From NCBI RefSeq assembly GCF_003334785.1, contig NZ_QOWV01000006.1: a stretch of DNA of 64,000 bases; one strand, given 5' to 3'. This DNA is from Escherichia coli (lineage in GTDB: Bacteria > Pseudomonadota > Gammaproteobacteria > Enterobacterales > Enterobacteriaceae). Below, one piece after another: positions 1 through 64,000 of the stretch. Both the position numbers and the translations under genes were made by a program. Each line of letters begins with the position of its first letter. Positions within the stretch are counted from its first letter, which is position 1. The notes below the pieces were generated by a model. It worked only from the letters and a program-made list of their open reading frames with translations, was not told where the DNA came from and ran no database searches.

Positions 1-109
1 CTTGTTTCGCTTCAGAAGCGGTATAAACATCCCCTGACAGGGTGTCGTTATTAACACAACCGACAAGAGACAGACCTACCATTGAAACAACCAATACGCG
101 TTTAATCAT
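1..109 (-). CDS. slyB: Outer membrane lipoprotein SlyB, 5' end only (first 36 codons; gene runs off the left edge)
   Basis: Reverse-complement of 1-109 translates MIKRVLVVSMVGLSLVGCVNNDTLSGDVYTASEAKQ, a lipoprotein signal peptide with lipobox cysteine; divergent from anmK as in E. coli. Confidence 0.8.
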   Translation of the reverse strand, partial: MIKRVLVVSMVGLSLVGCVNNDTLSGDVYTASEAKQ

Positions 110-232
110 TGAAAAATCTCCTGTTCACCATGAAACGCCACGCAAGCATCCCTCATGGTCAAAGTATATGGCATATGTGAATCCATGGTTACATGTTCTA
201 CCAAATATGAGCAAATCATAATGAAAGTAGGA

Positions 233-249
233 TCAACCAATTATAAACA
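233..249 (-). promoter_or_regulatory. Candidate PhoP box upstream of slyB (TGTTTA-N5-GGTTGA on the minus strand)
   Basis: Direct-repeat hexamers with 5-nt spacer, one mismatch to the (T/G)GTTTA-N5-(T/G)GTTTA consensus; slyB is a known PhoP-activated gene. Confidence 0.4.
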
Positions 250-382
250 AAACATTCATGATGATTATTGATTTGAAGATAATGTTTTACTACCAACGGT
301 AAAAATCGGTCATTCCGCATGGTATTCACGAAAAGTTTATGTTTGAGTGGTGCGCAAACGTCAGATTGAAAAAGGATGAACT

Positions 383-1492
383 ATGAAATCGGGCCGCTTT
401 ATTGGCGTTATGTCAGGCACCAGCCTTGATGGTGTTGATGTTGTGTTGGCGACAATTGATGAACACCGGGTCGCACAGCTGGCAAGTTTGAGTTGGCCGA
501 TCCCGGTATCTCTGAAACAGGCTGTACTGGATATTTGCCAGGGCCAGCAGCTTACACTTTCGCAGTTTGGACAGCTTGATACTCAACTCGGGCGACTTTT
601 TGCTGATGCGGTCAATGCCTTGCTTAAGGAACAAAATCTGCAGGCAAGAGATATAGTTGCGATCGGTTGTCACGGTCAAACCGTCTGGCATGAACCGACG
701 GGCGTGGCACCACACACTTTACAGATTGGCGATAACAATCAAATTGTGGCACGCACCGGAATTACGGTTGTCGGTGATTTTCGCCGTCGCGATATTGCCT
801 TGGGAGGACAAGGCGCACCGCTGGTACCTGCGTTCCATCATGCGCTGCTGGCTCACCCAACCGAGCGACGAATGGTGCTCAATATTGGCGGCATCGCCAA
901 TCTGTCACTGCTCATTCCTGGGCAGCCGGTTGGGGGCTACGATACCGGTCCTGGTAACATGCTGATGGATGCCTGGATCTGGCGTCAGGCCGGTAAACCT
1001 TACGATAAAGATGCCGAGTGGGCACGGGCGGGTAAAGTTATTCTCCCACTGCTGCAAAATATGCTCAGCGACCCGTATTTCTCGCAACCTGCACCGAAAA
1101 GCACCGGACGCGAATACTTTAACTATGGTTGGCTGGAGCGCCATTTGCGCCATTTTCCGGGTGTTGATCCCCGAGATGTGCAGGCGACACTGGCAGAACT
1201 CACCGCCGTGACCATTTCTGAACAAGTTTTGTTGAGCGGTGGCTGCGAACGATTGATGGTATGTGGTGGAGGTAGTCGTAATCCGCTACTCATGGCGCGT
1301 CTGGCGGCATTACTGCCAGGCACAGAAGTCACCACCACCGATGCCGTTGGCATTAGTGGCGATGACATGGAAGCATTGGCTTTCGCCTGGCTTGCCTGGC
1401 GGACGCTGGCGGGATTACCAGGAAATCTGCCTTCCGTCACTGGCGCAAGCCAGGAGACGGTACTGGGGGCTATTTTCCCCGCTAACCCGTGA
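383..1492 (+). CDS. anmK: Anhydro-N-acetylmuramic acid kinase
   Basis: 369-aa ORF, recognised AnmK sequence; length matches. Confidence 0.93.
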
Positions 1493-1589
1493 TATCAGAG
1501 TTAACTGAATTTTTCTTACCGCGTCTGCCGTTACACTTGGAACGTTAGGGAGGGCGTATTGCCCTCCAGACCAGGAAAGTCTTCGGGAT

Positions 1590-1919
1590 ATGACTATGAA
1601 AAAACTGTTAATTATCATTTTGCCGGTCCTTCTCTCCGGCTGTAGCGCCTTTAATCAGCTGGTTGAGCGCATGCAAACCGATACGCTGGAATACCAGTGT
1701 GATGAAAAACCGTTGACGGTCAAACTGAATAATCCGCGCCAGGAGGTCAGTTTTGTTTACGATAATCAACTACTGCATCTCAAACAGGGCATTTCAGCCT
1801 CTGGCGCGCGTTACACTGACGGAATCTATGTTTTCTGGTCGAAAGGCGATGAAGCGACTGTCTATAAACGCGACCGCATCGTCTTGAATAACTGTCAGTT
1901 ACAAAATCCACAGCGTTGA
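1590..1919 (+). CDS. mliC: Membrane-bound lysozyme inhibitor of C-type lysozyme (lipoprotein)
   Basis: 109-aa ORF with lipoprotein signal (LLSGC); recognised MliC. Confidence 0.9.
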
Positions 1920-1977
1920 GATTTTTCCAGGGGCGGCGCACAATAGCGTCACCCACTGACAATCCGTAAAGAAAACC

Positions 1978-2634
1978 ATGTCTGATAACGACGAATTGCA
2001 GCAAATCGCGCATCTGCGCCGTGAATACACCAAAGGCGGGTTACGCCGCCGCGATCTTCCCGCCGATCCATTAACCCTTTTTGAACGTTGGCTCTCTCAG
2101 GCTTGTGAAGCCAAACTGGCGGACCCTACCGCGATGGTGGTCGCTACCGTGGATGAACATGGTCAGCCTTATCAGCGCATCGTTTTACTCAAACATTACG
2201 ACGAAAAAGGCATGGTGTTTTACACCAACCTCGGCAGCCGTAAAGCACATCAAATCGAAAATAATCCGCGCGTTAGCCTGCTGTTCCCGTGGCATACCCT
2301 TGAGCGCCAGGTGATGGTGATCGGTAAAGCAGAACGACTTTCGACTCTCGAAGTGATGAAATATTTTCATAGCCGCCCGCGTGATAGCCAGATTGGTGCA
2401 TGGGTTTCGAAGCAGTCCAGTCGCATTTCTGCCCGCGGTATCCTTGAAAGTAAATTCCTGGAGCTGAAGCAGAAGTTTCAACAGGGCGAAGTGCCATTGC
2501 CGAGCTTTTGGGGCGGTTTTCGCGTCAGCCTTGAACAGATTGAGTTCTGGCAGGGTGGTGAGCATCGCCTGCATGACCGCTTTTTGTACCAGCGTGAAAA
2601 TGATGCGTGGAAGATTGATCGTCTTGCACCCTGA
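1978..2634 (+). CDS. pdxH: Pyridoxine/pyridoxamine 5'-phosphate oxidase
   Basis: 218-aa ORF, recognised PdxH. Confidence 0.95.
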
Positions 2635-2762
2635 AAAGATGCAAAAATCTTGCTTTAATCGCTGGTACTCCTGATTCTGGCACTTTATTCTATGTCTCTT
2701 TCGCATCTGGCGAAAAGTCGTGTACCGGCAAAGGTGCAGTCGTTATATACATGGAGATTTTG

Positions 2763-4037
2763 ATGGCAAGCAGTAACTTGATTAAACAATTGCAAGAGCG
2801 GGGGCTGGTAGCCCAGGTGACGGACGAGGAAGCGTTAGCAGAGCGACTGGCGCAAGGCCCGATCGCGCTCTATTGCGGCTTCGATCCTACCGCTGACAGC
2901 TTGCATTTGGGGCATCTTGTTCCATTGTTATGCCTGAAACGCTTCCAGCAGGCGGGCCACAAGCCGGTTGCGCTGGTAGGCGGCGCGACGGGTCTGATTG
3001 GCGACCCGAGCTTCAAAGCTGCCGAGCGTAAGCTGAACACCGAAGAAACTGTTCAGGAGTGGGTGGACAAAATCCGTAAGCAGGTTGCCCCGTTCCTCGA
3101 TTTCGACTGTGGAGAAAACTCTGCTATCGCGGCGAACAACTATGACTGGTTCGGCAATATGAATGTGCTGACCTTCCTGCGCGATATTGGCAAACACTTC
3201 TCCGTTAACCAGATGATCAACAAAGAAGCGGTTAAGCAGCGTCTCAACCGTGAAGATCAGGGGATTTCGTTCACTGAGTTTTCCTACAACCTGTTGCAGG
3301 GTTATGACTTCGCCTGTCTGAACAAACAGTACGGTGTGGTGCTGCAAATTGGTGGTTCTGACCAGTGGGGTAACATCACTTCTGGTATCGACCTGACCCG
3401 TCGTCTGCATCAGAATCAGGTGTTTGGCCTGACCGTTCCGCTGATCACTAAAGCAGATGGCACCAAATTTGGTAAAACTGAAGGCGGCGCAGTCTGGTTG
3501 GATCCGAAGAAAACCAGCCCGTACAAATTCTACCAGTTCTGGATCAACACTGCGGATGCCGACGTTTACCGCTTCCTGAAGTTCTTCACCTTTATGAGCA
3601 TTGAAGAGATCAACGCCCTGGAAGAAGAAGATAAAAACAGCGGTAAAGCACCGCGCGCCCAGTATGTACTGGCGGAGCAGGTGACTCGTCTGGTTCACGG
3701 TGAAGAAGGTTTACAGGCGGCAAAACGTATTACCGAATGCCTGTTCAGCGGTTCTTTGAGTGCGCTGAGTGAAGCGGACTTCGAACAGCTGGCGCAGGAC
3801 GGCGTACCGATGGTTGAGATGGAAAAGGGCGCAGACCTGATGCAGGCACTGGTCGATTCTGAACTGCAACCTTCCCGTGGTCAGGCACGTAAAACTATCG
3901 CCTCCAATGCCATCACCATTAACGGTGAAAAACAGTCCGATCCTGAATACTTCTTTAAAGAAGAAGATCGTCTGTTTGGTCGTTTTACCTTACTGCGTCG
4001 CGGTAAAAAGAATTACTGTCTGATTTGCTGGAAATAA
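2763..4037 (+). CDS. tyrS: Tyrosyl-tRNA synthetase
   Basis: Class I aaRS HLGH motif (GHLVPL) and KFGKT (KMSKS-type) motif; 424 aa from MASSNL (ORF track starts 4 codons upstream at 2751). Confidence 0.95.
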
Positions 4038-4052
4038 TGCATTAAGTGGAAA

Positions 4053-4085
4053 GGGGGAGTGAGAAATCACTCCCCCTGGTTTTTA
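4053..4085 (+). terminator. Rho-independent terminator after tyrS
   Basis: GC-rich stem GGGGGAGTGA/TCACTCCCCC followed by a T-run. Confidence 0.7.
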
Positions 4086-4095
4086 TACAGGGAAC

Positions 4096-4959
4096 ATGAT
4101 GAAAAATATTCTCGCTATCCAGTCTCACGTTGTTTATGGTCATGCGGGTAACAGTGCGGCAGAGTTTCCGATGCGCCGCCTGGGCGCGAACGTCTGGCCG
4201 CTGAACACCGTTCAATTTTCTAATCACACCCAATACGGCAAATGGACTGGCTGCGTGATGCCGCCCAGCCATTTAACCGAAATTGTGCAAGGCATTGCCG
4301 CCATTGATAAATTACACACCTGTGATGCCGTATTAAGTGGCTATCTGGGATCGGCGGAGCAGGGTGAACATATCCTCGGTATCGTCCGTCAGGTGAAAGC
4401 CGCGAATCCGCAGGCGAAATATTTTTGCGATCCGGTAATGGGTCATCCGGAAAAAGGCTGTATCGTTGCACCGGGTGTCGCAGAGTTTCATGTGCGGCAC
4501 GGTTTGCCTGCCAGCGATATCATTGCGCCAAATCTGGTTGAGCTGGAAATACTCTGTGAGCATGCGGTAAATAACGTCGAAGAAGCGGTTCTGGCAGCGC
4601 GCGAACTCATTGCGCAAGGGCCACAAATTGTGTTGGTTAAACACCTGGCGCGAGCTGGCTACAGCCGTGACCGTTTTGAAATGCTGCTGGTCACCGCCGA
4701 TGAAGCCTGGCATATCAGCCGTCCGCTGGTGGATTTTGGTATGCGCCAGCCGGTAGGTGTTGGTGATGTGACGAGCGGTTTACTGCTGGTGAAACTGCTT
4801 CAGGGGGCAACGCTGCAGGAGGCGCTGGAACATGTGACCGCTGCAGTCTACGAAATCATGGTGACCACCAAAGCAATGCAGGAATATGAGCTGCAAGTGG
4901 TGGCTGCTCAGGATCGTATTGCCAAACCAGAACATTACTTCAGCGCAACAAAGCTCTGA
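4096..4959 (+). CDS. pdxY: Pyridoxal kinase 2
   Basis: 287-aa ORF, recognised PdxY (ribokinase-like fold). Confidence 0.95.
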
Positions 4960-4971
4960 AATATCTCATTT

Positions 4972-4995
4972 CGGCCCACAACGACCTGTGGGCCG
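4972..4995. terminator. Hairpin between convergent pdxY and gstA (possible bidirectional terminator)
   Basis: Inverted repeat CGGCCCACA...TGTGGGCCG; weak flanking U-tracts. Confidence 0.4.
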
Positions 4996-5002
4996 ATGGC
5001 TA

Positions 5003-5608
5003 TTACTTTAAGCCTTCCGCTGACAGCGCGTCTTGTACTTCCGGACGTTCAGCCATACGTTGCATAAATGCTGCAATGTGCTCTAACCCTTCCAGATTCA
5101 GTTTCACCGCGTATGCCCAGCGCAGAACCGTAAACAGATAGGCATCAGCAATTGTAAATCTTTGCCCGCAGATCCAGTGCTCATCCTTCAGTGCCTCGTT
5201 CACATATTGCAGCTTCTTCTCCAGCTGCGCGCGAACTGTCGGTTTGTACTCTTCCGGTGTATCAGGGCGAAACAGAGGTGTGAAACCTTTATGCAGCTCG
5301 GTGGCGATGTAATTCAGCCATTCGATGGTTTTATAGCGGGAAATACTGTTTACCGGTGCCAGCAACTGGCGGTCGGGGACGCTGTCGGCAAGATACTGCA
5401 TAATCGCTACGCCTTCCGTCAGCAAAGTACCGTCATCCAGCAGCAATGCAGGCACCTGCCCCTTAGGGTTAACGGCAAAGTAATCGTCACCGTTTTCGAG
5501 ACGTTTTTTCATTAAATCCACACTGACGAGGGTAAAATCCTTTCCGCTCTCACGCAGGGTGATATGGGAAGCGAGAGAGCAGGCACCCGGTTTGTAGAAC
5601 AATTTCAT
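5003..5608 (-). CDS. gstA: Glutathione S-transferase
   Basis: 201-aa ORF, recognised GstA. Confidence 0.95.
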
Positions 5609-5656
5609 CGGTAACTCCTTTTGTCTGTGGTTTAAAGTATGGTAGTGCGTTGCTGA

Positions 5657-5690
5657 ACAAAAAAAAAGCCGCTAACGAAAAGTTAGCGGC
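5657..5690 (-). terminator. Rho-independent terminator after dtpA
   Basis: Stem GCCGCTAAC...GTTAGCGGC followed on the minus strand by a 9-nt U-run. Confidence 0.7.
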
Positions 5691-5713
5691 TTGTAAAAGA
5701 GTTTCCCTGAATT

Positions 5714-7216
5714 TTACGCTACGGCTGCTTTCGCCGCTTTGTCTGCAGCGTCATCCTGCGTCATGCGGTGCAGTTTCGGCGCGGTCAGCAGCATCAGTAC
5801 TGCAATAACGGCAGTAGCGACACCAATCTGCAAGAATACGCGACCATAGACTTCCAGTGACATCAGCGGATCGGTAACGTTATCCGGCACAGCCATCATA
5901 CCCGCAACATAACCACCAATCAGGTTTGCACCGGCAGTGGTCAGGAACCAGCTACCCATAATGAAGCCCATCAGACGCTGCGGAACGAGTTGAGCAACCA
6001 TTGCCAGACCCAGACCAGAGATCATCAGTTCCCCGATGCTCTGCAGGCCATAGCTTGCGACCAGCCAGCTTACAGACACGATACCAGCGTCAGACGCGAA
6101 TTTCGCACCCAGCGGCAGAATCAGGAACGCACCAGAACACATCACCTTGCCGATTGCAAACTTGGTTGGCATCGGCAGGGTATCGCCCATCTTGTTATAG
6201 ATAGCGGCCAGAATCGGACTACCGATGATGATCCAGAACGGGTTCAGTGCCTGATACTGCTCAGGTTCTACGGCCAGACCCAGAATGGAGTGCTCAACGT
6301 TACGAATCGCAAAGAAGTTCAGTGACGTTGGCATCTGGCTGTACAGCACGAAGAAGATAATGGCTTCGAGCATCAGGATGAAGGCAACGATCATTTTACG
6401 ACGCGCAGCACCTTTCATCGCGAAGGCTTCTTTACCGAAGATAACCACGATACCGAAGGCAACAACGCCCAGCGCCATACGCGCAACTTCCTGATTGTGC
6501 AGCAGCCAGGTGGCGATAGCGATCAGTGCCACAACACCAATAATGGTCAGCAGCAGGTTACGGTAGTTGATAGGCTCGAAGTCTGGTTTTGAACCGTACT
6601 GTTTAACCCAGCGTTGGCAGAAGGCGAAGTTAACGATAGTGATCAGCAGGCCTACAACGCTCAACGCAAACGCAACACTCCAGCCGTATTTCGCGGCCAG
6701 CCACGGCGTAGCAATCATAGAGAAGAAAGAGCCGATGTTGACGGACATGTAGTACATGGTGAATGCACCGTCCAGACGCGGGTCGTTTTTCTCATAGCAT
6801 GTAGAAAGCAGAGAAGACGGGTTAGCTTTAAACAGGCCGTTACCGACCGCAATAGCCGCCATACCCATATAAACGATACCGGCGTCGTGACCAGACCAGG
6901 CAACCAGAGCATAACCAATCGCCAGCACAATAGCGCCGAGCATAATTACGCGTTTAGTACCCAGTACCTTGTCACCTAACCAGCCGCCGATAGCGACCAG
7001 ACCATAAACCAGGGCACTAAAGGAAGAGAAAAGGGTGATTGAATCCGCTTCAGACATACCCAGTTGTTTAACCAGGTAAACAGCCATAATTCCTTGTAGG
7101 CCGTAATAACCAAAACGTTCCCATAACTCAATCGAGAAGATGAGATAGAACGCCTTCGGTTGTTTGAAAGCGTTCAAACTGACGCTTTCAGTTGGTTTTT
7201 GGTTTGCAGTGGACAC
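5714..7216 (-). CDS. dtpA: Dipeptide/tripeptide:H+ symporter (POT family)
   Basis: 500-aa polytopic membrane ORF, recognised DtpA/TppB. Confidence 0.95.
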
Positions 7217-7826
7217 TTTTACCTCTTTTTTTACATCCCATATTAACGGGGGTGCTTTCTCGCGTTATGTATAAAAAACATACGCGCAATTGTTATAGTG
7301 GGAGGGGAAACGGCAGGTAATGTTCACTATCTTGCACTTTCAGACAAGTCCTTTGTAATAATCTGTTACATATAACTGAGGCGGGGAATTCAACCATTCC
7401 GGGAAATGTTATCCAGCGTTAAATTTTTCAAAAAACGTAACGGCAGATTTTTTCACTGCACTGAGAGGGGGGTGATGGCTTAACGGCGATATGTTCTGCT
7501 ATTTAGCGTTTTTACTAGTGAGATAGTCCAGTTTCTGAAAAATAGCCAGTGTAATGTTTTGTAGGTCAATATTTGTTGCGTGTGTAAATTTAAATGATTT
7601 TAACCTGATTCTTGCAATGTTTTTACATTGCGACAGCATCGTGATCTTGATCACGAATGAATAGAAAATTTCGCTATTAAAAAAACAATTAACCTGCATT
7701 TTTGGTTATCCGCAAACGGATTACCTGATGATAACGCTAAGCAATGGCATCATTGACGTTAAAAAGATGTTTTAAAAGAGGATAAAGAAAGGTTATCAAT
7801 GGGGTAATCGGTGTTACCCCTTTTCT

Positions 7827-8462
7827 TCAGATGTCAACTTTCTCTTTGTATTCACAAAGATCTTCAATAATACAAGAGCCACAGCGGGGCTTGCGGGCAA
7901 TGCAGGTATAACGCCCGTGCAGGATCAACCAATGGTGGCAGTCGACTTTAAACTCTGCTGGAACCACTTTCAGTAGCTTTTCTTCTACCTGTTCGACGTT
8001 TTTCCCCGGCGCAAATTGAGTACGATTACAAACGCGGAAAATGTGCGTGTCGACAGCAATAGTCGGCCAGCCGAATGCAGTGTTTAATACGACGTTGGCT
8101 GTTTTACGACCTACGCCGGGCAGGGCTTCAAGCGCAGCACGATCTTCCGGAACCTCGCCATTATGCTGCTCCAGCAAGATACGGCAGGTTTTGATGATAT
8201 TTTCTGCTTTGCTGTTATAAAGCCCAATCGTTTTGATATAGGTTTTCACCCCTTCAACGCCCAGTTCAAGCATCGCTGCAGGCGTATTCGCCACCGGGTA
8301 GAGTTTCGCCGTCGCCTTATTAACACTGACATCGGTCGCCTGAGCGGAAAGCAGTACGGCAATCAGCAATTCAAAAGGCGAACTGAAATTAAGCTCGGTG
8401 GTGGGATGAGGATTGTTCTCACGCAGGCGAGTGAGGATCTCCAGGCGTTTTGCTTTATTCAT
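7827..8462 (-). CDS. nth: Endonuclease III (DNA glycosylase/AP lyase)
   Basis: 211-aa ORF with C-terminal CX6CX2CX5C [4Fe-4S] motif; recognised Nth. Confidence 0.95.
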   Translation of the reverse strand: MNKAKRLEILTRLRENNPHPTTELNFSSPFELLIAVLLSAQATDVSVNKATAKLYPVANTPAAMLELGVEGVKTYIKTIGLYNSKAENIIKTCRILLEQHNGEVPEDRAALEALPGVGRKTANVVLNTAFGWPTIAVDTHIFRVCNRTQFAPGKNVEQVEEKLLKVVPAEFKVDCHHWLILHGRYTCIARKPRCGSCIIEDLCEYKEKVDI

Positions 8463-9157
8463 CAGACATTCCCTGTTTCACCGTTTGGCAATGCACGTTC
8501 TGCAGCTGCTTCAGCACGGCGCTTTTTCATTCTTTCATCAATCAGGTATTTTCCTGCCAGCATCAGTCCCAGGCCAATAAATGCACCTGGTGGCAGCATC
8601 GCCAGCAGGAAAGGGGAGTCGGTGTGGAAAATCTCCACGCGTAATACTTTTGCCCAGCTACCTAACAGCGCATCTGCACCGTCAAACAATGTGCCATTGC
8701 CGATAATTTCGCGTAGTGAACCCAGCACGAACATGGCGCAGGTTGCGCCCATACCAATTGAAAAGCCGTCCAGTGCCGAAAGCGCCGGACCTTTTTTGGC
8801 GGCGAAGGCTTCAGCGCGGCCCACAACGATACAGTTAGTGACAATCAGCGGAATAAAAATCCCTAATGATTGATACAGGCCAAAGGCGTAGGCGTTGATC
8901 AGCATCTGTACAGCGCTGACCACCGAGGCGATGATCATCACGTAAATGGGAATGCGGATCTCGGCTGGCGTCCAGTGACGCAGCGTCGAAATGGTCAGGT
9001 TGGTCAGCGTCAGTACCAGCGTAGTCGCAAGTCCTAAACCCAGAGCGTTAGTGGCAGTGGACGTGACCGCCAACAGAGGACAAAGGCCGAGCAACTGGAC
9101 CAGCGCAGAGTTGTTTTTCCACAACCCCTGAACAATAACGTCTTTAATTTCGCTCAC
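8462..9157 (-). CDS. rsxE: Rnf-type ion-translocating complex subunit E
   Basis: 231-aa membrane ORF, last gene of the rsx operon, 1-nt overlap with nth. Confidence 0.9.
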
Positions 9158-9160
9158 GCT

Positions 9161-9781
9161 TTATTCTCCACAGGCAGGAAGTTGAGAAAGTTGTGCCGGT
9201 AACGTCTGAGCGTACAATCCGGCGCGTTTTACCGCATTAACCACCGCGCGGGGAGTAATCGTCGCGCCGGTGAACTGGTCGAAATCACCACCATCTTTCT
9301 TCACCGCCCAGTGCGCATCATCTGCACCACTGATTTTTTTACCCGCAAAATGGGTGATCCAGTCAGAAAGGCGCAGTTCGATTTTATCGCCAAGCCCTGG
9401 CGTTTCGTGGTGCTCTGTCACGCGCGTGCCAAGTACCGTGCCGTTAAAATCGGCTCCCACCAGCAGCTGAATCGCACCGGAATAGCCATCTGGCGCGGTT
9501 GCTTCCAGAACGGCGGCTACCGGTTTGTCATCCTGTTTGGCGATGTAAACCCGATGCTCACCTTTACCTAACTCTGGCGCAGTTACCAGATAGCAACTCT
9601 GTGCCAGCGCATTGTTATAGCGTTCGGCTGGCAGCACCTGATCAAATAACGCCTTTTGTTGCAGACTGGCCTGTTCAGCAATCGTCGTTTTGGTCATCTG
9701 GTTGATGGCCGCAGTTAACCCTGTTGAACCCGCTGCAAATAGCGCCAACGTAATGCCGTGTTTTCGGATAGTTTTCAGCAT
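9161..9781 (-). CDS. rsxG: Rnf-type complex subunit G (FMN-binding)
   Basis: 206-aa ORF, recognised RsxG. Confidence 0.9.
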
Positions 9782-9784
9782 GGT

Positions 9785-10843
9785 TTACCCTTTGCGATGG
9801 CCGTAGACGCGCGGACGCGTGTAGTAATCGATCAGAGGAACCGTGATGTTCGCCAGCAGGACGGCAAAAGCCACGCCGTCAGGATAGCCGCCGAAACTGC
9901 GGATCAACCAGACTAATAAGCCCGCAAGCGCGCCGAAAATAAGACGACCACGATTGGTCGTAGAAGCGGTAACCGGGTCAGTCAAAATAAAGAATGCGCC
10001 GAGCATGGTCGCTCCAGACAGCAGATGAATTTGCGGTGCTGCCAGTGTTTCTGGTGAGAACAACCAGCCCAACATTGCGCATAACGCCAGCGTTACTAAG
10101 AAGCTGAGGGGAATATGCCAGCGAATCGCTTTCTGCCATAGCAACCATACGCCGCCAGCCAGCCAGGCGAGATTTACCCATTGCCAACCAGCGCCCGCCA
10201 GAATACCGCTGTAGATCGGATATTGCATAATCTGTTCAACCGAATGACCGGCACGGACAGAGGTTTTAAATGTATCCAGCGGTGTCGCCTGACTAATGCC
10301 ATCAATACCTAAGCGTAGTGTGTTCATATCACCACCACTGGCGGTATGACCGCTAAAAATAACCTGGATGGCGTCGATAAAACCAGGGATGTTGACCGCA
10401 ATTTCATGTGGCGGTAACCAGCTGGTCATCTGCACGGGGAAGGAGATCAGTAAGACCACATAACCAATCATTGCCGGATTAAACGGGTTTTGTCCCAGAC
10501 CGCCATACAACTGTTTAGCGATGATCACCGCAAACACCGTACCCAGCACGACCATCCACCATGGCGCGAGGGGGGGAATACTTACCGCCAGCAATAAGCC
10601 TGTCAGCAATGCTGAGTTATCTTTCAACGTTGCGGCTACCGACTGCTTGCGTAGTTTGAGTACGAGAGCTTCGGCTAACAGAGCACTAACCGATGCCAAC
10701 AGGATCTGAACGAGAGTACCCCAACCAAAAAACCACAGTTGCGCTGCGATTCCTGGCACGGCTGCGAGCAACACCAACAGCATAATGCGCGATGTCTGGC
10801 GCTGGTTATGGGTATAAGGGGAGCTAGCTATTCTGAATACCAT
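9785..10843 (-). CDS. rsxD: Rnf-type complex subunit D
   Basis: 352-aa membrane ORF, recognised RsxD. Confidence 0.9.
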
Positions 10844-13636
<2,793 letters not shown>

Positions 13637-13637
<1 letters not shown>

Positions 13638-14218
13638 TACAACTTCACCAAACCACTAAAGCCCATAAAGGCCAGAGACATAAGACCTGCGGTAATTAAC
13701 GCAATGGCATTACCGCGAAAAGGTGCCGGGACATCAGCCACAGCAAGGCGTTCGCGGATGGCGGCGAAGAGCACCATCACCAGCGAGAAACCGACAGCGG
13801 CGGAAAAACCGTACAGCGCCGACTGCAAGAAATTGTGCCCGAGATTGATATTCAGCAACGCCACGCCGAGCACTGCACAGTTGGTGGTGATAAGCGGCAA
13901 AAAAATCCCCAGCAGACGGTAAAGCACCGGGCTGGTTTTGCGCACCACCATCTCGGTGAACTGCACGACCACAGCAATCACCAGAATAAATGCCAGGGTG
14001 CGCAGGTAAATCAGATTAAGTGGGATCAAAATCCACGTATCGATAAGCCAGGCGCAAATAGACGCCAGCGTCATCACAAACGTTGTTGCCAGCCCCATGC
14101 CCATCGCGGTTTCCAGTTTTTTGGAAACCCCCATAAACGGACAGAGACCGAGAAACTTGACCAGTACAAAGTTATTGACCAGTACAGTTCCGACAAACAG
14201 TAACAGGTAGTCAGTCAT
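13637..14218 (-). CDS. rsxA: Rnf-type complex subunit A
   Basis: 193-aa membrane ORF, first gene of the rsx operon. Confidence 0.9.
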
Positions 14219-14294
14219 TTTTCGGCCTGAAATAAAAAAGCCGCCTATTATCCGTTAATCCAGAGCAGGCGACAACAGGTTAACTGTAAGGTTA

Positions 14295-14735
14295 TTACGG
14301 ATTCACAAACGTCGCTTTTACCCGCGACGAGCGTTTGAAATAGGGGACGATCAATGCGGTTGCCAACAAAGTAAACAGCAACTGGCGAACGGCTATGCCA
14401 TCTTCCACGGGTGAAAAAGCGAATGCTTTTACTGCCAGCAATACGGAAATAAGCAGCCAGATAATATAGTGTTTAGGAACACAACGCCGACGTTTAAAGA
14501 AAGCGATGGTCAACCACAGTGTGTAATACCACAAGGCGATAGCGGTAATAAAAGAAACGCCCCATAAGATTTGTGTCGTCAGTGCTTGTCCGCCGAGCGT
14601 TTGAAATGTTTGCGGAGAAGATAACGCAGCGGTATACAGCAACAACGCCAGCGTCGTACTCAACAGAGCGACTAAAAGCCAGGCCAACGGGCCAAGCAAC
14701 CAGCCTCCAATACGTTGTGGCGTTGTGGTGGTCAT
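14295..14735 (-). CDS. ydgK: Inner membrane protein YdgK
   Basis: Hydrophobic ORF; 146 aa from MTTTTPQ (ORF track extends to 14759). Confidence 0.8.
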   Translation of the reverse strand: MTTTTPQRIGGWLLGPLAWLLVALLSTTLALLLYTAALSSPQTFQTLGGQALTTQILWGVSFITAIALWYYTLWLTIAFFKRRRCVPKHYIIWLLISVLLAVKAFAFSPVEDGIAVRQLLFTLLATALIVPYFKRSSRVKATFVNP

Positions 14736-14820
14736 AGGTTCTCCAGAATAGCGACGCAAACAGGCAAATCTAATTTTAGGGGCGTTATTATAAGGCTTTT
14801 ATAACCGATCGCTACTTTCT

Positions 14821-15036
14821 TTATTGGACATAGTGCCAGACGGACTTCGGTACCTGGCCGAGGTCAAACAAACGCCCGCCAGAAACCAGCTCTGCGCGAC
14901 GGTGATCGGCAGCACGATACATATTGATCAGTTCCTGATCGTCCGTCAGGGTGTAATTAAGATGGTCGTAGAGTTTTTCCAGACTTTCGAGTGAACTGAT
15001 TTTGCGAAATTTTAATAAGTAGTCCTGAACAGTCAT
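14821..15036 (-). CDS. cnu: Hha-family nucleoid-associated protein Cnu (YdgT)
   Basis: 71-aa ORF, recognised Cnu. Confidence 0.9.
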
Positions 15037-15308
15037 AAAAGGTCCATAAAATAATTAATACCAAAGGGGTAGGTATTATTAGTGATGATAAAATTTCACC
15101 AAAAGTGAACGCTTGTGTTATTACAATAATAAGAATGCGCTGATGGCAAATATTCAGGGATGAAAAACTGCTCTGAAAAGAGTAACGCGCTTTACTATCC
15201 CTGACAATCACCAACAACATCGAACAAGATAATAAATTCCTGGTTTAATATCCGACAAGTGAAAACATGCACCCGGACGGGCAGCATGTCGCTCCACAAG
15301 TGCAGAGC

Positions 15309-15434
15309 TTACTTGTGTTGTACCGAAGCACTCTGTTCAGGTGGCTGATAGTTGTCAATGTGACTCGCCACGCCAAGAAGAATGACTGAAACGACAAGAA
15401 CGATCCAACCTGTTAATTCAATAAGACGATTCAT
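15309..15434 (-). CDS. blr: Small membrane protein Blr (41 aa)
   Basis: MNRLIELTGWIVLVVSVILLGVASHIDNYQPPEQSASVQHK, embedded in the 66-aa track ORF 15309-15509. Confidence 0.75.
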   Translation of the reverse strand: MNRLIELTGWIVLVVSVILLGVASHIDNYQPPEQSASVQHK

Positions 15435-15676
15435 TACAGCCCACATCTCTCTTGATTGATCCATTAACTTCAGGGGGTAAATGTTACTTAGCAATAATAG
15501 CTCCAGCAAGATTTTTACTGAGGTTTTTGCGATATTTAGCTTTTGTCGTTGGAAAATTCGCTATTTTTTTGACTTAAGTTAAACAACATCCCTTATTGCT
15601 GGCAGGTTATTAAACTGTTGAGCGTGGGTAAAGGATAGTGTCAAATAGCCATCATACTTCAATGAGAGGCAATGAC

Positions 15677-16717
15677 ATGAGCGACAACATCCGTGTTGGG
15701 TTGATTGGGTATGGTTATGCGAGCAAAACCTTCCATGCGCCCCTGATTGCGGGCACGCCCGGGCTGGAACTGGCGGTAATCTCCAGCAGTGATGAAACAA
15801 AAGTAAAAGCCGACTGGCCAACGGTTACGGTTGTCTCTGAGCCGAAGCATCTGTTTAACGATCCCAACATAGACCTGATTGTCATTCCTACACCCAACGA
15901 TACCCATTTACCGTTAGCCAAAGCGGCGCTTGAGGCGGGTAAACATGTGGTCGTTGATAAACCCTTTACCGTGACACTGTCACAAGCGCGAGAGCTGGAT
16001 GCGCTGGCAAAAAGCCTGGGGCGTGTGCTGTCTGTATTCCATAACCGTCGCTGGGATAGCGATTTCTTGACGCTAAAAGGTTTACTCGCGGAAGGCGTGC
16101 TGGGTGAAGTTGCTTACTTTGAGTCTCATTTTGACCGCTTCCGTCCGCAGGTGCGCGATCGTTGGCGTGAACAGGGCGGCCCAGGCAGCGGTATCTGGTA
16201 CGATTTAGCACCACATCTTCTTGATCAGGCCATTACGCTTTTTGGTTTACCGGTCAGCATGACGGTAGATTTGGCACAGTTACGGCCCGGAGCGCAGTCG
16301 ACCGATTATTTCCACGCCATCTTGTCCTATCCACAGCGGCGAGTCATTTTACACGGTACCATGCTGGCAGCCGCTGAGTCAGCACGGTATATCGTGCATG
16401 GATCCCGAGGCAGTTATGTGAAATATGGCCTCGATCCACAGGAAGAACGTCTGAAAAATGGCGAGCGTCTACCGCAGGAAGACTGGGGCTACGATATGCG
16501 TGATGGCGTACTTACCCGCGTGGAAGGTGAGGAACGTGTCGAAGAAACGCTGTTGACGGTGCCTGGGAATTATCCGGCTTACTATGCGGCTATTCGTGAT
16601 GCGTTAAATGGCGATGGTGAAAATCCGGTTCCGGCAAGCCAGGCAATCCAGGTAATGGAGTTGATTGAGCTGGGCATCGAATCCGCCAAACATCGCGCGA
16701 CTTTGTGCCTTGCATGA
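15677..16717 (+). CDS. ydgJ: Putative Gfo/Idh/MocA-family oxidoreductase
   Basis: N-terminal Rossmann motif GLIGYGYAS; 346 aa from MSDNIRVG. Confidence 0.9.
   Translation: MSDNIRVGLIGYGYASKTFHAPLIAGTPGLELAVISSSDETKVKADWPTVTVVSEPKHLFNDPNIDLIVIPTPNDTHLPLAKAALEAGKHVVVDKPFTVTLSQARELDALAKSLGRVLSVFHNRRWDSDFLTLKGLLAEGVLGEVAYFESHFDRFRPQVRDRWREQGGPGSGIWYDLAPHLLDQAITLFGLPVSMTVDLAQLRPGAQSTDYFHAILSYPQRRVILHGTMLAAAESARYIVHGSRGSYVKYGLDPQEERLKNGERLPQEDWGYDMRDGVLTRVEGEERVEETLLTVPGNYPAYYAAIRDALNGDGENPVPASQAIQVMELIELGIESAKHRATLCLA
15971..15983. other. matS-consensus site (GTGACACTGTCAC) inside ydgJ
   Basis: Exact match to the MatP-binding consensus GTGAC-RNY-GTCAC; the window lies in the Ter region (TerB and tus are present). 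Confidence 0.55.
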
Positions 16718-16750
16718 AAAATGGATGGTGCATTTGCACCATCCATTTTG

Positions 16751-17752
16751 TTACTTCGCGGCGACTTTTTCTCGCAGTGCGCGTTTTTCCTCAGCGCTGA
16801 GGAAAGCCATTTCCAGACCATTAATCTGTGCCTGGCGGATTTGCTCGCGGGATAACCCAGCAGCTGGCGCGGCAACGGTATATTCGTGAATGATATCCAC
16901 TCCCTGTACGCCGGGATCGTCAGTGTTAATGCTGGCACGAATGCCATGCTCAAGGAACGTTTTCAGCGGATGTGCAGCCAGCTCTGCTACGGTGCTGGTC
17001 TGAATATTGGAGGTCAGACAGGATTCAATACCAATTTGTTGCTCGGCGAGAAAATCCATCAGCGCCCGATCTTCAATGGCTTTTACGCCATGTCCAATAC
17101 GCTCCGCACCCAGTTCACGAATCGCCTGCCAGATGCTTTCCGGCCCGGCAGCTTCGCCTGCATGGACGGTAATATGCCAGCCCGCATCACGCGCGCGGTT
17201 GAAGTGAGAAAGGAACAGACTTCCCGGGAAACCAAGTTCATCACCGGCTAAATCAAGTGCGGTAATCTGGTCACGGTGGGCTAAAAAGGCCTCCAGCTCT
17301 TGCTGACAGGCGGCTTCGCCGAAGGTCCGGCTCATAATGCCGATAAGCTTCGCCTGCACACCAAAGGTGCGGCAACCTTCACGTACGCCATCGATCACCG
17401 CTTCGACAACACCCGCTACAGGCAGCTGATGTGCCATTGCCATGTAGCCTGGTGAAAAACGCAGCTCGACATAGTGCAGGCCGTGACGGGCTGCATCTTC
17501 AATGTTTTCAAATGCCACGCGGCGACAGGCATCAAGAGAGGCGAGAACTTTAACGCCCCAGTCAAGTTTGGTCAGAAAGCTCACCAGATCGGGTTCGTTG
17601 GCAATGACCTGAACGTGGGGAATCAGTGTTTCCAGGGATTGTGCAGGAAGCGAGATATTATACTGGCGGCCAAGTTCAAGAATGGTCTGGGGACGAATGT
17701 TGCCATCAAGGTGGCGATGGATATCAGTTAATGGCAGGGTGGTATCAATCAT
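16751..17752 (-). CDS. add: Adenosine deaminase
   Basis: 333-aa ORF, recognised Add. Confidence 0.95.
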
Positions 17753-17855
17753 GGTCGCACTCTTTTTCTGGATATAAAAGTGCGCACCATTATAAAAACA
17801 AAGCAGGGTAAAAATCCACGATTGCGCAACGATTTTTTACGTTGCGCAATTGGGG

Positions 17856-19028
17856 TTAACGAACAGCGCGGATGGCGTTAATTAATCCAGCCACACCTTT
17901 TTCCAGTTTCGAACGTGGGCAGCCGGCATTGAGACGGACAAAACCACGACCTTCTTCACCGTAGGTATACCCCGGCATGATCGCGACTTTTTCTTGTTCG
18001 ATAAGTGCTTTTTGCAACGCGTTGTCGTCAATATTCAACGGACGTAAATCAAGCCATGCCAGATAAGTGGATTGTGGGATCTGCCAGTTGAGTTCAGGAA
18101 ACGCGGCGTTCATTTTATCTGCGATATACGTCAGGTTATCTTTCAGATAGATGCGTAAGGCATCCAGCCACGGCGCGCCTTGCTGATAGGCGGCGATATG
18201 GGCAGTTAACGCCAGTACCGAAGGGGAAGAAAGCCCATCACGGCCTTTCAGTGCCGATAAATAGGCATCGCGGCTACTGCTATTTTCTATAATCCCGTAA
18301 GCACCGGTCAGGGCGGGAATATTGAAACTTTTCGAGCCCGACGTTAGCAACGCCCAGTCTCCGCGAGCCACATTACTCCAGGGAATATGCGGCTGCTCGC
18401 CCCAAACCATATCCATATGGATTTCATCGGAAATAACCCGCACACCATGACGCTCGCACAGGTCAGCCATGATCTCCAGCTCATCGCACGTCCACACTTT
18501 CCCGGTAGGATTCTGTGGGCTACACAGGAGCATAATTTTACATTCTGGTTTCGCCAACACGGCTTCCAACTTGCCCATATCGCAAAACCAACCATCAGCC
18601 TGCTTCTCTAAAGCAACGGGCATTACTGTGCGCTGGTTACCTTCAATGGCCTTGTAAAATGCGTCATAGGCGGGTGTGTGGATCACCACGCCTTCACCTG
18701 TTTCAGACCACTGACGAATCAGTTCTGAAACCATATAGATGACAGAAGGGCCATACACCACCGTCTGAGAATCGATGGCGGTGTAATGCTGGGTGGAAAA
18801 CCAGTGGGCAATAGCCGCGAGAAACTCATCGTTTTTCCAGCGGCTGTAGCCAAATACGCCGTGCATCAGGCGCTGATTCAGCGCCTCGATAATGCAGGGG
18901 GCAGTGGCAAAATCCATGTCTGAAATCGTGAACGGTAACAGGTCAGCAGTGCCGAAACGGTCAGCGACATAATCCCACTGTGTACACCATGTGCCATGAC
19001 GATCCACGACCTTTGAAAAATCGAACAT
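17856..19028 (-). CDS. malY: PLP-dependent cystathionine beta-lyase / MalT antagonist
   Basis: 390-aa ORF, recognised MalY. Confidence 0.95.
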   Translation of the reverse strand: MFDFSKVVDRHGTWCTQWDYVADRFGTADLLPFTISDMDFATAPCIIEALNQRLMHGVFGYSRWKNDEFLAAIAHWFSTQHYTAIDSQTVVYGPSVIYMVSELIRQWSETGEGVVIHTPAYDAFYKAIEGNQRTVMPVALEKQADGWFCDMGKLEAVLAKPECKIMLLCSPQNPTGKVWTCDELEIMADLCERHGVRVISDEIHMDMVWGEQPHIPWSNVARGDWALLTSGSKSFNIPALTGAYGIIENSSSRDAYLSALKGRDGLSSPSVLALTAHIAAYQQGAPWLDALRIYLKDNLTYIADKMNAAFPELNWQIPQSTYLAWLDLRPLNIDDNALQKALIEQEKVAIMPGYTYGEEGRGFVRLNAGCPRSKLEKGVAGLINAIRAVR

Positions 19029-19037
19029 ATCTTATCC

Positions 19038-21833
<2,796 letters not shown>

Positions 21834-21944
21834 TCCTCTCTTTATCTGCTATACCTGGTAGTGTCCTTTCCTCAAGGTTAATGATAAAAAATGTGGCACA
21901 CAGGCGGTGCCTTTTATTTTTACTGAAGTTCACAGGAGGTTTAT

Positions 21945-22712
21945 GTGTTTAATTCTGACAACCTGAGACTCGACGGAAAATGCGCCATCATCACAGGTGC
22001 GGGTGCAGGTATTGGTAAAGAAATCGCCATTACATTCGCGACAGCTGGCGCATCTGTGGTGGTCAGTGATATTAACGCCGACGCAGCTAACCATGTTGTA
22101 GACGAAATTCAACAACTGGGTGGTCAGGCATTTGCCTGCCGTTGTGATATTACTTCCGAACAGGAACTCTCTGCACTGGCAGACTTTGCTATCAGTAAGC
22201 TGGGTAAAGTTGATATTCTGGTTAACAACGCCGGTGGCGGTGGACCTAAACCGTTTGATATGCCAATGGCGGATTTTCGCCGTGCTTATGAACTGAATGT
22301 GTTTTCTTTTTTCCATCTGTCACAACTTGTTGCGCCAGAAATGGAAAAAAATGGCGGTGGCGTTATTCTGACCATCACTTCTATGGCGGCAGAAAATAAA
22401 AATATAAACATGACTTCCTATGCATCATCTAAAGCTGCGGCCAGTCATCTGGTCAGAAATATGGCGTTTGACCTGGGTGAAAAAAATATTCGGGTAAATG
22501 GCATTGCGCCGGGGGCAATATTAACCGATGCCCTGAAATCCGTTATTACACCAGAAATTGAACAAAAAATGTTACAGCACACGCCGATCAGACGTCTGGG
22601 CCAACCGCAAGATATTGCTAACGCAGCGCTGTTCCTTTGCTCGCCTGCTGCGAGCTGGGTAAGCGGACAAATTCTCACCGTCTCCGGTGGTGGGGTACAG
22701 GAGCTCAATTAA
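21945..22712 (+). CDS. hdhA: 7-alpha-hydroxysteroid dehydrogenase (SDR family)
   Basis: 255-aa ORF with TGAGAGIG Rossmann motif and YxxxK active site; recognised HdhA. Confidence 0.95.
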   Translation: MFNSDNLRLDGKCAIITGAGAGIGKEIAITFATAGASVVVSDINADAANHVVDEIQQLGGQAFACRCDITSEQELSALADFAISKLGKVDILVNNAGGGGPKPFDMPMADFRRAYELNVFSFFHLSQLVAPEMEKNGGGVILTITSMAAENKNINMTSYASSKAAASHLVRNMAFDLGEKNIRVNGIAPGAILTDALKSVITPEIEQKMLQHTPIRRLGQPQDIANAALFLCSPAASWVSGQILTVSGGGVQELN

Positions 22713-22932
22713 TACACTAACGGACCGGTAAACAACCGTGCGTGTTGTTTACCGGGATAAACTCATCAACGTCTCTGCTAAATAACTGGCAGCCAAATCA
22801 CGGCTATTGGTTAACCAATTTCAGAGTGAAAAGTATACGAATAGAGTGTGCCTTCGCACTATTCAACAGCAATGATAGGCGCTCACCTGACAACGCGGTA
22901 AACTAGTTATTCACGCTAACTATAATGGTTTA

Positions 22933-23523
22933 ATGATGGATAACATGCAGACTGAAGCACAACCGACACGGACCCGGATCCTCAATGCTGCCAGAGAGAT
23001 TTTTTCAGAAAATGGATTTCACAGTGCCTCGATGAAAGCCATCTGTAAATCTTGCGCCATTAGTCCCGGGACGCTCTATCACCATTTCATCTCCAAAGAA
23101 GCCTTGATTCAGGCGATTATCTTACAGGACCAGGAGAGGGCGCTGGCCCGTTTCCGGGAACCGATTGAAGGGATTCATTTCGTTGACTATATGGTCGAGT
23201 CCATTGTCTCTCTCACCCATGAAGCCTTTGGACAACGGGCGCTGGTGGTTGAAATTATGGCGGAAGGGATGCGTAACCCACAGGTCGCCGCCATGCTTAA
23301 AAATAAGCATATGACGATCACGGAATTTGTTGCCCAGCGGATGCGTGATGCCCAGCAAAAAGGCGAGATAAGCCCAGACATCAACACGGCAATGACTTCA
23401 CGTTTACTGCTGGATCTGACCTACGGTGTACTGGCCGATATCGAAGCGGAAGACCTGGCGCGTGAAGCGTCGTTTGCTCAGGGATTACGCGCGATGATTG
23501 GCGGTATCTTAACCGCATCCTGA
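22933..23523 (+). CDS. uidR: TetR-family repressor of the uid operon
   Basis: 196-aa ORF, recognised UidR. Confidence 0.93.
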   Translation: MMDNMQTEAQPTRTRILNAAREIFSENGFHSASMKAICKSCAISPGTLYHHFISKEALIQAIILQDQERALARFREPIEGIHFVDYMVESIVSLTHEAFGQRALVVEIMAEGMRNPQVAAMLKNKHMTITEFVAQRMRDAQQKGEISPDINTAMTSRLLLDLTYGVLADIEAEDLAREASFAQGLRAMIGGILTAS

Positions 23524-23681
23524 TTCTCTCTCTTTTTCGGCGGGCTGGTGATAACTGTGCCCGCGTTTCATATCGTAATTTCTCTGTGCAAAAATTATCC
23601 TTCCCGGCTTCGGAGAATTCCCCCCAAAATATTCACTGTAGCCATATGTCATGAGAGTTTATCGTTCCCAATACGCTCGAA

Positions 23682-23691
23682 CGAACGTTCG
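23682..23691. promoter_or_regulatory. Candidate operator palindrome CGAACGTTCG in the uidR-uidA intergenic region
   Basis: Perfect 10-bp palindrome within a CGAACGAACG direct repeat, upstream of uidA. Confidence 0.35.
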
Positions 23692-23837
23692 GTTGCTTAT
23701 TTTATGGCTTCTGTCAACGCTGTTTTAAAGATTAATGCGATCTATATCACGCTGTGGGTATTGCAGTTTTTGGTTTTTTGATCGCGGTGTCAGTTCTTTT
23801 TATTTCCATTTCTCTTCCATGGGTTTCTCACAGATAA

Positions 23838-27095
<3,258 letters not shown>

Positions 27096-27133
27096 TATTC
27101 AATAAAAATAATCAGAACATCAAAGGTGCAACT

Positions 27134-28399
27134 ATGAGAAAAATAGTGGCCATGGCCGTTATTTGCCTGACGGCTGCCTCTGGCCTTACCTCTGCTTATG
27201 CGGCGCAACTGGCTGACGATGAAGCGGGACTACGCATCAGACTGAAAAACGAATTGCGCAGGGCGGATAAGCCCAGTGCTGGCGCGGGAAGAGATATTTA
27301 CGCATGGGTACAGGGAGGATTGCTCGATTTCAATAGTGGTTATTATTCCAATATTATTGGCGTTGAAGGCGGGGCGTATTATGTTTATAAATTAGGTGCT
27401 CGTGCTGATATGAGTACCCGGTGGTATCTTGATGGTGATAAAAGTTTTGGCTTTGCCCTGGGGGCAGTAAAAATAAAACCCAGTGAAAATAGCCTGCTTA
27501 AATTAGGTCGCTTCGGGACGGATTATAGTTATGGTAGCTTACCTTATCGTATTCCGTTAATGGCTGGCAGTTCGCAACGTACATTACCGACAGTTTCTGA
27601 AGGAGCATTAGGTTATTGGGCTTTAACACCAAATATTGATCTGTGGGGAATGTGGCGTTCACGAGTATTTTTATGGACTGATTCAACAACCGGTATTCGT
27701 GATGAAGGGGTGTATAACAGCCAGACGGGAAAATACGATAAACATCGCGCACGTTCTTTTTTAGCCGCCAGTTGGCATGATGATACCAGTCGCTATTCTC
27801 TGGGGGCATCGGTACAGAAAGATGTTTCCAATCAGATACAAAGTATTCTCGAGAAAAGCATACCGCTCGACCCGAATTATACGTTGAAAGGGGAGTTGCT
27901 CGGCTTTTACGCGCAGCTCGAAGGTTTAAGTCGTAATACCAGCCAGCCCAATGAAACGGCGTTGGTTAGTGGACAATTGACCTGGAATGCGCCGTGGGGA
28001 AGTGTATTTGGCAGTGGTGGTTATTTGCGCCATGCAATGAATGGTGCCGTGGTGGATACCGACATTGGCTATCCCTTTTCATTAAGTCTTGATCGTAACC
28101 GTGAAGGAATGCAGTCCTGGCAATTGGGCGTCAACTATCGTTTAACGCCGCAATTTACGCTGACATTTGCACCGATTGTGACTCGCGGCTATGAATCCAG
28201 TAAACGAGATGTGCGGATTGAAGGCACGGGTATCTTAGGTGGTATGAACTATCGGGTCAGCGAAGGGCCGTTACAAGGGATGAATTTCTTTCTTGCTGCC
28301 GATAAAGGGCGGGAAAAGCGCGATGGCAGTACGCTGGGCGATCGCCTGAATTACTGGGATGTGAAAATGAGTATTCAGTATGACTTTATGCTGAAGTAA
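27134..28399 (+). CDS. uidC: Outer membrane beta-barrel protein for glucuronide uptake
   Basis: 421-aa ORF with signal peptide and C-terminal aromatic residue. Confidence 0.9.
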   Translation: MRKIVAMAVICLTAASGLTSAYAAQLADDEAGLRIRLKNELRRADKPSAGAGRDIYAWVQGGLLDFNSGYYSNIIGVEGGAYYVYKLGARADMSTRWYLDGDKSFGFALGAVKIKPSENSLLKLGRFGTDYSYGSLPYRIPLMAGSSQRTLPTVSEGALGYWALTPNIDLWGMWRSRVFLWTDSTTGIRDEGVYNSQTGKYDKHRARSFLAASWHDDTSRYSLGASVQKDVSNQIQSILEKSIPLDPNYTLKGELLGFYAQLEGLSRNTSQPNETALVSGQLTWNAPWGSVFGSGGYLRHAMNGAVVDTDIGYPFSLSLDRNREGMQSWQLGVNYRLTPQFTLTFAPIVTRGYESSKRDVRIEGTGILGGMNYRVSEGPLQGMNFFLAADKGREKRDGSTLGDRLNYWDVKMSIQYDFMLK

Positions 28400-28406
28400 A
28401 AAATAA

Positions 28407-28433
28407 CGCCGGAGAGAAAAATCTCCGGCGTTT
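28407..28433 (+). terminator. Rho-independent terminator after uidC
   Basis: Stem CGCCGGAGA...TCTCCGGCG followed by TTT. Confidence 0.7.
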
Positions 28434-28463
28434 CAGATTGTTGACAAAGTGCGCGTTTTTTAT

Positions 28464-28560
28464 GCCGGATGCGGCGTAAACGCCTTATCCAGCCTACAAA
28501 AACTCATAAATTCAAAGTGTTGCAGGAAAAGGTAGGCCTGATAAGCGTAGCGCATCAGGC
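28464..28560. repeat. REP pair (BIME-like): GCCGGATGCGGCGTAAACGCCTTATCCAGCCTACA and GGTAGGCCTGATAAGCGTAGCGCATCAGGC
   Basis: Two inverted canonical REP-like units in the uidC-ydgA intergenic region. Confidence 0.8.
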
Positions 28561-28580
28561 AATCTCTGGTTTGTTTTCAG

Positions 28581-28611
28581 ATGAAAACGCCGGAGTGAAA
28601 ATTCTCCGGCG
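28581..28611 (-). terminator. Rho-independent terminator after ydgA
   Basis: Stem CGCCGGAGT...TCTCCGGCG with a U-run on the minus strand; near-identical to the uidC terminator hairpin. Confidence 0.6.
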
Positions 28612-28624
28612 TTTTGGCCGTGAA

Positions 28625-30133
28625 TTACTGCTGCGGAATTGCCGGTACAGCCGGAACGTTAAGAGCTGGCATCGCAAACATGCCAACAAAATCTTCTAAC
28701 GACATTTTCTGCCCATTTAACGTTATCTGACCGTTAGCATATTGCAGGCTGGTGGTGATGGTATTGTCCTGCAAGGTGGTCAGACGGAACATCTGCCCCA
28801 TTGCTGATGCACCTTCAACTTGCTGTTTCGCCAGTTTTTTCGCTTGATCTTCCTGATAACCTTCCAGCTTCGCTACCTGAGTCACAAACTCAGTTGCCAT
28901 ATCCACCGGAATGGTCAGTTTCGCATCCAGAGATTTAACCGAACGATCTACTTCCTGCGCCAGCGTTTGCGGCGCTTCTTTAGTCGTTGCCGGATCTTTC
29001 AGGAACAGCGACAGATTCAGGGCACTTTCACCCTGACTGTTTTTCCAGCTTAGCGGCGCGATAGTAATCACCGGATCGCCTTTCAGCATCAGCGGCAGGG
29101 CGCTAAAGAAGGCTTCCGTCACTTTCTCCTGATAAAGTTCGGGGTTGTTGGCAATTTCTGGCTGTGCCAGCAGCGCCTGAGTTTGCGCGTTATATTGCTG
29201 GCTAAACTGATGCCAGGCTTCACCATCAATCTGGCCGACTTTTAAAGTCAGCTTGCCGCTGCCCAGATCCTGATTCTGTACCTTCAGGCTGTTTAGCGAG
29301 TAATCCAGTTGGCTATTGATCGTTTTACCGTCATTGACCAGATCCGATTTACCGCTGATCTCCATGCCTTCCAGCAGTGCCAGTTCTTTGCCTTCCACTG
29401 AAATGGTCATTTTTTCCAGTGACAGTTTTTGATTTCCTACACGCTCACCAAAACTTGCCAGCGTGCTGGAACCGTCGGTTTTCAGATTATTAAAGGTCAA
29501 CTGCACTTTCTGGTTGTATTCGTTAACTGCGTCTATCCGACCACTTTGCGCCTCCCCGGAAAGGGAGATGGCTTTGCCGTCTCTGTCAGCATTTAACTGG
29601 AACTCGCCGCCGCTAAAGGCGACTTTTTCATCCTTTTGCTCGTAATTCAGTGGCTTGAGCGAAATATCGGAACTGGAATCACCGCTGTAACCAATGCGCG
29701 AGTTAATCTCAAAAGGCGTTTCACCTTTTGCCATATCAAACAGTGGTTTGCTTACTTCGTTATTAACCAGCGTGGTTTGAATTGATGCCATCGACGGGAT
29801 CAGGTTCAGTTTTTTAAGCTGGGCAAGCGGGAAGGGACCATGATCAACCGATTCGTTGAAGATGACGCTCTGACCGCTTTTAATCCACGGATTTTCTTTC
29901 CCGGCAATGGGTTTCACCAACAGTTGCAACTGGCTGCTGAATACGCCGCGATGATAGTTTTGATAACTCACTTCCAGGTTGGATTCAGGAGCTGTCAGTT
30001 TGAGTTGCGCGTTCGCCTGCGCGACCATGTCTTCGAGATGGGTTTCAATCTTCTTGCCTGTATACCATGCGCCGCCTGTCCAGACTACGCCTAGCGCAAC
30101 AATGACGCCTACCGCTACCAGCGATTTATTCAT
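28625..30133 (-). CDS. ydgA: DUF945-family periplasmic protein YdgA
   Basis: 502-aa ORF with N-terminal signal/anchor; recognised YdgA. Confidence 0.9.
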   Translation of the reverse strand: MNKSLVAVGVIVALGVVWTGGAWYTGKKIETHLEDMVAQANAQLKLTAPESNLEVSYQNYHRGVFSSQLQLLVKPIAGKENPWIKSGQSVIFNESVDHGPFPLAQLKKLNLIPSMASIQTTLVNNEVSKPLFDMAKGETPFEINSRIGYSGDSSSDISLKPLNYEQKDEKVAFSGGEFQLNADRDGKAISLSGEAQSGRIDAVNEYNQKVQLTFNNLKTDGSSTLASFGERVGNQKLSLEKMTISVEGKELALLEGMEISGKSDLVNDGKTINSQLDYSLNSLKVQNQDLGSGKLTLKVGQIDGEAWHQFSQQYNAQTQALLAQPEIANNPELYQEKVTEAFFSALPLMLKGDPVITIAPLSWKNSQGESALNLSLFLKDPATTKEAPQTLAQEVDRSVKSLDAKLTIPVDMATEFVTQVAKLEGYQEDQAKKLAKQQVEGASAMGQMFRLTTLQDNTITTSLQYANGQITLNGQKMSLEDFVGMFAMPALNVPAVPAIPQQ

Positions 30134-30139
30134 AATGAT

Positions 30140-30176
30140 TATCCATAAAATGAAATCAGGCGGACTGGCCGCCTGA
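30140..30176 (-). terminator. Putative terminator after manA
   Basis: Hairpin TCAGGCGGACTGGCCGCCTGA followed by a T-rich tract on the minus strand. Confidence 0.5.
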
Positions 30177-30233
30177 AGGTGTTATAAGCCTTTAATAAGC
30201 TTAGCAAGAGATGTTAATTTTTTCAGTAAGCTC

Positions 30234-31409
30234 TTACAGCTTGTTGTAAACACGCGCTAAACGGCCGTGGCCTTTGACAGTCACCGGTGATTCGTTGGCG
30301 GCAATAAACGCTGATTCACCCGGTTTAAGCTGTAACTGCTGAGAACCTTTCCACAACGTTGCATCGCCTTCGACGCAGAACAAAATGGCGGCACTCTGCT
30401 GGCTAATGGTGGTTTCTTTATCACTAAGGTCATGCAGCGAGAAGGCAAAATCATCCACTGGAATCGGGAAGTCCAGTTCTGCACCTTGTTTCACCGGCTG
30501 GGTCAACAACTGGTTAGCCGGTTTGGCTTCGAATTTCACATTGGCAACCAGTTCCGGAATATCAATGTATTTAGGCGTCAGACCCGCACGCAGCACGTTA
30601 TCGGAGTTTGCCATCACTTCCAGCGCCACGCCTTGCAGGTAAGCGTGCGGTGTTTCAGCGAACAGGAACATCGCTTCGCCAGGGTTCAATTTCACCACAT
30701 TCAGCAATAGCGGGGAGAACAGACCGCTGTCTTCCGGGTAAAATTCAGAAATTAAACGAATCGTTTGCCACGGTTCACCCTGCTGGCTATCGAGGGCCGA
30801 TTTTAAAATCGCCAGCGCGCGGGATTTTTCTTCACCCTGCATATTCAACAGGCTGGCGAACAGTTCGCTTAAACGTTCGGCATCAGGCTGTTGTAAAAAG
30901 TGAGCAATCGCCGGATGTGCACCTGCGACCGGCTGGAGTAGGGAGACAATCTCGGAAAATTCACGAAACGCGTTCATCGCAAGGAAAGGCGTCAGCGCAA
31001 AAACCAGCTCCGGCTTGTGGTTAGGATCTTTATAGTTACGCTCGGCGGCATCCATCGGGATACCTGCGGCATTTTCTTTGGCAAAACCGATTTCAGAATT
31101 GTGTTTGTTTGGATGAACCTGAATGGAGAGTGGCTGTGCTGCGCATAATACTTTGAACAGGAAAGGCAGTTCGCCAAAGCGTTTGGCAACGGCCTCTCCG
31201 AGCAGAGTCGATTTATCACTCTCAATCACATCACGCAGTGAAACGATATCTCCGGCGGCATTCTGCACTCGTGAACTGCTTTTCGGATGTGCGCCCATCC
31301 ACAGCTCGGCCATCGGCTGGCTGGACGGATTTTCCATACCATAAAGTTCAGTCAACGCCGTTTTGCTGCCCCAGGCATAGTTTTGCACTGAGTTAATGAG
31401 TTTTTGCAT
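30234..31409 (-). CDS. manA: Mannose-6-phosphate isomerase
   Basis: 391 aa from MQKLINSVQNYAWGSK; the track ORF has a 26-codon upstream extension. Confidence 0.95.
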   Translation of the reverse strand: MQKLINSVQNYAWGSKTALTELYGMENPSSQPMAELWMGAHPKSSSRVQNAAGDIVSLRDVIESDKSTLLGEAVAKRFGELPFLFKVLCAAQPLSIQVHPNKHNSEIGFAKENAAGIPMDAAERNYKDPNHKPELVFALTPFLAMNAFREFSEIVSLLQPVAGAHPAIAHFLQQPDAERLSELFASLLNMQGEEKSRALAILKSALDSQQGEPWQTIRLISEFYPEDSGLFSPLLLNVVKLNPGEAMFLFAETPHAYLQGVALEVMANSDNVLRAGLTPKYIDIPELVANVKFEAKPANQLLTQPVKQGAELDFPIPVDDFAFSLHDLSDKETTISQQSAAILFCVEGDATLWKGSQQLQLKPGESAFIAANESPVTVKGHGRLARVYNKL

Positions 31410-31607
31410 GATCAATCCCTGTTTTAATGTGGAAATTAATCCCACTATTAAAGCAAGAATCCTACGGGAAGTAACCTGGAGCCGCAAAAAGTCGTACTAG
31501 TCTCAGTTTTTGTTAAAAAAGTGTGTAGGATATTGTTACTCGCTTTTAACAGGGCAACGGAACACCCGCCCAGAGCATAACCAAACCAGGCAGTAAGTGA
31601 GAGAACA

Positions 31608-48609: not shown

Positions 48610-49032
48610 TGTCATACCCTCAATTTGTTTTTTCATTTAACCCCACTGCGGGGCCGTTGAAATAACTATATCCCTGGGAATGGCAGACTTCCGTGAGTGG
48701 TTGGTTTCAGCGTGTAACGATATGTACAAACGCTGAATAAATTACAGCGTTGATAATAACGTATTGTGACTTAAGGGAAATTTAGCTACCAATAATAGTA
48801 GTCTTGATCGGGTTAACTATTTTACTACTTACAAAGCAGTAGAATAACTGCGCATCAGTAATAAATGACACACAGCAAAATGAATCCGTTTATTTGGGTA
48901 CTTATAATCCTGATGACGCTAGACGCGCTGCGGGAATTGGCTGGCGCTTCGTCTATTTTAGGATGGCTATTAACGTTGGTTTGAGCTGGCAATAAGTCCG
49001 GACGGGTATTTACCGCAGTCCGGACTTATTTT

Positions 49033-50286
49033 TCAGGCGTGCAGACGACGATGCAAACGCGTCCCGACCAGCAGAGCAATGACCAGCATCAGAGCAATAA
49101 ATGCGCCGACGCCGTTCCAGCCATAGTTATGCCAGAAAACACCACCCAGCGTCCCGGCAATACTCGACCCCAGATAGTAACTGAACAGATACAGCGAGGA
49201 GGCCTGGCCTTTAGCGCGTTTTGCGCGGGGGCCGATCCAGCTGCTGGCTACTGAGTGGGCTGCGAAGAATCCTGCTGAGAAGAGTAACATTCCGGCAAAG
49301 ATCAGCCACAGCGAGCTGAATAAGGTCATCAGTAAACCAAACAGCATAACCCCCGTCGAAAACAACATCACTGGACCACGCCCATAGCGGGTGGTCATGG
49401 TTCCGGCTTTGGGTGAGCTCCATGTACCGGTCAAATAAGCCAGCGATAATAAGCCAACCACGGCCTGACTGACATGCCAGGGGGAGAGCATCAACCGATA
49501 GCCGATGTAATTAAACAGCGTGACGAACGACCCCATCAGCAAAAAGCCTTCTGCGAACAATAACGGTAATCCCCGGTCACGCCAGTGCAGACGAAAGTTG
49601 ATAAACAACGTCTTAGGGCGCAGCGAAGTCGGGCGAAAATGGCGTGATTCAGGGAGGATTTTCCAGAACATCAACGCCGAGGCCAGCGCGAAACAACCGA
49701 TTGCCGCCAGAGCAATTCGCCAGTTGAAAAAGTCCGTGAAGACACCGCTAATTAAGCGTCCGCTCATGCCGCCAATTGAGTTGCCGCTGATATACAACCC
49801 CATTGAAAAGGCCACGAAACTGGGATGGATTTCCTCGCTAAGATAAGTCATGCCAACAGCTGCCACGCCACTTAACGAAAGCCCAATCAAGGCGCGCATA
49901 ATCAAAATGCCGTGCCAGCTGGTCATCATTGTCGAAAGTAACGTACAAATGGAGGCCAACAGTAGCGCCGTGACCATCACTGGTTTGCGACCAATGGCAT
50001 CGGATAGCGGGCCAGTAAACAGCAAACCAATAGCCAACATCGCCGTGGAAATGGACAGTGAAATACTACTGTTCGCGGGGGTTAAGCCAAACTCCTGCGA
50101 AAGCACCGGAAGGATAGGCTGCACACAATAGAGAAGTGCAAATGTTGCCAGTCCGGCAGAGAACAGCGCCAGGGTGACGCGCATAAATTGCGGCGTACCG
50201 CGTTTAATAAATTGATTTGGCTGAGAAATGCTTTGCTTGTCAGTGTCGCTTGCCGGAGCGCCATCAACAGTTGTAGTACGGCTCAC
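49033..50286 (-). CDS. ynfM: MFS transporter YnfM
   Basis: 417-aa 12-TM ORF. Confidence 0.88.
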   Translation of the reverse strand: MSRTTTVDGAPASDTDKQSISQPNQFIKRGTPQFMRVTLALFSAGLATFALLYCVQPILPVLSQEFGLTPANSSISLSISTAMLAIGLLFTGPLSDAIGRKPVMVTALLLASICTLLSTMMTSWHGILIMRALIGLSLSGVAAVGMTYLSEEIHPSFVAFSMGLYISGNSIGGMSGRLISGVFTDFFNWRIALAAIGCFALASALMFWKILPESRHFRPTSLRPKTLFINFRLHWRDRGLPLLFAEGFLLMGSFVTLFNYIGYRLMLSPWHVSQAVVGLLSLAYLTGTWSSPKAGTMTTRYGRGPVMLFSTGVMLFGLLMTLFSSLWLIFAGMLLFSAGFFAAHSVASSWIGPRAKRAKGQASSLYLFSYYLGSSIAGTLGGVFWHNYGWNGVGAFIALMLVIALLVGTRLHRRLHA

Positions 50287-50392
50287 TTGAAATCCTTGCT
50301 AAATATGCCTGTAGATCAGGCTTATACATAGGGTAGGAAAATCGAATTGTTCTGTCTAATATATTAATAATCTCAAATAAGATGTTTTAAAT

Positions 50393-51286
50393 ATGAATAT
50401 TGAACTTCGTCATCTGCGTTACTTTGTTGCTGTTGCGGAAGAGCTGCATTTCGGGCGCGCCGCTGCCCGCCTGAATATTTCGCAACCGCCGCTAAGTCAG
50501 CAGATTCAGGCGCTGGAGCAACAAATTGGTGCCCGACTGCTGGCACGAACCAATCGCAGTGTATTGCTGACGGCAGCAGGAAAACAGTTTCTTGCAGATA
50601 GTCGGCAAATCCTGTCTATGGTGGATGACGCTGCCGCTCGCGCTGAAAGGCTGCATCAGGGTGAAGCGGGGGAGTTGCGCATTGGTTTTACTTCGTCGGC
50701 TCCTTTTATTCGGGCGGTGTCCGATACGTTATCGCTGTTTCGCCGTGATTATCCTGATGTCCATTTACAAACCCGCGAAATGAACACTCGCGAGCAAATC
50801 GCTCCGCTCATTGAAGGAACGCTGGATATGGGATTGCTGCGTAACACAGCGTTACCGGAGTCGCTTGAACACGCAGTCATCGTCCATGAACCGCTTATGG
50901 CGATGATCCCGCACGATCATCCCCTGGCAAATAACCCGAATGTAACGCTGGCTGAACTGGCGAAAGAACCCTTTGTCTTTTTTGATCCGCACGTCGGGAC
51001 AGGGCTGTATGACGATATTCTCGGGCTGATGCGACGTTACCATTTGACGCCCGTCATCACTCAGGAGGTGGGCGAGGCAATGACCATCATCGGTCTGGTT
51101 TCCGCCGGTCTGGGTGTTTCAATTTTGCCTGCGTCATTTAAACGTGTTCAGCTCAACGAAATGCGCTGGGTGCCGATTGCTGAAGAGGATGCGGTTTCTG
51201 AAATGTGGTTGGTCTGGCCGAAACATCATGAACAAAGTCCGGCTGCGCGTAACTTTCGTATTCATCTGCTGAATGCTCTCAGGTGA
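50393..51286 (+). CDS. ynfL: LysR-family transcriptional regulator
   Basis: 297-aa ORF with N-terminal HTH (LRYFVAVAEELHFGRAA); divergent from ynfM. Confidence 0.9.
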   Translation: MNIELRHLRYFVAVAEELHFGRAAARLNISQPPLSQQIQALEQQIGARLLARTNRSVLLTAAGKQFLADSRQILSMVDDAAARAERLHQGEAGELRIGFTSSAPFIRAVSDTLSLFRRDYPDVHLQTREMNTREQIAPLIEGTLDMGLLRNTALPESLEHAVIVHEPLMAMIPHDHPLANNPNVTLAELAKEPFVFFDPHVGTGLYDDILGLMRRYHLTPVITQEVGEAMTIIGLVSAGLGVSILPASFKRVQLNEMRWVPIAEEDAVSEMWLVWPKHHEQSPAARNFRIHLLNALR

Positions 51287-51386
51287 GGGAAATTTCAGCG
51301 AAAAAGCCCGAAAAATGTGCTGTTAATCACATGCCTAAGTAAAAATTTGACGACACGTATTGAAGTGCTTCACCATAGCCTACAGA

Positions 51387-51407
51387 TTATTTCGGAGCGC
51401 GAAAATA
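51387..51407. promoter_or_regulatory. Candidate Mlc/NagC-type operator (TTATTTCGGAGCGCGAAAATA)
   Basis: AT-arm / GC-core dyad 14 bp upstream of the mlc start; mlc is autoregulated. Confidence 0.45.
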
Positions 51408-51420
51408 TAGGGAGTATGCG

Positions 51421-52641
51421 GTGGTTGCTGAAAACCAGCCTGGGCACATTGATCAAATAAAGCAGACCAACGCGGGCGCGGTTTATCGCCTGATTGATCA
51501 GCTTGGTCCAGTCTCGCGTATCGATCTTTCCCGTCTGGCGCAACTGGCTCCTGCCAGTATCACTAAAATTGTCCGTGAGATGCTCGAAGCACACCTGGTG
51601 CAAGAGCTGGAAATCAAAGAAGCGGGGAACCGTGGCCGTCCGGCGGTGGGGCTGGTGGTTGAAACTGAAGCCTGGCACTATCTTTCTCTGCGCATTAGTC
51701 GCGGGGAGATTTTCCTTGCTCTGCGCGATCTGAGCAGCAAACTGGTGGTGGAAGAGTCGCAGGAACTGGCGTTAAAAGATGACTTGCCATTGCTGGATCG
51801 TATTATTTCCCATATCGATCAGTTTTTTATCCGCCACCAGAAAAAACTTGAGCGTCTAACTTCGATTGCCATAACCTTGCCGGGAATTATTGATACGGAA
51901 AATGGTATTGTACATCGCATGCCGTTCTACGAGGATGTAAAAGAGATGCCGCTCGGCGAGGCGCTGGAGCAGCATACCGGCGTTCCGGTTTATATTCAGC
52001 ATGATATCAGCGCATGGACGATGGCAGAGGCCTTGTTTGGTGCCTCACGCGGGGCGCGCGATGTGATTCAGGTGGTTATCGATCACAACGTGGGGGCGGG
52101 CGTCATTACCGATGGTCATCTGCTACACGCAGGCAGCAGTAGTCTCGTGGAAATAGGCCACACACAGGTCGACCCGTATGGGAAACGCTGTTATTGCGGG
52201 AATCACGGCTGCCTCGAAACCATCGCCAGCGTGGACAGTATTCTTGAGCTGGCACAGCTGCGTCTTAATCAATCCATGAGCTCGATGTTACATGGACAAC
52301 CGTTAACCGTGGACTCATTGTGTCAGGCGGCATTGCGCGGCGATCTACTGGCAAAAGACATCATTACCGGGGTGGGCGCGCATGTCGGGCGCATTCTTGC
52401 CATCATGGTGAATTTATTTAACCCACAAAAAATACTGATTGGCTCACCGTTAAGTAAAGCGGCAGATATCCTCTTCCCGGTCATCTCAGACAGCATCCGT
52501 CAGCAGGCCCTTCCTGCGTATAGTCAGCACATCAGCGTTGAGAGTACTCAGTTTTCTAACCAGGGCACGATGGCAGGCGCTGCACTGGTAAAAGACGCGA
52601 TGTATAACGGTTCTTTGTTGATTCGTCTGTTGCAGGGTTAA
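51421..52641 (+). CDS. mlc: ROK-family global regulator Mlc (DgsA)
   Basis: 406-aa ORF initiating at GTG; recognised Mlc. Confidence 0.95.
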   Translation: MVAENQPGHIDQIKQTNAGAVYRLIDQLGPVSRIDLSRLAQLAPASITKIVREMLEAHLVQELEIKEAGNRGRPAVGLVVETEAWHYLSLRISRGEIFLALRDLSSKLVVEESQELALKDDLPLLDRIISHIDQFFIRHQKKLERLTSIAITLPGIIDTENGIVHRMPFYEDVKEMPLGEALEQHTGVPVYIQHDISAWTMAEALFGASRGARDVIQVVIDHNVGAGVITDGHLLHAGSSSLVEIGHTQVDPYGKRCYCGNHGCLETIASVDSILELAQLRLNQSMSSMLHGQPLTVDSLCQAALRGDLLAKDIITGVGAHVGRILAIMVNLFNPQKILIGSPLSKAADILFPVISDSIRQQALPAYSQHISVESTQFSNQGTMAGAALVKDAMYNGSLLIRLLQG

Positions 52642-52765
52642 CATTTTTTAACTGTTCTACCAAAATTTGCGCTATCTCAATTTGGGCCAGGAAAGCATAA
52701 CTTAGACTTTCAAGGTTAATTATTTTCCTGGTTTATATTTGTGAAGCATAACGGTGGAGTTAGTG

Positions 52766-53461
52766 ATGCTGAAGCGTTTCTTTATTACCGGTACAGACAC
52801 TTCTGTAGGGAAAACGGTGGTTTCCCGCGCATTGCTACAAGCGTTAGCCTCCCAGGGAAAAACGGTTGCGGGATATAAACCCGTAGCGAAGGGGAGCAAA
52901 GAGACACCCGAAGGGCTGCGTAATAAAGATGCCCTGGTGTTGCAGAGTGTTTCAACCATCGAACTGCCTTATGAAGCAGTTAATCCTATCGCGTTAAGCG
53001 AAGAAGAAAGTAGCGTGGCGCACAGTTGCCCAATCAATTACACCCTCATTTCAAACGGCCTGGCAAACCTGACCGAAAAAGTCGATCATGTCGTGGTAGA
53101 AGGGACTGGCGGCTGGCGCAGTCTGATGAATGATTTGCGTCCACTCTCTGAATGGGTAGTGCAGGAACAACTGCCGGTGTTGATGGTTGTCGGTATTCAG
53201 GAAGGTTGCATTAACCATGCACTGCTAACAGCTCAGGCGATCGCCAACGACGGGCTGCCGCTCATTGGCTGGGTGGCTAACCGAATCAACCCAGGACTGG
53301 CGCATTATGCGGAAATCATTGATGTGCTGGGTAAAAAACTTCCGGCACCGCTCATTGGTGAACTGCCTTATCTGCCGCGCGCCGAACAGCGTGAACTGGG
53401 GCAATACATCCGCTTAGCTATGCTGCGCAGTGTGCTGGCGGTAGATAGAGTCACGGTGTAA
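52766..53461 (+). CDS. ynfK: Dethiobiotin synthetase paralog (BioD2)
   Basis: 231 aa from [17 protein letters not shown] (P-loop). Confidence 0.9.
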
Positions 53462-54670
53462 CGTCCGCGAAATTACCGACGCAATTACGCAGGCAATCAA
53501 TAAACCGGGGAGTAGCTGATACTCCCCGGTCATTTCACATATCATCAACGTCGACATAATCGGCGCGTGCGTGGTCGCCGCCAACAGTGTCGCCATCCCG
53601 GTCAATCCGAGTAAAAGTGTAATTTCTTCGCCATCAGGGAACCATAATCCCAGGCTACGACCATACAACATGCCAATGGCAAGACCGATAAATAGCGTCG
53701 GTGTAAAGACCCCACCGGGTGCGCCGGAACCGCTACTCGCCAGCACGGCACACAGTTTACAAAGGAAGATCCCGGCAATGATCATTAACAGTGGTGGGGC
53801 GGTTAAAAAGGATTGTACGGTGCTATAGCCGTTGCCCCACACTGCAGGTGTGAACAGGGAAAGCAGACCCACGATCAACCCGCCTAGTGCCAGTTGCCAG
53901 GGCGGCGCAAGTTTGAGACTCACAAATCCACGATGACAGGCGTTCATTAACGTTAACAACAGTGGTCCGCACAGACCTGCCAGCACACCTGTACTGATAA
54001 TCAGCGCATAGTCACGAGCCTGAACCGTCACTGAGAGTTGTACGTTGTAGAGTAACGCGTCGCTATGATTAATCAGATTGCTAACCAGCAATGCCACGAC
54101 GGCGGAAATAATCACCGGGCCGAGAGAGGCCAACATCATAGTGCCAAACAGCACTTCGGCTATAAATAAACTGCCAGCAAGCGGGGCACGATAGGCCGCA
54201 GCCATTCCCGCCGCGGCCCCACAGGCGATCCATAATTTCCACTCCTGGCGTGGCGTAAAACGTTGGGCAAAACAGGAGGCGGCAAGGGCAGCTTAAAGAA
54301 TCATCGCACCTTCGCGACCAATTGCACTGCCGCTGGTTACTACCAGCAGAGAGGCAAGCGATTTAACCAGGCTTGCTGCGTAATCGAACTGTCCATCGGT
54401 TTGCAACGCTTCCATATAATCGGTCGGCGCATGAGGGCGTTGTTGGGTAAATTTCTGCCAGCCCATCAGCAACAAACCCGCCGCCAGTCCGCCGAGCGCC
54501 GGAGTTAGCAACCGTCGCCAGGGGGAAAGGTTTGTCGCTGCATTGACCAGACTGCCGGAGTCATTATTGAGGAACAACCACTCCAGTAGCAGCATCGCAT
54601 GACGAAACCCGGCAACGGCAAAGGCCGCGAGAATACCGACGACTGTTGCGATAAGCAGACGGCGGAACAT
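53414..54670 (-). pseudogene. clcB: CLC-family Cl-/H+ transporter ClcB, interrupted by an in-frame TAA at 54293-54295
   Basis: Track ORFs 54293-54730 and 53414-54205 share a frame; read-through from MFRRLL to the terminal HS gives exactly 418 codons with a GREG motif just upstream of the stop. Confidence 0.6.
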
Positions 54671-54864
54671 AGTGCGCAGATCCGGATAGATGTGTAGATG
54701 ATGCATGAGCAGAAATGGGCAATGAAACACGGGCGACTATTTTGCGGCAAAAGAGGCCAGCCGCAAAAGCAGTGCGTGCTTTAAGAGATAAAAAAACGTG
54801 ACACTGTAACCTATTATTGCCGGATTGCGCGTAATCGTCACCATCCGGCAATATTACGGTGATC

Positions 54865-55479
54865 CTATCGAAACAGCGGTTTAACCGCGACAGGAATTAA
54901 CAGTTGTGATTGCCATTGCGCCAGCGTTAAGCGAGCCAGTTCACCCAGTGCACGGTAGAAAGGGTGTTCTGCTTTTTCGATAAAAACATCAAGAAAACGT
55001 GTTGACCACGGAAAAAGGTGCCATGCCAGCAATTCTTCGCATTCTGTCTGGCGACCATTCTCCGCCAACCACGCAGCCATCAACAGCAGTGAACCAAAAT
55101 GATCTTCCGGTTCGTTTTGCTTCATTTCAAACTGAATGCCTTTCTCGCGCATCCACTGACGAAGTGCCAATGTTGAATCGCCAAACAGCACAGATTCGCG
55201 ATCCAGCCAGACCGACCCCCACGGCGGAGACGGCAGTGCCCACGGGCCGACAAACAAACGCTGCCAGGCCTGGGCGTGAGTCTCTTCACACTGTGTCTGA
55301 AAAGCCGTCACCAGCGGCGCTAATGACGCTTCTGGTAGAGGCCACTGAGTTTCCCAGCCGTCACTGGTGAGTACCGCAACCAGAGGTGCGGCTTCCGCAC
55401 TCTCTGGAGCGTAATAAAACAGCGCGCCCAACACGCGCGCCGCGACAGAAAAATTATCTTGCTGTGAAAAATGGGTCAT
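54865..55479 (-). CDS. dmsD: Tat proofreading chaperone DmsD
   Basis: 204 aa from MTHFSQQDNFSVAARVLGALFYY. Confidence 0.9.
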   Translation of the reverse strand: MTHFSQQDNFSVAARVLGALFYYAPESAEAAPLVAVLTSDGWETQWPLPEASLAPLVTAFQTQCEETHAQAWQRLFVGPWALPSPPWGSVWLDRESVLFGDSTLALRQWMREKGIQFEMKQNEPEDHFGSLLLMAAWLAENGRQTECEELLAWHLFPWSTRFLDVFIEKAEHPFYRALGELARLTLAQWQSQLLIPVAVKPLFR

Positions 55480-55521
55480 TCCTAACATCCTGAAATGTGC
55501 GGGTTGCCCCGCACCAATTTG

Positions 55522-56376
55522 TTAACCTGCAATAGCCATTCCTACTGTCATGTGCAGGCCATAAAAGAGCACACGCCCGATCATCTCACCGCCAAGTATG
55601 AGGATTAGCCCCAGAATAAGTCCGGCAACGTGAGGTTCACGGCGACGAATGAGCGGGCAAAGCCAGCATCCAAGACCTGCGCATAACAATACCACACGCC
55701 AGACCTGTAAGGAGGCGTAATCTGGTACCAGTGCGCTGGCTTGTTGCACGGATGAGTGAATAGACGCCAGAGACAAACCTTGCAGCACAATCACCCCGGC
55801 ACAAGCGATCAGCGCCAGAACGCTAATGATGGCAAATGGTGTGGTATTAAATGTAACGCGAGCTGCCCGCAGAATTGCGGCAGCAAGTATTGGACCGCTC
55901 AACAATACCGTCAGGAAGAAAGCCAGCGTAGTGTAACCGTTATGCCAGGTTGGCACGGTGTCGATTTGATACACGCAGGTCATCATCCAGACGAAAATGA
56001 CGCCGAGCGCCATGCTGAAAAGTAACCAGAGTTTCCCCAACGCTTGCGGCATTTTACCGATGACTGCCACCAGCCACCATAATCCGCCAACGGCAAAAAA
56101 TATGGAACCGGCAGCAATCTCGTTACTCAGACCAGAAGCTCCGATTCGATTCAGCGAGTTAAACGCCCGCAGTGGCGATCCCAGGTGCATGACAGAGGCA
56201 ATAAACCCGACGCCCATCAACAGCCAGAGGAAAAACATGCCACGGACAATACGCTGACGGTCTGCGTCATTTTTGGCGGCGAACCAGCCAATTCCGCTAA
56301 CAATCAGCGCGCCTACTACGCATTGACCCAATACGGTAAAGATAACCAGTGGCCACTCATGCCATCCATTTCCCAT
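55522..56376 (-). CDS. ynfH: DmsC-type membrane anchor subunit
   Basis: 284 aa from MGNGWHEWPLVIF; the track ORF extends 80 codons upstream. Confidence 0.88.
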   Translation of the reverse strand: MGNGWHEWPLVIFTVLGQCVVGALIVSGIGWFAAKNDADRQRIVRGMFFLWLLMGVGFIASVMHLGSPLRAFNSLNRIGASGLSNEIAAGSIFFAVGGLWWLVAVIGKMPQALGKLWLLFSMALGVIFVWMMTCVYQIDTVPTWHNGYTTLAFFLTVLLSGPILAAAILRAARVTFNTTPFAIISVLALIACAGVIVLQGLSLASIHSSVQQASALVPDYASLQVWRVVLLCAGLGCWLCPLIRRREPHVAGLILGLILILGGEMIGRVLFYGLHMTVGMAIAG

Positions 56377-56377
56377 T

Positions 56378-56995
56378 TTACACTTCCTCCGGATTAGCCA
56401 GATAACCAGTGGTATCGCCGGTCGGGCGGCTGTTGGCGTTAGGTTTGATAACGATATTGGGTTTTGTGAAATGCGCGCGCGGCAGTGGCGCGACGGCAGC
56501 AAGAGTGCCGTGCTTCTGGCGCAGCTCTTCAATTGGACCGAACTCAAGTGCACGCAGCGGGCAGGATTCGACACATATGGGTTGTTTCCCCTCGGCGACG
56601 CGCGAATAACAACCATCGCACTTCGTCATGTGCCCTTTTTCAGCATTGTACTGTGGCGCGCCGTACGGACAAGCCATGTGGCAGTAGCGGCAGCCGATAC
56701 AAACATCTTCATCAACCACCACAAAGCCATCTTCACGCTTATGCATTGCGCCGCTGGGGCAGACTTTTGTACATGCGGGGTCATCGCAATGGTTACAGGA
56801 GATGGAGAGATAATAAGCGAACACGTTCTGGTGCCAGACGCCATTATCTTCCTGCCAGTCGCCGCCAGCGTATTCATAAATACGGCGGAAACTGACTTCC
56901 GGGCCAAGATCTTTAAAATCTTTGCACGCCAGTTCGCAGGTTTTACAGCCAGTACAGCGGCTGGAATCGATAAAAAATCCATATTGTGTGGTCAT
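56378..56995 (-). CDS. ynfG: DmsB-type four-cluster Fe-S subunit
   Basis: 205-aa ORF with four CxxCxxCxxxCP-type motifs. Confidence 0.92.
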   Translation of the reverse strand: MTTQYGFFIDSSRCTGCKTCELACKDFKDLGPEVSFRRIYEYAGGDWQEDNGVWHQNVFAYYLSISCNHCDDPACTKVCPSGAMHKREDGFVVVDEDVCIGCRYCHMACPYGAPQYNAEKGHMTKCDGCYSRVAEGKQPICVESCPLRALEFGPIEELRQKHGTLAAVAPLPRAHFTKPNIVIKPNANSRPTGDTTGYLANPEEV

Positions 56996-57005
56996 GGGCT
57001 ACTCC

Positions 57006-59429
57006 TTAAACCTTTTCGATCTGGACAAGATTGCTGTGCGACGGGTTTCCCTTTGCCAGCGGTGAAGGGCGGTGAGAGGTCAGAATATTGATACTGCCGC
57101 CGTGATCGACCCGGTCACCAAACATATCCGCTTTAAGCCACGCACCTTGCCCGATGGCGGTAACGCCAGGCAGAATACGCGGAGTCACTTTTGCGGCAAT
57201 CAGCATTTCTCCATTATTGTTAAATACCCGCACGGTATCGCCATGACGGATACCGCGTGCCTGAGCATCAATGGGGTTGATCCACACCTCTTGTGGGCAG
57301 GCCTGCTGTAACACATCAATATTGCCGTAGCTGGAGTGGGTACGCGCTTTGTAATGGAAGCCCGTTAACTGCAGTGGATAGGTTTTCCGCAGGGGATCGT
57401 CCCAGCCATCAAAACCTGGGGTATACGCAGGAAGGGGATGAATAATTTCATCTTTTTTCAATTCCCAGGTATCTGCAATCTTCGCCAGTCGTTCAGAATA
57501 AATTTCGATTTTCCCCGAAGGTGTTTTCAACGGGTTTGCCTGTGGATCTTCACGGAATGCGCGGAAAGCGACGTAGTGTTCTTCCGGGCATTTTTTCTTA
57601 AAGATCCCGGTCGTTTTCATCTCCTCGTAGTCGGGCATCTCAGGGTTACGTTCCTTCGTTTTCGCATGGAGATATTTGATCCATTCATGCTGACTGCGAC
57701 CTTCAGTAAAGGTTTGATAAACGTCTGGTCCTAAGCGTTTGGCGACTTCACTCAGCATCCAGTAGATGGGTTTGCGTTCAAATTTTGCTGAGGTTGCGGG
57801 TTGGGCGAGGATCACATAGCCCATATTCCCTGCAGATTCATGAGAGATAAGGTCTTCTTGCTCTGTTGGCATCAGGTCGGGCAACAGGATATCGCAATAC
57901 TTAGCCGAGGCCGTCATGAAGTGGTCAATGCCAACAATCATCTCGCACTTGCTGTCATCCTGAAGCACCTCATGGGTGTGATTGATGTCGCCATGTTGAT
58001 TGATCAATGTGTTACTGGCGTAGCACCATAAAAACTTGATGGGGACATCCAGTTTTTCTTTTCCACGAACACCATCACGGGTCGCGGTCATTTCCGTACC
58101 ATGGTCGATGGCATCTGTCCATGTAAAGACGGAAATCTGCGTTTTAACAGGATTCTCGAGCATCGGGAACCATTCTACCCCCAGATCCCAGCTACCTTCG
58201 CGTACGCCTGAGTTGCCGCCGTTTATGCCGACGTTGCCGGTGAGAACGGAAAGCATGGCAATAGCGCGGGATGTTTGCTCGCCGTTGGAATGTCGTTGTG
58301 GCCCCCAACCCTGACAAATATAAGCAGGTTTTGCTGAACCGATCTCTCGTGCCAACTGGATAATTTTTTCTGCCGGGATGCTGGTGATTTTTGCTGCCCA
58401 TTCCGGCGTTTTAGCTATGCCGTCAGGCCCTTCGCCCAGAATATAGGCTTTATAATGCGCGTTACGTGGTGCGTTGGCGGGCAGCGTTTTTTCATCGTAA
58501 CCAACACAATATTTGTCGAGAAATGGCTGATCGACCATGTTTTCAGTAATCAGTACCCAGGCAATCGCACAGGCCAGTGCGCCATCGGTGCCAGGGCGAA
58601 TGGGCAGCCATTCATCTTCACGCCCGGCAGCAGTGTCGTTATAACGTGGATCGATGACGATCATGCGTGCGTTTGAACGTTCGCGGGCTTGCTCGACGTA
58701 GTAAGTGACACCACCGCCGCTCATCCGCGTTTCTGCCGGGTTATTTCCGAACATAACGACCAGTTTCGTATTGGCGATATCATCCGGGCTGTTGCCATCA
58801 TTGGCACCGAACATATAACTCATTGCGGCACTGATCTGTGCGGTACTGTAGCTGCCATAGCGACTGAGAAAACCACCGCAAGAGTTCATCAGACGGTACG
58901 GGACGTTTGAGTTGGTGATGTTTCCGCCATCTACGCCTGTTCCGTACAGGACATGTACAGCCTCATTGCCGTAATCTTTCAGGATCCGCCGAAGATTATC
59001 ACTGATGGTATCCAGGGCTTCGTCCCAACTTATCCGTTCAAATTTACCTTCACCGCGCTTGCCGACGCGCTTCATGGGATATTTCAACCTATCAGGATGA
59101 TTCATCCGTCGGCGGATAGAGCGCCCGCGTAAACACGCTCGAACCTGATGATTACCGTAGACGTCGTCACCTGTCGTATCAGACTCCACCCAGTACACGG
59201 TGTCATCTTTCACATGCAAACGTAACAGACAGCGGCTCCCGCAGTTAACGGTGCAGGAACTCCAGACCGCTTTCTCTTCTACCGGAGCCTCTGCCGCCCG
59301 GACCATTTGGGAAAATGGCAGAGTGAAAGCACTGCTTGCCAGCGCAAGACTGCCAAGTGCGGAGGTTTTCATCAGACTTCTACGGCTGATTTCAGCCTTC
59401 ATGAGCGCCTCTGTGGTATGGATTTTCAT
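57006..59429 (-). CDS. ynfF: Tat-exported molybdopterin oxidoreductase catalytic subunit (DmsA paralog)
   Basis: About 807 aa with twin-arginine signal (SRRSLMK) and N-terminal Cys cluster; start may be one codon earlier (59432). Confidence 0.9.
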   Translation of the reverse strand: MKIHTTEALMKAEISRRSLMKTSALGSLALASSAFTLPFSQMVRAAEAPVEEKAVWSSCTVNCGSRCLLRLHVKDDTVYWVESDTTGDDVYGNHQVRACLRGRSIRRRMNHPDRLKYPMKRVGKRGEGKFERISWDEALDTISDNLRRILKDYGNEAVHVLYGTGVDGGNITNSNVPYRLMNSCGGFLSRYGSYSTAQISAAMSYMFGANDGNSPDDIANTKLVVMFGNNPAETRMSGGGVTYYVEQARERSNARMIVIDPRYNDTAAGREDEWLPIRPGTDGALACAIAWVLITENMVDQPFLDKYCVGYDEKTLPANAPRNAHYKAYILGEGPDGIAKTPEWAAKITSIPAEKIIQLAREIGSAKPAYICQGWGPQRHSNGEQTSRAIAMLSVLTGNVGINGGNSGVREGSWDLGVEWFPMLENPVKTQISVFTWTDAIDHGTEMTATRDGVRGKEKLDVPIKFLWCYASNTLINQHGDINHTHEVLQDDSKCEMIVGIDHFMTASAKYCDILLPDLMPTEQEDLISHESAGNMGYVILAQPATSAKFERKPIYWMLSEVAKRLGPDVYQTFTEGRSQHEWIKYLHAKTKERNPEMPDYEEMKTTGIFKKKCPEEHYVAFRAFREDPQANPLKTPSGKIEIYSERLAKIADTWELKKDEIIHPLPAYTPGFDGWDDPLRKTYPLQLTGFHYKARTHSSYGNIDVLQQACPQEVWINPIDAQARGIRHGDTVRVFNNNGEMLIAAKVTPRILPGVTAIGQGAWLKADMFGDRVDHGGSINILTSHRPSPLAKGNPSHSNLVQIEKV

Positions 59430-59489
59430 CATTACTCACTTATTGCTTTTCAAACAAAATGTCATGCCAGAATTTATGGTTGTCGTGGG

Positions 59490-64000: not shown

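Follow-up and report, generated by a model that had tools for sequence, protein, structure and literature searches.

That PhoP acts at the slyB and rstAB promoters is already known; these two PhoP boxes belong to textbook regulon biology and are not a discovery. At both loci, Shigella flexneri, whose genus falls within the E. coli lineage, shows no notable difference from E. coli: its slyB box is identical, PhoP shifts the promoter fragments, and expression decreases when phoPQ is deleted. For slyB and rstAB, S1 mapping, gel shifts, and footprints were reportedly carried out by Minagawa et al. in 2003. Perez et al. credit Minagawa et al. 2003 with showing that PhoP regulates slyB directly in E. 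coli, and state that SlyB, in turn, lowers PhoP activity (PMC2650801). More recently, positive control of E. coli rstAB transcription by PhoQ-PhoP was stated in a 2026 NAR paper, the third figure of which is titled accordingly (Fig. 3, PMC13425233), and reporters for slyB and rstA were found to rise with optogenetically induced PhoP (2026 Cell Reports, PMC13215669). In the literature that we searched, we found no paper on PhoP ChIP-seq in E. coli.

The closest described counterparts are the slyB and rstA promoters of Salmonella, for which boxes, box-to-promoter distances, and start sites were tabulated in Zwir 2012 (PMC3335776). The slyB promoter represents architecture I, with a single direct box 12 nt upstream of the -10 hexamer TATGAT, a leader of approximately 100 nt, and no usable -35. 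The rstA promoter represents architecture III, in which one direct box lies 23 nt upstream of the hexamer, GCGGTG precedes the hexamer, and the leader is short. DNase I footprints were reported for the Salmonella PhoP-activated promoters, with a 20-nt protection stated for rstA and the slyB box given in the table (PMC3335776). Activation of rstA requires the alpha-CTD of RNA polymerase, a requirement shown for Salmonella only; mgtA, a promoter of the slyB type of architecture, was shown to be independent of the alpha-CTD (PMC3335776). Here, we compare the corresponding E. coli promoters with these systems.

Results

Two direct repeats upstream of slyB and rstA

We analyzed a stretch of 64,000 nt of the E. 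coli chromosome (RefSeq assembly GCF_003334785.1, contig NZ_QOWV01000006.1), hereafter the window, which runs from slyB through anmK and past rstBA to ydgC in the reverse of the K-12 orientation. Its positions 1-400 correspond to the MG1655 (K-12) sequence without a difference. An initial annotation had read two repeats in this stretch as PhoP boxes and had thereby linked two loci to the PhoPQ regulon. The repeat on the slyB strand, TGTTTA-N5-GGTTGA, is indeed found at 233-249, on the minus strand and in a single copy. The repeat assigned to rstA, TGTTTA-N5-GATTGA, is also present, but one base away from the 37884-37900 originally given; its true span is 37883-37899. Both repeats are intergenic and in direct orientation, each upstream of its gene. 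The features of the two promoters and of the asr locus are collected in Table 1.

Table 1. Positions of promoter and gene features in the window. Arrows give the reading direction on the minus strand.
Feature	Position	Strand	Basis or remark
slyB PhoP box, TGTTTA-TAATT-GGTTGA (TGTTTATAATTGGTTGA)	233..249	-	sequence; matrix rank 1
slyB box, distal half-site	249→244	-	
slyB box, spacer	243→239	-	
slyB box, proximal half-site	238→233	-	
slyB P1 -10 hexamer, TATGAT	215..220	-	12 nt (TCCTACTTTCAT) past the box; as in Salmonella slyB
slyB PhoP-dependent start site	208	-	K-12 table, NC_000913.2 position 1717801, 193 reads
TATACT in slyB leader, candidate P2 -10	163..168	-	within conserved block ATGCCATATAATTT
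slyB 5' coding end (outer-membrane lipoprotein)	1..109	-	start codon 109→107; truncated by the window start
rstA PhoP box, TGTTTA-GAAAC-GATTGA (TGTTTAGAAACGATTGA)	37883..37899	-	sequence, single copy; matrix rank 2
rstA box, distal half-site	37899→37894	-	
rstA box, spacer	37893→37889	-	
rstA box, proximal half-site	37888→37883	-	
rstA -10 hexamer, TATTGT	37854..37859	-	23 nt past the box; GCGGTG immediately before
rstA start site	37844	-	K-12 table, NC_000913.2 position 1680165, ...GTGTATTGTGACGTTTTTA, 2 reads
rstA coding sequence (response regulator)	37107..37826	-	start codon 37826→37824
rstB	35802-37103		after rstA
Perfect RstA box, TACATATCGTTACA	48726→48713	-	~104 nt upstream of asr
asr	48301-48609		
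samT/ydgU, 27-codon ORF (MVGRYRFEFILIILILCALIAARFYLS)	48125-48208	-	92 nt downstream of asr

Beyond the two promoters, the stretch between uidC and ydgA is about 181 bases longer in the window than in E. coli ATCC 8739. The additional sequence (approximately 28440-28620) is made up of an inverted pair of REP-like elements (BIME) bordered by a duplicated terminator hairpin (AACGCCGGAG...CTCCGGCGTTT).

Promoter geometry compared with Salmonella and Shigella

Relative to the mapped start site, the slyB box extends from -41 to -25. No -35 is recognizable at P1, and a sigma-70 consensus scan of the slyB strand returned no promoter. The only slyB start in the K-12 table is the one at window 208, where the listed upstream sequence ends ...TATGATTTGCTCA (also given as ...TGTTTATAATTGGTTGATCCTACTTTCATTATGATTTGCTCA). 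This base is the seventh past TATGAT, exactly where the geometry of box and hexamer predicts the start, and it leaves a leader of 99 nt (208→110). The E. coli promoter therefore shares with Salmonella slyB every element of architecture I listed above. The boxes themselves differ by five substitutions in the 19-mer (TCGTTTAAGATTGGTTAAT in Salmonella, TTGTTTATAATTGGTTGAT in the window), and the proximal half-site, GGTTAA in Salmonella, is GGTTGA in E. coli.

A second feature of the slyB leader is a strongly conserved block at 163-180 (minus strand), found as ATGCCATATAATTT in the majority of genera and represented by ATGCCATATACTTT in the window, that contains a near-consensus -10, the columns of which are invariant or nearly so in our alignment. 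From its sequence, this hexamer is probably the -10 of a second slyB promoter that does not depend on PhoP. Two slyB start sites have been described in E. coli and Salmonella, the second of them PhoP-independent (Zwir 2012, PMC3335776).

The rstA promoter resembles architecture III of Salmonella, with its single direct box at the same distance from the hexamer, GCGGTG in the same place, and a short leader. It differs in the hexamer (TATGTT, with a leader of 21 nt, in Salmonella), in the proximal half-site (Salmonella GATTTA, E. coli GATTGA), and in the start, which in K-12 lies 10 nt past the hexamer compared with a 5-nt gap in Salmonella. The K-12 start at 37844 was recorded in only 2 reads under non-inducing conditions, and the induced start may be located a few bases away. 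As at slyB, a sigma-70 consensus scan of the rstA strand found no promoter; the lack of a consensus promoter at both genes fits dependence on an activator. The distances permitted in Zwir 2012 are 12 nt for architecture I and 21-23 nt for architecture III, and the E. coli promoters, with 12 nt at slyB and 23 nt at rstA, agree with these. The comparison with published footprints that had been suggested for the two repeats turned out in their favor: the orthologous Salmonella boxes were footprinted and have the same spacing to the -10. An Rfam scan of the regions upstream of slyB and rstA gave no credible match.

Just upstream of the rstA box, at 37905-37926, there is an inverted repeat, TCATCAG-GTATTCTA-CTGATGA, that contains TATTCT on the plus strand (37913-37918).

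In Shigella flexneri, the slyB box has been given as ttGTTTAtaattGGTTgAt, which is exactly the window sequence, and phosphorylated PhoP shifts fragments of both the slyB and the rstAB promoters in EMSA (Lin et al. 2018, PMC5775216). Upon deletion of phoPQ, expression fell, with a microarray ratio of 0.41 for slyB and 0.07 for rstA (PMC5775216). The larger drop of rstA fits the existence of a PhoP-independent second promoter at slyB. It also bears on the description of the rstA box as the weaker of the two, which is right for the match to the motif and wrong for function, given these ratios. Against (T/G)GTTTA-N5-(T/G)GTTTA, the slyB box has one mismatch (in GGTTGA) and the rstA box has two (in GATTGA).

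Matrix scan of the window

A search for the exact strings of the observed repeats would be circular, and, with one mismatch allowed, matches to the loose consensus KGTTTA-N5-KGTTKA were not enriched in the window (three against 2.05 expected). We therefore adopted an independent weight matrix of 19 columns, for which 36 Salmonella PhoP boxes with DNase footprints served as input (Zwir 2012 Table 1, PMC3335776). The slyB and rstA orthologs were omitted from it, so that the test remained independent. Among the approximately 128,000 positions of the window, the slyB site ranked first with 18.73 bits and the rstA site second with 16.19 bits, tied with one other site. Both scores exceed 13.7 bits, the median of the footprinted boxes used for training. 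When the whole window was simulated as a first-order Markov sequence, 0.7% of the simulations contained a score of 18.73 bits or more, and 0.18 sites were expected at 16.19 bits or above. When the simulations were based on the AT-rich intergenic composition (5.6 kb), these values were 0.2% and 0.11 sites, respectively, and the occurrence of two or more sites scoring at least as high as rstA had a probability of 0.005. The scan with a PhoP matrix, proposed as a check when the repeats were first noticed, thus placed them at the top of the window.

The site that ties with rstA, at 20749-20767 (minus strand; 16.19 bits; CGTTTTACCTTTTATTTAT), lies between malX and malI and overlaps the palindrome GATAAAACGTTTTACC. 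As a PhoP site, it is in all likelihood spurious. The malX-malI region holds two GATAAAACGTTTTA(C/T)C palindromes, one of them overlapping this hit, which we take to resemble the MalI operator. We also rejected, as a promoter site, a consensus match at 30247-30263 (minus strand; 13.1 bits). With the offset of 183 nt that separates the window from the annotated record of ATCC 8739 taken into account, this match is located past manA, in the short intergenic space that divides it from ydgA, and is upstream of no gene.

The fourth-best matrix hit, with 14.4 bits, is located between dtpA and nth, at 7677-7695 (minus strand; AGGTTAATTGTTTTTTTAA), approximately 460 nt upstream of dtpA. It may reflect OmpR-type sites, which are known for dtpA, or simply AT-richness. 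A further hit at 243-261 could represent a third half-site upstream of the slyB box; it is not conserved beyond Escherichia and some Citrobacter.

Conservation of the boxes and their spacing

For slyB, we compared 80 loci with SlyB, one genome per species, from genera that included Escherichia, Salmonella, Citrobacter, Enterobacter, Kluyvera, Kosakonia, Lelliottia, Atlantibacter, Trabulsiella, Cedecea, Mangrovibacter, Mixta, Pantoea, and Rosenbergiella. In 75 of the 80 species, the best matrix site within 300 nt upstream was located 115-132 nt from the start codon and was followed 12 nt later by TAnnnT. The two half-sites carry 1.67 and 1.55 bits per column and the -10 hexamer 1.36, compared with 0.13-0.46 in the flanks, spacer, and gap. 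Because the loci were anchored on their best matrix hit, conservation within the box is overstated, and we therefore rely on the -10 hexamer and on the fixed distance to the start codon as independent evidence, since neither was selected for. A MAFFT alignment of slyB from 21 genera, in which the motif was not used as an anchor, likewise had invariant GTTTA and GTT.A columns.

The proximal half-site of slyB, GGTTGA in E. coli, is GGTTAA in most genera, the commonest form among the 80 species, and the T of the consensus is almost never found at the fifth position. The departure from (T/G)GTTTA is thus itself conserved.

For rstA, we examined nine other enterobacterial RstA loci, eight of which keep the arrangement of box, 23 nt, and TAT(G/T)(T/G)T. 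The GTG before the hexamer is invariant, and the full GCGGTG occurs in eight of the nine aligned sequences, E. fergusonii having CCAGTG. The exception to the arrangement is an RstA-like locus of Kluyvera genomosp. 1 (82% identical), which lies next to nikR and has neither rstB nor a PhoP box. We considered this locus as an ortholog and, as it is boxless and in another neighborhood, treated it as non-orthologous or relocated. In the two Salmonella rstA loci, the gene immediately downstream of rstA is a porin gene, not rstB.

Within the species, the 35-mers around the boxes were found in 5,415 (slyB) and 5,413 (rstA) of 5,426 complete E. coli genomes (>99.7%). In the four variant strains that we sampled, two per locus, with the slyB pair representing one allele, the changes fall just outside the 17-mers.

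Predicted activation and the RstA relay

By identical geometry and orthology with Salmonella, we infer a class II mechanism for E. coli slyB and a class I-like mechanism for rstA. In response to low Mg2+, acid pH, or antimicrobial peptides, the sensor PhoQ phosphorylates PhoP, a dimer of which binds head to tail on the two hexamers, separated by one helical turn. The slyB box stands in for the missing -35, 12 nt before TATGAT, and RNA polymerase would therefore be recruited in the class II manner; transcription then starts at window 208 and produces the 99-nt leader. At rstA, the distance from the box to TATTGT is 23 nt, greater by one helical turn, and activation would be class I-like and alpha-CTD-dependent.

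The outputs of this scheme are SlyB, as negative feedback on PhoP activity, and the RstA/RstB two-component system, which in turn drives asr-samT, also within the window. The perfect RstA box, asr, and samT are all found there (Table 1). According to a 2026 NAR paper, SamT inhibits RstB and Asr provides positive feedback (PMC13425233).

Discussion

We estimate at roughly 95% the probability that the E. coli slyB and rstAB promoters have their PhoP boxes in these two repeats. Matrix rank, spacing to the -10, conservation, and published work on PhoP agree in assigning the PhoP box architecture to both of them, and the literature establishes slyB and rstAB as direct PhoP targets, so that the original link between two loci of the window and the PhoPQ regulon stands. 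That the repeats arose by coincidence, as an effect of AT-rich intergenic sequence and with no regulatory role, might be argued from the loose consensus, the count of which does not exceed expectation by more than chance, and from the malX-malI site, which reaches the matrix score of rstA and is probably not a PhoP site. However, the two boxes rank first and second in the window, two or more sites of such a score have the low probability given above under intergenic composition, and the position, orientation, and -10 spacing at slyB are kept in 75 of 80 species. The slyB start was also mapped where it was predicted, and both binding and regulation by PhoP are published (PMC3335776, PMC5775216). 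Rank, geometry, conservation, and the mapped start effectively refute coincidence, to which we assign a negligible probability. It is also very improbable that another regulator of the OmpR/PhoB family, such as RstA, OmpR, CpxR, or BasR, is the main binder in place of PhoP. All members of the family bind direct repeats about one helical turn apart, which gives this idea its appeal, but the hexamers found here match the PhoP matrix and not the RstA box TACATNTNGTTACA, the sole perfect match to which in the window lies upstream of asr. Moreover, PhoP-specific EMSA, footprints, and dependence on phoP have been published (PMC3335776, PMC5775216, PMC13425233, PMC13215669), and induction was reported to be lost in a phoP deletion and not in deletions of other regulators.

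PhoP control of slyB and rstAB would also be compatible with an additional, bidirectional role of the boxes, by which PhoP would regulate the neighboring gene as well: ydgC, if the rstA box covers the -35 of a divergent promoter, or anmK, if it is influenced by the slyB box. From its sequence, the TATTCT within the inverted repeat may be part of a divergent ydgC promoter that overlaps that of rstA. The corresponding TATnCT on the plus strand, directed towards ydgC, is invariant in all nine aligned sequences (the window and eight loci), is separated from the rstA box by a gap-free 13 nt, and would place the ydgC start codon, at 37955, behind a 5' UTR of approximately 30 nt. A divergent arrangement of this kind, in which one box serves two overlapping promoters, was reportedly described for the PhoP-regulated treR-mgtA region of E. 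coli by Yamamoto et al. in 2002, a precedent relevant only to this speculative reading. Against it, the candidate ydgC -35 hexamer is poor (TTTCTA), the sole K-12 ydgC start on record lies elsewhere, 285 nt upstream, with 2 reads, and in the literature searched we found no paper that ties ydgC expression to PhoP. PhoP boxes placed in reverse orientation at 12 nt or 23 nt, furthermore, do not activate (PMC3335776). On balance, a bidirectional role is unlikely, and we regard it as doubtful that the rstA box is also an operator over the -35 of a ydgC promoter. If it were, PhoP would activate rstAB while modulating, and probably repressing, ydgC, the gene of a GlpM-family membrane protein, in a manner comparable to treR-mgtA.

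Taken as PhoP boxes of slyB and rstAB, the two repeats open no new question. Their value is that of a positive control, in which a reading made from sequence only recovers true regulon sites, together with precise coordinates for annotation. Of the PhoP targets, only two are conserved throughout the Enterobacteriaceae, slyB being one of them, and the window carries the complete known relay, from the PhoP box to rstAB and from the RstA box to asr-samT, the products of which feed back on RstB.

Follow-up and report, generated by a model that had tools for sequence, protein, structure and literature searches.

Our analysis confirmed that the feature is the chromosomal blr gene of Escherichia coli, which is already known and is correctly placed. 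It lies at 15309-15434 on the minus strand of a 64,000-nucleotide stretch of E. coli DNA, the whole of which is called the window below. With respect to the organization of the locus, we consider it very likely that blr is a single-gene unit with a conserved weak promoter and its own terminator, that the 41-aa start lies at ATG 15434 inside a 66-aa open reading frame (ORF), and that the ancestral start is ATG 15446. The only new point concerns the last of these: a family-wide start four codons upstream of the annotated one, an apparent migration of the start in Escherichia, and inconsistent annotated lengths.

In the scenario that we favor, blr would be a single-gene transcription unit extending from a promoter at 15509..15481 to a terminator hairpin at 15289..15259, and it would give rise to a small inner-membrane protein with one transmembrane helix and an SHIDNYQPP tail. 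Translation in E. coli would open inside the 66-aa ORF at ATG 15434 (41 aa), with the ancestral family start four codons upstream at ATG 15446 (45 aa). In the branch comprising Escherichia, Salmonella, and Citrobacter, residue 5 would have changed to Met, creating a second start, and it is to this second ATG that initiation appears to have shifted in Escherichia; K-12-type strains may keep some 45-aa protein. We propose only tentatively, with somewhat less than even confidence, the most specific version of this history, in which the start has migrated from an ancestral M-[TSA]-[SAGT]-[IV]-[IF]-N-R... protein of 45 aa, K-12-type strains make two forms, and O157:H7-type strains make the 41-aa form only, via an ATG-TGA allele.

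The blr gene, its neighbors, and its product

The enclosing entry in a mechanical ORF list spans 15309..15509, encodes 66 aa, and begins with TTG. Within it, the blr frame MNRLIELTGWIVLVVSVILLGVASHIDNYQPPEQSASVQHK comprises 41 codons, from ATG 15434..15432 to TAA 15311..15309 on the minus strand. Two further in-frame ATGs stand between TTG 15509 and the 41-aa start, at 15464 (MDQSREMWAV-, 51 aa) and at 15446 (MWAV-, 45 aa). The gene and its neighbors are as follows.

15309..15434, minus strand: blr coding sequence as annotated in RefSeq, 41 aa plus TAA, placed by exact mapping of the RefSeq coordinates, matches to NF033231 and PF24673, and codon periodicity
14821..15036, minus strand: cnu/ydgT, neighbor of blr, from RefSeq features
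15677..16717, plus strand: ydgJ, neighbor of blr and divergent from it, from RefSeq features

The earlier note, made from the sequence alone, had recognized blr as a 41-aa protein with a single transmembrane segment in the cnu-ydgJ spacer and had proposed a comparison with the annotated gene. That comparison gives agreement base for base: RefSeq genomes that are 100% identical over 15100-15700 carry "blr, division septum protein Blr" (WP_001300888.1) at exactly 15309-15434, with cnu/ydgT (minus) and ydgJ (plus) on either side. The description of the protein is borne out by this match, by two family models, and by one hydrophobic peak. The 41-aa form scores 91.8 bits against the NCBIfam equivalog model small_Blr (NF033231; cut-off, 40), with model positions 1-40 of 40 covered, and it matches the whole of the Pfam model Blr_divisome (PF24673; positions 1-41 of 41, E = 5e-25). 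The 66-aa ORF scores 90 bits against NF033231 (cut-off, 40), and its matched residues are 27-66 only. There is no difference between blr here and Blr (b4409) of E. coli K-12, which is the same gene, with the same 41-aa length (WP_001300888.1), at the same cnu/ydgT-ydgJ locus.

Of 5426 complete E. coli genomes, all but one (5425) contain the 601-base region 15100-15700, with 95-100% identity. One assembly labeled K-12 matches the ydgJ side of the query only and may lack blr. Beyond E. coli, Blr homologues occur in a subset of Enterobacteriaceae, namely, Escherichia, Salmonella, Citrobacter, Enterobacter, Lelliottia, Leclercia, Kosakonia, Phytobacter, Pseudescherichia, and a few others. Searches with two peptide patterns, which diverged members could escape, returned no bona fide locus in Klebsiella, Serratia, or Yersinia.

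A genome collection supplied one orthologous locus for each of 73 species, and with the E. coli locus analyzed here added, 74 loci were compared in codon register. For 71 species loci, the entropy per site averaged 0.33, 0.16, and 1.20 at codon positions 1, 2, and 3, respectively, over core codons 2-33. This pattern argues that blr is translated and under purifying selection. Comparison of 20 diverse members shows 15 columns without any variation (R, E, L, G, S, L, A, H, I, D, N, Y, Q, P, and P); HIDNYQPP, directly C-terminal to the hydrophobic segment, is invariant, and the protein carries both conserved Blr motifs, N-R-x-x-E-L-x-G-W and S-H-I-D-N-Y-Q-P-P. Synteny is likewise conserved across the species loci, with ydgJ divergent upstream in 73/73, cnu downstream in 68/73, and ydgK in 70/73. 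The reading of this ORF as a chance open frame in a noncoding intergenic spacer could draw on its very short length, its want of a strong Shine-Dalgarno (SD) sequence, and its position in a spacer formerly taken as intergenic. It is nevertheless scarcely credible and appears already refuted by the comparative data, given the third-position variation and strong purifying selection across 71 species, the invariant motifs, the conserved synteny, and the matches to curated family models; the genetics and cell biology of Blr in the literature stand against it as well.

The hydropathy profile of Blr (Kyte-Doolittle, 19-residue window) has a single peak of 2.46, at LIELTGWIVLVVSVILLGV; therefore, one transmembrane helix is predicted. 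The protein is laid out as a short N terminus (MNRLIE), this helix, and a C-terminal tail opening with the invariant SHIDNYQPP. Substrates of the intramembrane protease RseP are generally oriented N-in/C-out. Blr, as one of these substrates, would by analogy have the same orientation, so that SHIDNYQPP would lie in the periplasm beside the membrane.

With respect to function, PMC12350097 credits Wong et al. (2000) with the description of blr as an "intergenic" gene for a 41-residue membrane protein that alters susceptibility to peptidoglycan-synthesis inhibitors, and Karimova et al. (2012) with that of Blr as a component of the cell division machinery. PMC12350097, PMC10470546, and PMC7648144 summarize the effect of Blr on beta-lactam susceptibility and describe the protein as recruited to the division septum and as thought to stabilize the divisome under stress. 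RseP cleaves Blr in vivo and in vitro, and the Blr constructs in that work bore N-terminal tags, according to PMC12350097 and PMC10470546. By two-hybrid analysis, Blr interacts with 7 of 12 divisome proteins, a number in which the authors of the DrpB study suspect an overcount of partners (PMC7648144). As described in the same paper, YmgF (72 aa) and DrpB/YedR resemble Blr in being small, nonessential inner-membrane proteins reported to be divisome associated by the same two-hybrid approach, and DrpB gave little or no two-hybrid interaction with Blr. Neither has a sequence relationship to Blr, and both are functional analogues only. A full-text literature search on the Blr peptide string returned no match.

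Putative promoter, leader, and terminator

Three elements were assigned to the putative transcription unit.

15504..15509, minus strand: putative -35 hexamer TTGCTG, from a phylogenetic footprint, matching the consensus at 3/6 positions; its TTG is the start of the 66-aa ORF
15481..15486, minus strand: putative -10 hexamer TAACAT, which reads TAACAT in 53 loci and TAAAAT in 7
15259..15289, minus strand: intrinsic-terminator-like hairpin ACATGC-tg-CCCG-tc-CGGG-t-GCATGT followed by TTTTCA, with the core stem from a scan and the extended stem read from the sequence

A promoter-like pair, TTGNNN-17 nt-TAA(C/A/T)AT, occurs in 61 of the 74 loci, and 6 more loci have TAC(T/C)AT. The pair stands at a fixed distance from blr, and the spacer within it is not conserved. 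A generic scan for sigma-70 promoters gave none directly upstream of blr, with TTGCTG scoring only 3/6. We propose TTGCTG-17-TAACAT (15509..15481) as a putative weak but conserved promoter of the sigma-70 type, with a predicted transcription start for blr at approximately 15470-15476. At the other end, the terminator-like hairpin (15289..15265) begins 20 nt past the blr stop codon, and the presence of a hairpin and TTTTCA after blr suggests a single-gene transcript. An Rfam scan of 14700-15800 at E<=1 returned a chance snoRNA-like match only and no known RNA element.

The predicted 5' leader also contains a 6-2-6 DNA palindrome, ATTTATGGATAAAT, which falls at 15455-15468 on the minus strand here and some 20-35 nt upstream of the conserved ATG in loci of other species. 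This palindrome hardly varies among Citrobacter, Salmonella, Enterobacter, Lelliottia, and Leclercia, and its E. coli version is degenerate (GTTAATGGATCAAT); it includes the ATG behind the 51- and 53-aa pipeline calls. It looks like a candidate protein-binding operator rather than coding sequence. Farther upstream, approximately 70-95 nt from the conserved ATG, a block shared by Citrobacter, Salmonella, Enterobacter, and Lelliottia, GAAA(C/T)CGTTCCC(A/G)A, closely precedes the -35 hexamer. The block is absent from Escherichia, which has CGCAAAAACCTCAGTAAAAATC in its place, and this suggests a regulatory input that is missing in Escherichia.

The start of translation

The following elements bear on the choice of the start codon, in addition to the annotated ATG at 15434.

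15444..15446, minus strand: in-frame ATG four codons upstream of the annotated start (position -4), giving MWAV plus Blr (45 aa), conserved in the family and a possible second start
15462..15464, minus strand: in-frame ATG ten codons upstream of the annotated start, giving the 51-aa reading and judged not to be a start
15441..15453, minus strand: weak SD-like stretch AAGAGAG-ATG-TGG, better placed for ATG 15434 than for 15446

That blr is easily mis-called, as had been claimed before, is evident from the 66- and 68-aa entries in E. coli and from orthologues annotated at 41, 45, 51, and 53 aa. The further claim that the true start is internal holds for the 66-aa ORF. In E. albertii, E. whittamii, two further Escherichia species, and a divergent strain labeled E. 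coli, TAG occupies codon -5, directly before the ATG equivalent to 15446; therefore, the upstream codons cannot belong to the protein in those five loci. TTG 15509, for its part, coincides with the conserved -35-like TTG. Within the ORF, two internal ATGs compete for the start, the annotated one at 15434 and the family-conserved one at 15446, and this qualifies the claim.

That the longer proteins are nonetheless real, with 66 aa from TTG 15509 or 51 aa from ATG 15464, is very improbable in our assessment, even though the frame is open in E. coli, some pipelines give 66-68 aa for E. coli and 51-53 aa for Salmonella, Citrobacter, and Enterobacter, and an ATG opening "MD(K/Q)" recurs in many species. 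The start at ATG 15464 was rejected on account of the TAG that separates it from the gene in the five non-reference Escherichia loci, and the recurrent "MD(K/Q)" ATG of Salmonella, Citrobacter, and Enterobacter was rejected as well, as it is AAG in 7 species and is followed by stops or frameshifts before the gene in others. Codons -10 to -5 have no codon periodicity (entropy of 1.24/1.52/1.35), and the conserved bases there are those of the DNA palindrome, which suggests a noncoding element. Pairing with the anti-SD sequence ahead of ATG 15464 is negligible (-0.5 kcal/mol). The start of the 66-aa ORF was rejected because its TTG is that of the conserved promoter-like -35 hexamer; lying within this putative hexamer, approximately 35 nt upstream of the predicted transcript, TTG 15509 is probably untranscribed, as far as the promoter footprint can tell.

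Turning to the two ATGs that remain, the codon equivalent to 15446 is ATG in 73 of the 74 species-level loci. At the annotated start position, ATG is found in 28/74, the other codons being ATT (22), ATC (13), TTC (7), TTT (2), ATA (1), and GTC (1). Residue 5 of the 45-aa protein is thus I, F, or V, not M, in 46/74 loci, and the 41-aa form is impossible in these 46 loci because that residue is not Met. In 19 loci, no in-frame ATG, GTG, or TTG other than the -4 ATG occurs from the upstream stop to the membrane segment. Kosakonia, Phytobacter, Pseudescherichia, and their relatives have AGGGAG or AAGGAG upstream of this ATG, with anti-SD duplexes of -7.4 to -9.0 kcal/mol in the Kosakonia/Phytobacter/Pseudescherichia group that mostly end 6-11 nt before it.

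The codons between the two start positions also look as if they encode protein. Their entropy by codon position is 1.26/0.42/1.25 for the three codons together; codon -1 always has a middle T (V/I/L), with every one of the four Val and three Ile codons in use, and codon -2 always encodes S, A, G, or T. In genera with both ATGs, the changes within MxxV are mostly synonymous and at third positions (TCG/TCA/TCT, GTA/GTG, GCT/GCA, and GGA/GGG). These changes and the family-wide conservation of the upstream ATG speak for continued production of the 45-aa form in many of the species having both ATGs. Since the -4 ATG is present in 73/74 loci and the codons between the starts are coding-like, the ancestral family protein would have had 45 aa. 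On this comparative evidence, the ancestral family start is the -4 ATG, and the Met at residue 1 in E. coli is best read as a derived Ile-to-Met change at residue 5. The two start positions are interchangeable in Citrobacter amalonaticus as well: in one strain, codon -4 is AAG and codon +1 is ATG, and in the others, these codons are ATG and ATC, respectively.

The same conservation, the status of the upstream ATG as the only start-type codon in 19 loci, the strong SD sequence ahead of it in the Kosakonia/Phytobacter group, the protein-like constraint on MxxV (invariant middle base of codon -1, small residue at codon -2), and the synonymous third-position changes in genera with both ATGs could be taken to mean that the main product in the present strain is also the 45-aa protein (MWAVMNRL...) from ATG 15446, with the annotated start no more than an internal Met and the length in RefSeq and the literature four residues short. 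Indeed, we had first favored the upstream ATG as the true E. coli start on the strength of its conservation in 73/74 loci, and we lowered this assessment after finding TGA variants within E. coli. Three main alleles emerge when 5401 complete E. coli genomes are sorted by queries of 66 and 40 bases around both ATGs; 400 of these genomes, O157:H7 included, read ATG TGA GTT GTA ATG, with a stop right after the upstream ATG. In genomes with the TGA allele, blr is intact, and the 41-aa product (WP_001296096.1) is that of a strain without the TGA. Because of these alleles, ATG 15434 must be able to initiate on its own, unless Blr has been silently lost in 7% of E. coli.

The local signals weigh against the 45-aa product in E. 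coli as well. The SD-like signals of both ATGs are weak; the anti-SD duplex for ATG 15434 amounts to -6.1 kcal/mol and ends 6 nt before the ATG, and that for ATG 15446 amounts to -3.5 kcal/mol with 0 nt spacing, the SD-like AAGAGAG abutting this codon (0-2 nt). Other Escherichia species have no SD sequence at all before the upstream ATG. The Trp at codon -3 in Escherichia departs from the small-residue pattern of the family, and its TGG supplies the G-run of the SD-like site. Finally, the C. amalonaticus locus with AAG in place of the upstream ATG uses the downstream ATG. Taken with the TGA alleles, these points make a mainly 45-aa product in this strain unlikely, though well short of negligible. 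We infer the choice of 15434 over 15446 in this strain from comparative and thermodynamic evidence, by which the annotated 41-aa start at 15434 works in E. coli and would do so in this strain. In K-12-type strains, among them the present one, a minor 45-aa form may also be made.

Two further observations concern the start region. The ATG-TGA of 400/5401 E. coli genomes (e.g., O157 644-PT8, equivalent to 15446-15432) constitutes a start-stop unit of minimal length, located 7 nt upstream of the blr start; this unit might modulate blr translation via termination and re-initiation; strain KV7 carries an intermediate allele, ATG TGA GCT GTA ATG. The 66-base start region is absent from 25 of 5426 E. 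coli genomes.

Annotated lengths and the surroundings of blr

There is little at stake here for wider biology, and the earlier placement of the gene agrees with the reference annotation. The practical value is one of annotation hygiene, as Blr is databased at 41, 45, 51, 53, 66, and 68 aa. The public mis-calls include a cluster of 34 members at 66 aa, named "beta-lactam resistance family protein," and an entry of 68 aa named "hypothetical protein." Our comparisons favor a length of 41 aa for E. coli and of 45 aa for most genera; by the same comparisons, the 66- and 68-aa E. coli calls are untenable and the 51- and 53-aa calls unlikely. The Blr orthologues of Salmonella, Citrobacter, Enterobacter, Lelliottia, Leclercia, and Kosakonia have the same core, NR[LI][IV]EL.GW ... 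SHIDNYQPP, and share synteny and the promoter-like motif with E. coli, whereas their annotated lengths differ (41, 45, 51, and 53 aa). The NF033231 and PF24673 models and the E. coli annotation open at a Met that is absent from most other genera, which would start four codons earlier. If this is true, the models and the E. coli annotation lack the first four residues of the ancestral protein, and the lengths of 51 and 53 aa annotated for Salmonella, Citrobacter, and Enterobacter are overestimates. For work on small proteins, the locus offers a natural example in which stops in sister species and variants within a species resolve a start difference of four codons.

Two observations were made in the surroundings of the gene. 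In E. coli strain J6, IS1A is inserted in the blr-ydgJ intergenic region, approximately 220 nt upstream of blr. On the minus strand, ydgK is another longest-ORF overcall, with 154 aa from TTG (14295-14759) versus 146 aa in RefSeq (441 nt, 14295-14735).

Follow-up and report, generated by a model that had tools for sequence, protein, structure and literature searches.

A consensus matS site within ydgJ in the Escherichia coli terminus region and its conservation at synonymous codons among Enterobacteriaceae

The matS sites of the Escherichia coli Ter macrodomain are short palindromes recognised by a dimer of MatP, and have been listed as 23 sites (Mercier 2008) and subsequently as 28 sites in a MatP ChIP-seq map (Seba 2024). 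The matS consensus is GTGACRNYGTCAC, as quoted in PMC6907758, and the published extent of the sites is 'from 1135 to 1914' kb in an older coordinate system. The ChIP signal of the SMC complex MukBEF at matS has been found to depend upon MatP, which displaces MukBEF from ter (MatP-matS ChIP-seq). Seba 2024 reported that inhibition of MukBEF rises with both the number and the density of matS, and that MatP joins Ter to the septum via ZapB. Among the sites first listed, at least two (matS5 and matS21) were reported to be unbound in vivo, and a match to the consensus alone is therefore no guarantee of occupancy. Short protein-binding sites that are gathered in one region of the chromosome and control SMC action are likewise represented by XDS/XerD of Bacillus subtilis and by parS/ParB, the analogy between matS and XDS having been drawn by Seba 2024. 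Proteins, motifs and bacteria differ between these systems: XDS serves the unloading of SMC by XerD, and parS is a site of SMC loading close to the origin, while matS and MatP remove MukBEF near the terminus.

The site described here lies in a 64-kb stretch of E. coli DNA, referred to as the window, which is inverted in orientation relative to the chromosome of MG1655. Direct read-out of the window at 15971-15983 gives GTGACACTGTCAC, a 13-bp palindrome without assigned strand that corresponds to a MatP dimer site and fits GTGACRNYGTCAC exactly, as claimed in a first-pass annotation made from the letters of the sequence. That annotation had also described the site as the only instance in the window. 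When both strands were searched for GTGACRNYGTCAC, this was upheld by one strict match in the 64 kb, besides which there are one-mismatch variants at 40837 and 54798. Dinucleotide-preserving shuffles of the window gave an expectation of 0.02 matches, with any match at all occurring in 2 of 100 shuffles.

The palindrome is contained within the coding sequence of ydgJ (15677..16717, + strand), a putative oxidoreductase gene identified from the list of open reading frames (ORFs) and from the RefSeq annotation of the identical E. coli/MG1655 sequence. It is in frame at codons 99-103, where GTG ACA CTG TCA C(AA) specifies V99, T100, L101, S102 and Q103, and its placement inside the gene had been correctly recognised in the annotation. 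The longest ORF covering ydgJ extends from 15638 to 16717 (+), with the annotated ATG at 15677; the ORF delimited mechanically begins with a GTG codon 13 codons upstream of this ATG (window 15638-15676). The neighbours of ydgJ in the annotation of complete E. coli genomes are add, blr and ydgT/cnu. Of 5426 such genomes, 5425 contain the 2-kb region encompassing the gene (window 15000-17000). The gene itself is genomic context only and stands outside the MatP system.

TerB, a Tus-binding replication-terminator site, is located at 35737..35759 on the - strand of the window and was identified as an exact copy of the 23-mer AATAAGTATGTTGTAACTAAAGT, for which 0 occurrences are expected by chance, that also matches the Ter core pattern. 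Its counterpart in MG1655 is directly upstream of tus, as expected, and the exact 23-mer at this position confirms that the window covers the replication fork-trap region. TerB is separated from the ydgJ matS by 19.8 kb, in agreement with the distance of about 20 kb given in the first-pass annotation.

Properties used to recognise a matS include a 13-bp palindrome fitting the consensus, which was found here, a location in the matS-bearing part of the terminus (near dif and the Ter sites, extending in K-12 over about 1135-1914 kb) and a host that encodes MatP. Binding by MatP in vivo or in vitro is a further property, which is indirectly supported here by the published ChIP-seq counts and segment lengths (see below). 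The equivalent of the ydgJ matS in MG1655 is 1,704,002-1,704,014 (NC_000913.3; about 1,702.0 kb in the older U00096.2 numbering), which falls within the published interval and supports the Ter macrodomain setting that had been proposed for it. In MG1655, b0956 carries the annotation matP ('macrodomain Ter protein'), so that MatP is encoded at the level of E. coli K-12 MG1655; in the window's own strain matP lies outside the 64 kb. Selective maintenance of the sequence over and above what the overlapping gene requires is no formal criterion of matS, but is expected of a functional site and was observed among orthologues of ydgJ (see below). The outcome of these checks shows that a motif of chromosome architecture can be recognised by a first-stage reader from sequence alone.

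The region from 1.13 to 1.96 Mb of MG1655 was fetched as tiles and scanned for exact matches to the matS consensus. This yielded 20 sites, ranging from 1,136,538 to 1,916,864, and both outermost sites agree with the published limits of matS. The ydgJ site is the sixteenth of the 20. Comparison of coordinates with the MG1655 annotation placed 15 of the 20 exact sites within genes, and an intragenic position is thus normal for matS. Besides ydgJ, the host genes are flgI, holB, trpE, abgB, paaH, ydcK, ydcO, ydcV, narW, lsrR, ydfI, ydhQ, ynjD and letA. The seventeenth site, at 1,745,151 inside ydhQ, has flanks that match the published oligonucleotide for matS19 of Mercier 2008, AAAGTGACACTGTCACCTT. 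It is the next exact site, 41 kb from the ydgJ matS, and has the same core, GTGACACTGTCAC; both are intragenic, although in different host genes, and the flanks are acc/aag at the ydgJ site as opposed to aaa/ctt at matS19. The ydgJ site was considered as the source of the published oligonucleotide and rejected, since the core is shared but the flanks are those of the separate site at 1,745,151. While matS19 of Mercier 2008 was used for binding of MatP in vitro, no individual study of the ydgJ copy was found in the literature, and a search for publications naming matS together with ydgJ returned only a paper in which ydgJ serves as a locus marker, in a region of high FtsK activity. With the seventeenth exact site identified as the published matS19, the original list of 23 would contain two non-exact sites ahead of it. 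By this count, the ydgJ site is most probably matS18 of the list of Mercier 2008.

Numbering in the 28-site map was approached from the published site counts and segment lengths. Seba 2024 describes segments of 378 kb with 11 matS, 437 kb with 17 matS, 427 kb with 13 matS and 374 kb with 15 matS, together with spans of 253 kb for matS20-28, 209 kb for matS22-28 and 136 kb for matS25-28, the last being divided by gaps of 13, 65 and 58 kb. When matS28 was placed at 1,974,386 (GTTACGTTGTAAC) and matS20 at 1,721,917 (GTTACAGGGTCAC) as anchors, eleven of the distances published by Seba 2024, between sites or across segments, were reproduced to ≤1 kb. The counts of Seba 2024 require five sites between matS14 (1,600,472) and matS20, and exactly five candidates with no more than one mismatch are found there, at 1,619,966, 1,630,324, 1,665,175, 1,679,136 and 1,704,002. 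As the number required equals the number available, we infer that the ydgJ site, at the last of these positions, corresponds to matS19 in the 28-site ChIP-seq map.

The five sites needed between matS14 and matS20 include, in addition to the ydgJ site, both of the one-mismatch variants present in the window. These candidate non-consensus matS are GTGACGGTGTAAC at 40837..40849 (no strand assigned; MG1655 1,679,136, inside ydgH) and GTGACACTGTAAC at 54798..54810 (no strand assigned; MG1655 1,665,175, in the spacer between dmsD and clcB), and each carries a GTAAC half-site. Judging from the published site counts, both variants are probably bound by MatP as well, the former probably being matS18 and the latter matS17 of the 28-site list. 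With these identities, the window would hold three MatP sites rather than one. The best-fit matS28 and matS20 that served as anchors are two-mismatch variants. Among presumed non-consensus matS, a change of G to T at position 3, or its mirror image at position 11, is recurrent, and this pattern suggests that GTTAC may be tolerated as a half-site.

The matS in ydgJ is a genuine and, by this reconstruction, already known site of the E. coli terminus. It shares organism, 13-bp consensus and chromosomal region with the Ter macrodomain matS of Mercier 2008 and Seba 2024, and there is no difference in kind between them.

Conservation of the site was investigated in 80 orthologues of ydgJ obtained in one scan of species-representative genomes. 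These have amino acid identities of 85-99% and represent more than 20 enterobacterial genera, including Escherichia, Citrobacter, Salmonella, Enterobacter, Kosakonia, Buttiauxella, Franconibacter, Atlantibacter, Pluralibacter and Trabulsiella. In a codon alignment, an exact consensus was present at the same ydgJ codons in 70 of the 80, a figure that does not represent 70 independent observations since the orthologues are phylogenetically related. The sequences concerned are GTGACACTGTCAC (43 orthologues), GTGACGTTGTCAC (26) and GTGACATTGTCAC (1). Within the site, these 70 orthologues vary only at the degenerate R and N positions, with A or G at position 6 and C or T at position 7, all of which are allowed by the consensus. 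Four-fold degenerate sites of the orthologues differed from those of E. coli ydgJ at a median of 60%, which indicates that synonymous sites are near saturation. From the codon usage of the same genes, the probability of the consensus given the peptide was calculated as 0.0096, equivalent to 0.77 of 80 orthologues. When the ten fixed positions of the consensus were applied as a mask along the gene, the matS was the most conserved of 1,025 ydgJ windows, scoring 70, where the second-ranked window scored 58 and the median was 4.

The same pattern was evident in individual codons, which were counted over 81 aligned sequences (the 80 orthologues and the reference). V99 is encoded by GTG in 94% of the 81 sequences and T100 by a purine-ending codon (ACA or ACG) in all 81, the common threonine codon being ACC, as at T98. 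Leucine is retained at position 101 in 80 sequences, and 78 of these use CTG or TTG. S102 is encoded by TCA in 89% of the 81 sequences, whereas TCA accounts for 5.5% of serine codons elsewhere in the gene. Every synonymous option is used at the flanking codons F97, T98, Q103, A104 and R105, and this contrast within a single alignment controls for the relatedness of the orthologues. A search of the literature for synonymous constraint at matS found nothing relevant.

Within E. coli, the 69 bp surrounding the site are identical in 3,694 of 5,423 genomes. Polymorphism affecting the matS itself was considered and found no support, in that three variants sampled from the approximately 1,700 variant genomes all differ outside the 13-mer only. 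The consensus has been lost in 10 of the 80 orthologues (L031, L034, L036, L038, L040, L046, L047, L053, L063 and L079), which belong mostly to Enterobacter and Lelliottia. Loss occurred through synonymous changes in these ten species, with an additional leucine to proline substitution in L063. No replacement consensus was found within 1.5 kb either side of ydgJ in the ten losing species, and the ydgJ matS is therefore dispensable in some lineages.

Since the site is wholly coding, the palindrome might have arisen as a chance by-product of encoding V-T-L-S-Q and have no role at the level of DNA. The peptide FTVTLSQAR is kept in 79 of the 80 orthologues, and the first and second codon positions are consequently fixed by the protein; the window shuffles, 2 in 100 of which also contained one match, are a further point in favour of chance. 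Codon usage, however, predicts the consensus in only about 1% of orthologues, as opposed to the 70 of 80 in which it was found. The four third-codon positions show exactly the constraint required by the consensus, whereas the codons on either side are free to vary, and the 20 exact sites of MG1655 are clustered in the Ter region with limits equal to the published range. On the synonymous-site analysis a pure coding accident can be excluded, and any reading of this type is extremely improbable. The inverted repeat could alternatively act in the ydgJ mRNA, as a small hairpin affecting translation or stability, and the minimum-free-energy fold does contain a stem of 5 bp with a loop of 3 nt. The folded 61-nt region was nevertheless no better than its shuffles (z = +0.96), 175 of 200 shuffles being at least as stable, and no compensatory changes in the stem were observed among the orthologues. 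Species with an altered stem (e.g. GTCACGCTGTCTC) break the pairing instead of restoring it. An invariant stem with a variable loop is what recognition of two GTGAC half-sites by a protein predicts. The hairpin was rejected on the z value and the complete lack of compensatory changes, leaving it with next to no likelihood.

A DNA-level role might also be fulfilled by some other DNA-binding factor for which the palindrome is a conserved target, with MatP absent from the ydgJ copy in the manner reported for matS5 and matS21. Reports that some consensus or near-consensus sites are unbound in vivo lend this a degree of plausibility. Against it, the pattern of constraint (five fixed positions, R, N, Y and five fixed positions) mirrors the MatP consensus at every position, and the ydgJ site is required by the published ChIP-seq counts. 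We know of no other factor with a matS-like motif, and consider an alternative ligand very unlikely. The 13-bp palindrome in ydgJ is very probably a functional matS and, as such, a member of the set of 23-28 terminus sites that the MatP dimer recognises in E. coli, and on the same grounds we infer that the ydgJ copy is occupied by MatP.

As a functional matS, the palindrome in ydgJ would be bound by a MatP dimer, and the bound protein would displace or unload MukBEF from Ter, while the C-terminus of MatP would tie Ter to the division septum through ZapB. The latter connection would keep the terminus at mid-cell, so that sister termini part late. The ydgJ site would be expected to act additively with neighbouring matS, given that the effect upon MukBEF is graded with the number and density of sites, and the same gradation implies that a single site such as this is one redundant element of the array. 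Within the gene, the matS would constrain the choice of synonymous codons for V99, T100, L101 and S102. The value of the site as a discovery is limited, as maps of the MatP/matS system in E. coli K-12 date back to 2008 and were later redrawn by ChIP-seq. It does provide a case of the textbook type, in which a chromosome-organiser site dictates synonymous codons inside an unrelated gene: a rare serine codon (TCA), valine GTG and purine-ending threonine codons are held across the Enterobacteriaceae. This is of relevance to the recoding or codon-optimising of genes in the terminus region.

The conservation might also be taken to mean that selection on the ydgJ matS is unusually strong and position-specific, such that individual matS are not interchangeable and placement near TerB and tus matters in itself. 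This reading draws upon the location of ydgJ in a part of the chromosome where FtsK is highly active and segregation is late. We regard it as unlikely, and conservation at the level ordinary for matS is likelier than special selection upon this site.

Two of the orthologous loci have individual features. In Yokenella regensburgei, a second exact matS is located approximately 50 bp past the stop codon of ydgJ, an arrangement seen in that species only. A ydgJ of the Enterobacteriaceae type, 88% identical to E. coli YdgJ and with an intact matS site, was found on a 555-kb contig (CACSKA010000003.1) labelled Chryseobacterium sp. 18061. The label is that of a species of Bacteroidota, and the assembly is probably contaminated or mislabelled.

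Follow-up and report, generated by a model that had tools for sequence, protein, structure and literature searches.

A terminator-type stem-loop stands in two copies around a polymorphic BIME-1 element between uidC and ydgA of Escherichia coli, and similar stem-loop repeats abut BIME-1 elements at other loci

Results

The uidC-ydgA spacer holds two near-identical stem-loops

The window, i.e., the whole 64-kb stretch of DNA analysed here, is 100% identical to MG1655-type records, and MG1655 positions follow from window coordinates w as 1719985 - w. Our subject is the 225-bp spacer between uidC, which encodes the glucuronide porin, and ydgA (Table 1). RefSeq annotation agrees with a first-pass annotation of this DNA that the two genes converge on this spacer. 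The uidC stop codon lies 5 nt ahead of hairpin L and that of ydgA 10 nt away from hairpin R, with a single pair of Y and Z1 REPs between the two stop codons. No further matching REPs were found in the 64-kb window. Repeat features are absent from the RefSeq records for the spacer. Taken by itself, the site is an ordinary polymorphic BIME-1 locus, a known repeat type in a well-studied strain.

Table 1. Features of the uidC-ydgA spacer and its flanking genes in window coordinates
Feature	Position	Strand	Basis or detail
uidC CDS (glucuronide porin)	27134..28399	+	ORF list, RefSeq annotation
Hairpin L, uidC-proximal copy	28405..28433		stem 28405-28415 / 28422-28432, loop GAAAAA
BIME-1 (RIB/RIP-type), 152 bp	28434..28585	+	compared with 44 other BIME-1 loci
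Polymorphic unit, 181 bp (BIME-1 plus one hairpin copy)	28434..28614		register arbitrary within the repeat
BIME-1 left arm (CAGATTGTTGACAAAGTGCGCG... at 28434-28455)	28434-28462	+	20/21 to consensus
Y REP	28464-28497	+	1 mismatch versus consensus
L linker, 34 nt	28498-28531	+	sequence
IHF-type core TCAA-N4-TTG, ATTCAAAGTGTTG	28512..28522	+	linker comparison
Z1 REP GTAGGCCTGATAAGCGTAGCGCATCAGGC	28532-28560	+	same as Z1 arm in most of 44 reference loci
BIME-1 right arm, degenerate	28561-28585	+	9/15 to consensus
Hairpin R, ydgA-proximal copy	28586..28614		stem 28584-28595 / 28604-28615, loop UGAAAAUU
ydgA CDS	28625..30133	-	ORF list, RefSeq annotation

The first-pass annotation had placed two near-identical hairpins, CGCCGGAGAGAAAAATCTCCGGCG and CGCCGGAGTGAAAATTCTCCGGCG, at 28407-28430 and 28588-28611, and these positions proved exact. 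The likeness extends further, to a direct repeat of 29 nt with 27/29 identities and a start-to-start spacing of 181, and both mismatches fall in the loop region. The pattern GCCGGAG-N4-12-CTCCGGC is matched only by hairpins L and R within the 64-kb window, and none of 100 shuffled sequences contained any match; these shuffles and the mismatched-locus null described below reject chance as the source of the hairpin pair.

Both copies are GC-rich stem-loops adjoining stop codons, and stable folds are predicted for both, whichever strand is taken (-20 to -24 kcal/mol, z about -5.4 to -6.6). On the minus strand, hairpin L is followed by UUAUUUUUU, and this was the sole combination of copy and strand that passed a strict terminator scan (a hairpin plus at least 5 T in 8). 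The U tract that follows the proximal copy is only 3-4 U in length, with UUUC in the uidC direction and UUUUC in the ydgA direction, while the native tracts at the distal copies read UUUUGG for uidC and UUAUUUUUU for ydgA. That L and R serve as paired bidirectional terminators, as had been suggested at first pass, is plausible from the predicted stability of stem-loops so close to the stop codons. Each gene would then keep a terminator-like stem-loop with a short U tract by its stop codon, and the distal copy would retain the longer native U tract for its direction, so that the pair may act as tandem bidirectional terminators enclosing a REP-containing spacer with a putative IHF site.

The element between the stem-loops is a BIME-1

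The two inverted REP units that the earlier annotation had recognised in the spacer are the Y and Z1 REPs of Table 1. Comparison of the whole interval with other loci identifies it as a canonical BIME-1, composed of Y REP, IHF-type linker, Z1 REP, and conserved arms. Its left arm has zero mismatches to CAGATTGNTGACAAAGTGCGCG. The linker core reads ATTCAAAGTGTTG here and ATTCAATATATTG in most other BIME-1 copies, with TCAA-N4-TTG kept; IHF binding to the BIME-1 linker is taken from the literature (PMC3333891). At many BIME-1 loci, the left arm bears a small palindrome, ACAAAG-TGCG-CTTTGT, which is degenerate in the uidC copy (28445-28460). A search of Rfam returned the REP-type family naRNA4 below threshold (37 bits versus 59.5). 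Folded as single-stranded DNA, the whole unit reached -49.5 kcal/mol (z = -6.2), with a centroid that pairs parts of the Y and Z1 halves and a minimum-energy fold made up mainly of local hairpins. Hairpins L and R are two copies of one terminator-type stem-loop split by a 152-bp BIME-1.

Most E. coli genomes carry a single stem-loop and no BIME-1 at this locus

The locus was found in either form in 5415 of 5426 complete E. coli genomes. The full hairpin-BIME-hairpin arrangement is present at 99-100% identity in 1751/5426, and the BIME left arm was found in these same 1751 genomes. An evenly spaced sample drawn from the ranking of the other genomes comprised only alleles that are exactly 181 bp shorter (370 versus 551 nt), a difference of one repeat period. 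In the aligned short alleles, a lone hairpin, preceded by an A tract and followed by a T tract, is fused straight to the ydgA flank with no BIME. The short allele is the majority form and includes O157:H7 and ST131 strains; the long allele constitutes a single tight haplotype of 99-100% identity.

The single hairpin of short-allele strains has the sequence of hairpin L. Its loop was L-type in every short allele examined and R-type in none, and a synthetic R-type short allele used as query against the 5426 genomes retrieved nothing better than L-type matches. This lack of any R-type short allele makes it less likely that deletions arose often and independently with crossovers at random points. 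The uniform L-type loop is better explained by a single deletion or by an old empty allele than by deletions that recurred frequently.

Two proposals made at first pass can be judged by these data. The hairpin pair had been put forward as a possible substrate for recombination, and about 68% of complete E. coli genomes indeed carry the one-hairpin, 181-bp-shorter product expected from such a process. A comparison of the spacer across strains had also been proposed, with absence of the hairpin duplicate from related genomes as an argument against the reading. On running this comparison, we found the second hairpin absent in most strains, yet this absence explains the structure and does not refute it. 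The succession of direct repeat, quasi-palindrome, and direct repeat proves unstable, to judge from the precise one-copy product that most E. coli carry.

Several individual genomes differ around the spacer. In E. coli isolate 624, pseudogene fragments replace uidC beside a lone hairpin, and strain L37 matches the spacer on its hairpin-ydgA side alone, as if the uid side had been deleted. In E. coli O157:H7 EDL933, the annotation lists uidA as well as uidC as a frameshifted pseudogene.

The filled state appears older than E. coli

Relatives of E. coli bear on which of the two alleles came first. E. whittamii has the complete hairpin-BIME-hairpin arrangement, at a difference from K-12 of about 10% that equals that of the flanking genes. 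In strain SCPM-O-B-8794, from a divergent lineage with about 91-95% identity in ydgA and manA, the hairpin next to ydgA is present together with the Z1 half of the BIME. In E. albertii, one hairpin stands downstream of ydgA and is directly followed by AGGCTGATGACAA, which matches the BIME-1 right-arm terminus at 12/13 positions. In Salmonella and Citrobacter, the terminators are unrelated, and no uid genes follow ydgA. We infer that BIME-1 has been seated at the ydgA terminator since before the split of E. coli and E. albertii. Because the filled form or its remnants occur in E. whittamii, SCPM-O-B-8794, and E. albertii, the common short allele of E. coli most likely represents a secondary, precise deletion between the two hairpin copies.

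The surroundings of the element have been rearranged in several of these genomes. In SCPM-O-B-8794, BIME-1 ends within the linker past the Z1 REP, and unrelated DNA replaces the Y half together with uidC. Beyond the 13-nt arm remnant of E. albertii, the DNA is unrelated to uidC, and no uidC homologue aligns. Escherichia sp. MOD1-EC7003 (about 3575-3640 of its record) has a lone hairpin with a loop exactly reverse-complementary to that of E. albertii (GAGAAAATTC versus GAATTTTCTC) and with a palindrome lengthened to GCCAAAACGCCGGAG/CTCCGGCGTTTTGGC; other sequence stands there in place of the final uidC codons, so that the reading frame enters the hairpin. This hairpin looks like the outcome of a template-switch or palindrome-perfecting event.

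A different polarity has to be weighed, namely that the short one-hairpin allele is ancestral and that K-12-type lineages gained BIME-1 and the second hairpin recently, by insertion or by recombination with a divergent Escherichia. The predominance of the short allele (O157:H7 and ST131 included), the uniform L-type hairpin in all short alleles examined, and the tight haplotype of the long allele would all agree with such a gain, and so would the neighbouring sequence. The last ~80 nt of ydgA (its 3' end, 28640-28715) fall into two deep haplotypes that differ at about 14/76 positions and go with the long and short forms of the spacer, respectively; identity drops to 90-92% over about 200 nt, compared with 97-100% elsewhere, as an imported segment would look. 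The K-12-type haplotype shares states with SCPM-O-B-8794, E. albertii, and MOD1-EC7003, whereas the short-allele-type haplotype shares states with E. whittamii. These two deep haplotypes indicate that inter-lineage recombination has shaped the region, and introgression thus complicates its history. However, a BIME or its remnant at the same junction in E. whittamii, SCPM-O-B-8794, and E. albertii speaks against a recent gain, as do the hairpin copies, which already differ at 2/29 positions. The divergence of about 10% between the K-12 and E. whittamii copies, similar to that of flanking genes, further makes a recent transfer from E. whittamii unlikely, and the filled state would be older than E. 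coli even under introgression. We therefore regard recent gain as unlikely, though as the most serious competitor to a secondary deletion.

Stem-loop repeats abut BIME-1 elements at other loci

A scan of metagenome contigs for the BIME-1 core yielded 120 stretches that represent 44 distinct E. coli-like loci, or 45 with the uidC copy. At each of them, we aligned the 50-nt flank beyond the left arm with its 50-nt counterpart beyond the right arm. A null was obtained by setting left flanks against right flanks of other loci, and its 99th percentile was the cut-off. A flank-to-flank direct repeat above this cut-off was present at 11/45 loci versus 0.45 expected, and the uidC-ydgA flanks scored 48 against a null 99th percentile of 19. 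The direct score exceeded the inverted score at nine of the 11 repeat-bearing loci. Among BIME-1 loci with both arms intact, 7/12 have the repeat. As a small control that offers only a weak contrast, 0/17 non-BIME-1 REP clusters on the same contigs had flanking repeats.

At each of the 11 loci, repeat and element end meet closely (-1 to +2 nt), in the form [repeat]|CAGATTG...CAGTCTC|[repeat], and the repeat consists of a complete stem-loop of 16-29 nt with a locus-specific sequence of which both copies still fold. Differences between the copies are sometimes paired and stem-preserving, such as a C-G pair that became T-A at cluster 28. The highest repeat identity (23/23) occurs at cluster 27, which is not from E. 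coli. At about three quarters of the 45 sampled BIME-1 loci, no duplication is recognisable, so that it is either often lost or not obligatory. Flanking genes could be identified for five repeat-bearing loci (uidC-ydgA, pitA-uspB, rlmC-artJ, ysgA-metE, and tsx-yajD), and all of them are convergent pairs.

Individual loci vary in how the repeat is preserved. In the rlmC-artJ spacer (380-560 of its record, E. coli strain L37), to which a weak secondary hit had pointed, the hairpins AAGCCGCATGTGCGGCTT and AAGCCGCGGTTGCGGCTT enclose a BIME-1; their 7-bp stems are identical, and their loops differ. At cluster 22 (core 2947-3012 of its record), the duplication runs past the hairpin into non-palindromic TTTTGGCGAAAAAA, and the element lacks its right arm. 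The BIME-1 site between tsx and yajD occurs in E. coli in length classes of about 627, 586, and 447 nt of a 631-nt query, which points to decay in several steps and not to a polymorphism of just two states.

Empty sites were found beyond uidC-ydgA. The pitA-uspB locus is filled in 1940/5426 genomes, and the remainder are 173 bp shorter with one hairpin that is identical to the uspB-proximal copy. In the filled spacer (2620-2830 of a K-12-like record), the pitA-proximal copy has 4 loop nt fewer than the empty-site hairpin. An exact look-up of the UspB protein, meant to supply an outgroup for the polarity at pitA-uspB, returned E. coli contigs only. At ysgA-metE, two hairpin copies enclose BIME-1 in a non-coli Escherichia with about 93% identity to E. 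coli (spacer at 1350-1660 of its record), and one copy shows a compensatory C-G to T-A stem change. Coverage of this filled sequence stays below 80% in all 5426 E. coli genomes, and K-12 and another strain have a single hairpin at the site. In sum, BIME-1 at many loci has a copy of a locus-specific stem-loop at each of its exact ends, both in direct orientation, and relatives have one-copy empty sites.

This recurrence bears on how the hairpin pair at uidC-ydgA is to be understood. Intrinsic terminators share composition, and each of the two hairpins lies a few nucleotides from a stop codon, so one might take them for two independently evolved terminators of uidC and ydgA that are alike by convergence, with the REP pair merely between them. 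The 27/29 identity nevertheless takes in most of the loop, hairpins of different loci are far less alike (the null 99th percentile of 19 against 48), one hairpin serves both genes in most strains, and the pairing recurs at 10 other BIME-1 loci with locus-specific sequences. One-hairpin strains, null scores, and recurrence all contradict independent origins, which we consider scarcely credible.

Hardly more credible is the idea that the hairpins are terminal parts of a mobile element, comparable to long terminal repeats (LTRs), with the lone hairpin as a solo remnant after loss. The one-copy product is formally what solo-LTR formation leaves, but the flanking hairpins are wholly different among loci while the element between them is conserved, and these locus-specific sequences contradict hairpins that belong to the element. 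The ysgA-metE hairpin moreover stands alone in every E. coli and would serve there as the local terminator-like structure.

A proposed history of insertion and loss

We think it probable that a terminator stem-loop was duplicated whole when BIME-1 integrated and that the uidC-ydgA short allele is a later precise deletion. BIME-1 would have integrated at a terminator hairpin in an ancestor shared by E. coli, E. whittamii, and E. albertii, and this integration would have duplicated the entire stem-loop, similar to a target-site duplication that is sized by the hairpin and not by a fixed stagger. The simplest mechanism, which is speculative, would start with cuts at both feet of a hairpin or cruciform that had been extruded; the element would then be joined, and fill-in would follow. 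Loss could then occur by slippage or recombination between the hairpin copies, favoured by the quasi-palindromic element between them. That the duplication arose at insertion we infer from the recurrent pattern together with the empty sites, as opposed to an observed insertion event. Since repeat-mediated deletion leaves an identical empty site, such sites alone do not prove duplication at insertion.

The regularity of the repeat also weighs on a scenario of survivorship, in which BIME-1 inserts anywhere, the hairpin is duplicated separately (e.g., by replication template switching at the palindrome), and only copies with two terminators persist. All repeat-bearing loci with identified genes are convergent, where loss of a terminator would be costly, and folding is retained in both copies, in places via paired substitutions, which selection of this kind would explain. 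Yet separate duplication is unlikely to have placed the repeat so regularly, within -1 to +2 nt of the element termini in 11/11 cases, and we give this scenario little credence, albeit more than independent or element-borne hairpins.

Compared with duplication at insertion as such, we are less sure of the broader proposal that BIME-1 spread by structure-directed integration into terminator hairpins, with a duplication length set by the hairpin; we offer it tentatively, as a possibility that we do not favour over its negation. One consideration against any duplication at insertion comes from the usual candidate enzymes for REP movement. Transposition of the IS200/IS605 type by Y1 (HUH) transposases is described as making no target duplications (PMC3333891, PMC2817692), and TnpA-REP, the Y1 transposase that is the usual candidate for moving REPs, is of this family.

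Discussion

REP and BIME elements make up about 1% of the E. coli genome (PMC3333891), and how they move has been an open question since the 1980s. The accessible literature covers BIME-1 structure, IHF binding, strain polymorphism, and models of TnpA-REP action, and according to these papers no target duplication or MITE-like signature for REP or BIME elements is known. A recurrent whole-hairpin duplication at the exact ends of the element, together with matching empty sites, offers a concrete and testable footprint. It predicts a target (terminator stem-loops, mostly between convergent genes) and breaks at the two feet of the hairpin, as well as a built-in route to precise loss. If the structure-directed integration proposed above is true, this would be the first sequence footprint of REP/BIME insertion in E. 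coli and would explain how BIME elements come to sit at gene 3' ends without destroying termination and how they can be lost precisely.

For the genes concerned, gain or loss of BIME-1 would alter the 3' untranslated region and the U tract of two genes together while the terminator hairpins stay, which may be relevant to expression differences between strains. The practical message for the uidC-ydgA locus is modest, and the recurrent whole-hairpin duplication is the part that merits attention.

Comparison with known systems

No mention of a flanking hairpin duplication at BIME-1 was found in the accessible literature, although older studies from the 1990s may have described it. The abstract of a 1997 study by Bachellier in Genetics is said to mention "excisions of a whole BIME-1". 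In a 2010 survey, about 10% of small variable E. coli segments were flanked by direct repeats and palindromic-unit loci were counted separately, with no passage found that ties direct repeats to palindromic-unit loci (PMC2884548).

Among mobile REP systems, the closest relative is the REPIN/RAYT pair, in which REP doublets are thought to be mobilised by the Y1 transposase TnpA-REP (PMC3116915, PMC8049555, PMC3333891). The uidC-ydgA element resembles these doublets in its inverted REPs and in slow gain and loss among strains; REPIN doublets can fold into one long hairpin, as the two REPs here may. In contrast to REPINs, the conserved unit here reaches about 30 nt beyond each REP and is flanked by duplications of 16-29 nt.

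With miniature inverted-repeat transposable elements (MITEs) such as Correia and ERIC, the element shares a length of about 150 bp, non-coding content, flanking direct repeats, and empty sites in relatives, and it has imperfect terminal inverted repeats (CAGATTGCTGACAAA versus GAGACTGATGACAAA, 12/15). Direct repeats that abut the ends and one-copy empty sites are thus both present, but a fixed duplication length is not. MITE duplications are short and of fixed length (PMC3184786), whereas those found here are variable, 16-29 nt long, and comprise a whole stem-loop. A classical MITE would have a fixed duplication length and a cognate transposase; as duplication length here varies with the hairpin, BIME-1 should not be classed as one.

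The loss of the element has a counterpart in precise excision of Tn10 and Tn5, which proceeds by host-mediated slippage between 9-bp target duplications and is promoted by inverted repeats. Both systems share the succession of direct repeat, palindrome, and direct repeat as well as a one-copy product that restores the original site, while the repeats described here are two to three times longer than 9 bp and are themselves hairpins.

The hairpin of the short allele, finally, resembles a bidirectional intrinsic terminator, with A and T tracts and a predicted fold on both strands; the long allele differs from such terminators in that the hairpin is doubled and each proximal copy is left without most of the native U tract. 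A preprint places 78 REPs within 306 sequence-predicted bidirectional terminators (bioRxiv 10.64898/2026.03.23.713779). BIME-1 itself has been described as a pair of inverted Y and Z1 REPs around a long conserved linker with an IHF site, single-copy per locus, extragenic, and located at gene 3' ends (PMC3333891). The uidC-ydgA element corresponds to this BIME-1 (RIB/RIP) type by its single pair of inverted Y and Z1 REPs between two genes and by its conserved outer arms, and its long linker holds a putative IHF-type core; what sets it apart from BIME-1 as described in the accessible papers is mainly its bracketing by a duplicated, locus-specific terminator-type hairpin.

Follow-up and report, generated by a model that had tools for sequence, protein, structure and literature searches.

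The targets of Mlc are the glucose uptake genes ptsG, ptsHI and manXYZ, malT and, in Salmonella, the virulence regulator hilE. The gene for the repressor is itself repressed by Mlc, has a binding site for its own product and is transcribed from two promoters, one of which, P2, sigma-32 also recognises; promoter weakness and autoregulation hold Mlc at low levels (PMC2634768, PMC2238713, PMC4393010). EIICB(Glc) sequesters Mlc (PMC3901232). Because the glucose transporter inactivates Mlc by titration at the membrane, the copy number of the repressor has to stay low and buffered, an end that the operator in front of its own gene, a weak promoter and a GTG start would serve. Autoregulation of mlc by its product is said to have been described already by Decker 1998 and Shin 2001, and the mlc site reportedly stands among the native Mlc sites of Plumbridge 2001. 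The self-operator was thus known, and the only additions made here are a comparative footprint, an estimate of chance and a test of selection on the GTG start. Binding, repression, the promoters P1 and P2, sigma-32, CRP and sequestration are taken from the literature, and what our own analysis shows is the identity of the site, where it lies with respect to an experimental TSS, that the operator and the GTG are both under purifying selection, and the lack of RNA structure.

In the window, which is the whole stretch of 64,000 nucleotides that was analyzed, the ORF at 51421-52641 was identified as E. coli Mlc, with a start identical to that of the RefSeq annotation, MG1655 included. RefSeq names the product 'sugar metabolism global transcriptional regulator Mlc', and the neighboring genes are ynfL and bioD/bidA. 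A 501-bp stretch around the start was 100% identical to many RefSeq E. coli genomes and was found in 5,422 of the 5,426 complete genomes. The Mlc structures PDB 1Z6R, 3BP8, and 9SRT matched the ORF protein across residues 1-406, and the RGRP linker motif, which specifies Mlc-type operators (PMC4288165), was found at R71-P74. The features at the start of the gene are as follows.

51386-51408 (centre 51397), no strand: 23-bp Mlc operator ATTATTTCGGAGCGCGAAAATAT, assigned from the published Mlc rules, the PWM and conservation
51410-51414, plus strand: Shine-Dalgarno sequence GGGAG, 6 nt 5' of the GTG
51421-51423, plus strand: mlc start codon GTG, the first possible start past an in-frame stop and the RefSeq start
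51421-52641, plus strand: mlc (dgsA) CDS, 406 aa, ROK-family repressor

Several observations in and beside this gene are recorded here in their own right. The entries PDB 9SRT, 9SRU, 9SRW, and 9SRX are recent and hold a 455-residue chain named 'DNA-binding transcriptional repressor Mlc', in which Mlc occupies residues 48-453; no associated paper was found in a literature search, and these entries may include new complexes that bear on operator recognition. A class I reverse-strand TSS at U00096.2 1665295 (Romero et al. 2014) corresponds to approximately 52714 of the window, in the mlc-bioD spacer; the RefSeq bidA/bioD start, at 52766, follows about 52 nt later. The program-made list opens the bidA/bioD ORF 12 nt before this annotated start, at the GTG of 52754.

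For comparison, we fetched 80 orthologous loci, one per species, with 85-99% protein identity, from Escherichia, Citrobacter, Salmonella, Klebsiella, Raoultella, Enterobacter, Kosakonia, Leclercia, and other genera, which gave 81 loci with that of E. coli. In the 79 ungapped orthologous mlc CDSs, none of the 112 amino-acid-invariant four-fold sites was invariant; because silent sites were saturated, conservation across the 81 loci is informative. Mean column conservation was 0.93 in the operator, 0.96 in the SD, and 1.0 in the GTG, as against 0.71 in the six bases between the SD and the GTG and 0.70 in the upstream spacer.

The GTG is clearly the start of mlc as judged from these alignments. 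An in-frame TAG at 51376-51378 lies upstream of it, and 1-nt indels occurred between the operator and the SD in about half of the genera, which excludes upstream coding. The next in-frame ATG is codon 54, within the DNA-binding domain, and a start there would delete the HTH. The Mlc N-terminus was conserved across the orthologous loci, the SD read GGGAG in 75 of the 81 loci, the remaining 6 having GGATG or GGAAG, and the spacer between the SD and the GTG was 6 nt in 80 of them. Taken together, the stop codon, the indels, the position of codon 54, and the conserved SD spacing leave no other plausible start, in agreement with initiation at the GTG as the sequence-only reading had assumed. As a possible alternative or decoy start we considered the out-of-frame ATG at 51416-51418, 1 nt past the SD and 5 nt before the GTG, which opens a 14-codon ORF (ATGCGGTGG...TAA). 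It was present in Escherichia only, other genera having AAG, CAG, and similar triplets, and it is probably non-functional.

The sequence-only reading had placed a palindrome-like sequence 14 bp before the GTG and named it an Mlc autoregulatory dyad. Read directly from the sequence, the 21-mer TTATTTCGGAGCGCGAAAATA occupies 51387-51407 with its last base at -14 relative to the GTG, so that its coordinates and description were exact. Thirteen nucleotides, TAGGGAGTATGCG, which include the SD, separate it from the start codon, and the order around the site is CAGA-TTATTTCGGAGCGCGAAAATA-TAGGGAGTATGCG-GTG GTT GCT. The palindrome itself was weak: in ATTATTTCGGAGCGCGAAAATAT, 7 of 11 pairs were symmetric and the exact complementary core was only TTTCG/CGAAA. 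The dyad, its exact core being only 5 bp long, was missed by an inverted-repeat finder that used a 6-nt seed, and its dyad score was equalled by 565 of the 63,978 window 23-mers (0.9%). The palindrome alone was not beyond chance, whereas the match to Mlc operators is.

The operators of Mlc and NagC are 23-bp quasi-palindromes with AT-rich flanks, in which TT/AA at +-5,6 are the only invariant positions and the base at +-11 marks the protein, A/T for Mlc sites and C/G for high-affinity NagC sites (PMC4288165, PMC1874608). In ATTATTTCGGAGCGCGAAAATAT, TT at -6/-5 fell on 51391-51392 and AA at +5/+6 on 51402-51403. All ten flank positions from +-7 to +-11 were A/T, which together with the imperfect dyad is the described architecture, and A at -11 and T at +11 were of the Mlc type and not of the high-affinity NagC type (C/G). 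Comparison with the Mlc/NagC consensus, which the earlier reading had named as its check, thus gave agreement with every Mlc rule and assigned the site to Mlc. Rule-fitting sites were also found upstream of all four other Mlc targets, ptsG, ptsH, manX, and malT, in the MG1655 regions.

The resemblance to other native operators was measured using a symmetrised, leave-one-out PWM built from six sites of MG1655, namely two of ptsG, one of ptsH, two of manX, and one of malT, with mlc excluded. The mlc site scored 18.4 bits and ranked first of the 63,978 window positions (runner-up, 14.6 bits); the training sites had been chosen with the same TT-N9-AA rule, and with the rule positions masked the site ranked 63rd. 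By this PWM it resembled the other native Mlc operators beyond the rule positions, though with that masked rank. In 300 dinucleotide shuffles, a score this high was expected 0.08 times per 64 kb and 1.7e-4 times in the 134-bp ynfL-mlc spacer. A scan of this spacer with the PWM gave no match above chance for a second, cooperative Mlc site of the kind present at ptsG and manX. A full-text literature search for the operator sequence gave no match.

The next PWM matches in the window, at 33306, 14215, and 50359, scored 13-14.6 bits, the mean of the shuffle maxima being 13.3. One of them, TCATTTTTCGGCCTGAAATAAAA at 14215-14237 (14.4 bits), was the only other site in the window with the Mlc rule, AT-rich flanks, and 7/11 dyad pairs. 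It lies across the start codon of the minus-strand gene rsxA, and its score lies within the range of the shuffle maxima, so it may be a chance match. We know of no report of Mlc control of rsx. The site ATATATTAATAATCTCAAATAAG at 50359-50381, in the divergent ynfM/ynfL spacer, fits TT-N9-AA with a NagC-like G at +11, and its 13.2 bits is the chance level for 64 kb.

A rule-fitting operator was present in all 81 loci. Twelve variants occurred among them, which differed only in the central bases and at +-11, where A/T was retained, and TT/AA at +-5,6 held throughout. Likewise, the start codon was GTG at every one of the 81 loci, with no ATG among them. Both the operator and the GTG are, by this comparison, under purifying selection across the family. 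The naming of the dyad as an Mlc autoregulatory operator was thus borne out by the published rules, by the top rank of the site with the PWM, and by its presence in every locus.

The position of the operator within the promoter was taken from Romero et al. 2014 (PMC4681348, Table S2), where the reverse-strand cluster RVS_(III)-1666629 spans 1666625-1666629 of U00096.2 and is flagged as overlapping a RegulonDB TSS. This cluster is of class III, that is, a leading edge of transcription without TAP enrichment. In NC_000913.3, mlc lies at 1667344-1668564 on the minus strand. The cluster was mapped using an offset between genome versions that we take to be 1,976 bp (IS1 and IS5 insertions), to within +-1-2 nt. 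The promoter features are as follows.

51380-51384, plus strand: mlc P1 TSS cluster, mapped from Romero et al. 2014, which puts the operator centre at approximately +14 to +18
51347-51352 and 51371-51376, plus strand: inferred weak sigma-70 P1 core, -35 TTGACG and -10 CACCAT with an 18-bp spacer, assigned from the TSS position
51316-51331 (centre 51323.5), no strand: CRP-like site TGTGC-N6-TCACA (TGTGCTGTTAATCACA), with one core mismatch, conserved across genera

The cluster lies 2-6 nt upstream of the left edge of the operator, which spans roughly +3 to +29, and the leader from P1 is about 37-41 nt long. The operator therefore lies inside the region of its own promoter that is occupied by RNA polymerase, as expected for negative transcriptional autoregulation. 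Shin et al. 2001 are said to have numbered P1 as +1, P2 as +13, and the Mlc site as +16; the TSS-based centre agrees with this numbering, by which P1 would fall near 51382 and P2, within the operator, near 51394. The +1/+13/+16 numbering and the exact footprint assumed here follow the reported abstract of that study and a single RNA-seq TSS cluster. No mlc TSS was present in the tables of ROSE (PMC10301672) and Shigella M90T (PMC7132871) or in the listed Cappable-seq rows (PMC4782308).

Both hexamers of the inferred P1 core were conserved. A sigma-70/terminator consensus scan of 51150-51550 returned nothing, with no promoter at 9/12 matches, which agrees with the description of the mlc promoter as 'very weak' (PMC2634768) but gives no position for P1 or P2. 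Between TTGACG and the operator lies the 18-bp block GAAGTGCTTCACCATAGC (51361-51378), which was near-invariant in 50 non-redundant genera (mean conservation, 0.95) and is conserved beyond the usual need of weak promoter hexamers. The block probably contains the -10 of P1 and the -35 of P2, and it resembles the sigma-32 -10 consensus CCCCATNT. In 74 of the 81 loci, the distance from the promoter block CA(C/A)CATA to the operator centre was 26 nt.

Relative to the inferred P2 the CRP-like site is centred at about -70.5, which resembles a class I distance, and relative to P1 at about -58.5. Its core match was not significant by sequence alone, 2 being found against 1.98 expected. The gene dgsA is a documented CRP-activated SELEX target (PMC3105977), and mlc is regulated by CRP (PMC2238713). 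It is this literature, together with the conservation of the site, that makes it a candidate CRP site. The placement of the CRP-like site fits the reported activation by CRP of one promoter and negative effect on the other.

We conclude that the dyad is very probably the single operator for negative transcriptional autoregulation of mlc by its own product. In the proposed mechanism, dimers or tetramers of Mlc would bind the 23-bp site, whose centre lies approximately 16 bp past the start of P1 and which covers that of P2, and bound Mlc would block open-complex formation or clearance by RNA polymerase at both weak promoters. During glucose transport, EIICB(Glc) would be dephosphorylated and would sequester Mlc at the membrane, which would free the operator, while CRP-cAMP bound upstream would provide a positive input to mlc. 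The GTG start would be a separate, constitutive feature that, with the weak promoter, would keep Mlc scarce enough for titration by the transporter.

The sequence-only reading had gone further and proposed that an operator this close to a non-ATG start gives tight control at both the transcriptional and the translational level. The identification of an operator next to the GTG stood, as described above, whereas coupled, tight dual control is unlikely. In its favor, the operator, the SD, and the GTG lie within 38 bp and are all under purifying selection, and GTG generally initiates less well than ATG: about 14% of E. coli genes start with GUG, and canonical starts initiate at 10-100% of AUG (bioRxiv 10.1101/063800). 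The spacing of the elements argues otherwise. Across the 81 loci, the distance from the operator centre to the GTG was 23, 24, or 25 nt, whereas the distance from the promoter block to the operator was nearly fixed, so that the operator is tied to the promoter and not to the GTG; a short leader is all that brings it close to the start codon. Leader RNA from either transcription start was no more stable than its shuffles (z = +0.82 and +1.35), its SD and GTG stayed unpaired, and an Rfam search of the leader gave no match at E <= 1. Neither a conserved structure nor an RNA family was thus found at the SD or the start codon, as a translational operator or a regulatory leader RNA would have. A repressor bound to DNA cannot act on the mRNA, and nothing suggests RNA binding by Mlc. 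The literature, moreover, has the regulation of mlc as modest and not tight; Shin et al. 2001 reportedly found that glucose modulates its expression less than 2-fold. The effect of a weak start codon is a constitutive drop in output, with no element of control, and proximity to a GTG start does not imply translational regulation.

The start codon was informative in another respect. AUG is generally the selected optimum (PMC5622118). Only 1 of the 68 silent G/A third positions in the 79 ungapped CDSs was invariant, and 64 of them had A in some genome. Since G-to-A at the first position would give a functional, preferred ATG, the invariance of the GTG in 81 of 81 loci while silent G/A sites are saturated argues for selection of a weak start. 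The weak GTG start of mlc thus appears to be selected, and we infer that it is retained to hold Mlc levels low, as a fixed low set-point of translation and not as regulation. The small comparative point that follows is that selection keeps both the operator and the weak start codon across the family.

The site might instead be an operator of NagC, or one shared by NagC and Mlc, that couples mlc to the availability of amino sugars. The logos of the two proteins are nearly indistinguishable, and cross-binding occurs in vitro or on overexpression, but at physiological protein levels the two are not seen to cross-regulate in vivo (PMC4288165). High-affinity NagC sites have C/G at +-11, whereas A/T was found there in the mlc site and in all 12 variants of the 81 loci, which makes a role as a NagC operator very improbable.

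We consider it still less likely that the dyad forms a hairpin in the 5'-leader RNA with an effect on ribosome access or on the stability of the mRNA. The transcribed dyad can pair as a 5-bp stem UUUCG/CGAAA around a 5-nt loop (-3.4 kcal/mol), but this stem was no stronger than in shuffles (z = -0.75), 49 of 200 of which folded as well. The SD and the start codon lie outside the stem, and the P2 transcript would start inside it. The stem bases never varied across the 81 loci, so there was no covariation to support pairing, and protein binding, unlike a hairpin, accounts for the conserved AT-rich flanks and for the spacing of TT/AA. Finally, a chance AT-rich quasi-palindrome without function, for which it can be said that 0.9% of window 23-mers reach its dyad score of 7/11, is effectively refuted by the aligned loci, in which the site was conserved in 81 of 81 against 0 of 112 invariant four-fold sites, and by its place as the top PWM match in the window, and its probability is negligible.

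With autoregulation through the operator as the preferred reading, we turned to more distant orthologues. An earlier homologue search had given only relatives of at least 85% identity; the distant sequences were obtained from 50%-identity cluster representatives and are single examples. The order MFS transporter, LysR regulator, ROK gene, and bioD-like gene was syntenic in these orthologues, and the RGRP linker motif was kept in the proteins of L087, L090, and L091. In L087 (66% identity), the GTG, the operator (TTTATTTAGAAGCGCGAAAATAT, 19.0 bits), the block CACCATAGC, and the CRP-like site were all kept. In L091 (45% identity), the GTG and CCACCATAAT were kept, and the best site at the expected place (L091:1140-1200) scored only 4.3 bits. 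In L090 (46% identity, from an AT-rich genome), the likely start was an ATG 16 codons inside the called ORF, and no convincing Mlc operator was seen in L090:1100-1250. The CACCATA core of GAAGTGCTTCACCATAGC persisted even at 66% identity and, as CCACCATAAT, at 45%. These examples suggest that autoregulation through the canonical operator is not universal to Mlc, and it may have been gained, lost, or re-tuned outside Enterobacteriaceae-like lineages.

A broader reading joins three proposals: that selection of the GTG is part of a circuit design which keeps Mlc sub-stoichiometric to EIICB(Glc), that GAAGTGCTTCACCATAGC is more than a weak promoter core and holds an unrecognised factor site or a sigma-32 determinant, and that autoregulation was gained or re-tuned within Enterobacterales. 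The last proposal was drawn from the operator being weak or missing in the approximately 45% orthologues that still have RGRP. As a whole the reading is tentative, and we would sooner expect one of its parts to fail than all three to hold.

Compared with known systems, the site is the same object as the autoregulatory operator of E. coli K-12 mlc (dgsA), where one Mlc site covers P2 and lies just past P1, and differs from it in nothing. The Mlc operator of ptsHI P0, ATTATTTTGATGCGCGAAATTAA, is identical to the mlc site at 18 of 23 positions and shares with it the TT-N9-AA frame, the right half GCGCGAAA, and A/T at +-11. The ptsHI operator belongs to a target operon and lies approximately 250 bp upstream of the ptsH start, whereas the mlc operator belongs to the repressor's own gene and lies 24 bp from its start. 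The operators of malT, ptsG, and manX have the same rule-fitting 23-bp architecture and AT-rich flanks as that of mlc and repress at or near the promoter; there are two rule-fitting sites at ptsG and two at manX, whereas mlc has only one. NagC operators (nagE-nagB, glmU, and others) are also 23-bp quasi-palindromes with TT/AA at +-5,6 and a near-identical logo (PMC4288165). NagC is a paralogous ROK repressor, and its high-affinity sites differ from the mlc site in having C/G and not A/T at +-11. In its economy, mlc may be likened to lacI, in which a weak promoter and a GTG start result in very few repressor molecules per cell. Unlike lacI, which is not autoregulated, mlc adds an operator for negative feedback together with inputs from CRP and sigma-32.

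Follow-up and report, generated by a model that had tools for sequence, protein, structure and literature searches.

Within a 64,000-nucleotide stretch of an Escherichia coli genome (hereafter the window), the coding region of the CLC-type transporter ClcB is interrupted by one stop codon, and the question raised by this locus is whether the interruption is an artefact of sequencing or of laboratory culture, a stop that the cell circumvents, or an inherited loss of the gene. The open reading frame list holds two minus-strand ORFs in one frame: a 145-aa ORF that opens with an upstream GTG (54293..54730) and a 263-aa ORF that opens with an ATG (53414..54205). Translated from the K-12 start MFRRLL, clcB (ynfJ/mriT; 53414-54670, minus strand) is composed of 125 sense codons, a TAA as codon 126 and 292 further codons, for a total of 418 positions. 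The TAA occupies 54295-54293, where the plus strand reads TTA, and comes four codons after the GREG motif (codons 118-121; 54308..54319, minus strand). The predicted truncated product is thus 125 aa long (54296..54670, minus strand; 137 aa from the PGAP start) and ends four residues past GREG. From the stop to the ATG of Met156 at 54205 there are 87 nt, or 29 open codons (54206..54292, residues 127-155 of the intact protein), which contain no in-frame ATG, GTG or TTG. The 263-codon ORF that begins at Met156 is the remnant of the C-terminal two thirds of clcB. The sequence at the stop site, which can be spanned by a 31-mer, is CTTTAAGCT. A preliminary description, made from the letters of this DNA, had reported the two same-frame ORFs, the single stop just after GREG and the 29 open codons, and all of its coordinates and counts were reproduced. 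The start of clcB differs by source: the K-12 annotation places it at 54670 (MFRRLL, 418 aa), and PGAP at an ATG that lies 36 nt further upstream (54706, 430 aa). The PGAP ATG shows no pairing with the anti-SD sequence (+2.2 kcal/mol), compared with −3.3 kcal/mol for the K-12 start.

The identity of the interrupted gene is evident from both its profile match and its surroundings. With the stop read as Leu, the translation scores 866.9 bits against the ClcB equivalog (NCBIfam NF002437, voltage-gated ClC-type chloride channel ClcB; cut-off 425 bits), and residues 1-418 align to profile positions 12-429 of 429. Read-through from MFRRLL therefore gives a complete 418-codon CLC transporter from end to end, as had been proposed. 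In contrast, the 125-aa N-terminal fragment covers profile positions 12-136 of 429 and scores 246.8 bits, which is below the cut-off. The gene order, ynfEFGH-dmsD, clcB and bidA/ynfK-mlc, is alike in the window, K-12 MG1655 and E. coli C. The uninterrupted frame expected of a ClcB orthologue is broken here by the TAA at codon 126, and, judged from its sequence, the locus is a clcB pseudogene rather than a functional member of the ClcB family.

The lesion consists of one base. Aligned base by base, the clcB of the window departs from the intact allele of strain 300709 (WP_001315626.1) at one position in 1257 nt, a coding-strand T to A change at window position 54294 that converts Leu126 (TTA) to TAA. 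Both K-12 MG1655 and E. coli C read CTT TTA GCT at this site, whereas the window reads CTT TAA GCT. These three comparisons agree with the change of TTA to TAA at codon 126 that the preliminary description had guessed. The comparison with the K-12 reference that it had recommended was also made: MG1655 clcB (b1592) is not split, but is an intact 418-aa gene annotated as "putative chloride:H(+) antiporter ClcB". When 61 CDS positions were transferred from the annotation of strain VE-F10 and translated from the window, clcB alone contained an internal stop; the other 60 are intact, in line with the earlier statement that the remaining genes of the window are full length.

The distribution of the nonsense base was determined with a SNP probe, a 55-nt megablast query centred on the variant base, for which the 28-nt word size lets only variant-bearing sequences seed. 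The stop SNP was detected in nine of 5,426 complete RefSeq E. coli genomes, a lower bound because the probe misses carriers with other SNPs on both sides within 27 nt. A near-full-length clcB match is present in 5,414 of the 5,426 genomes (>99%), and eight of these matches are at 100% identity; clcB is 100% identical to that of the window in eight of the nine carriers. Each of the nine has its clcB annotated by PGAP as "pseudo, internal stop". The carriers were isolated in eight countries on four continents, from human, pig, cloacal-swab and wastewater samples: FDAARGOS_1248 (human, USA), VE-F10 (Vietnam), JKHS016 (hospital wastewater, Japan), LR-64-2 (human faeces, Ecuador), 200112 (human stool, Mali), PEC399 (swine faeces, South Korea), AST198 (human, Japan), 364_BP0073 (urine, Cambodia) and E423 (cloacal swab, China). 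Further local decay is seen in some of the carriers. In AST198, a Rac-like prophage (kil, recE, bet, integrase) lies inside ynfG and ISShdy1 splits ydgI (positions 1-7031 and 23573-26621 of that locus sequence, L010), and in E423, ynfE also has an internal stop (45490-47916 of L012).

The nonsense base travels with a second marker. A synonymous SNP in speG (Tyr135, TAC to TAT; window 63397, minus strand), 9.1 kb from the stop, is found by the same probe approach in exactly the same nine genomes. A SNP at the fumA locus (31738) is common to 119 genomes, with carriers among them. Because the speG SNP is confined to the nine genomes and the fumA-locus SNP is shared more broadly, the carriers most likely constitute a single clade inside a larger phylogroup-A-like group, with the stop having arisen once; this monophyly rests on linked markers in a 50-kb region. 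Over the 50 kb compared, the haplotype of the carriers is very near those of K-12 and C. Within the 50 kb that they have in common with the window, a few dozen sites vary among the carriers, which can be divided into subgroups: seven private SNPs unite FDAARGOS_1248 and 200112; two unite LR-64-2, PEC399, 364_BP0073 and VE-F10; and one unites the window, JKHS016 and AST198, whose haplotypes are closest at position 28885. As subgroups are set apart by up to seven such SNPs per 50 kb, the allele is not of very recent origin. The window carries the same nonsense SNP and linked speG marker as the RefSeq clcB pseudogenes of the nine carriers, and elsewhere a few SNPs separate it from each of them (five SNPs per 64 kb from VE-F10), so that the window is another member of the carrier clade. 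Several of the SNPs that distinguish sub-lineages are non-synonymous: pntA E59 in the window versus G (42257), ydgA V417 versus M (28885), fumA-locus L44 versus P (31738) and ydgJ L78 versus F (15910). As a matter of naming only, the class I fumarase gene beside fumC (31608-33254) is called "fumB" by PGAP in the RefSeq isolates, whereas the syntenic K-12 gene is fumA (b1612).

The same truncated products are found well beyond complete genomes. In a 15-billion-protein collection, the exact 125-aa N-terminal fragment occurs on 619 contigs of public assemblies (936 index blocks) and the exact 263-aa C-terminal fragment on 689 contigs. Of six contigs that were sampled, four differ from the window by no more than one SNP across 12-20 kb, and none of the six matches it exactly. 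As an allele frequency for the SNP, the figure of 619 contigs was considered and rejected, since at least one assembly, CP026836.1 (~1.4% divergent), makes the same 125-aa peptide through a different lesion and peptide counts thus slightly over-count the SNP. In CP026836.1, the loss of one nucleotide from the same T-run (CTTTTAG to CTTTAG; positions 10351-10400, corresponding to window 54270-54320) creates a TAG. This sequence also has ynfE, ynfF and dmsD in pieces, for which either Shigella-like gene decay or homopolymer sequencing errors are possible.

Other truncated forms of ClcB are present among protein clusters: a 142-aa form that ends in FTPRQ (45 and 11 contigs, in two backgrounds), frameshifted forms of 164 and 165 aa (the latter on 37 contigs), and pieces of 122 and 241 aa from Shigella sonnei. 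Like the window allele, these forms and that of CP026836.1 are truncated within the N-terminal third of ClcB, with the C-terminal ORF left behind as a remnant. They differ from it in their mutations and haplotype backgrounds and hence would represent independent events, known mostly at the protein level, where partial proteins at contig ends or errors may be included. Their sequences suggest that clcB has been inactivated repeatedly and independently, as would fit a gene that E. coli and Shigella can do without. Several independent truncations, together with the geographically widespread carrier clade, could also be read as a sign of positive selection for clcB loss in this lineage, rather than of drift of a neutral or mildly deleterious change. 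This appears unlikely. The stop is confined to nine complete genomes and over 99% retain a near-full-length match, a pattern of rarity that is expected of a dispensable gene under weak purifying selection; no phenotype that favours loss is known; and the spread is accounted for just as well if the allele hitch-hiked with a successful clone.

Taken together, these results make it very probable that the window contains a genuine, vertically inherited loss-of-function allele of clcB that stems from one nonsense change in a small E. coli clade. The pattern is that of a lineage-specific pseudogene: an intact relative differs at the stop only, and the stop recurs in independent isolates with a linked marker and a nested position. 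In the proposed scenario, a single T to A transversion would have turned Leu126 into an ochre stop in the ancestor of the clade, a phylogroup-A-like E. coli related to strains C and K-12, and this one mutational event would have been followed by diversification and world-wide spread. Translation is predicted to end after residue 125, just past the gating-glutamate motif. The allele may persist because clcB is dispensable while clcA is intact, with ClcA presumably redundant. Under extreme acid, survival is markedly lower only in the clcA clcB double knockout, in comparison with the wild type and the single mutants (PMC10394335), and for this reason a clcB null is plausibly tolerated. Moreover, clcB is followed by no further gene on its strand, and the 48 bp at its 3' end (53414..53461) are shared with the convergent bidA (ynfK; "bioD" in PGAP). 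No polar effect on a co-transcribed gene is therefore expected. JKHS016 has a further non-synonymous change downstream of the stop, M179I, which is anecdotal but in the direction that fits relaxed constraint.

An error of sequencing, base calling or assembly peculiar to the genome of the window, one of the options left open by the preliminary description, has next to no probability. Assembly artefacts commonly take the form of single-base stops, a short T-run (CTTTTA) lies beside the wild-type site, and CP026836.1 has lost one nucleotide at this place and contains several other split genes; yet the change in the window is a substitution and not an error in homopolymer length. Nine complete genomes, which differ in laboratory, platform and country, have the identical base, as do hundreds of draft assemblies; a SNP 9 kb away is in perfect linkage with it, and the remaining 60 CDS of the window are intact. 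The mutation is just as improbable as a product of the laboratory propagation of a domesticated strain, which had also been offered as an option. Although the 50-kb haplotype is very close to those of the laboratory strains K-12 and C, both of these read TTA, the carriers are field and clinical isolates (stool, urine, swine faeces, cloacal swab and wastewater) of varied hosts and countries, and they diverged from each other after the mutation. What stands from the earlier options is the strain-specific pseudogene, which is more exactly lineage-specific given the nine complete genomes with the same base.

The remaining explanations accept the stop as real and assign function to what is left. 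Eukaryotic CLC channels have been reconstituted from co-expressed fragments. One could propose that clcB is still functional, either because the stop is read through or suppressed, or because the 125-aa and 263-aa pieces assemble into a two-piece CLC. The downstream ORF is open and identical to the wild type in most carriers, and the G-rich stretch upstream of Met156 pairs with the anti-SD sequence about as well as a median gene start (−5.5 kcal/mol versus a median of −5.4 at the annotated starts of the window, with spacing to the ATG ignored), a strength that speaks neither for nor against a restart. An open ORF is, however, what is expected of a young pseudogene, and the downstream ORF of JKHS016 already contains M179I. 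A product restarted at Met156 would lack residues 126-155, which on the ClcA alignment take in the remainder of helix F and the segment after it. Of the three stop codons, TAA terminates translation with the highest efficiency in E. coli. In sister lineages this position is a plain Leu codon, such that the stop is not a conserved recoding site, and neither a recoding signal nor a suppressor tRNA, nor indeed any tRNA gene, is present in the 64-kb window. Programmed read-through is thus at odds with a stop that occurs in nine of 5426 genomes, with relatives that read TTA and with a window devoid of tRNA genes, and retained function is hardly credible. A broader and more speculative proposal is that the stop is not a dead end: the 125-aa piece, the Met156 piece or both could be functional, as a two-piece CLC or as a modulator of ClcA, or the untranslated 3' part of clcB could alter convergent transcription into bidA/ynfK, with loss of the full-length protein selected in a globally spread commensal lineage. 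This too is considered highly unlikely.

The inherited nonsense allele is an ordinary lineage-specific pseudogene, which is already flagged in RefSeq for the sister genomes; no published description of it was found among the literature matches listed. The assembly of the window is accurate at the stop site, and clcB should be annotated there as a pseudogene, as RefSeq does for the sister genomes. The TAA together with the speG TAT (Tyr135), a neutral SNP, constitutes a handy marker of the clade. In the literature, a ClcB phenotype is described only when clcA is also deleted (PMC10394335). The carriers would be natural clcB-null strains, in which the still ill-defined function of ClcB could be probed.

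Comparison with K-12 ClcB and CLC-ec1 illustrates what the truncation is predicted to remove. K-12 ClcB (b1592, YnfJ/MriT; UniProt P76175) is encoded at the same locus, between dmsD and bidA/ynfK, and has 418 aa with TTA as codon 126, compared with a predicted 125 aa and TAA in the window. CLC-ec1 (ClcA/EriC), the structurally solved E. coli Cl−/H+ exchanger, belongs to the same fold family, and a phmmer search against PDB sequences aligns ClcB residues 5-402 to ClcA residues 36-437 (E-value ~1e-26). ClcA is a paralogue and not an orthologue of ClcB: the read-through ClcB scores 161.9 bits with the ClcA equivalog, for which the cut-off is 350. In the phmmer alignment, ClcB G118-R-E-G121 falls on ClcA G146-R-E148-G149, within the GREGP motif that holds Glu148, the gating glutamate of CLC-ec1, and Leu126 falls on about Ile154, in the helix after. 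By this alignment, the 125-aa fragment would lack roughly helices F to R; in all, ~70% of the transporter is missing from it. Based on the alignment and on established knowledge of CLC-ec1, the lost portion would include the FIAE/FIIEE internal-glutamate region, the GGVFTP (GxFxP) anion-binding loop and the GEYQL tyrosine region. A fragment without these regions should therefore have no Cl−/H+ transport pathway, and the allele is inferred to be one of loss of function. The part that is retained also differs from ClcA: HAPTDYME in ClcB (residues ~78-90, window ~54400-54440) lies opposite the ClcA GSGIP loop with the central serine S107. A review describes the key residues of ClcB as similar (PMC10394335). 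Because HAPTDYME replaces the serine loop, intact ClcB may coordinate anions differently from ClcA.

Follow-up and report, generated by a model that had tools for sequence, protein, structure and literature searches.

A convergent overlap between ynfK and clcB of Escherichia coli is dual-coding and conserved, and a hairpin within clcB is a candidate 3'-end element of the ynfK mRNA

The window analysed here is a 64,000-nucleotide stretch of the Escherichia coli chromosome in which mlc, ynfK, clcB, dmsD, and ynfH follow one another in that order, with dmsD and ynfH on the minus strand (Table 1). The 6 kb surrounding the junction of ynfK and clcB differ from K-12 MG1655 by 3 bases. The ynfK gene, whose current name is bidA, shows no DNA differences from K-12 b1593, and its product matches the BioD structures 1a82 and 1dts with an E value of about 3e-65. 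ClcB matches structures of ClcA (E about 1e-26); its coding sequence is given here from the K-12 start, and PGAP places the start at 54706.

Table 1. Features of the ynfK/clcB locus, in positions of the window
Feature	Position	Strand	Basis or detail
mlc	51421-52641	+	
ynfK (bidA, BioD paralogue) CDS, 231 aa + stop	52766..53461	+	ORF; annotation; BioD homology
clcB CDS, 418 codons from K-12 start	53414..54670	-	ORF; annotation; ClcA homology
Dual-coding overlap, 48 bp	53414..53461	both	YnfK 217-231 + stop; ClcB 404-418 + stop
YnfK 11-residue C-terminal extension past the BioD end, with V-D-R motif	53426..53458	+	BioD comparison
ClcB D-S-I-Y codons, residues 407-410	53441..53452	-	opposite YnfK V-D-R-V
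Equivalent of K-12 1666514 (-), Rho region peak	53471	+	10 nt past ynfK stop
Conserved hairpin	53504..53530	+	11-bp perfect stem, 5-nt loop (E. coli)
Premature stop L126* (TTA to TAA) in clcB	54293..54295	-	comparison with K-12

The two genes converge and share their 3' ends. The TAA stop of ynfK occupies 53459-53461 on the plus strand and the TAA stop of clcB 53416-53414 on the minus strand, each inside the coding sequence of its partner, which in the case of clcB is a pseudogene in this strain. Each gene contributes 15 sense codons and a stop to the shared segment, and the frames are in register on identical triplets, such that codon position 1 of one gene faces position 3 of the other and the two second positions face each other. 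The original prediction of a 48-bp overlap is thus borne out by direct reading of the ORFs and by two annotations: the curated MG1655 record (clcB 1665315-1666571 on the plus strand, bidA b1593 1666524-1667219 on the minus strand) and the PGAP record of L001, a strain 100% identical over the 2.1-kb query (bioD 1567-2262, clcB 2215-3507). Correction of the gene ends had been named as what could abolish the overlap; we ran that check, and the stops still overlap. No such correction is possible, because stop codons fix the 3' ends and leave them free of start ambiguity. Among the genes of this window, the antisense in-register frame contains stops at 2.5% of codons, which gives a chance of about 0.68 that 15 antisense codons are open. 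The open antisense stretch is therefore unremarkable, and its conservation is what exceeds chance.

The C terminus of BioD (224 aa) aligns opposite residue 220 of YnfK, and the overlap therefore corresponds mainly to the 11-residue extension of YnfK. The motif of this tail, xDR[VI]xA, is kept in loci with and without clcB. On the ClcB side, the overlap encodes the D-S-I-Y residues that close the last helix and then a variable tail, which runs for about 8 residues after the conserved SIY motif. In distant ClcB-like CLC proteins, the C terminus lies 2-5 residues past a comparable [SG][IV]Y motif.

To place the overlap in a broader context, we considered both E. coli genomes and a species panel. 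Of 5426 complete E. coli genomes, 5216 carry the 146-bp segment comprising the overlap and the hairpin described below at an identity of 99% or more, and some E. coli strains carry IS1 or IS30 in the matched region, which includes clcB. Orthologues of both YnfK and ClcB occur in dozens of genera. The species panel comprised 80 loci, one per species, across the Enterobacteriaceae: 64 with an intact convergent clcB, 12 without clcB, and 4 with a clcB remnant only. Every one of the 64 species with both genes has the overlap, at lengths of 27, 39, 45, 48, or 66 bp, each a multiple of 3. Escherichia, Klebsiella, Kluyvera, and Raoultella share the 48-bp form, Citrobacter and Salmonella have 45 bp, Enterobacter and Leclercia 66 bp, and a few others 27 or 39 bp. 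This variation arises from shifts of the clcB stop only, the ynfK stop being fixed in position. YnfK is 231 residues long at 80 of 80 loci, and because its length and tail motif are the same in loci that lack clcB, the end of ynfK is independent of the partner gene. Of the 80 species, 16 lack the partner or carry it in degraded form, with ynfK retained throughout, and clcB seems generally dispensable. The overlap is an old and stable tail-to-tail arrangement of two real genes, for which a special regulatory role is not needed.

The species that lack clcB serve as natural controls for codon choice in the last codons of YnfK (64 species with clcB versus 12 without). At Val226, all 64 species with clcB use GTA or ATA, which read as Tyr in antisense ClcB in 64 of 64, whereas GCC, GTA, GCG, and GTT are found in the species without it. 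Arg228 is AGA (38 species), CGA (19), or GGA (4) opposite a ClcB Ser in 61 of 64, and mostly CGT or CGC once clcB is missing. The same holds for Ala231, which is GCG in 57 of 64 species, opposite ClcB Arg, but GCC in 7 of the 12 controls. Even the stop codon follows the pattern: TAA or TAG, the antisense of a ClcB Leu codon, ends ynfK in 64 of 64, whereas TGA ends it in 8 of 12 controls. Reciprocally, a Leu or Ser codon of ynfK (TTA, CTA, or TCA) lies opposite the clcB stop. Near-invariant synonymous sites in the overlap fall in both proteins, at R405, I409, and H417 of ClcB and at V226 and A231 of YnfK. Both frames of the overlap are under purifying selection, and the segment is genuinely dual-coding; the 12 species that lost clcB show that the partner strand dictates the ynfK codons, down to rare codons for Arg, Val, and Leu and the choice of stop.

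In the strain under study, clcB is interrupted by L126*, and in the PGAP annotation the gene is a pseudogene that contains an internal stop. The 41-mer with the mutant base at its centre occurs in 9 of 5426 complete genomes and its wild-type counterpart in 5410, and on this sequence evidence L126* is a rare, recent, and lineage-restricted allele. The overlap sequence is that of K-12. The suggestion that the nonsense codon makes the overlap matter more consequently finds no footing, given that the allele is rare and the overlap unchanged. Through Rho-dependent polarity, untranslated mRNA is terminated early. Because clcB is untranslated past codon 126, early termination should lower convergent transcription into ynfK rather than raise it. 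The clcB side of the overlap would no longer encode the tail of a functional protein here, and the practical point for this strain is that ynfK is intact and clcB a recent pseudogene.

Past the ynfK stop we observed a conserved hairpin. It begins 43 nt beyond the stop, within clcB codons 381-389 (T-G-E-Y-Q-L-L-P-G), and its arms (53504-53514 and 53520-53530) are made of the codons for ClcB M-T-G-E-Y and L-L-P-G. The 8-bp core pairs 53505-53512 with 53522-53529 and has the consensus CCGGG[G/C]AG / CT[C/G]CCCGG. The 84 nt past the ynfK stop fold with a predicted energy of -28.8 kcal/mol (z = -5.1 versus shuffles), and the 33-nt hairpin segment with -21.5 kcal/mol. The stem is found in 64 of the 64 species with clcB, at 8-11 bp and -13.7 to -23.5 kcal/mol. 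No Rfam family matches it beyond a chance match at E = 0.55, and a scan for promoter and terminator consensus sequences gave counts no higher than in shuffled sequence.

Much of both arms is set by conserved ClcB residues, and 6 of the 11 pairs use first or second codon positions that these residues fix. The stem could accordingly be a by-product of the T-G-E/Q-Y...L-P-G residues and codon bias, with no function as RNA and with ynfK transcripts reaching diffuse Rho-dependent ends. The 3' ends of ynfK and clcB are absent from the curated Term-seq tables of Adams et al. 2021 (PMC7815308), where expression is low, which is in keeping with such diffuse ends; the TERMITe and SMRT-Cappable-seq supplements likewise hold no entry for ynfK or clcB. 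The synonymous sites speak against a by-product. We scanned the final 200 codons of clcB across the 48 species that could be aligned without gaps. The 122 conserved degenerate codons have a mean synonymous entropy of 1.32 bits, and only five are near-invariant: three sit in the ynfK overlap, and the other two, Thr381 (ACC in 48/48) and Pro388 (CCC in 48/48), have third bases that are paired in the stem. CCC is a rare Pro codon in E. coli. The invariant synonymous sites outside the overlap are thus exclusively ones that pair.

Pairing is also maintained where the protein changes. The core pair 49-63 is C:G in 35 species and G:C in 21, and its partners are the first base of the ClcB Glu/Gln codon and the third, synonymous base of a Leu codon. 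This Leu codon is CTC in 21 of 22 species with Glu, and CTG or TTG in 37 of 42 species with Gln. Overall, 92.8% of alignment cells are paired, versus 19-44% when the partners are slid, and the covariation score of 0.165 (0.107 when shuffled) is reached by 0 of 500 shuffles. Only two or three independent events may underlie the main compensatory switch, and such a small number of phylogenetic events for the Glu/Gln change would sit comfortably with a by-product. The tracking of Leu codon by Glu or Gln, together with the persistence of the stem motif beside ynfK after loss of clcB, nevertheless makes that account unlikely. The hairpin is maintained by selection on synonymous sites.

Because the hairpin lies within one gene and just past the end of the other, we asked which of the two it serves. 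It is kept in all 4 species that have only a remnant of clcB. Within 45 nt past the ynfK stop, 5 of the 12 species without clcB show this stem motif, as CCGGGGAG/CTCCCCGG or CCGGGCAG/CTGCCCGG. At two of the loci, L017 and L014 (Citrobacter amalonaticus-like), the stem is followed by runs of T7-T8 and forms a canonical intrinsic terminator, and in Trabulsiella (L046), the stem is a homologous remnant of the clcB hairpin region that now lies 12 nt from the ynfK stop. The clcB-less loci L040 and L044 have different canonical terminators at that position, and no hairpin follows ynfK at two Kosakonia loci. In four clcB-less species, the hairpins past ynfK have energies of about -17 kcal/mol, which do not stand out from a background with a mean of -14. 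We set aside an energy-only test in these species, for which the best-of-window background already reaches -14 kcal/mol. Since the energies are not outliers, the argument from clcB-less species relies on their having an identical stem motif and on the Trabulsiella homology.

The converse situation was sought with a word-indexed protein search for ClcB, whose matches were confined to the Enterobacteriaceae. The nearest ClcB-like proteins from outside the enterobacteria are 45-49% identical; the three of their loci that were examined have neither ynfK nor the hairpin, although this divergence is too great for them to decide the matter. The retention of the hairpin in species with a clcB remnant and in species without clcB ties it to ynfK rather than to clcB. 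We slightly favor its being a 3'-end or terminator element of the ynfK mRNA, and give about even odds to the fuller proposal of a selected RNA element that serves ynfK and is written in the codons around the ion-pathway tyrosine of ClcB. If so, the information in the T-G-E/Q-Y...L-P-G stretch of clcB would be two-layered, the Glu or Gln that precedes the tyrosine in ClcB and a synonymous Leu codon would evolve in concert to keep the neighbor's stem, and the stem would outlive clcB and, on gaining a U-tract, become an ordinary intrinsic terminator.

How transcription of ynfK ends bears directly on the claim that the overlap rules out an intergenic terminator. The claim is trivially true, there being no spacer, but it misleads in that a conserved hairpin is embedded in clcB past the ynfK stop. 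On the ynfK-sense RNA, the hairpin is a G+C-rich stem-loop of the kind found in intrinsic terminators. The plus-strand U-tract is absent: the stem is followed by CAUUUCACAUAUC, the plus-strand sequence past it is CAUUUCACA, and the scan called no plus-strand terminator. This tail is fixed by the ClcB C-E-M codons in all species.

Published data point instead to Rho. Adams et al. 2021 (PMC7815308) report a Rho region at K-12 1666514 on the minus strand, assigned to ynfK as primary and to clcB as antisense, with upstream/downstream reads of 85/11 untreated and 292/159 with bicyclomycin, and a Rho score for ynfK of 4.2 at a significance of 1.5e-6 (supplementary file 2). Increased read-through of ynfK upon Rho inhibition is thus seen in the published bicyclomycin data (PMC7815308), at a coarse resolution (800-nt windows) and with a peak that lies upstream of the hairpin, not downstream. 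Rho-dependent transcripts have been found to end just past stable stem-loops without a U-tract, with the rut site downstream (Dar and Sorek 2018, PMC6061677). At the present locus, the C/G ratio is 1.1-1.6 over 53450-53780, so that C exceeds G for about 300 nt past the hairpin. A putative Rho-dependent end with a protective stem-loop is compatible with the ynfK hairpin.

These observations suggest how ynfK expression could be brought to a close without intergenic space. Because there is no spacer between the genes, the 3'-end signal of ynfK would be accommodated inside clcB. Lacking a U-tract, the hairpin would be akin to the Rho-dependent class in which a stem-loop shields the 3' end of the transcript, and its most likely role is to mark the 3' end of the ynfK mRNA and to protect it. 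Transcription that runs on from ynfK into clcB antisense would be halted by Rho, as the coarse bicyclomycin data indicate.

The original prediction had also held that the arrangement implies antisense overlap or transcriptional interference, and the two parts fare differently. By the geometry of the overlap, full-length ynfK and clcB mRNAs are necessarily complementary over at least 48 nt. Such pairing is what regulatory convergent transcription would require, in which the genes repress each other, in the manner of an excludon, through collision of RNA polymerases or cleavage of duplex RNA by RNase III. Both sides could be active under anaerobic conditions, since ynfK is a direct target of activation by FNR, as is the ynfEFGH-dmsD operon immediately upstream of clcB (PMC3688515). 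In the per-gene tables of Huang et al. 2020 (PMC7373196), which cover aerobic laboratory conditions only, clcB has about equal sense and antisense total RNA (4.62/3.61 RPM), and both genes yield some double-stranded RNA captured by p19, at low to moderate levels of 8-31 RPM.

The same tables weigh more heavily on the other side. Both genes are weakly expressed, antisense RNA of ynfK is about 7% of sense (19.66/1.34 RPM), and sense and antisense levels of both genes are essentially unchanged, with no rise, in the rnc-14 and rnc-38 mutants (Huang et al. 2020, PMC7373196). In the portion of that supplement examined, neither gene appears outside the per-gene tables, and these aerobic data do not contain the combination of substantial antisense RNA from the partner and RNase III decay that characterizes an excludon. 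ynfK-sense RNA seems to extend across clcB, and in the same tables clcB-sense RNA over ynfK is slight. Read-through from ynfK is curtailed by Rho (Adams et al. 2021, PMC7815308), and the length and tail motif of YnfK are unchanged in the 12 species without clcB. With a conserved hairpin and a reported Rho-dependent region past ynfK, weak antisense RNA on ynfK, and no effect of RNase III in the tabulated data, the step from overlap to interference is unsupported, and we regard mutual repression as quite improbable.

For transcripts of clcB, we found no conserved structure inside ynfK that could terminate them, the only synonymous islands there being the first codons and the overlap; our default guess is that they end within ynfK by Rho-dependent termination. 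Could the hairpin instead act in the minus-strand clcB mRNA, as an internal attenuator or terminator when translation uncouples? In Escherichia, the stem is followed on the minus strand by TTTATTGATTG, which was flagged as terminator-like, and outer G·U pairs favor that strand in many species. Within the 11 bp there are 47 G·U wobbles for the plus strand and 33 for the minus strand, and the minus strand has 55 more at the next outer pair; we dropped G·U asymmetry as a guide to the functional strand because the pattern does not discriminate. The U-rich tail is conserved only within Escherichia, the Leu codons being changed to CTG elsewhere, the hairpin outlives the loss of clcB, and termination at this point would yield a clcB mRNA without a stop codon. 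Since the clcB stop comes only some 90 nt later, the hairpin cannot be a productive terminator of clcB, and a role in the clcB mRNA is very unlikely indeed.

Taken together, the evidence is best explained by a stable dual-coding overlap in which a ynfK 3' hairpin lies inside clcB and Rho stops transcription beyond it, a reading to which we assign a probability of roughly 60%. The overlap is of a textbook type and already annotated, and alone it changes nothing; its value is as a clean and well-controlled example. The hairpin, if confirmed, would show where a 3'-end signal is located when intergenic space is absent, and would mean that the synonymous sites of a membrane-transporter motif can be held by the RNA structure of a neighbor. 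This is relevant to genome recoding and to the reading of so-called silent variants.

Conserved pairs of convergent overlapping genes in prokaryotes were reportedly described by Rogozin et al. in 2002. About 7% of gene overlaps are convergent, and in this orientation alone long overlaps can be genuine (Palleja et al. 2008, PMC2478687). Although long overlaps in databases are often misannotated (PMC2478687), an annotation or sequencing artefact can be dropped as a practically nil prospect for ynfK/clcB: the stop codons make both ends unambiguous, the sequence is identical in thousands of independent genomes, K-12 carries the same annotation, the arrangement is conserved across genera (64 species) with a dual-coding codon signature, and Palleja et al. 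(PMC2478687) themselves single out convergent overlaps as ones that can be real. Like the conserved convergent pairs (PMC2478687), ynfK and clcB are real genes on opposite strands whose overlap is a multiple of 3, is conserved across species, and plausibly arose by 3' extension of ORFs in the antisense frame poorest in stops. They differ in two respects: most of the putatively real long convergent overlaps of Palleja et al. (PMC2478687) are conserved in very close species only, whereas ynfK/clcB spans many genera of the Enterobacteriaceae, and its length varies by the clcB stop only, with the ynfK stop fixed. The overlap is already known, being annotated in E. coli K-12, and is largely an ordinary member of this class; the embedded conserved hairpin is a modest new detail.

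Three further systems help to place that detail. Excludons and antisense 3' UTRs (ExcludonFinder, PMC12288877) resemble the present locus in having opposite-strand neighbors with necessarily overlapping transcripts, but the ynfK/clcB overlap is short, both genes are expressed at low levels, and the tabulated aerobic data show no sign of mutual exclusion or of RNase III action. The bidirectional terminators of Ju et al. 2019, as described in bioRxiv 10.1101/2022.10.23.513370, likewise involve a convergent pair and a palindromic stem-loop able to form in nascent RNA of both directions. Those elements are reported to be Rho-independent and lie between the two stops; the hairpin studied here lies within clcB rather than between stops, which sets it apart from a bidirectional collision terminator, and Rho dependence has been reported on the ynfK side. 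The third is the class of Dar and Sorek (PMC6061677), with which ynfK shares a stable stem-loop without a U-run, an excess of C over G downstream, and bicyclomycin-sensitive read-through. It differs from that class in that the curated Term-seq tables list no precise 3' end at its stem-loop and in that this stem-loop is placed within functionally important codons of the convergent gene.

Of the two genes, clcB seems to be expendable, unlike ynfK. Among the 80 Enterobacteriaceae species, each represented by one locus, clcB is absent or degraded in 16, whereas ynfK is intact, at 231 aa, at every locus. Some E. coli strains also carry an IS1 or IS30 element inside the region matched by our 2.1-kb query, which includes clcB (matches H9-H11).

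The strain examined here bears a premature clcB stop, L126*, and PGAP annotates the gene as a pseudogene in strains that have it. Few strains share the allele: of 5426 complete E. coli genomes, 9 contain the mutant 41-mer, compared with 5410 that contain the wild-type version. Besides L126*, the 6 kb around the overlap between the ynfK and clcB 3' ends differ from K-12 at only two positions, one within clcB and the other within the ynfH ORF.

Read on the clcB sense strand, the conserved 11-bp stem inside clcB has a terminator-like score in Escherichia, where the hairpin lies ≈90 nt ahead of the clcB stop and is followed by TTTATTGATTG. This T-rich tail derives from TTA and TTG leucine codons of clcB and is an Escherichia feature that is not conserved in other genera. 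With clcB untranslated, as in this strain, the hairpin could act as an internal terminator.

Features and loci bearing on the state of clcB
Feature	Position or loci	Strand	Remark
Terminator-like hairpin, clcB sense	53503-53531, tail to about 53493	-	terminator-like score
clcB L126* (TTA to TAA)	54293-54295	-	rare allele
clcB codon 3 CAC to CGC (H3R)	54663		relative to K-12
Single substitution in ynfH ORF	56155		relative to K-12
Loci without clcB	L014, L017, L033, L040, L044, L046, L056, L060, L061, L074, L076, L079		
Loci with clcB remnants	L012, L022, L050, L053		

At the other end of ynfK, the mechanical ORF opens with a GTG at 52754 (235 aa), and both annotations place the start at the ATG at 52766, giving a 231-aa protein (MLKRFF...) that aligns with the BioD N terminus. 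Because the synonymous sites of codons 3-5 (AAG CGT TTC; 52772-52780) are nearly invariant across 63 species, the sequence comparison suggests that the translation-initiation region of ynfK is under constraint.

The window holds a second convergent pair of long ORFs, 33397-34800 (+) and 34797-35738 (-), overlapping by 4 bp (34797-34800). The ynfK-clcB overlap itself varies in length, falling to 27 bp in E. coli strain E69 (locus L004, about 3670-3696), which represents one divergent E. coli lineage; there clcB stops earlier, at Q412*, which shows that the final ClcB residues are expendable.
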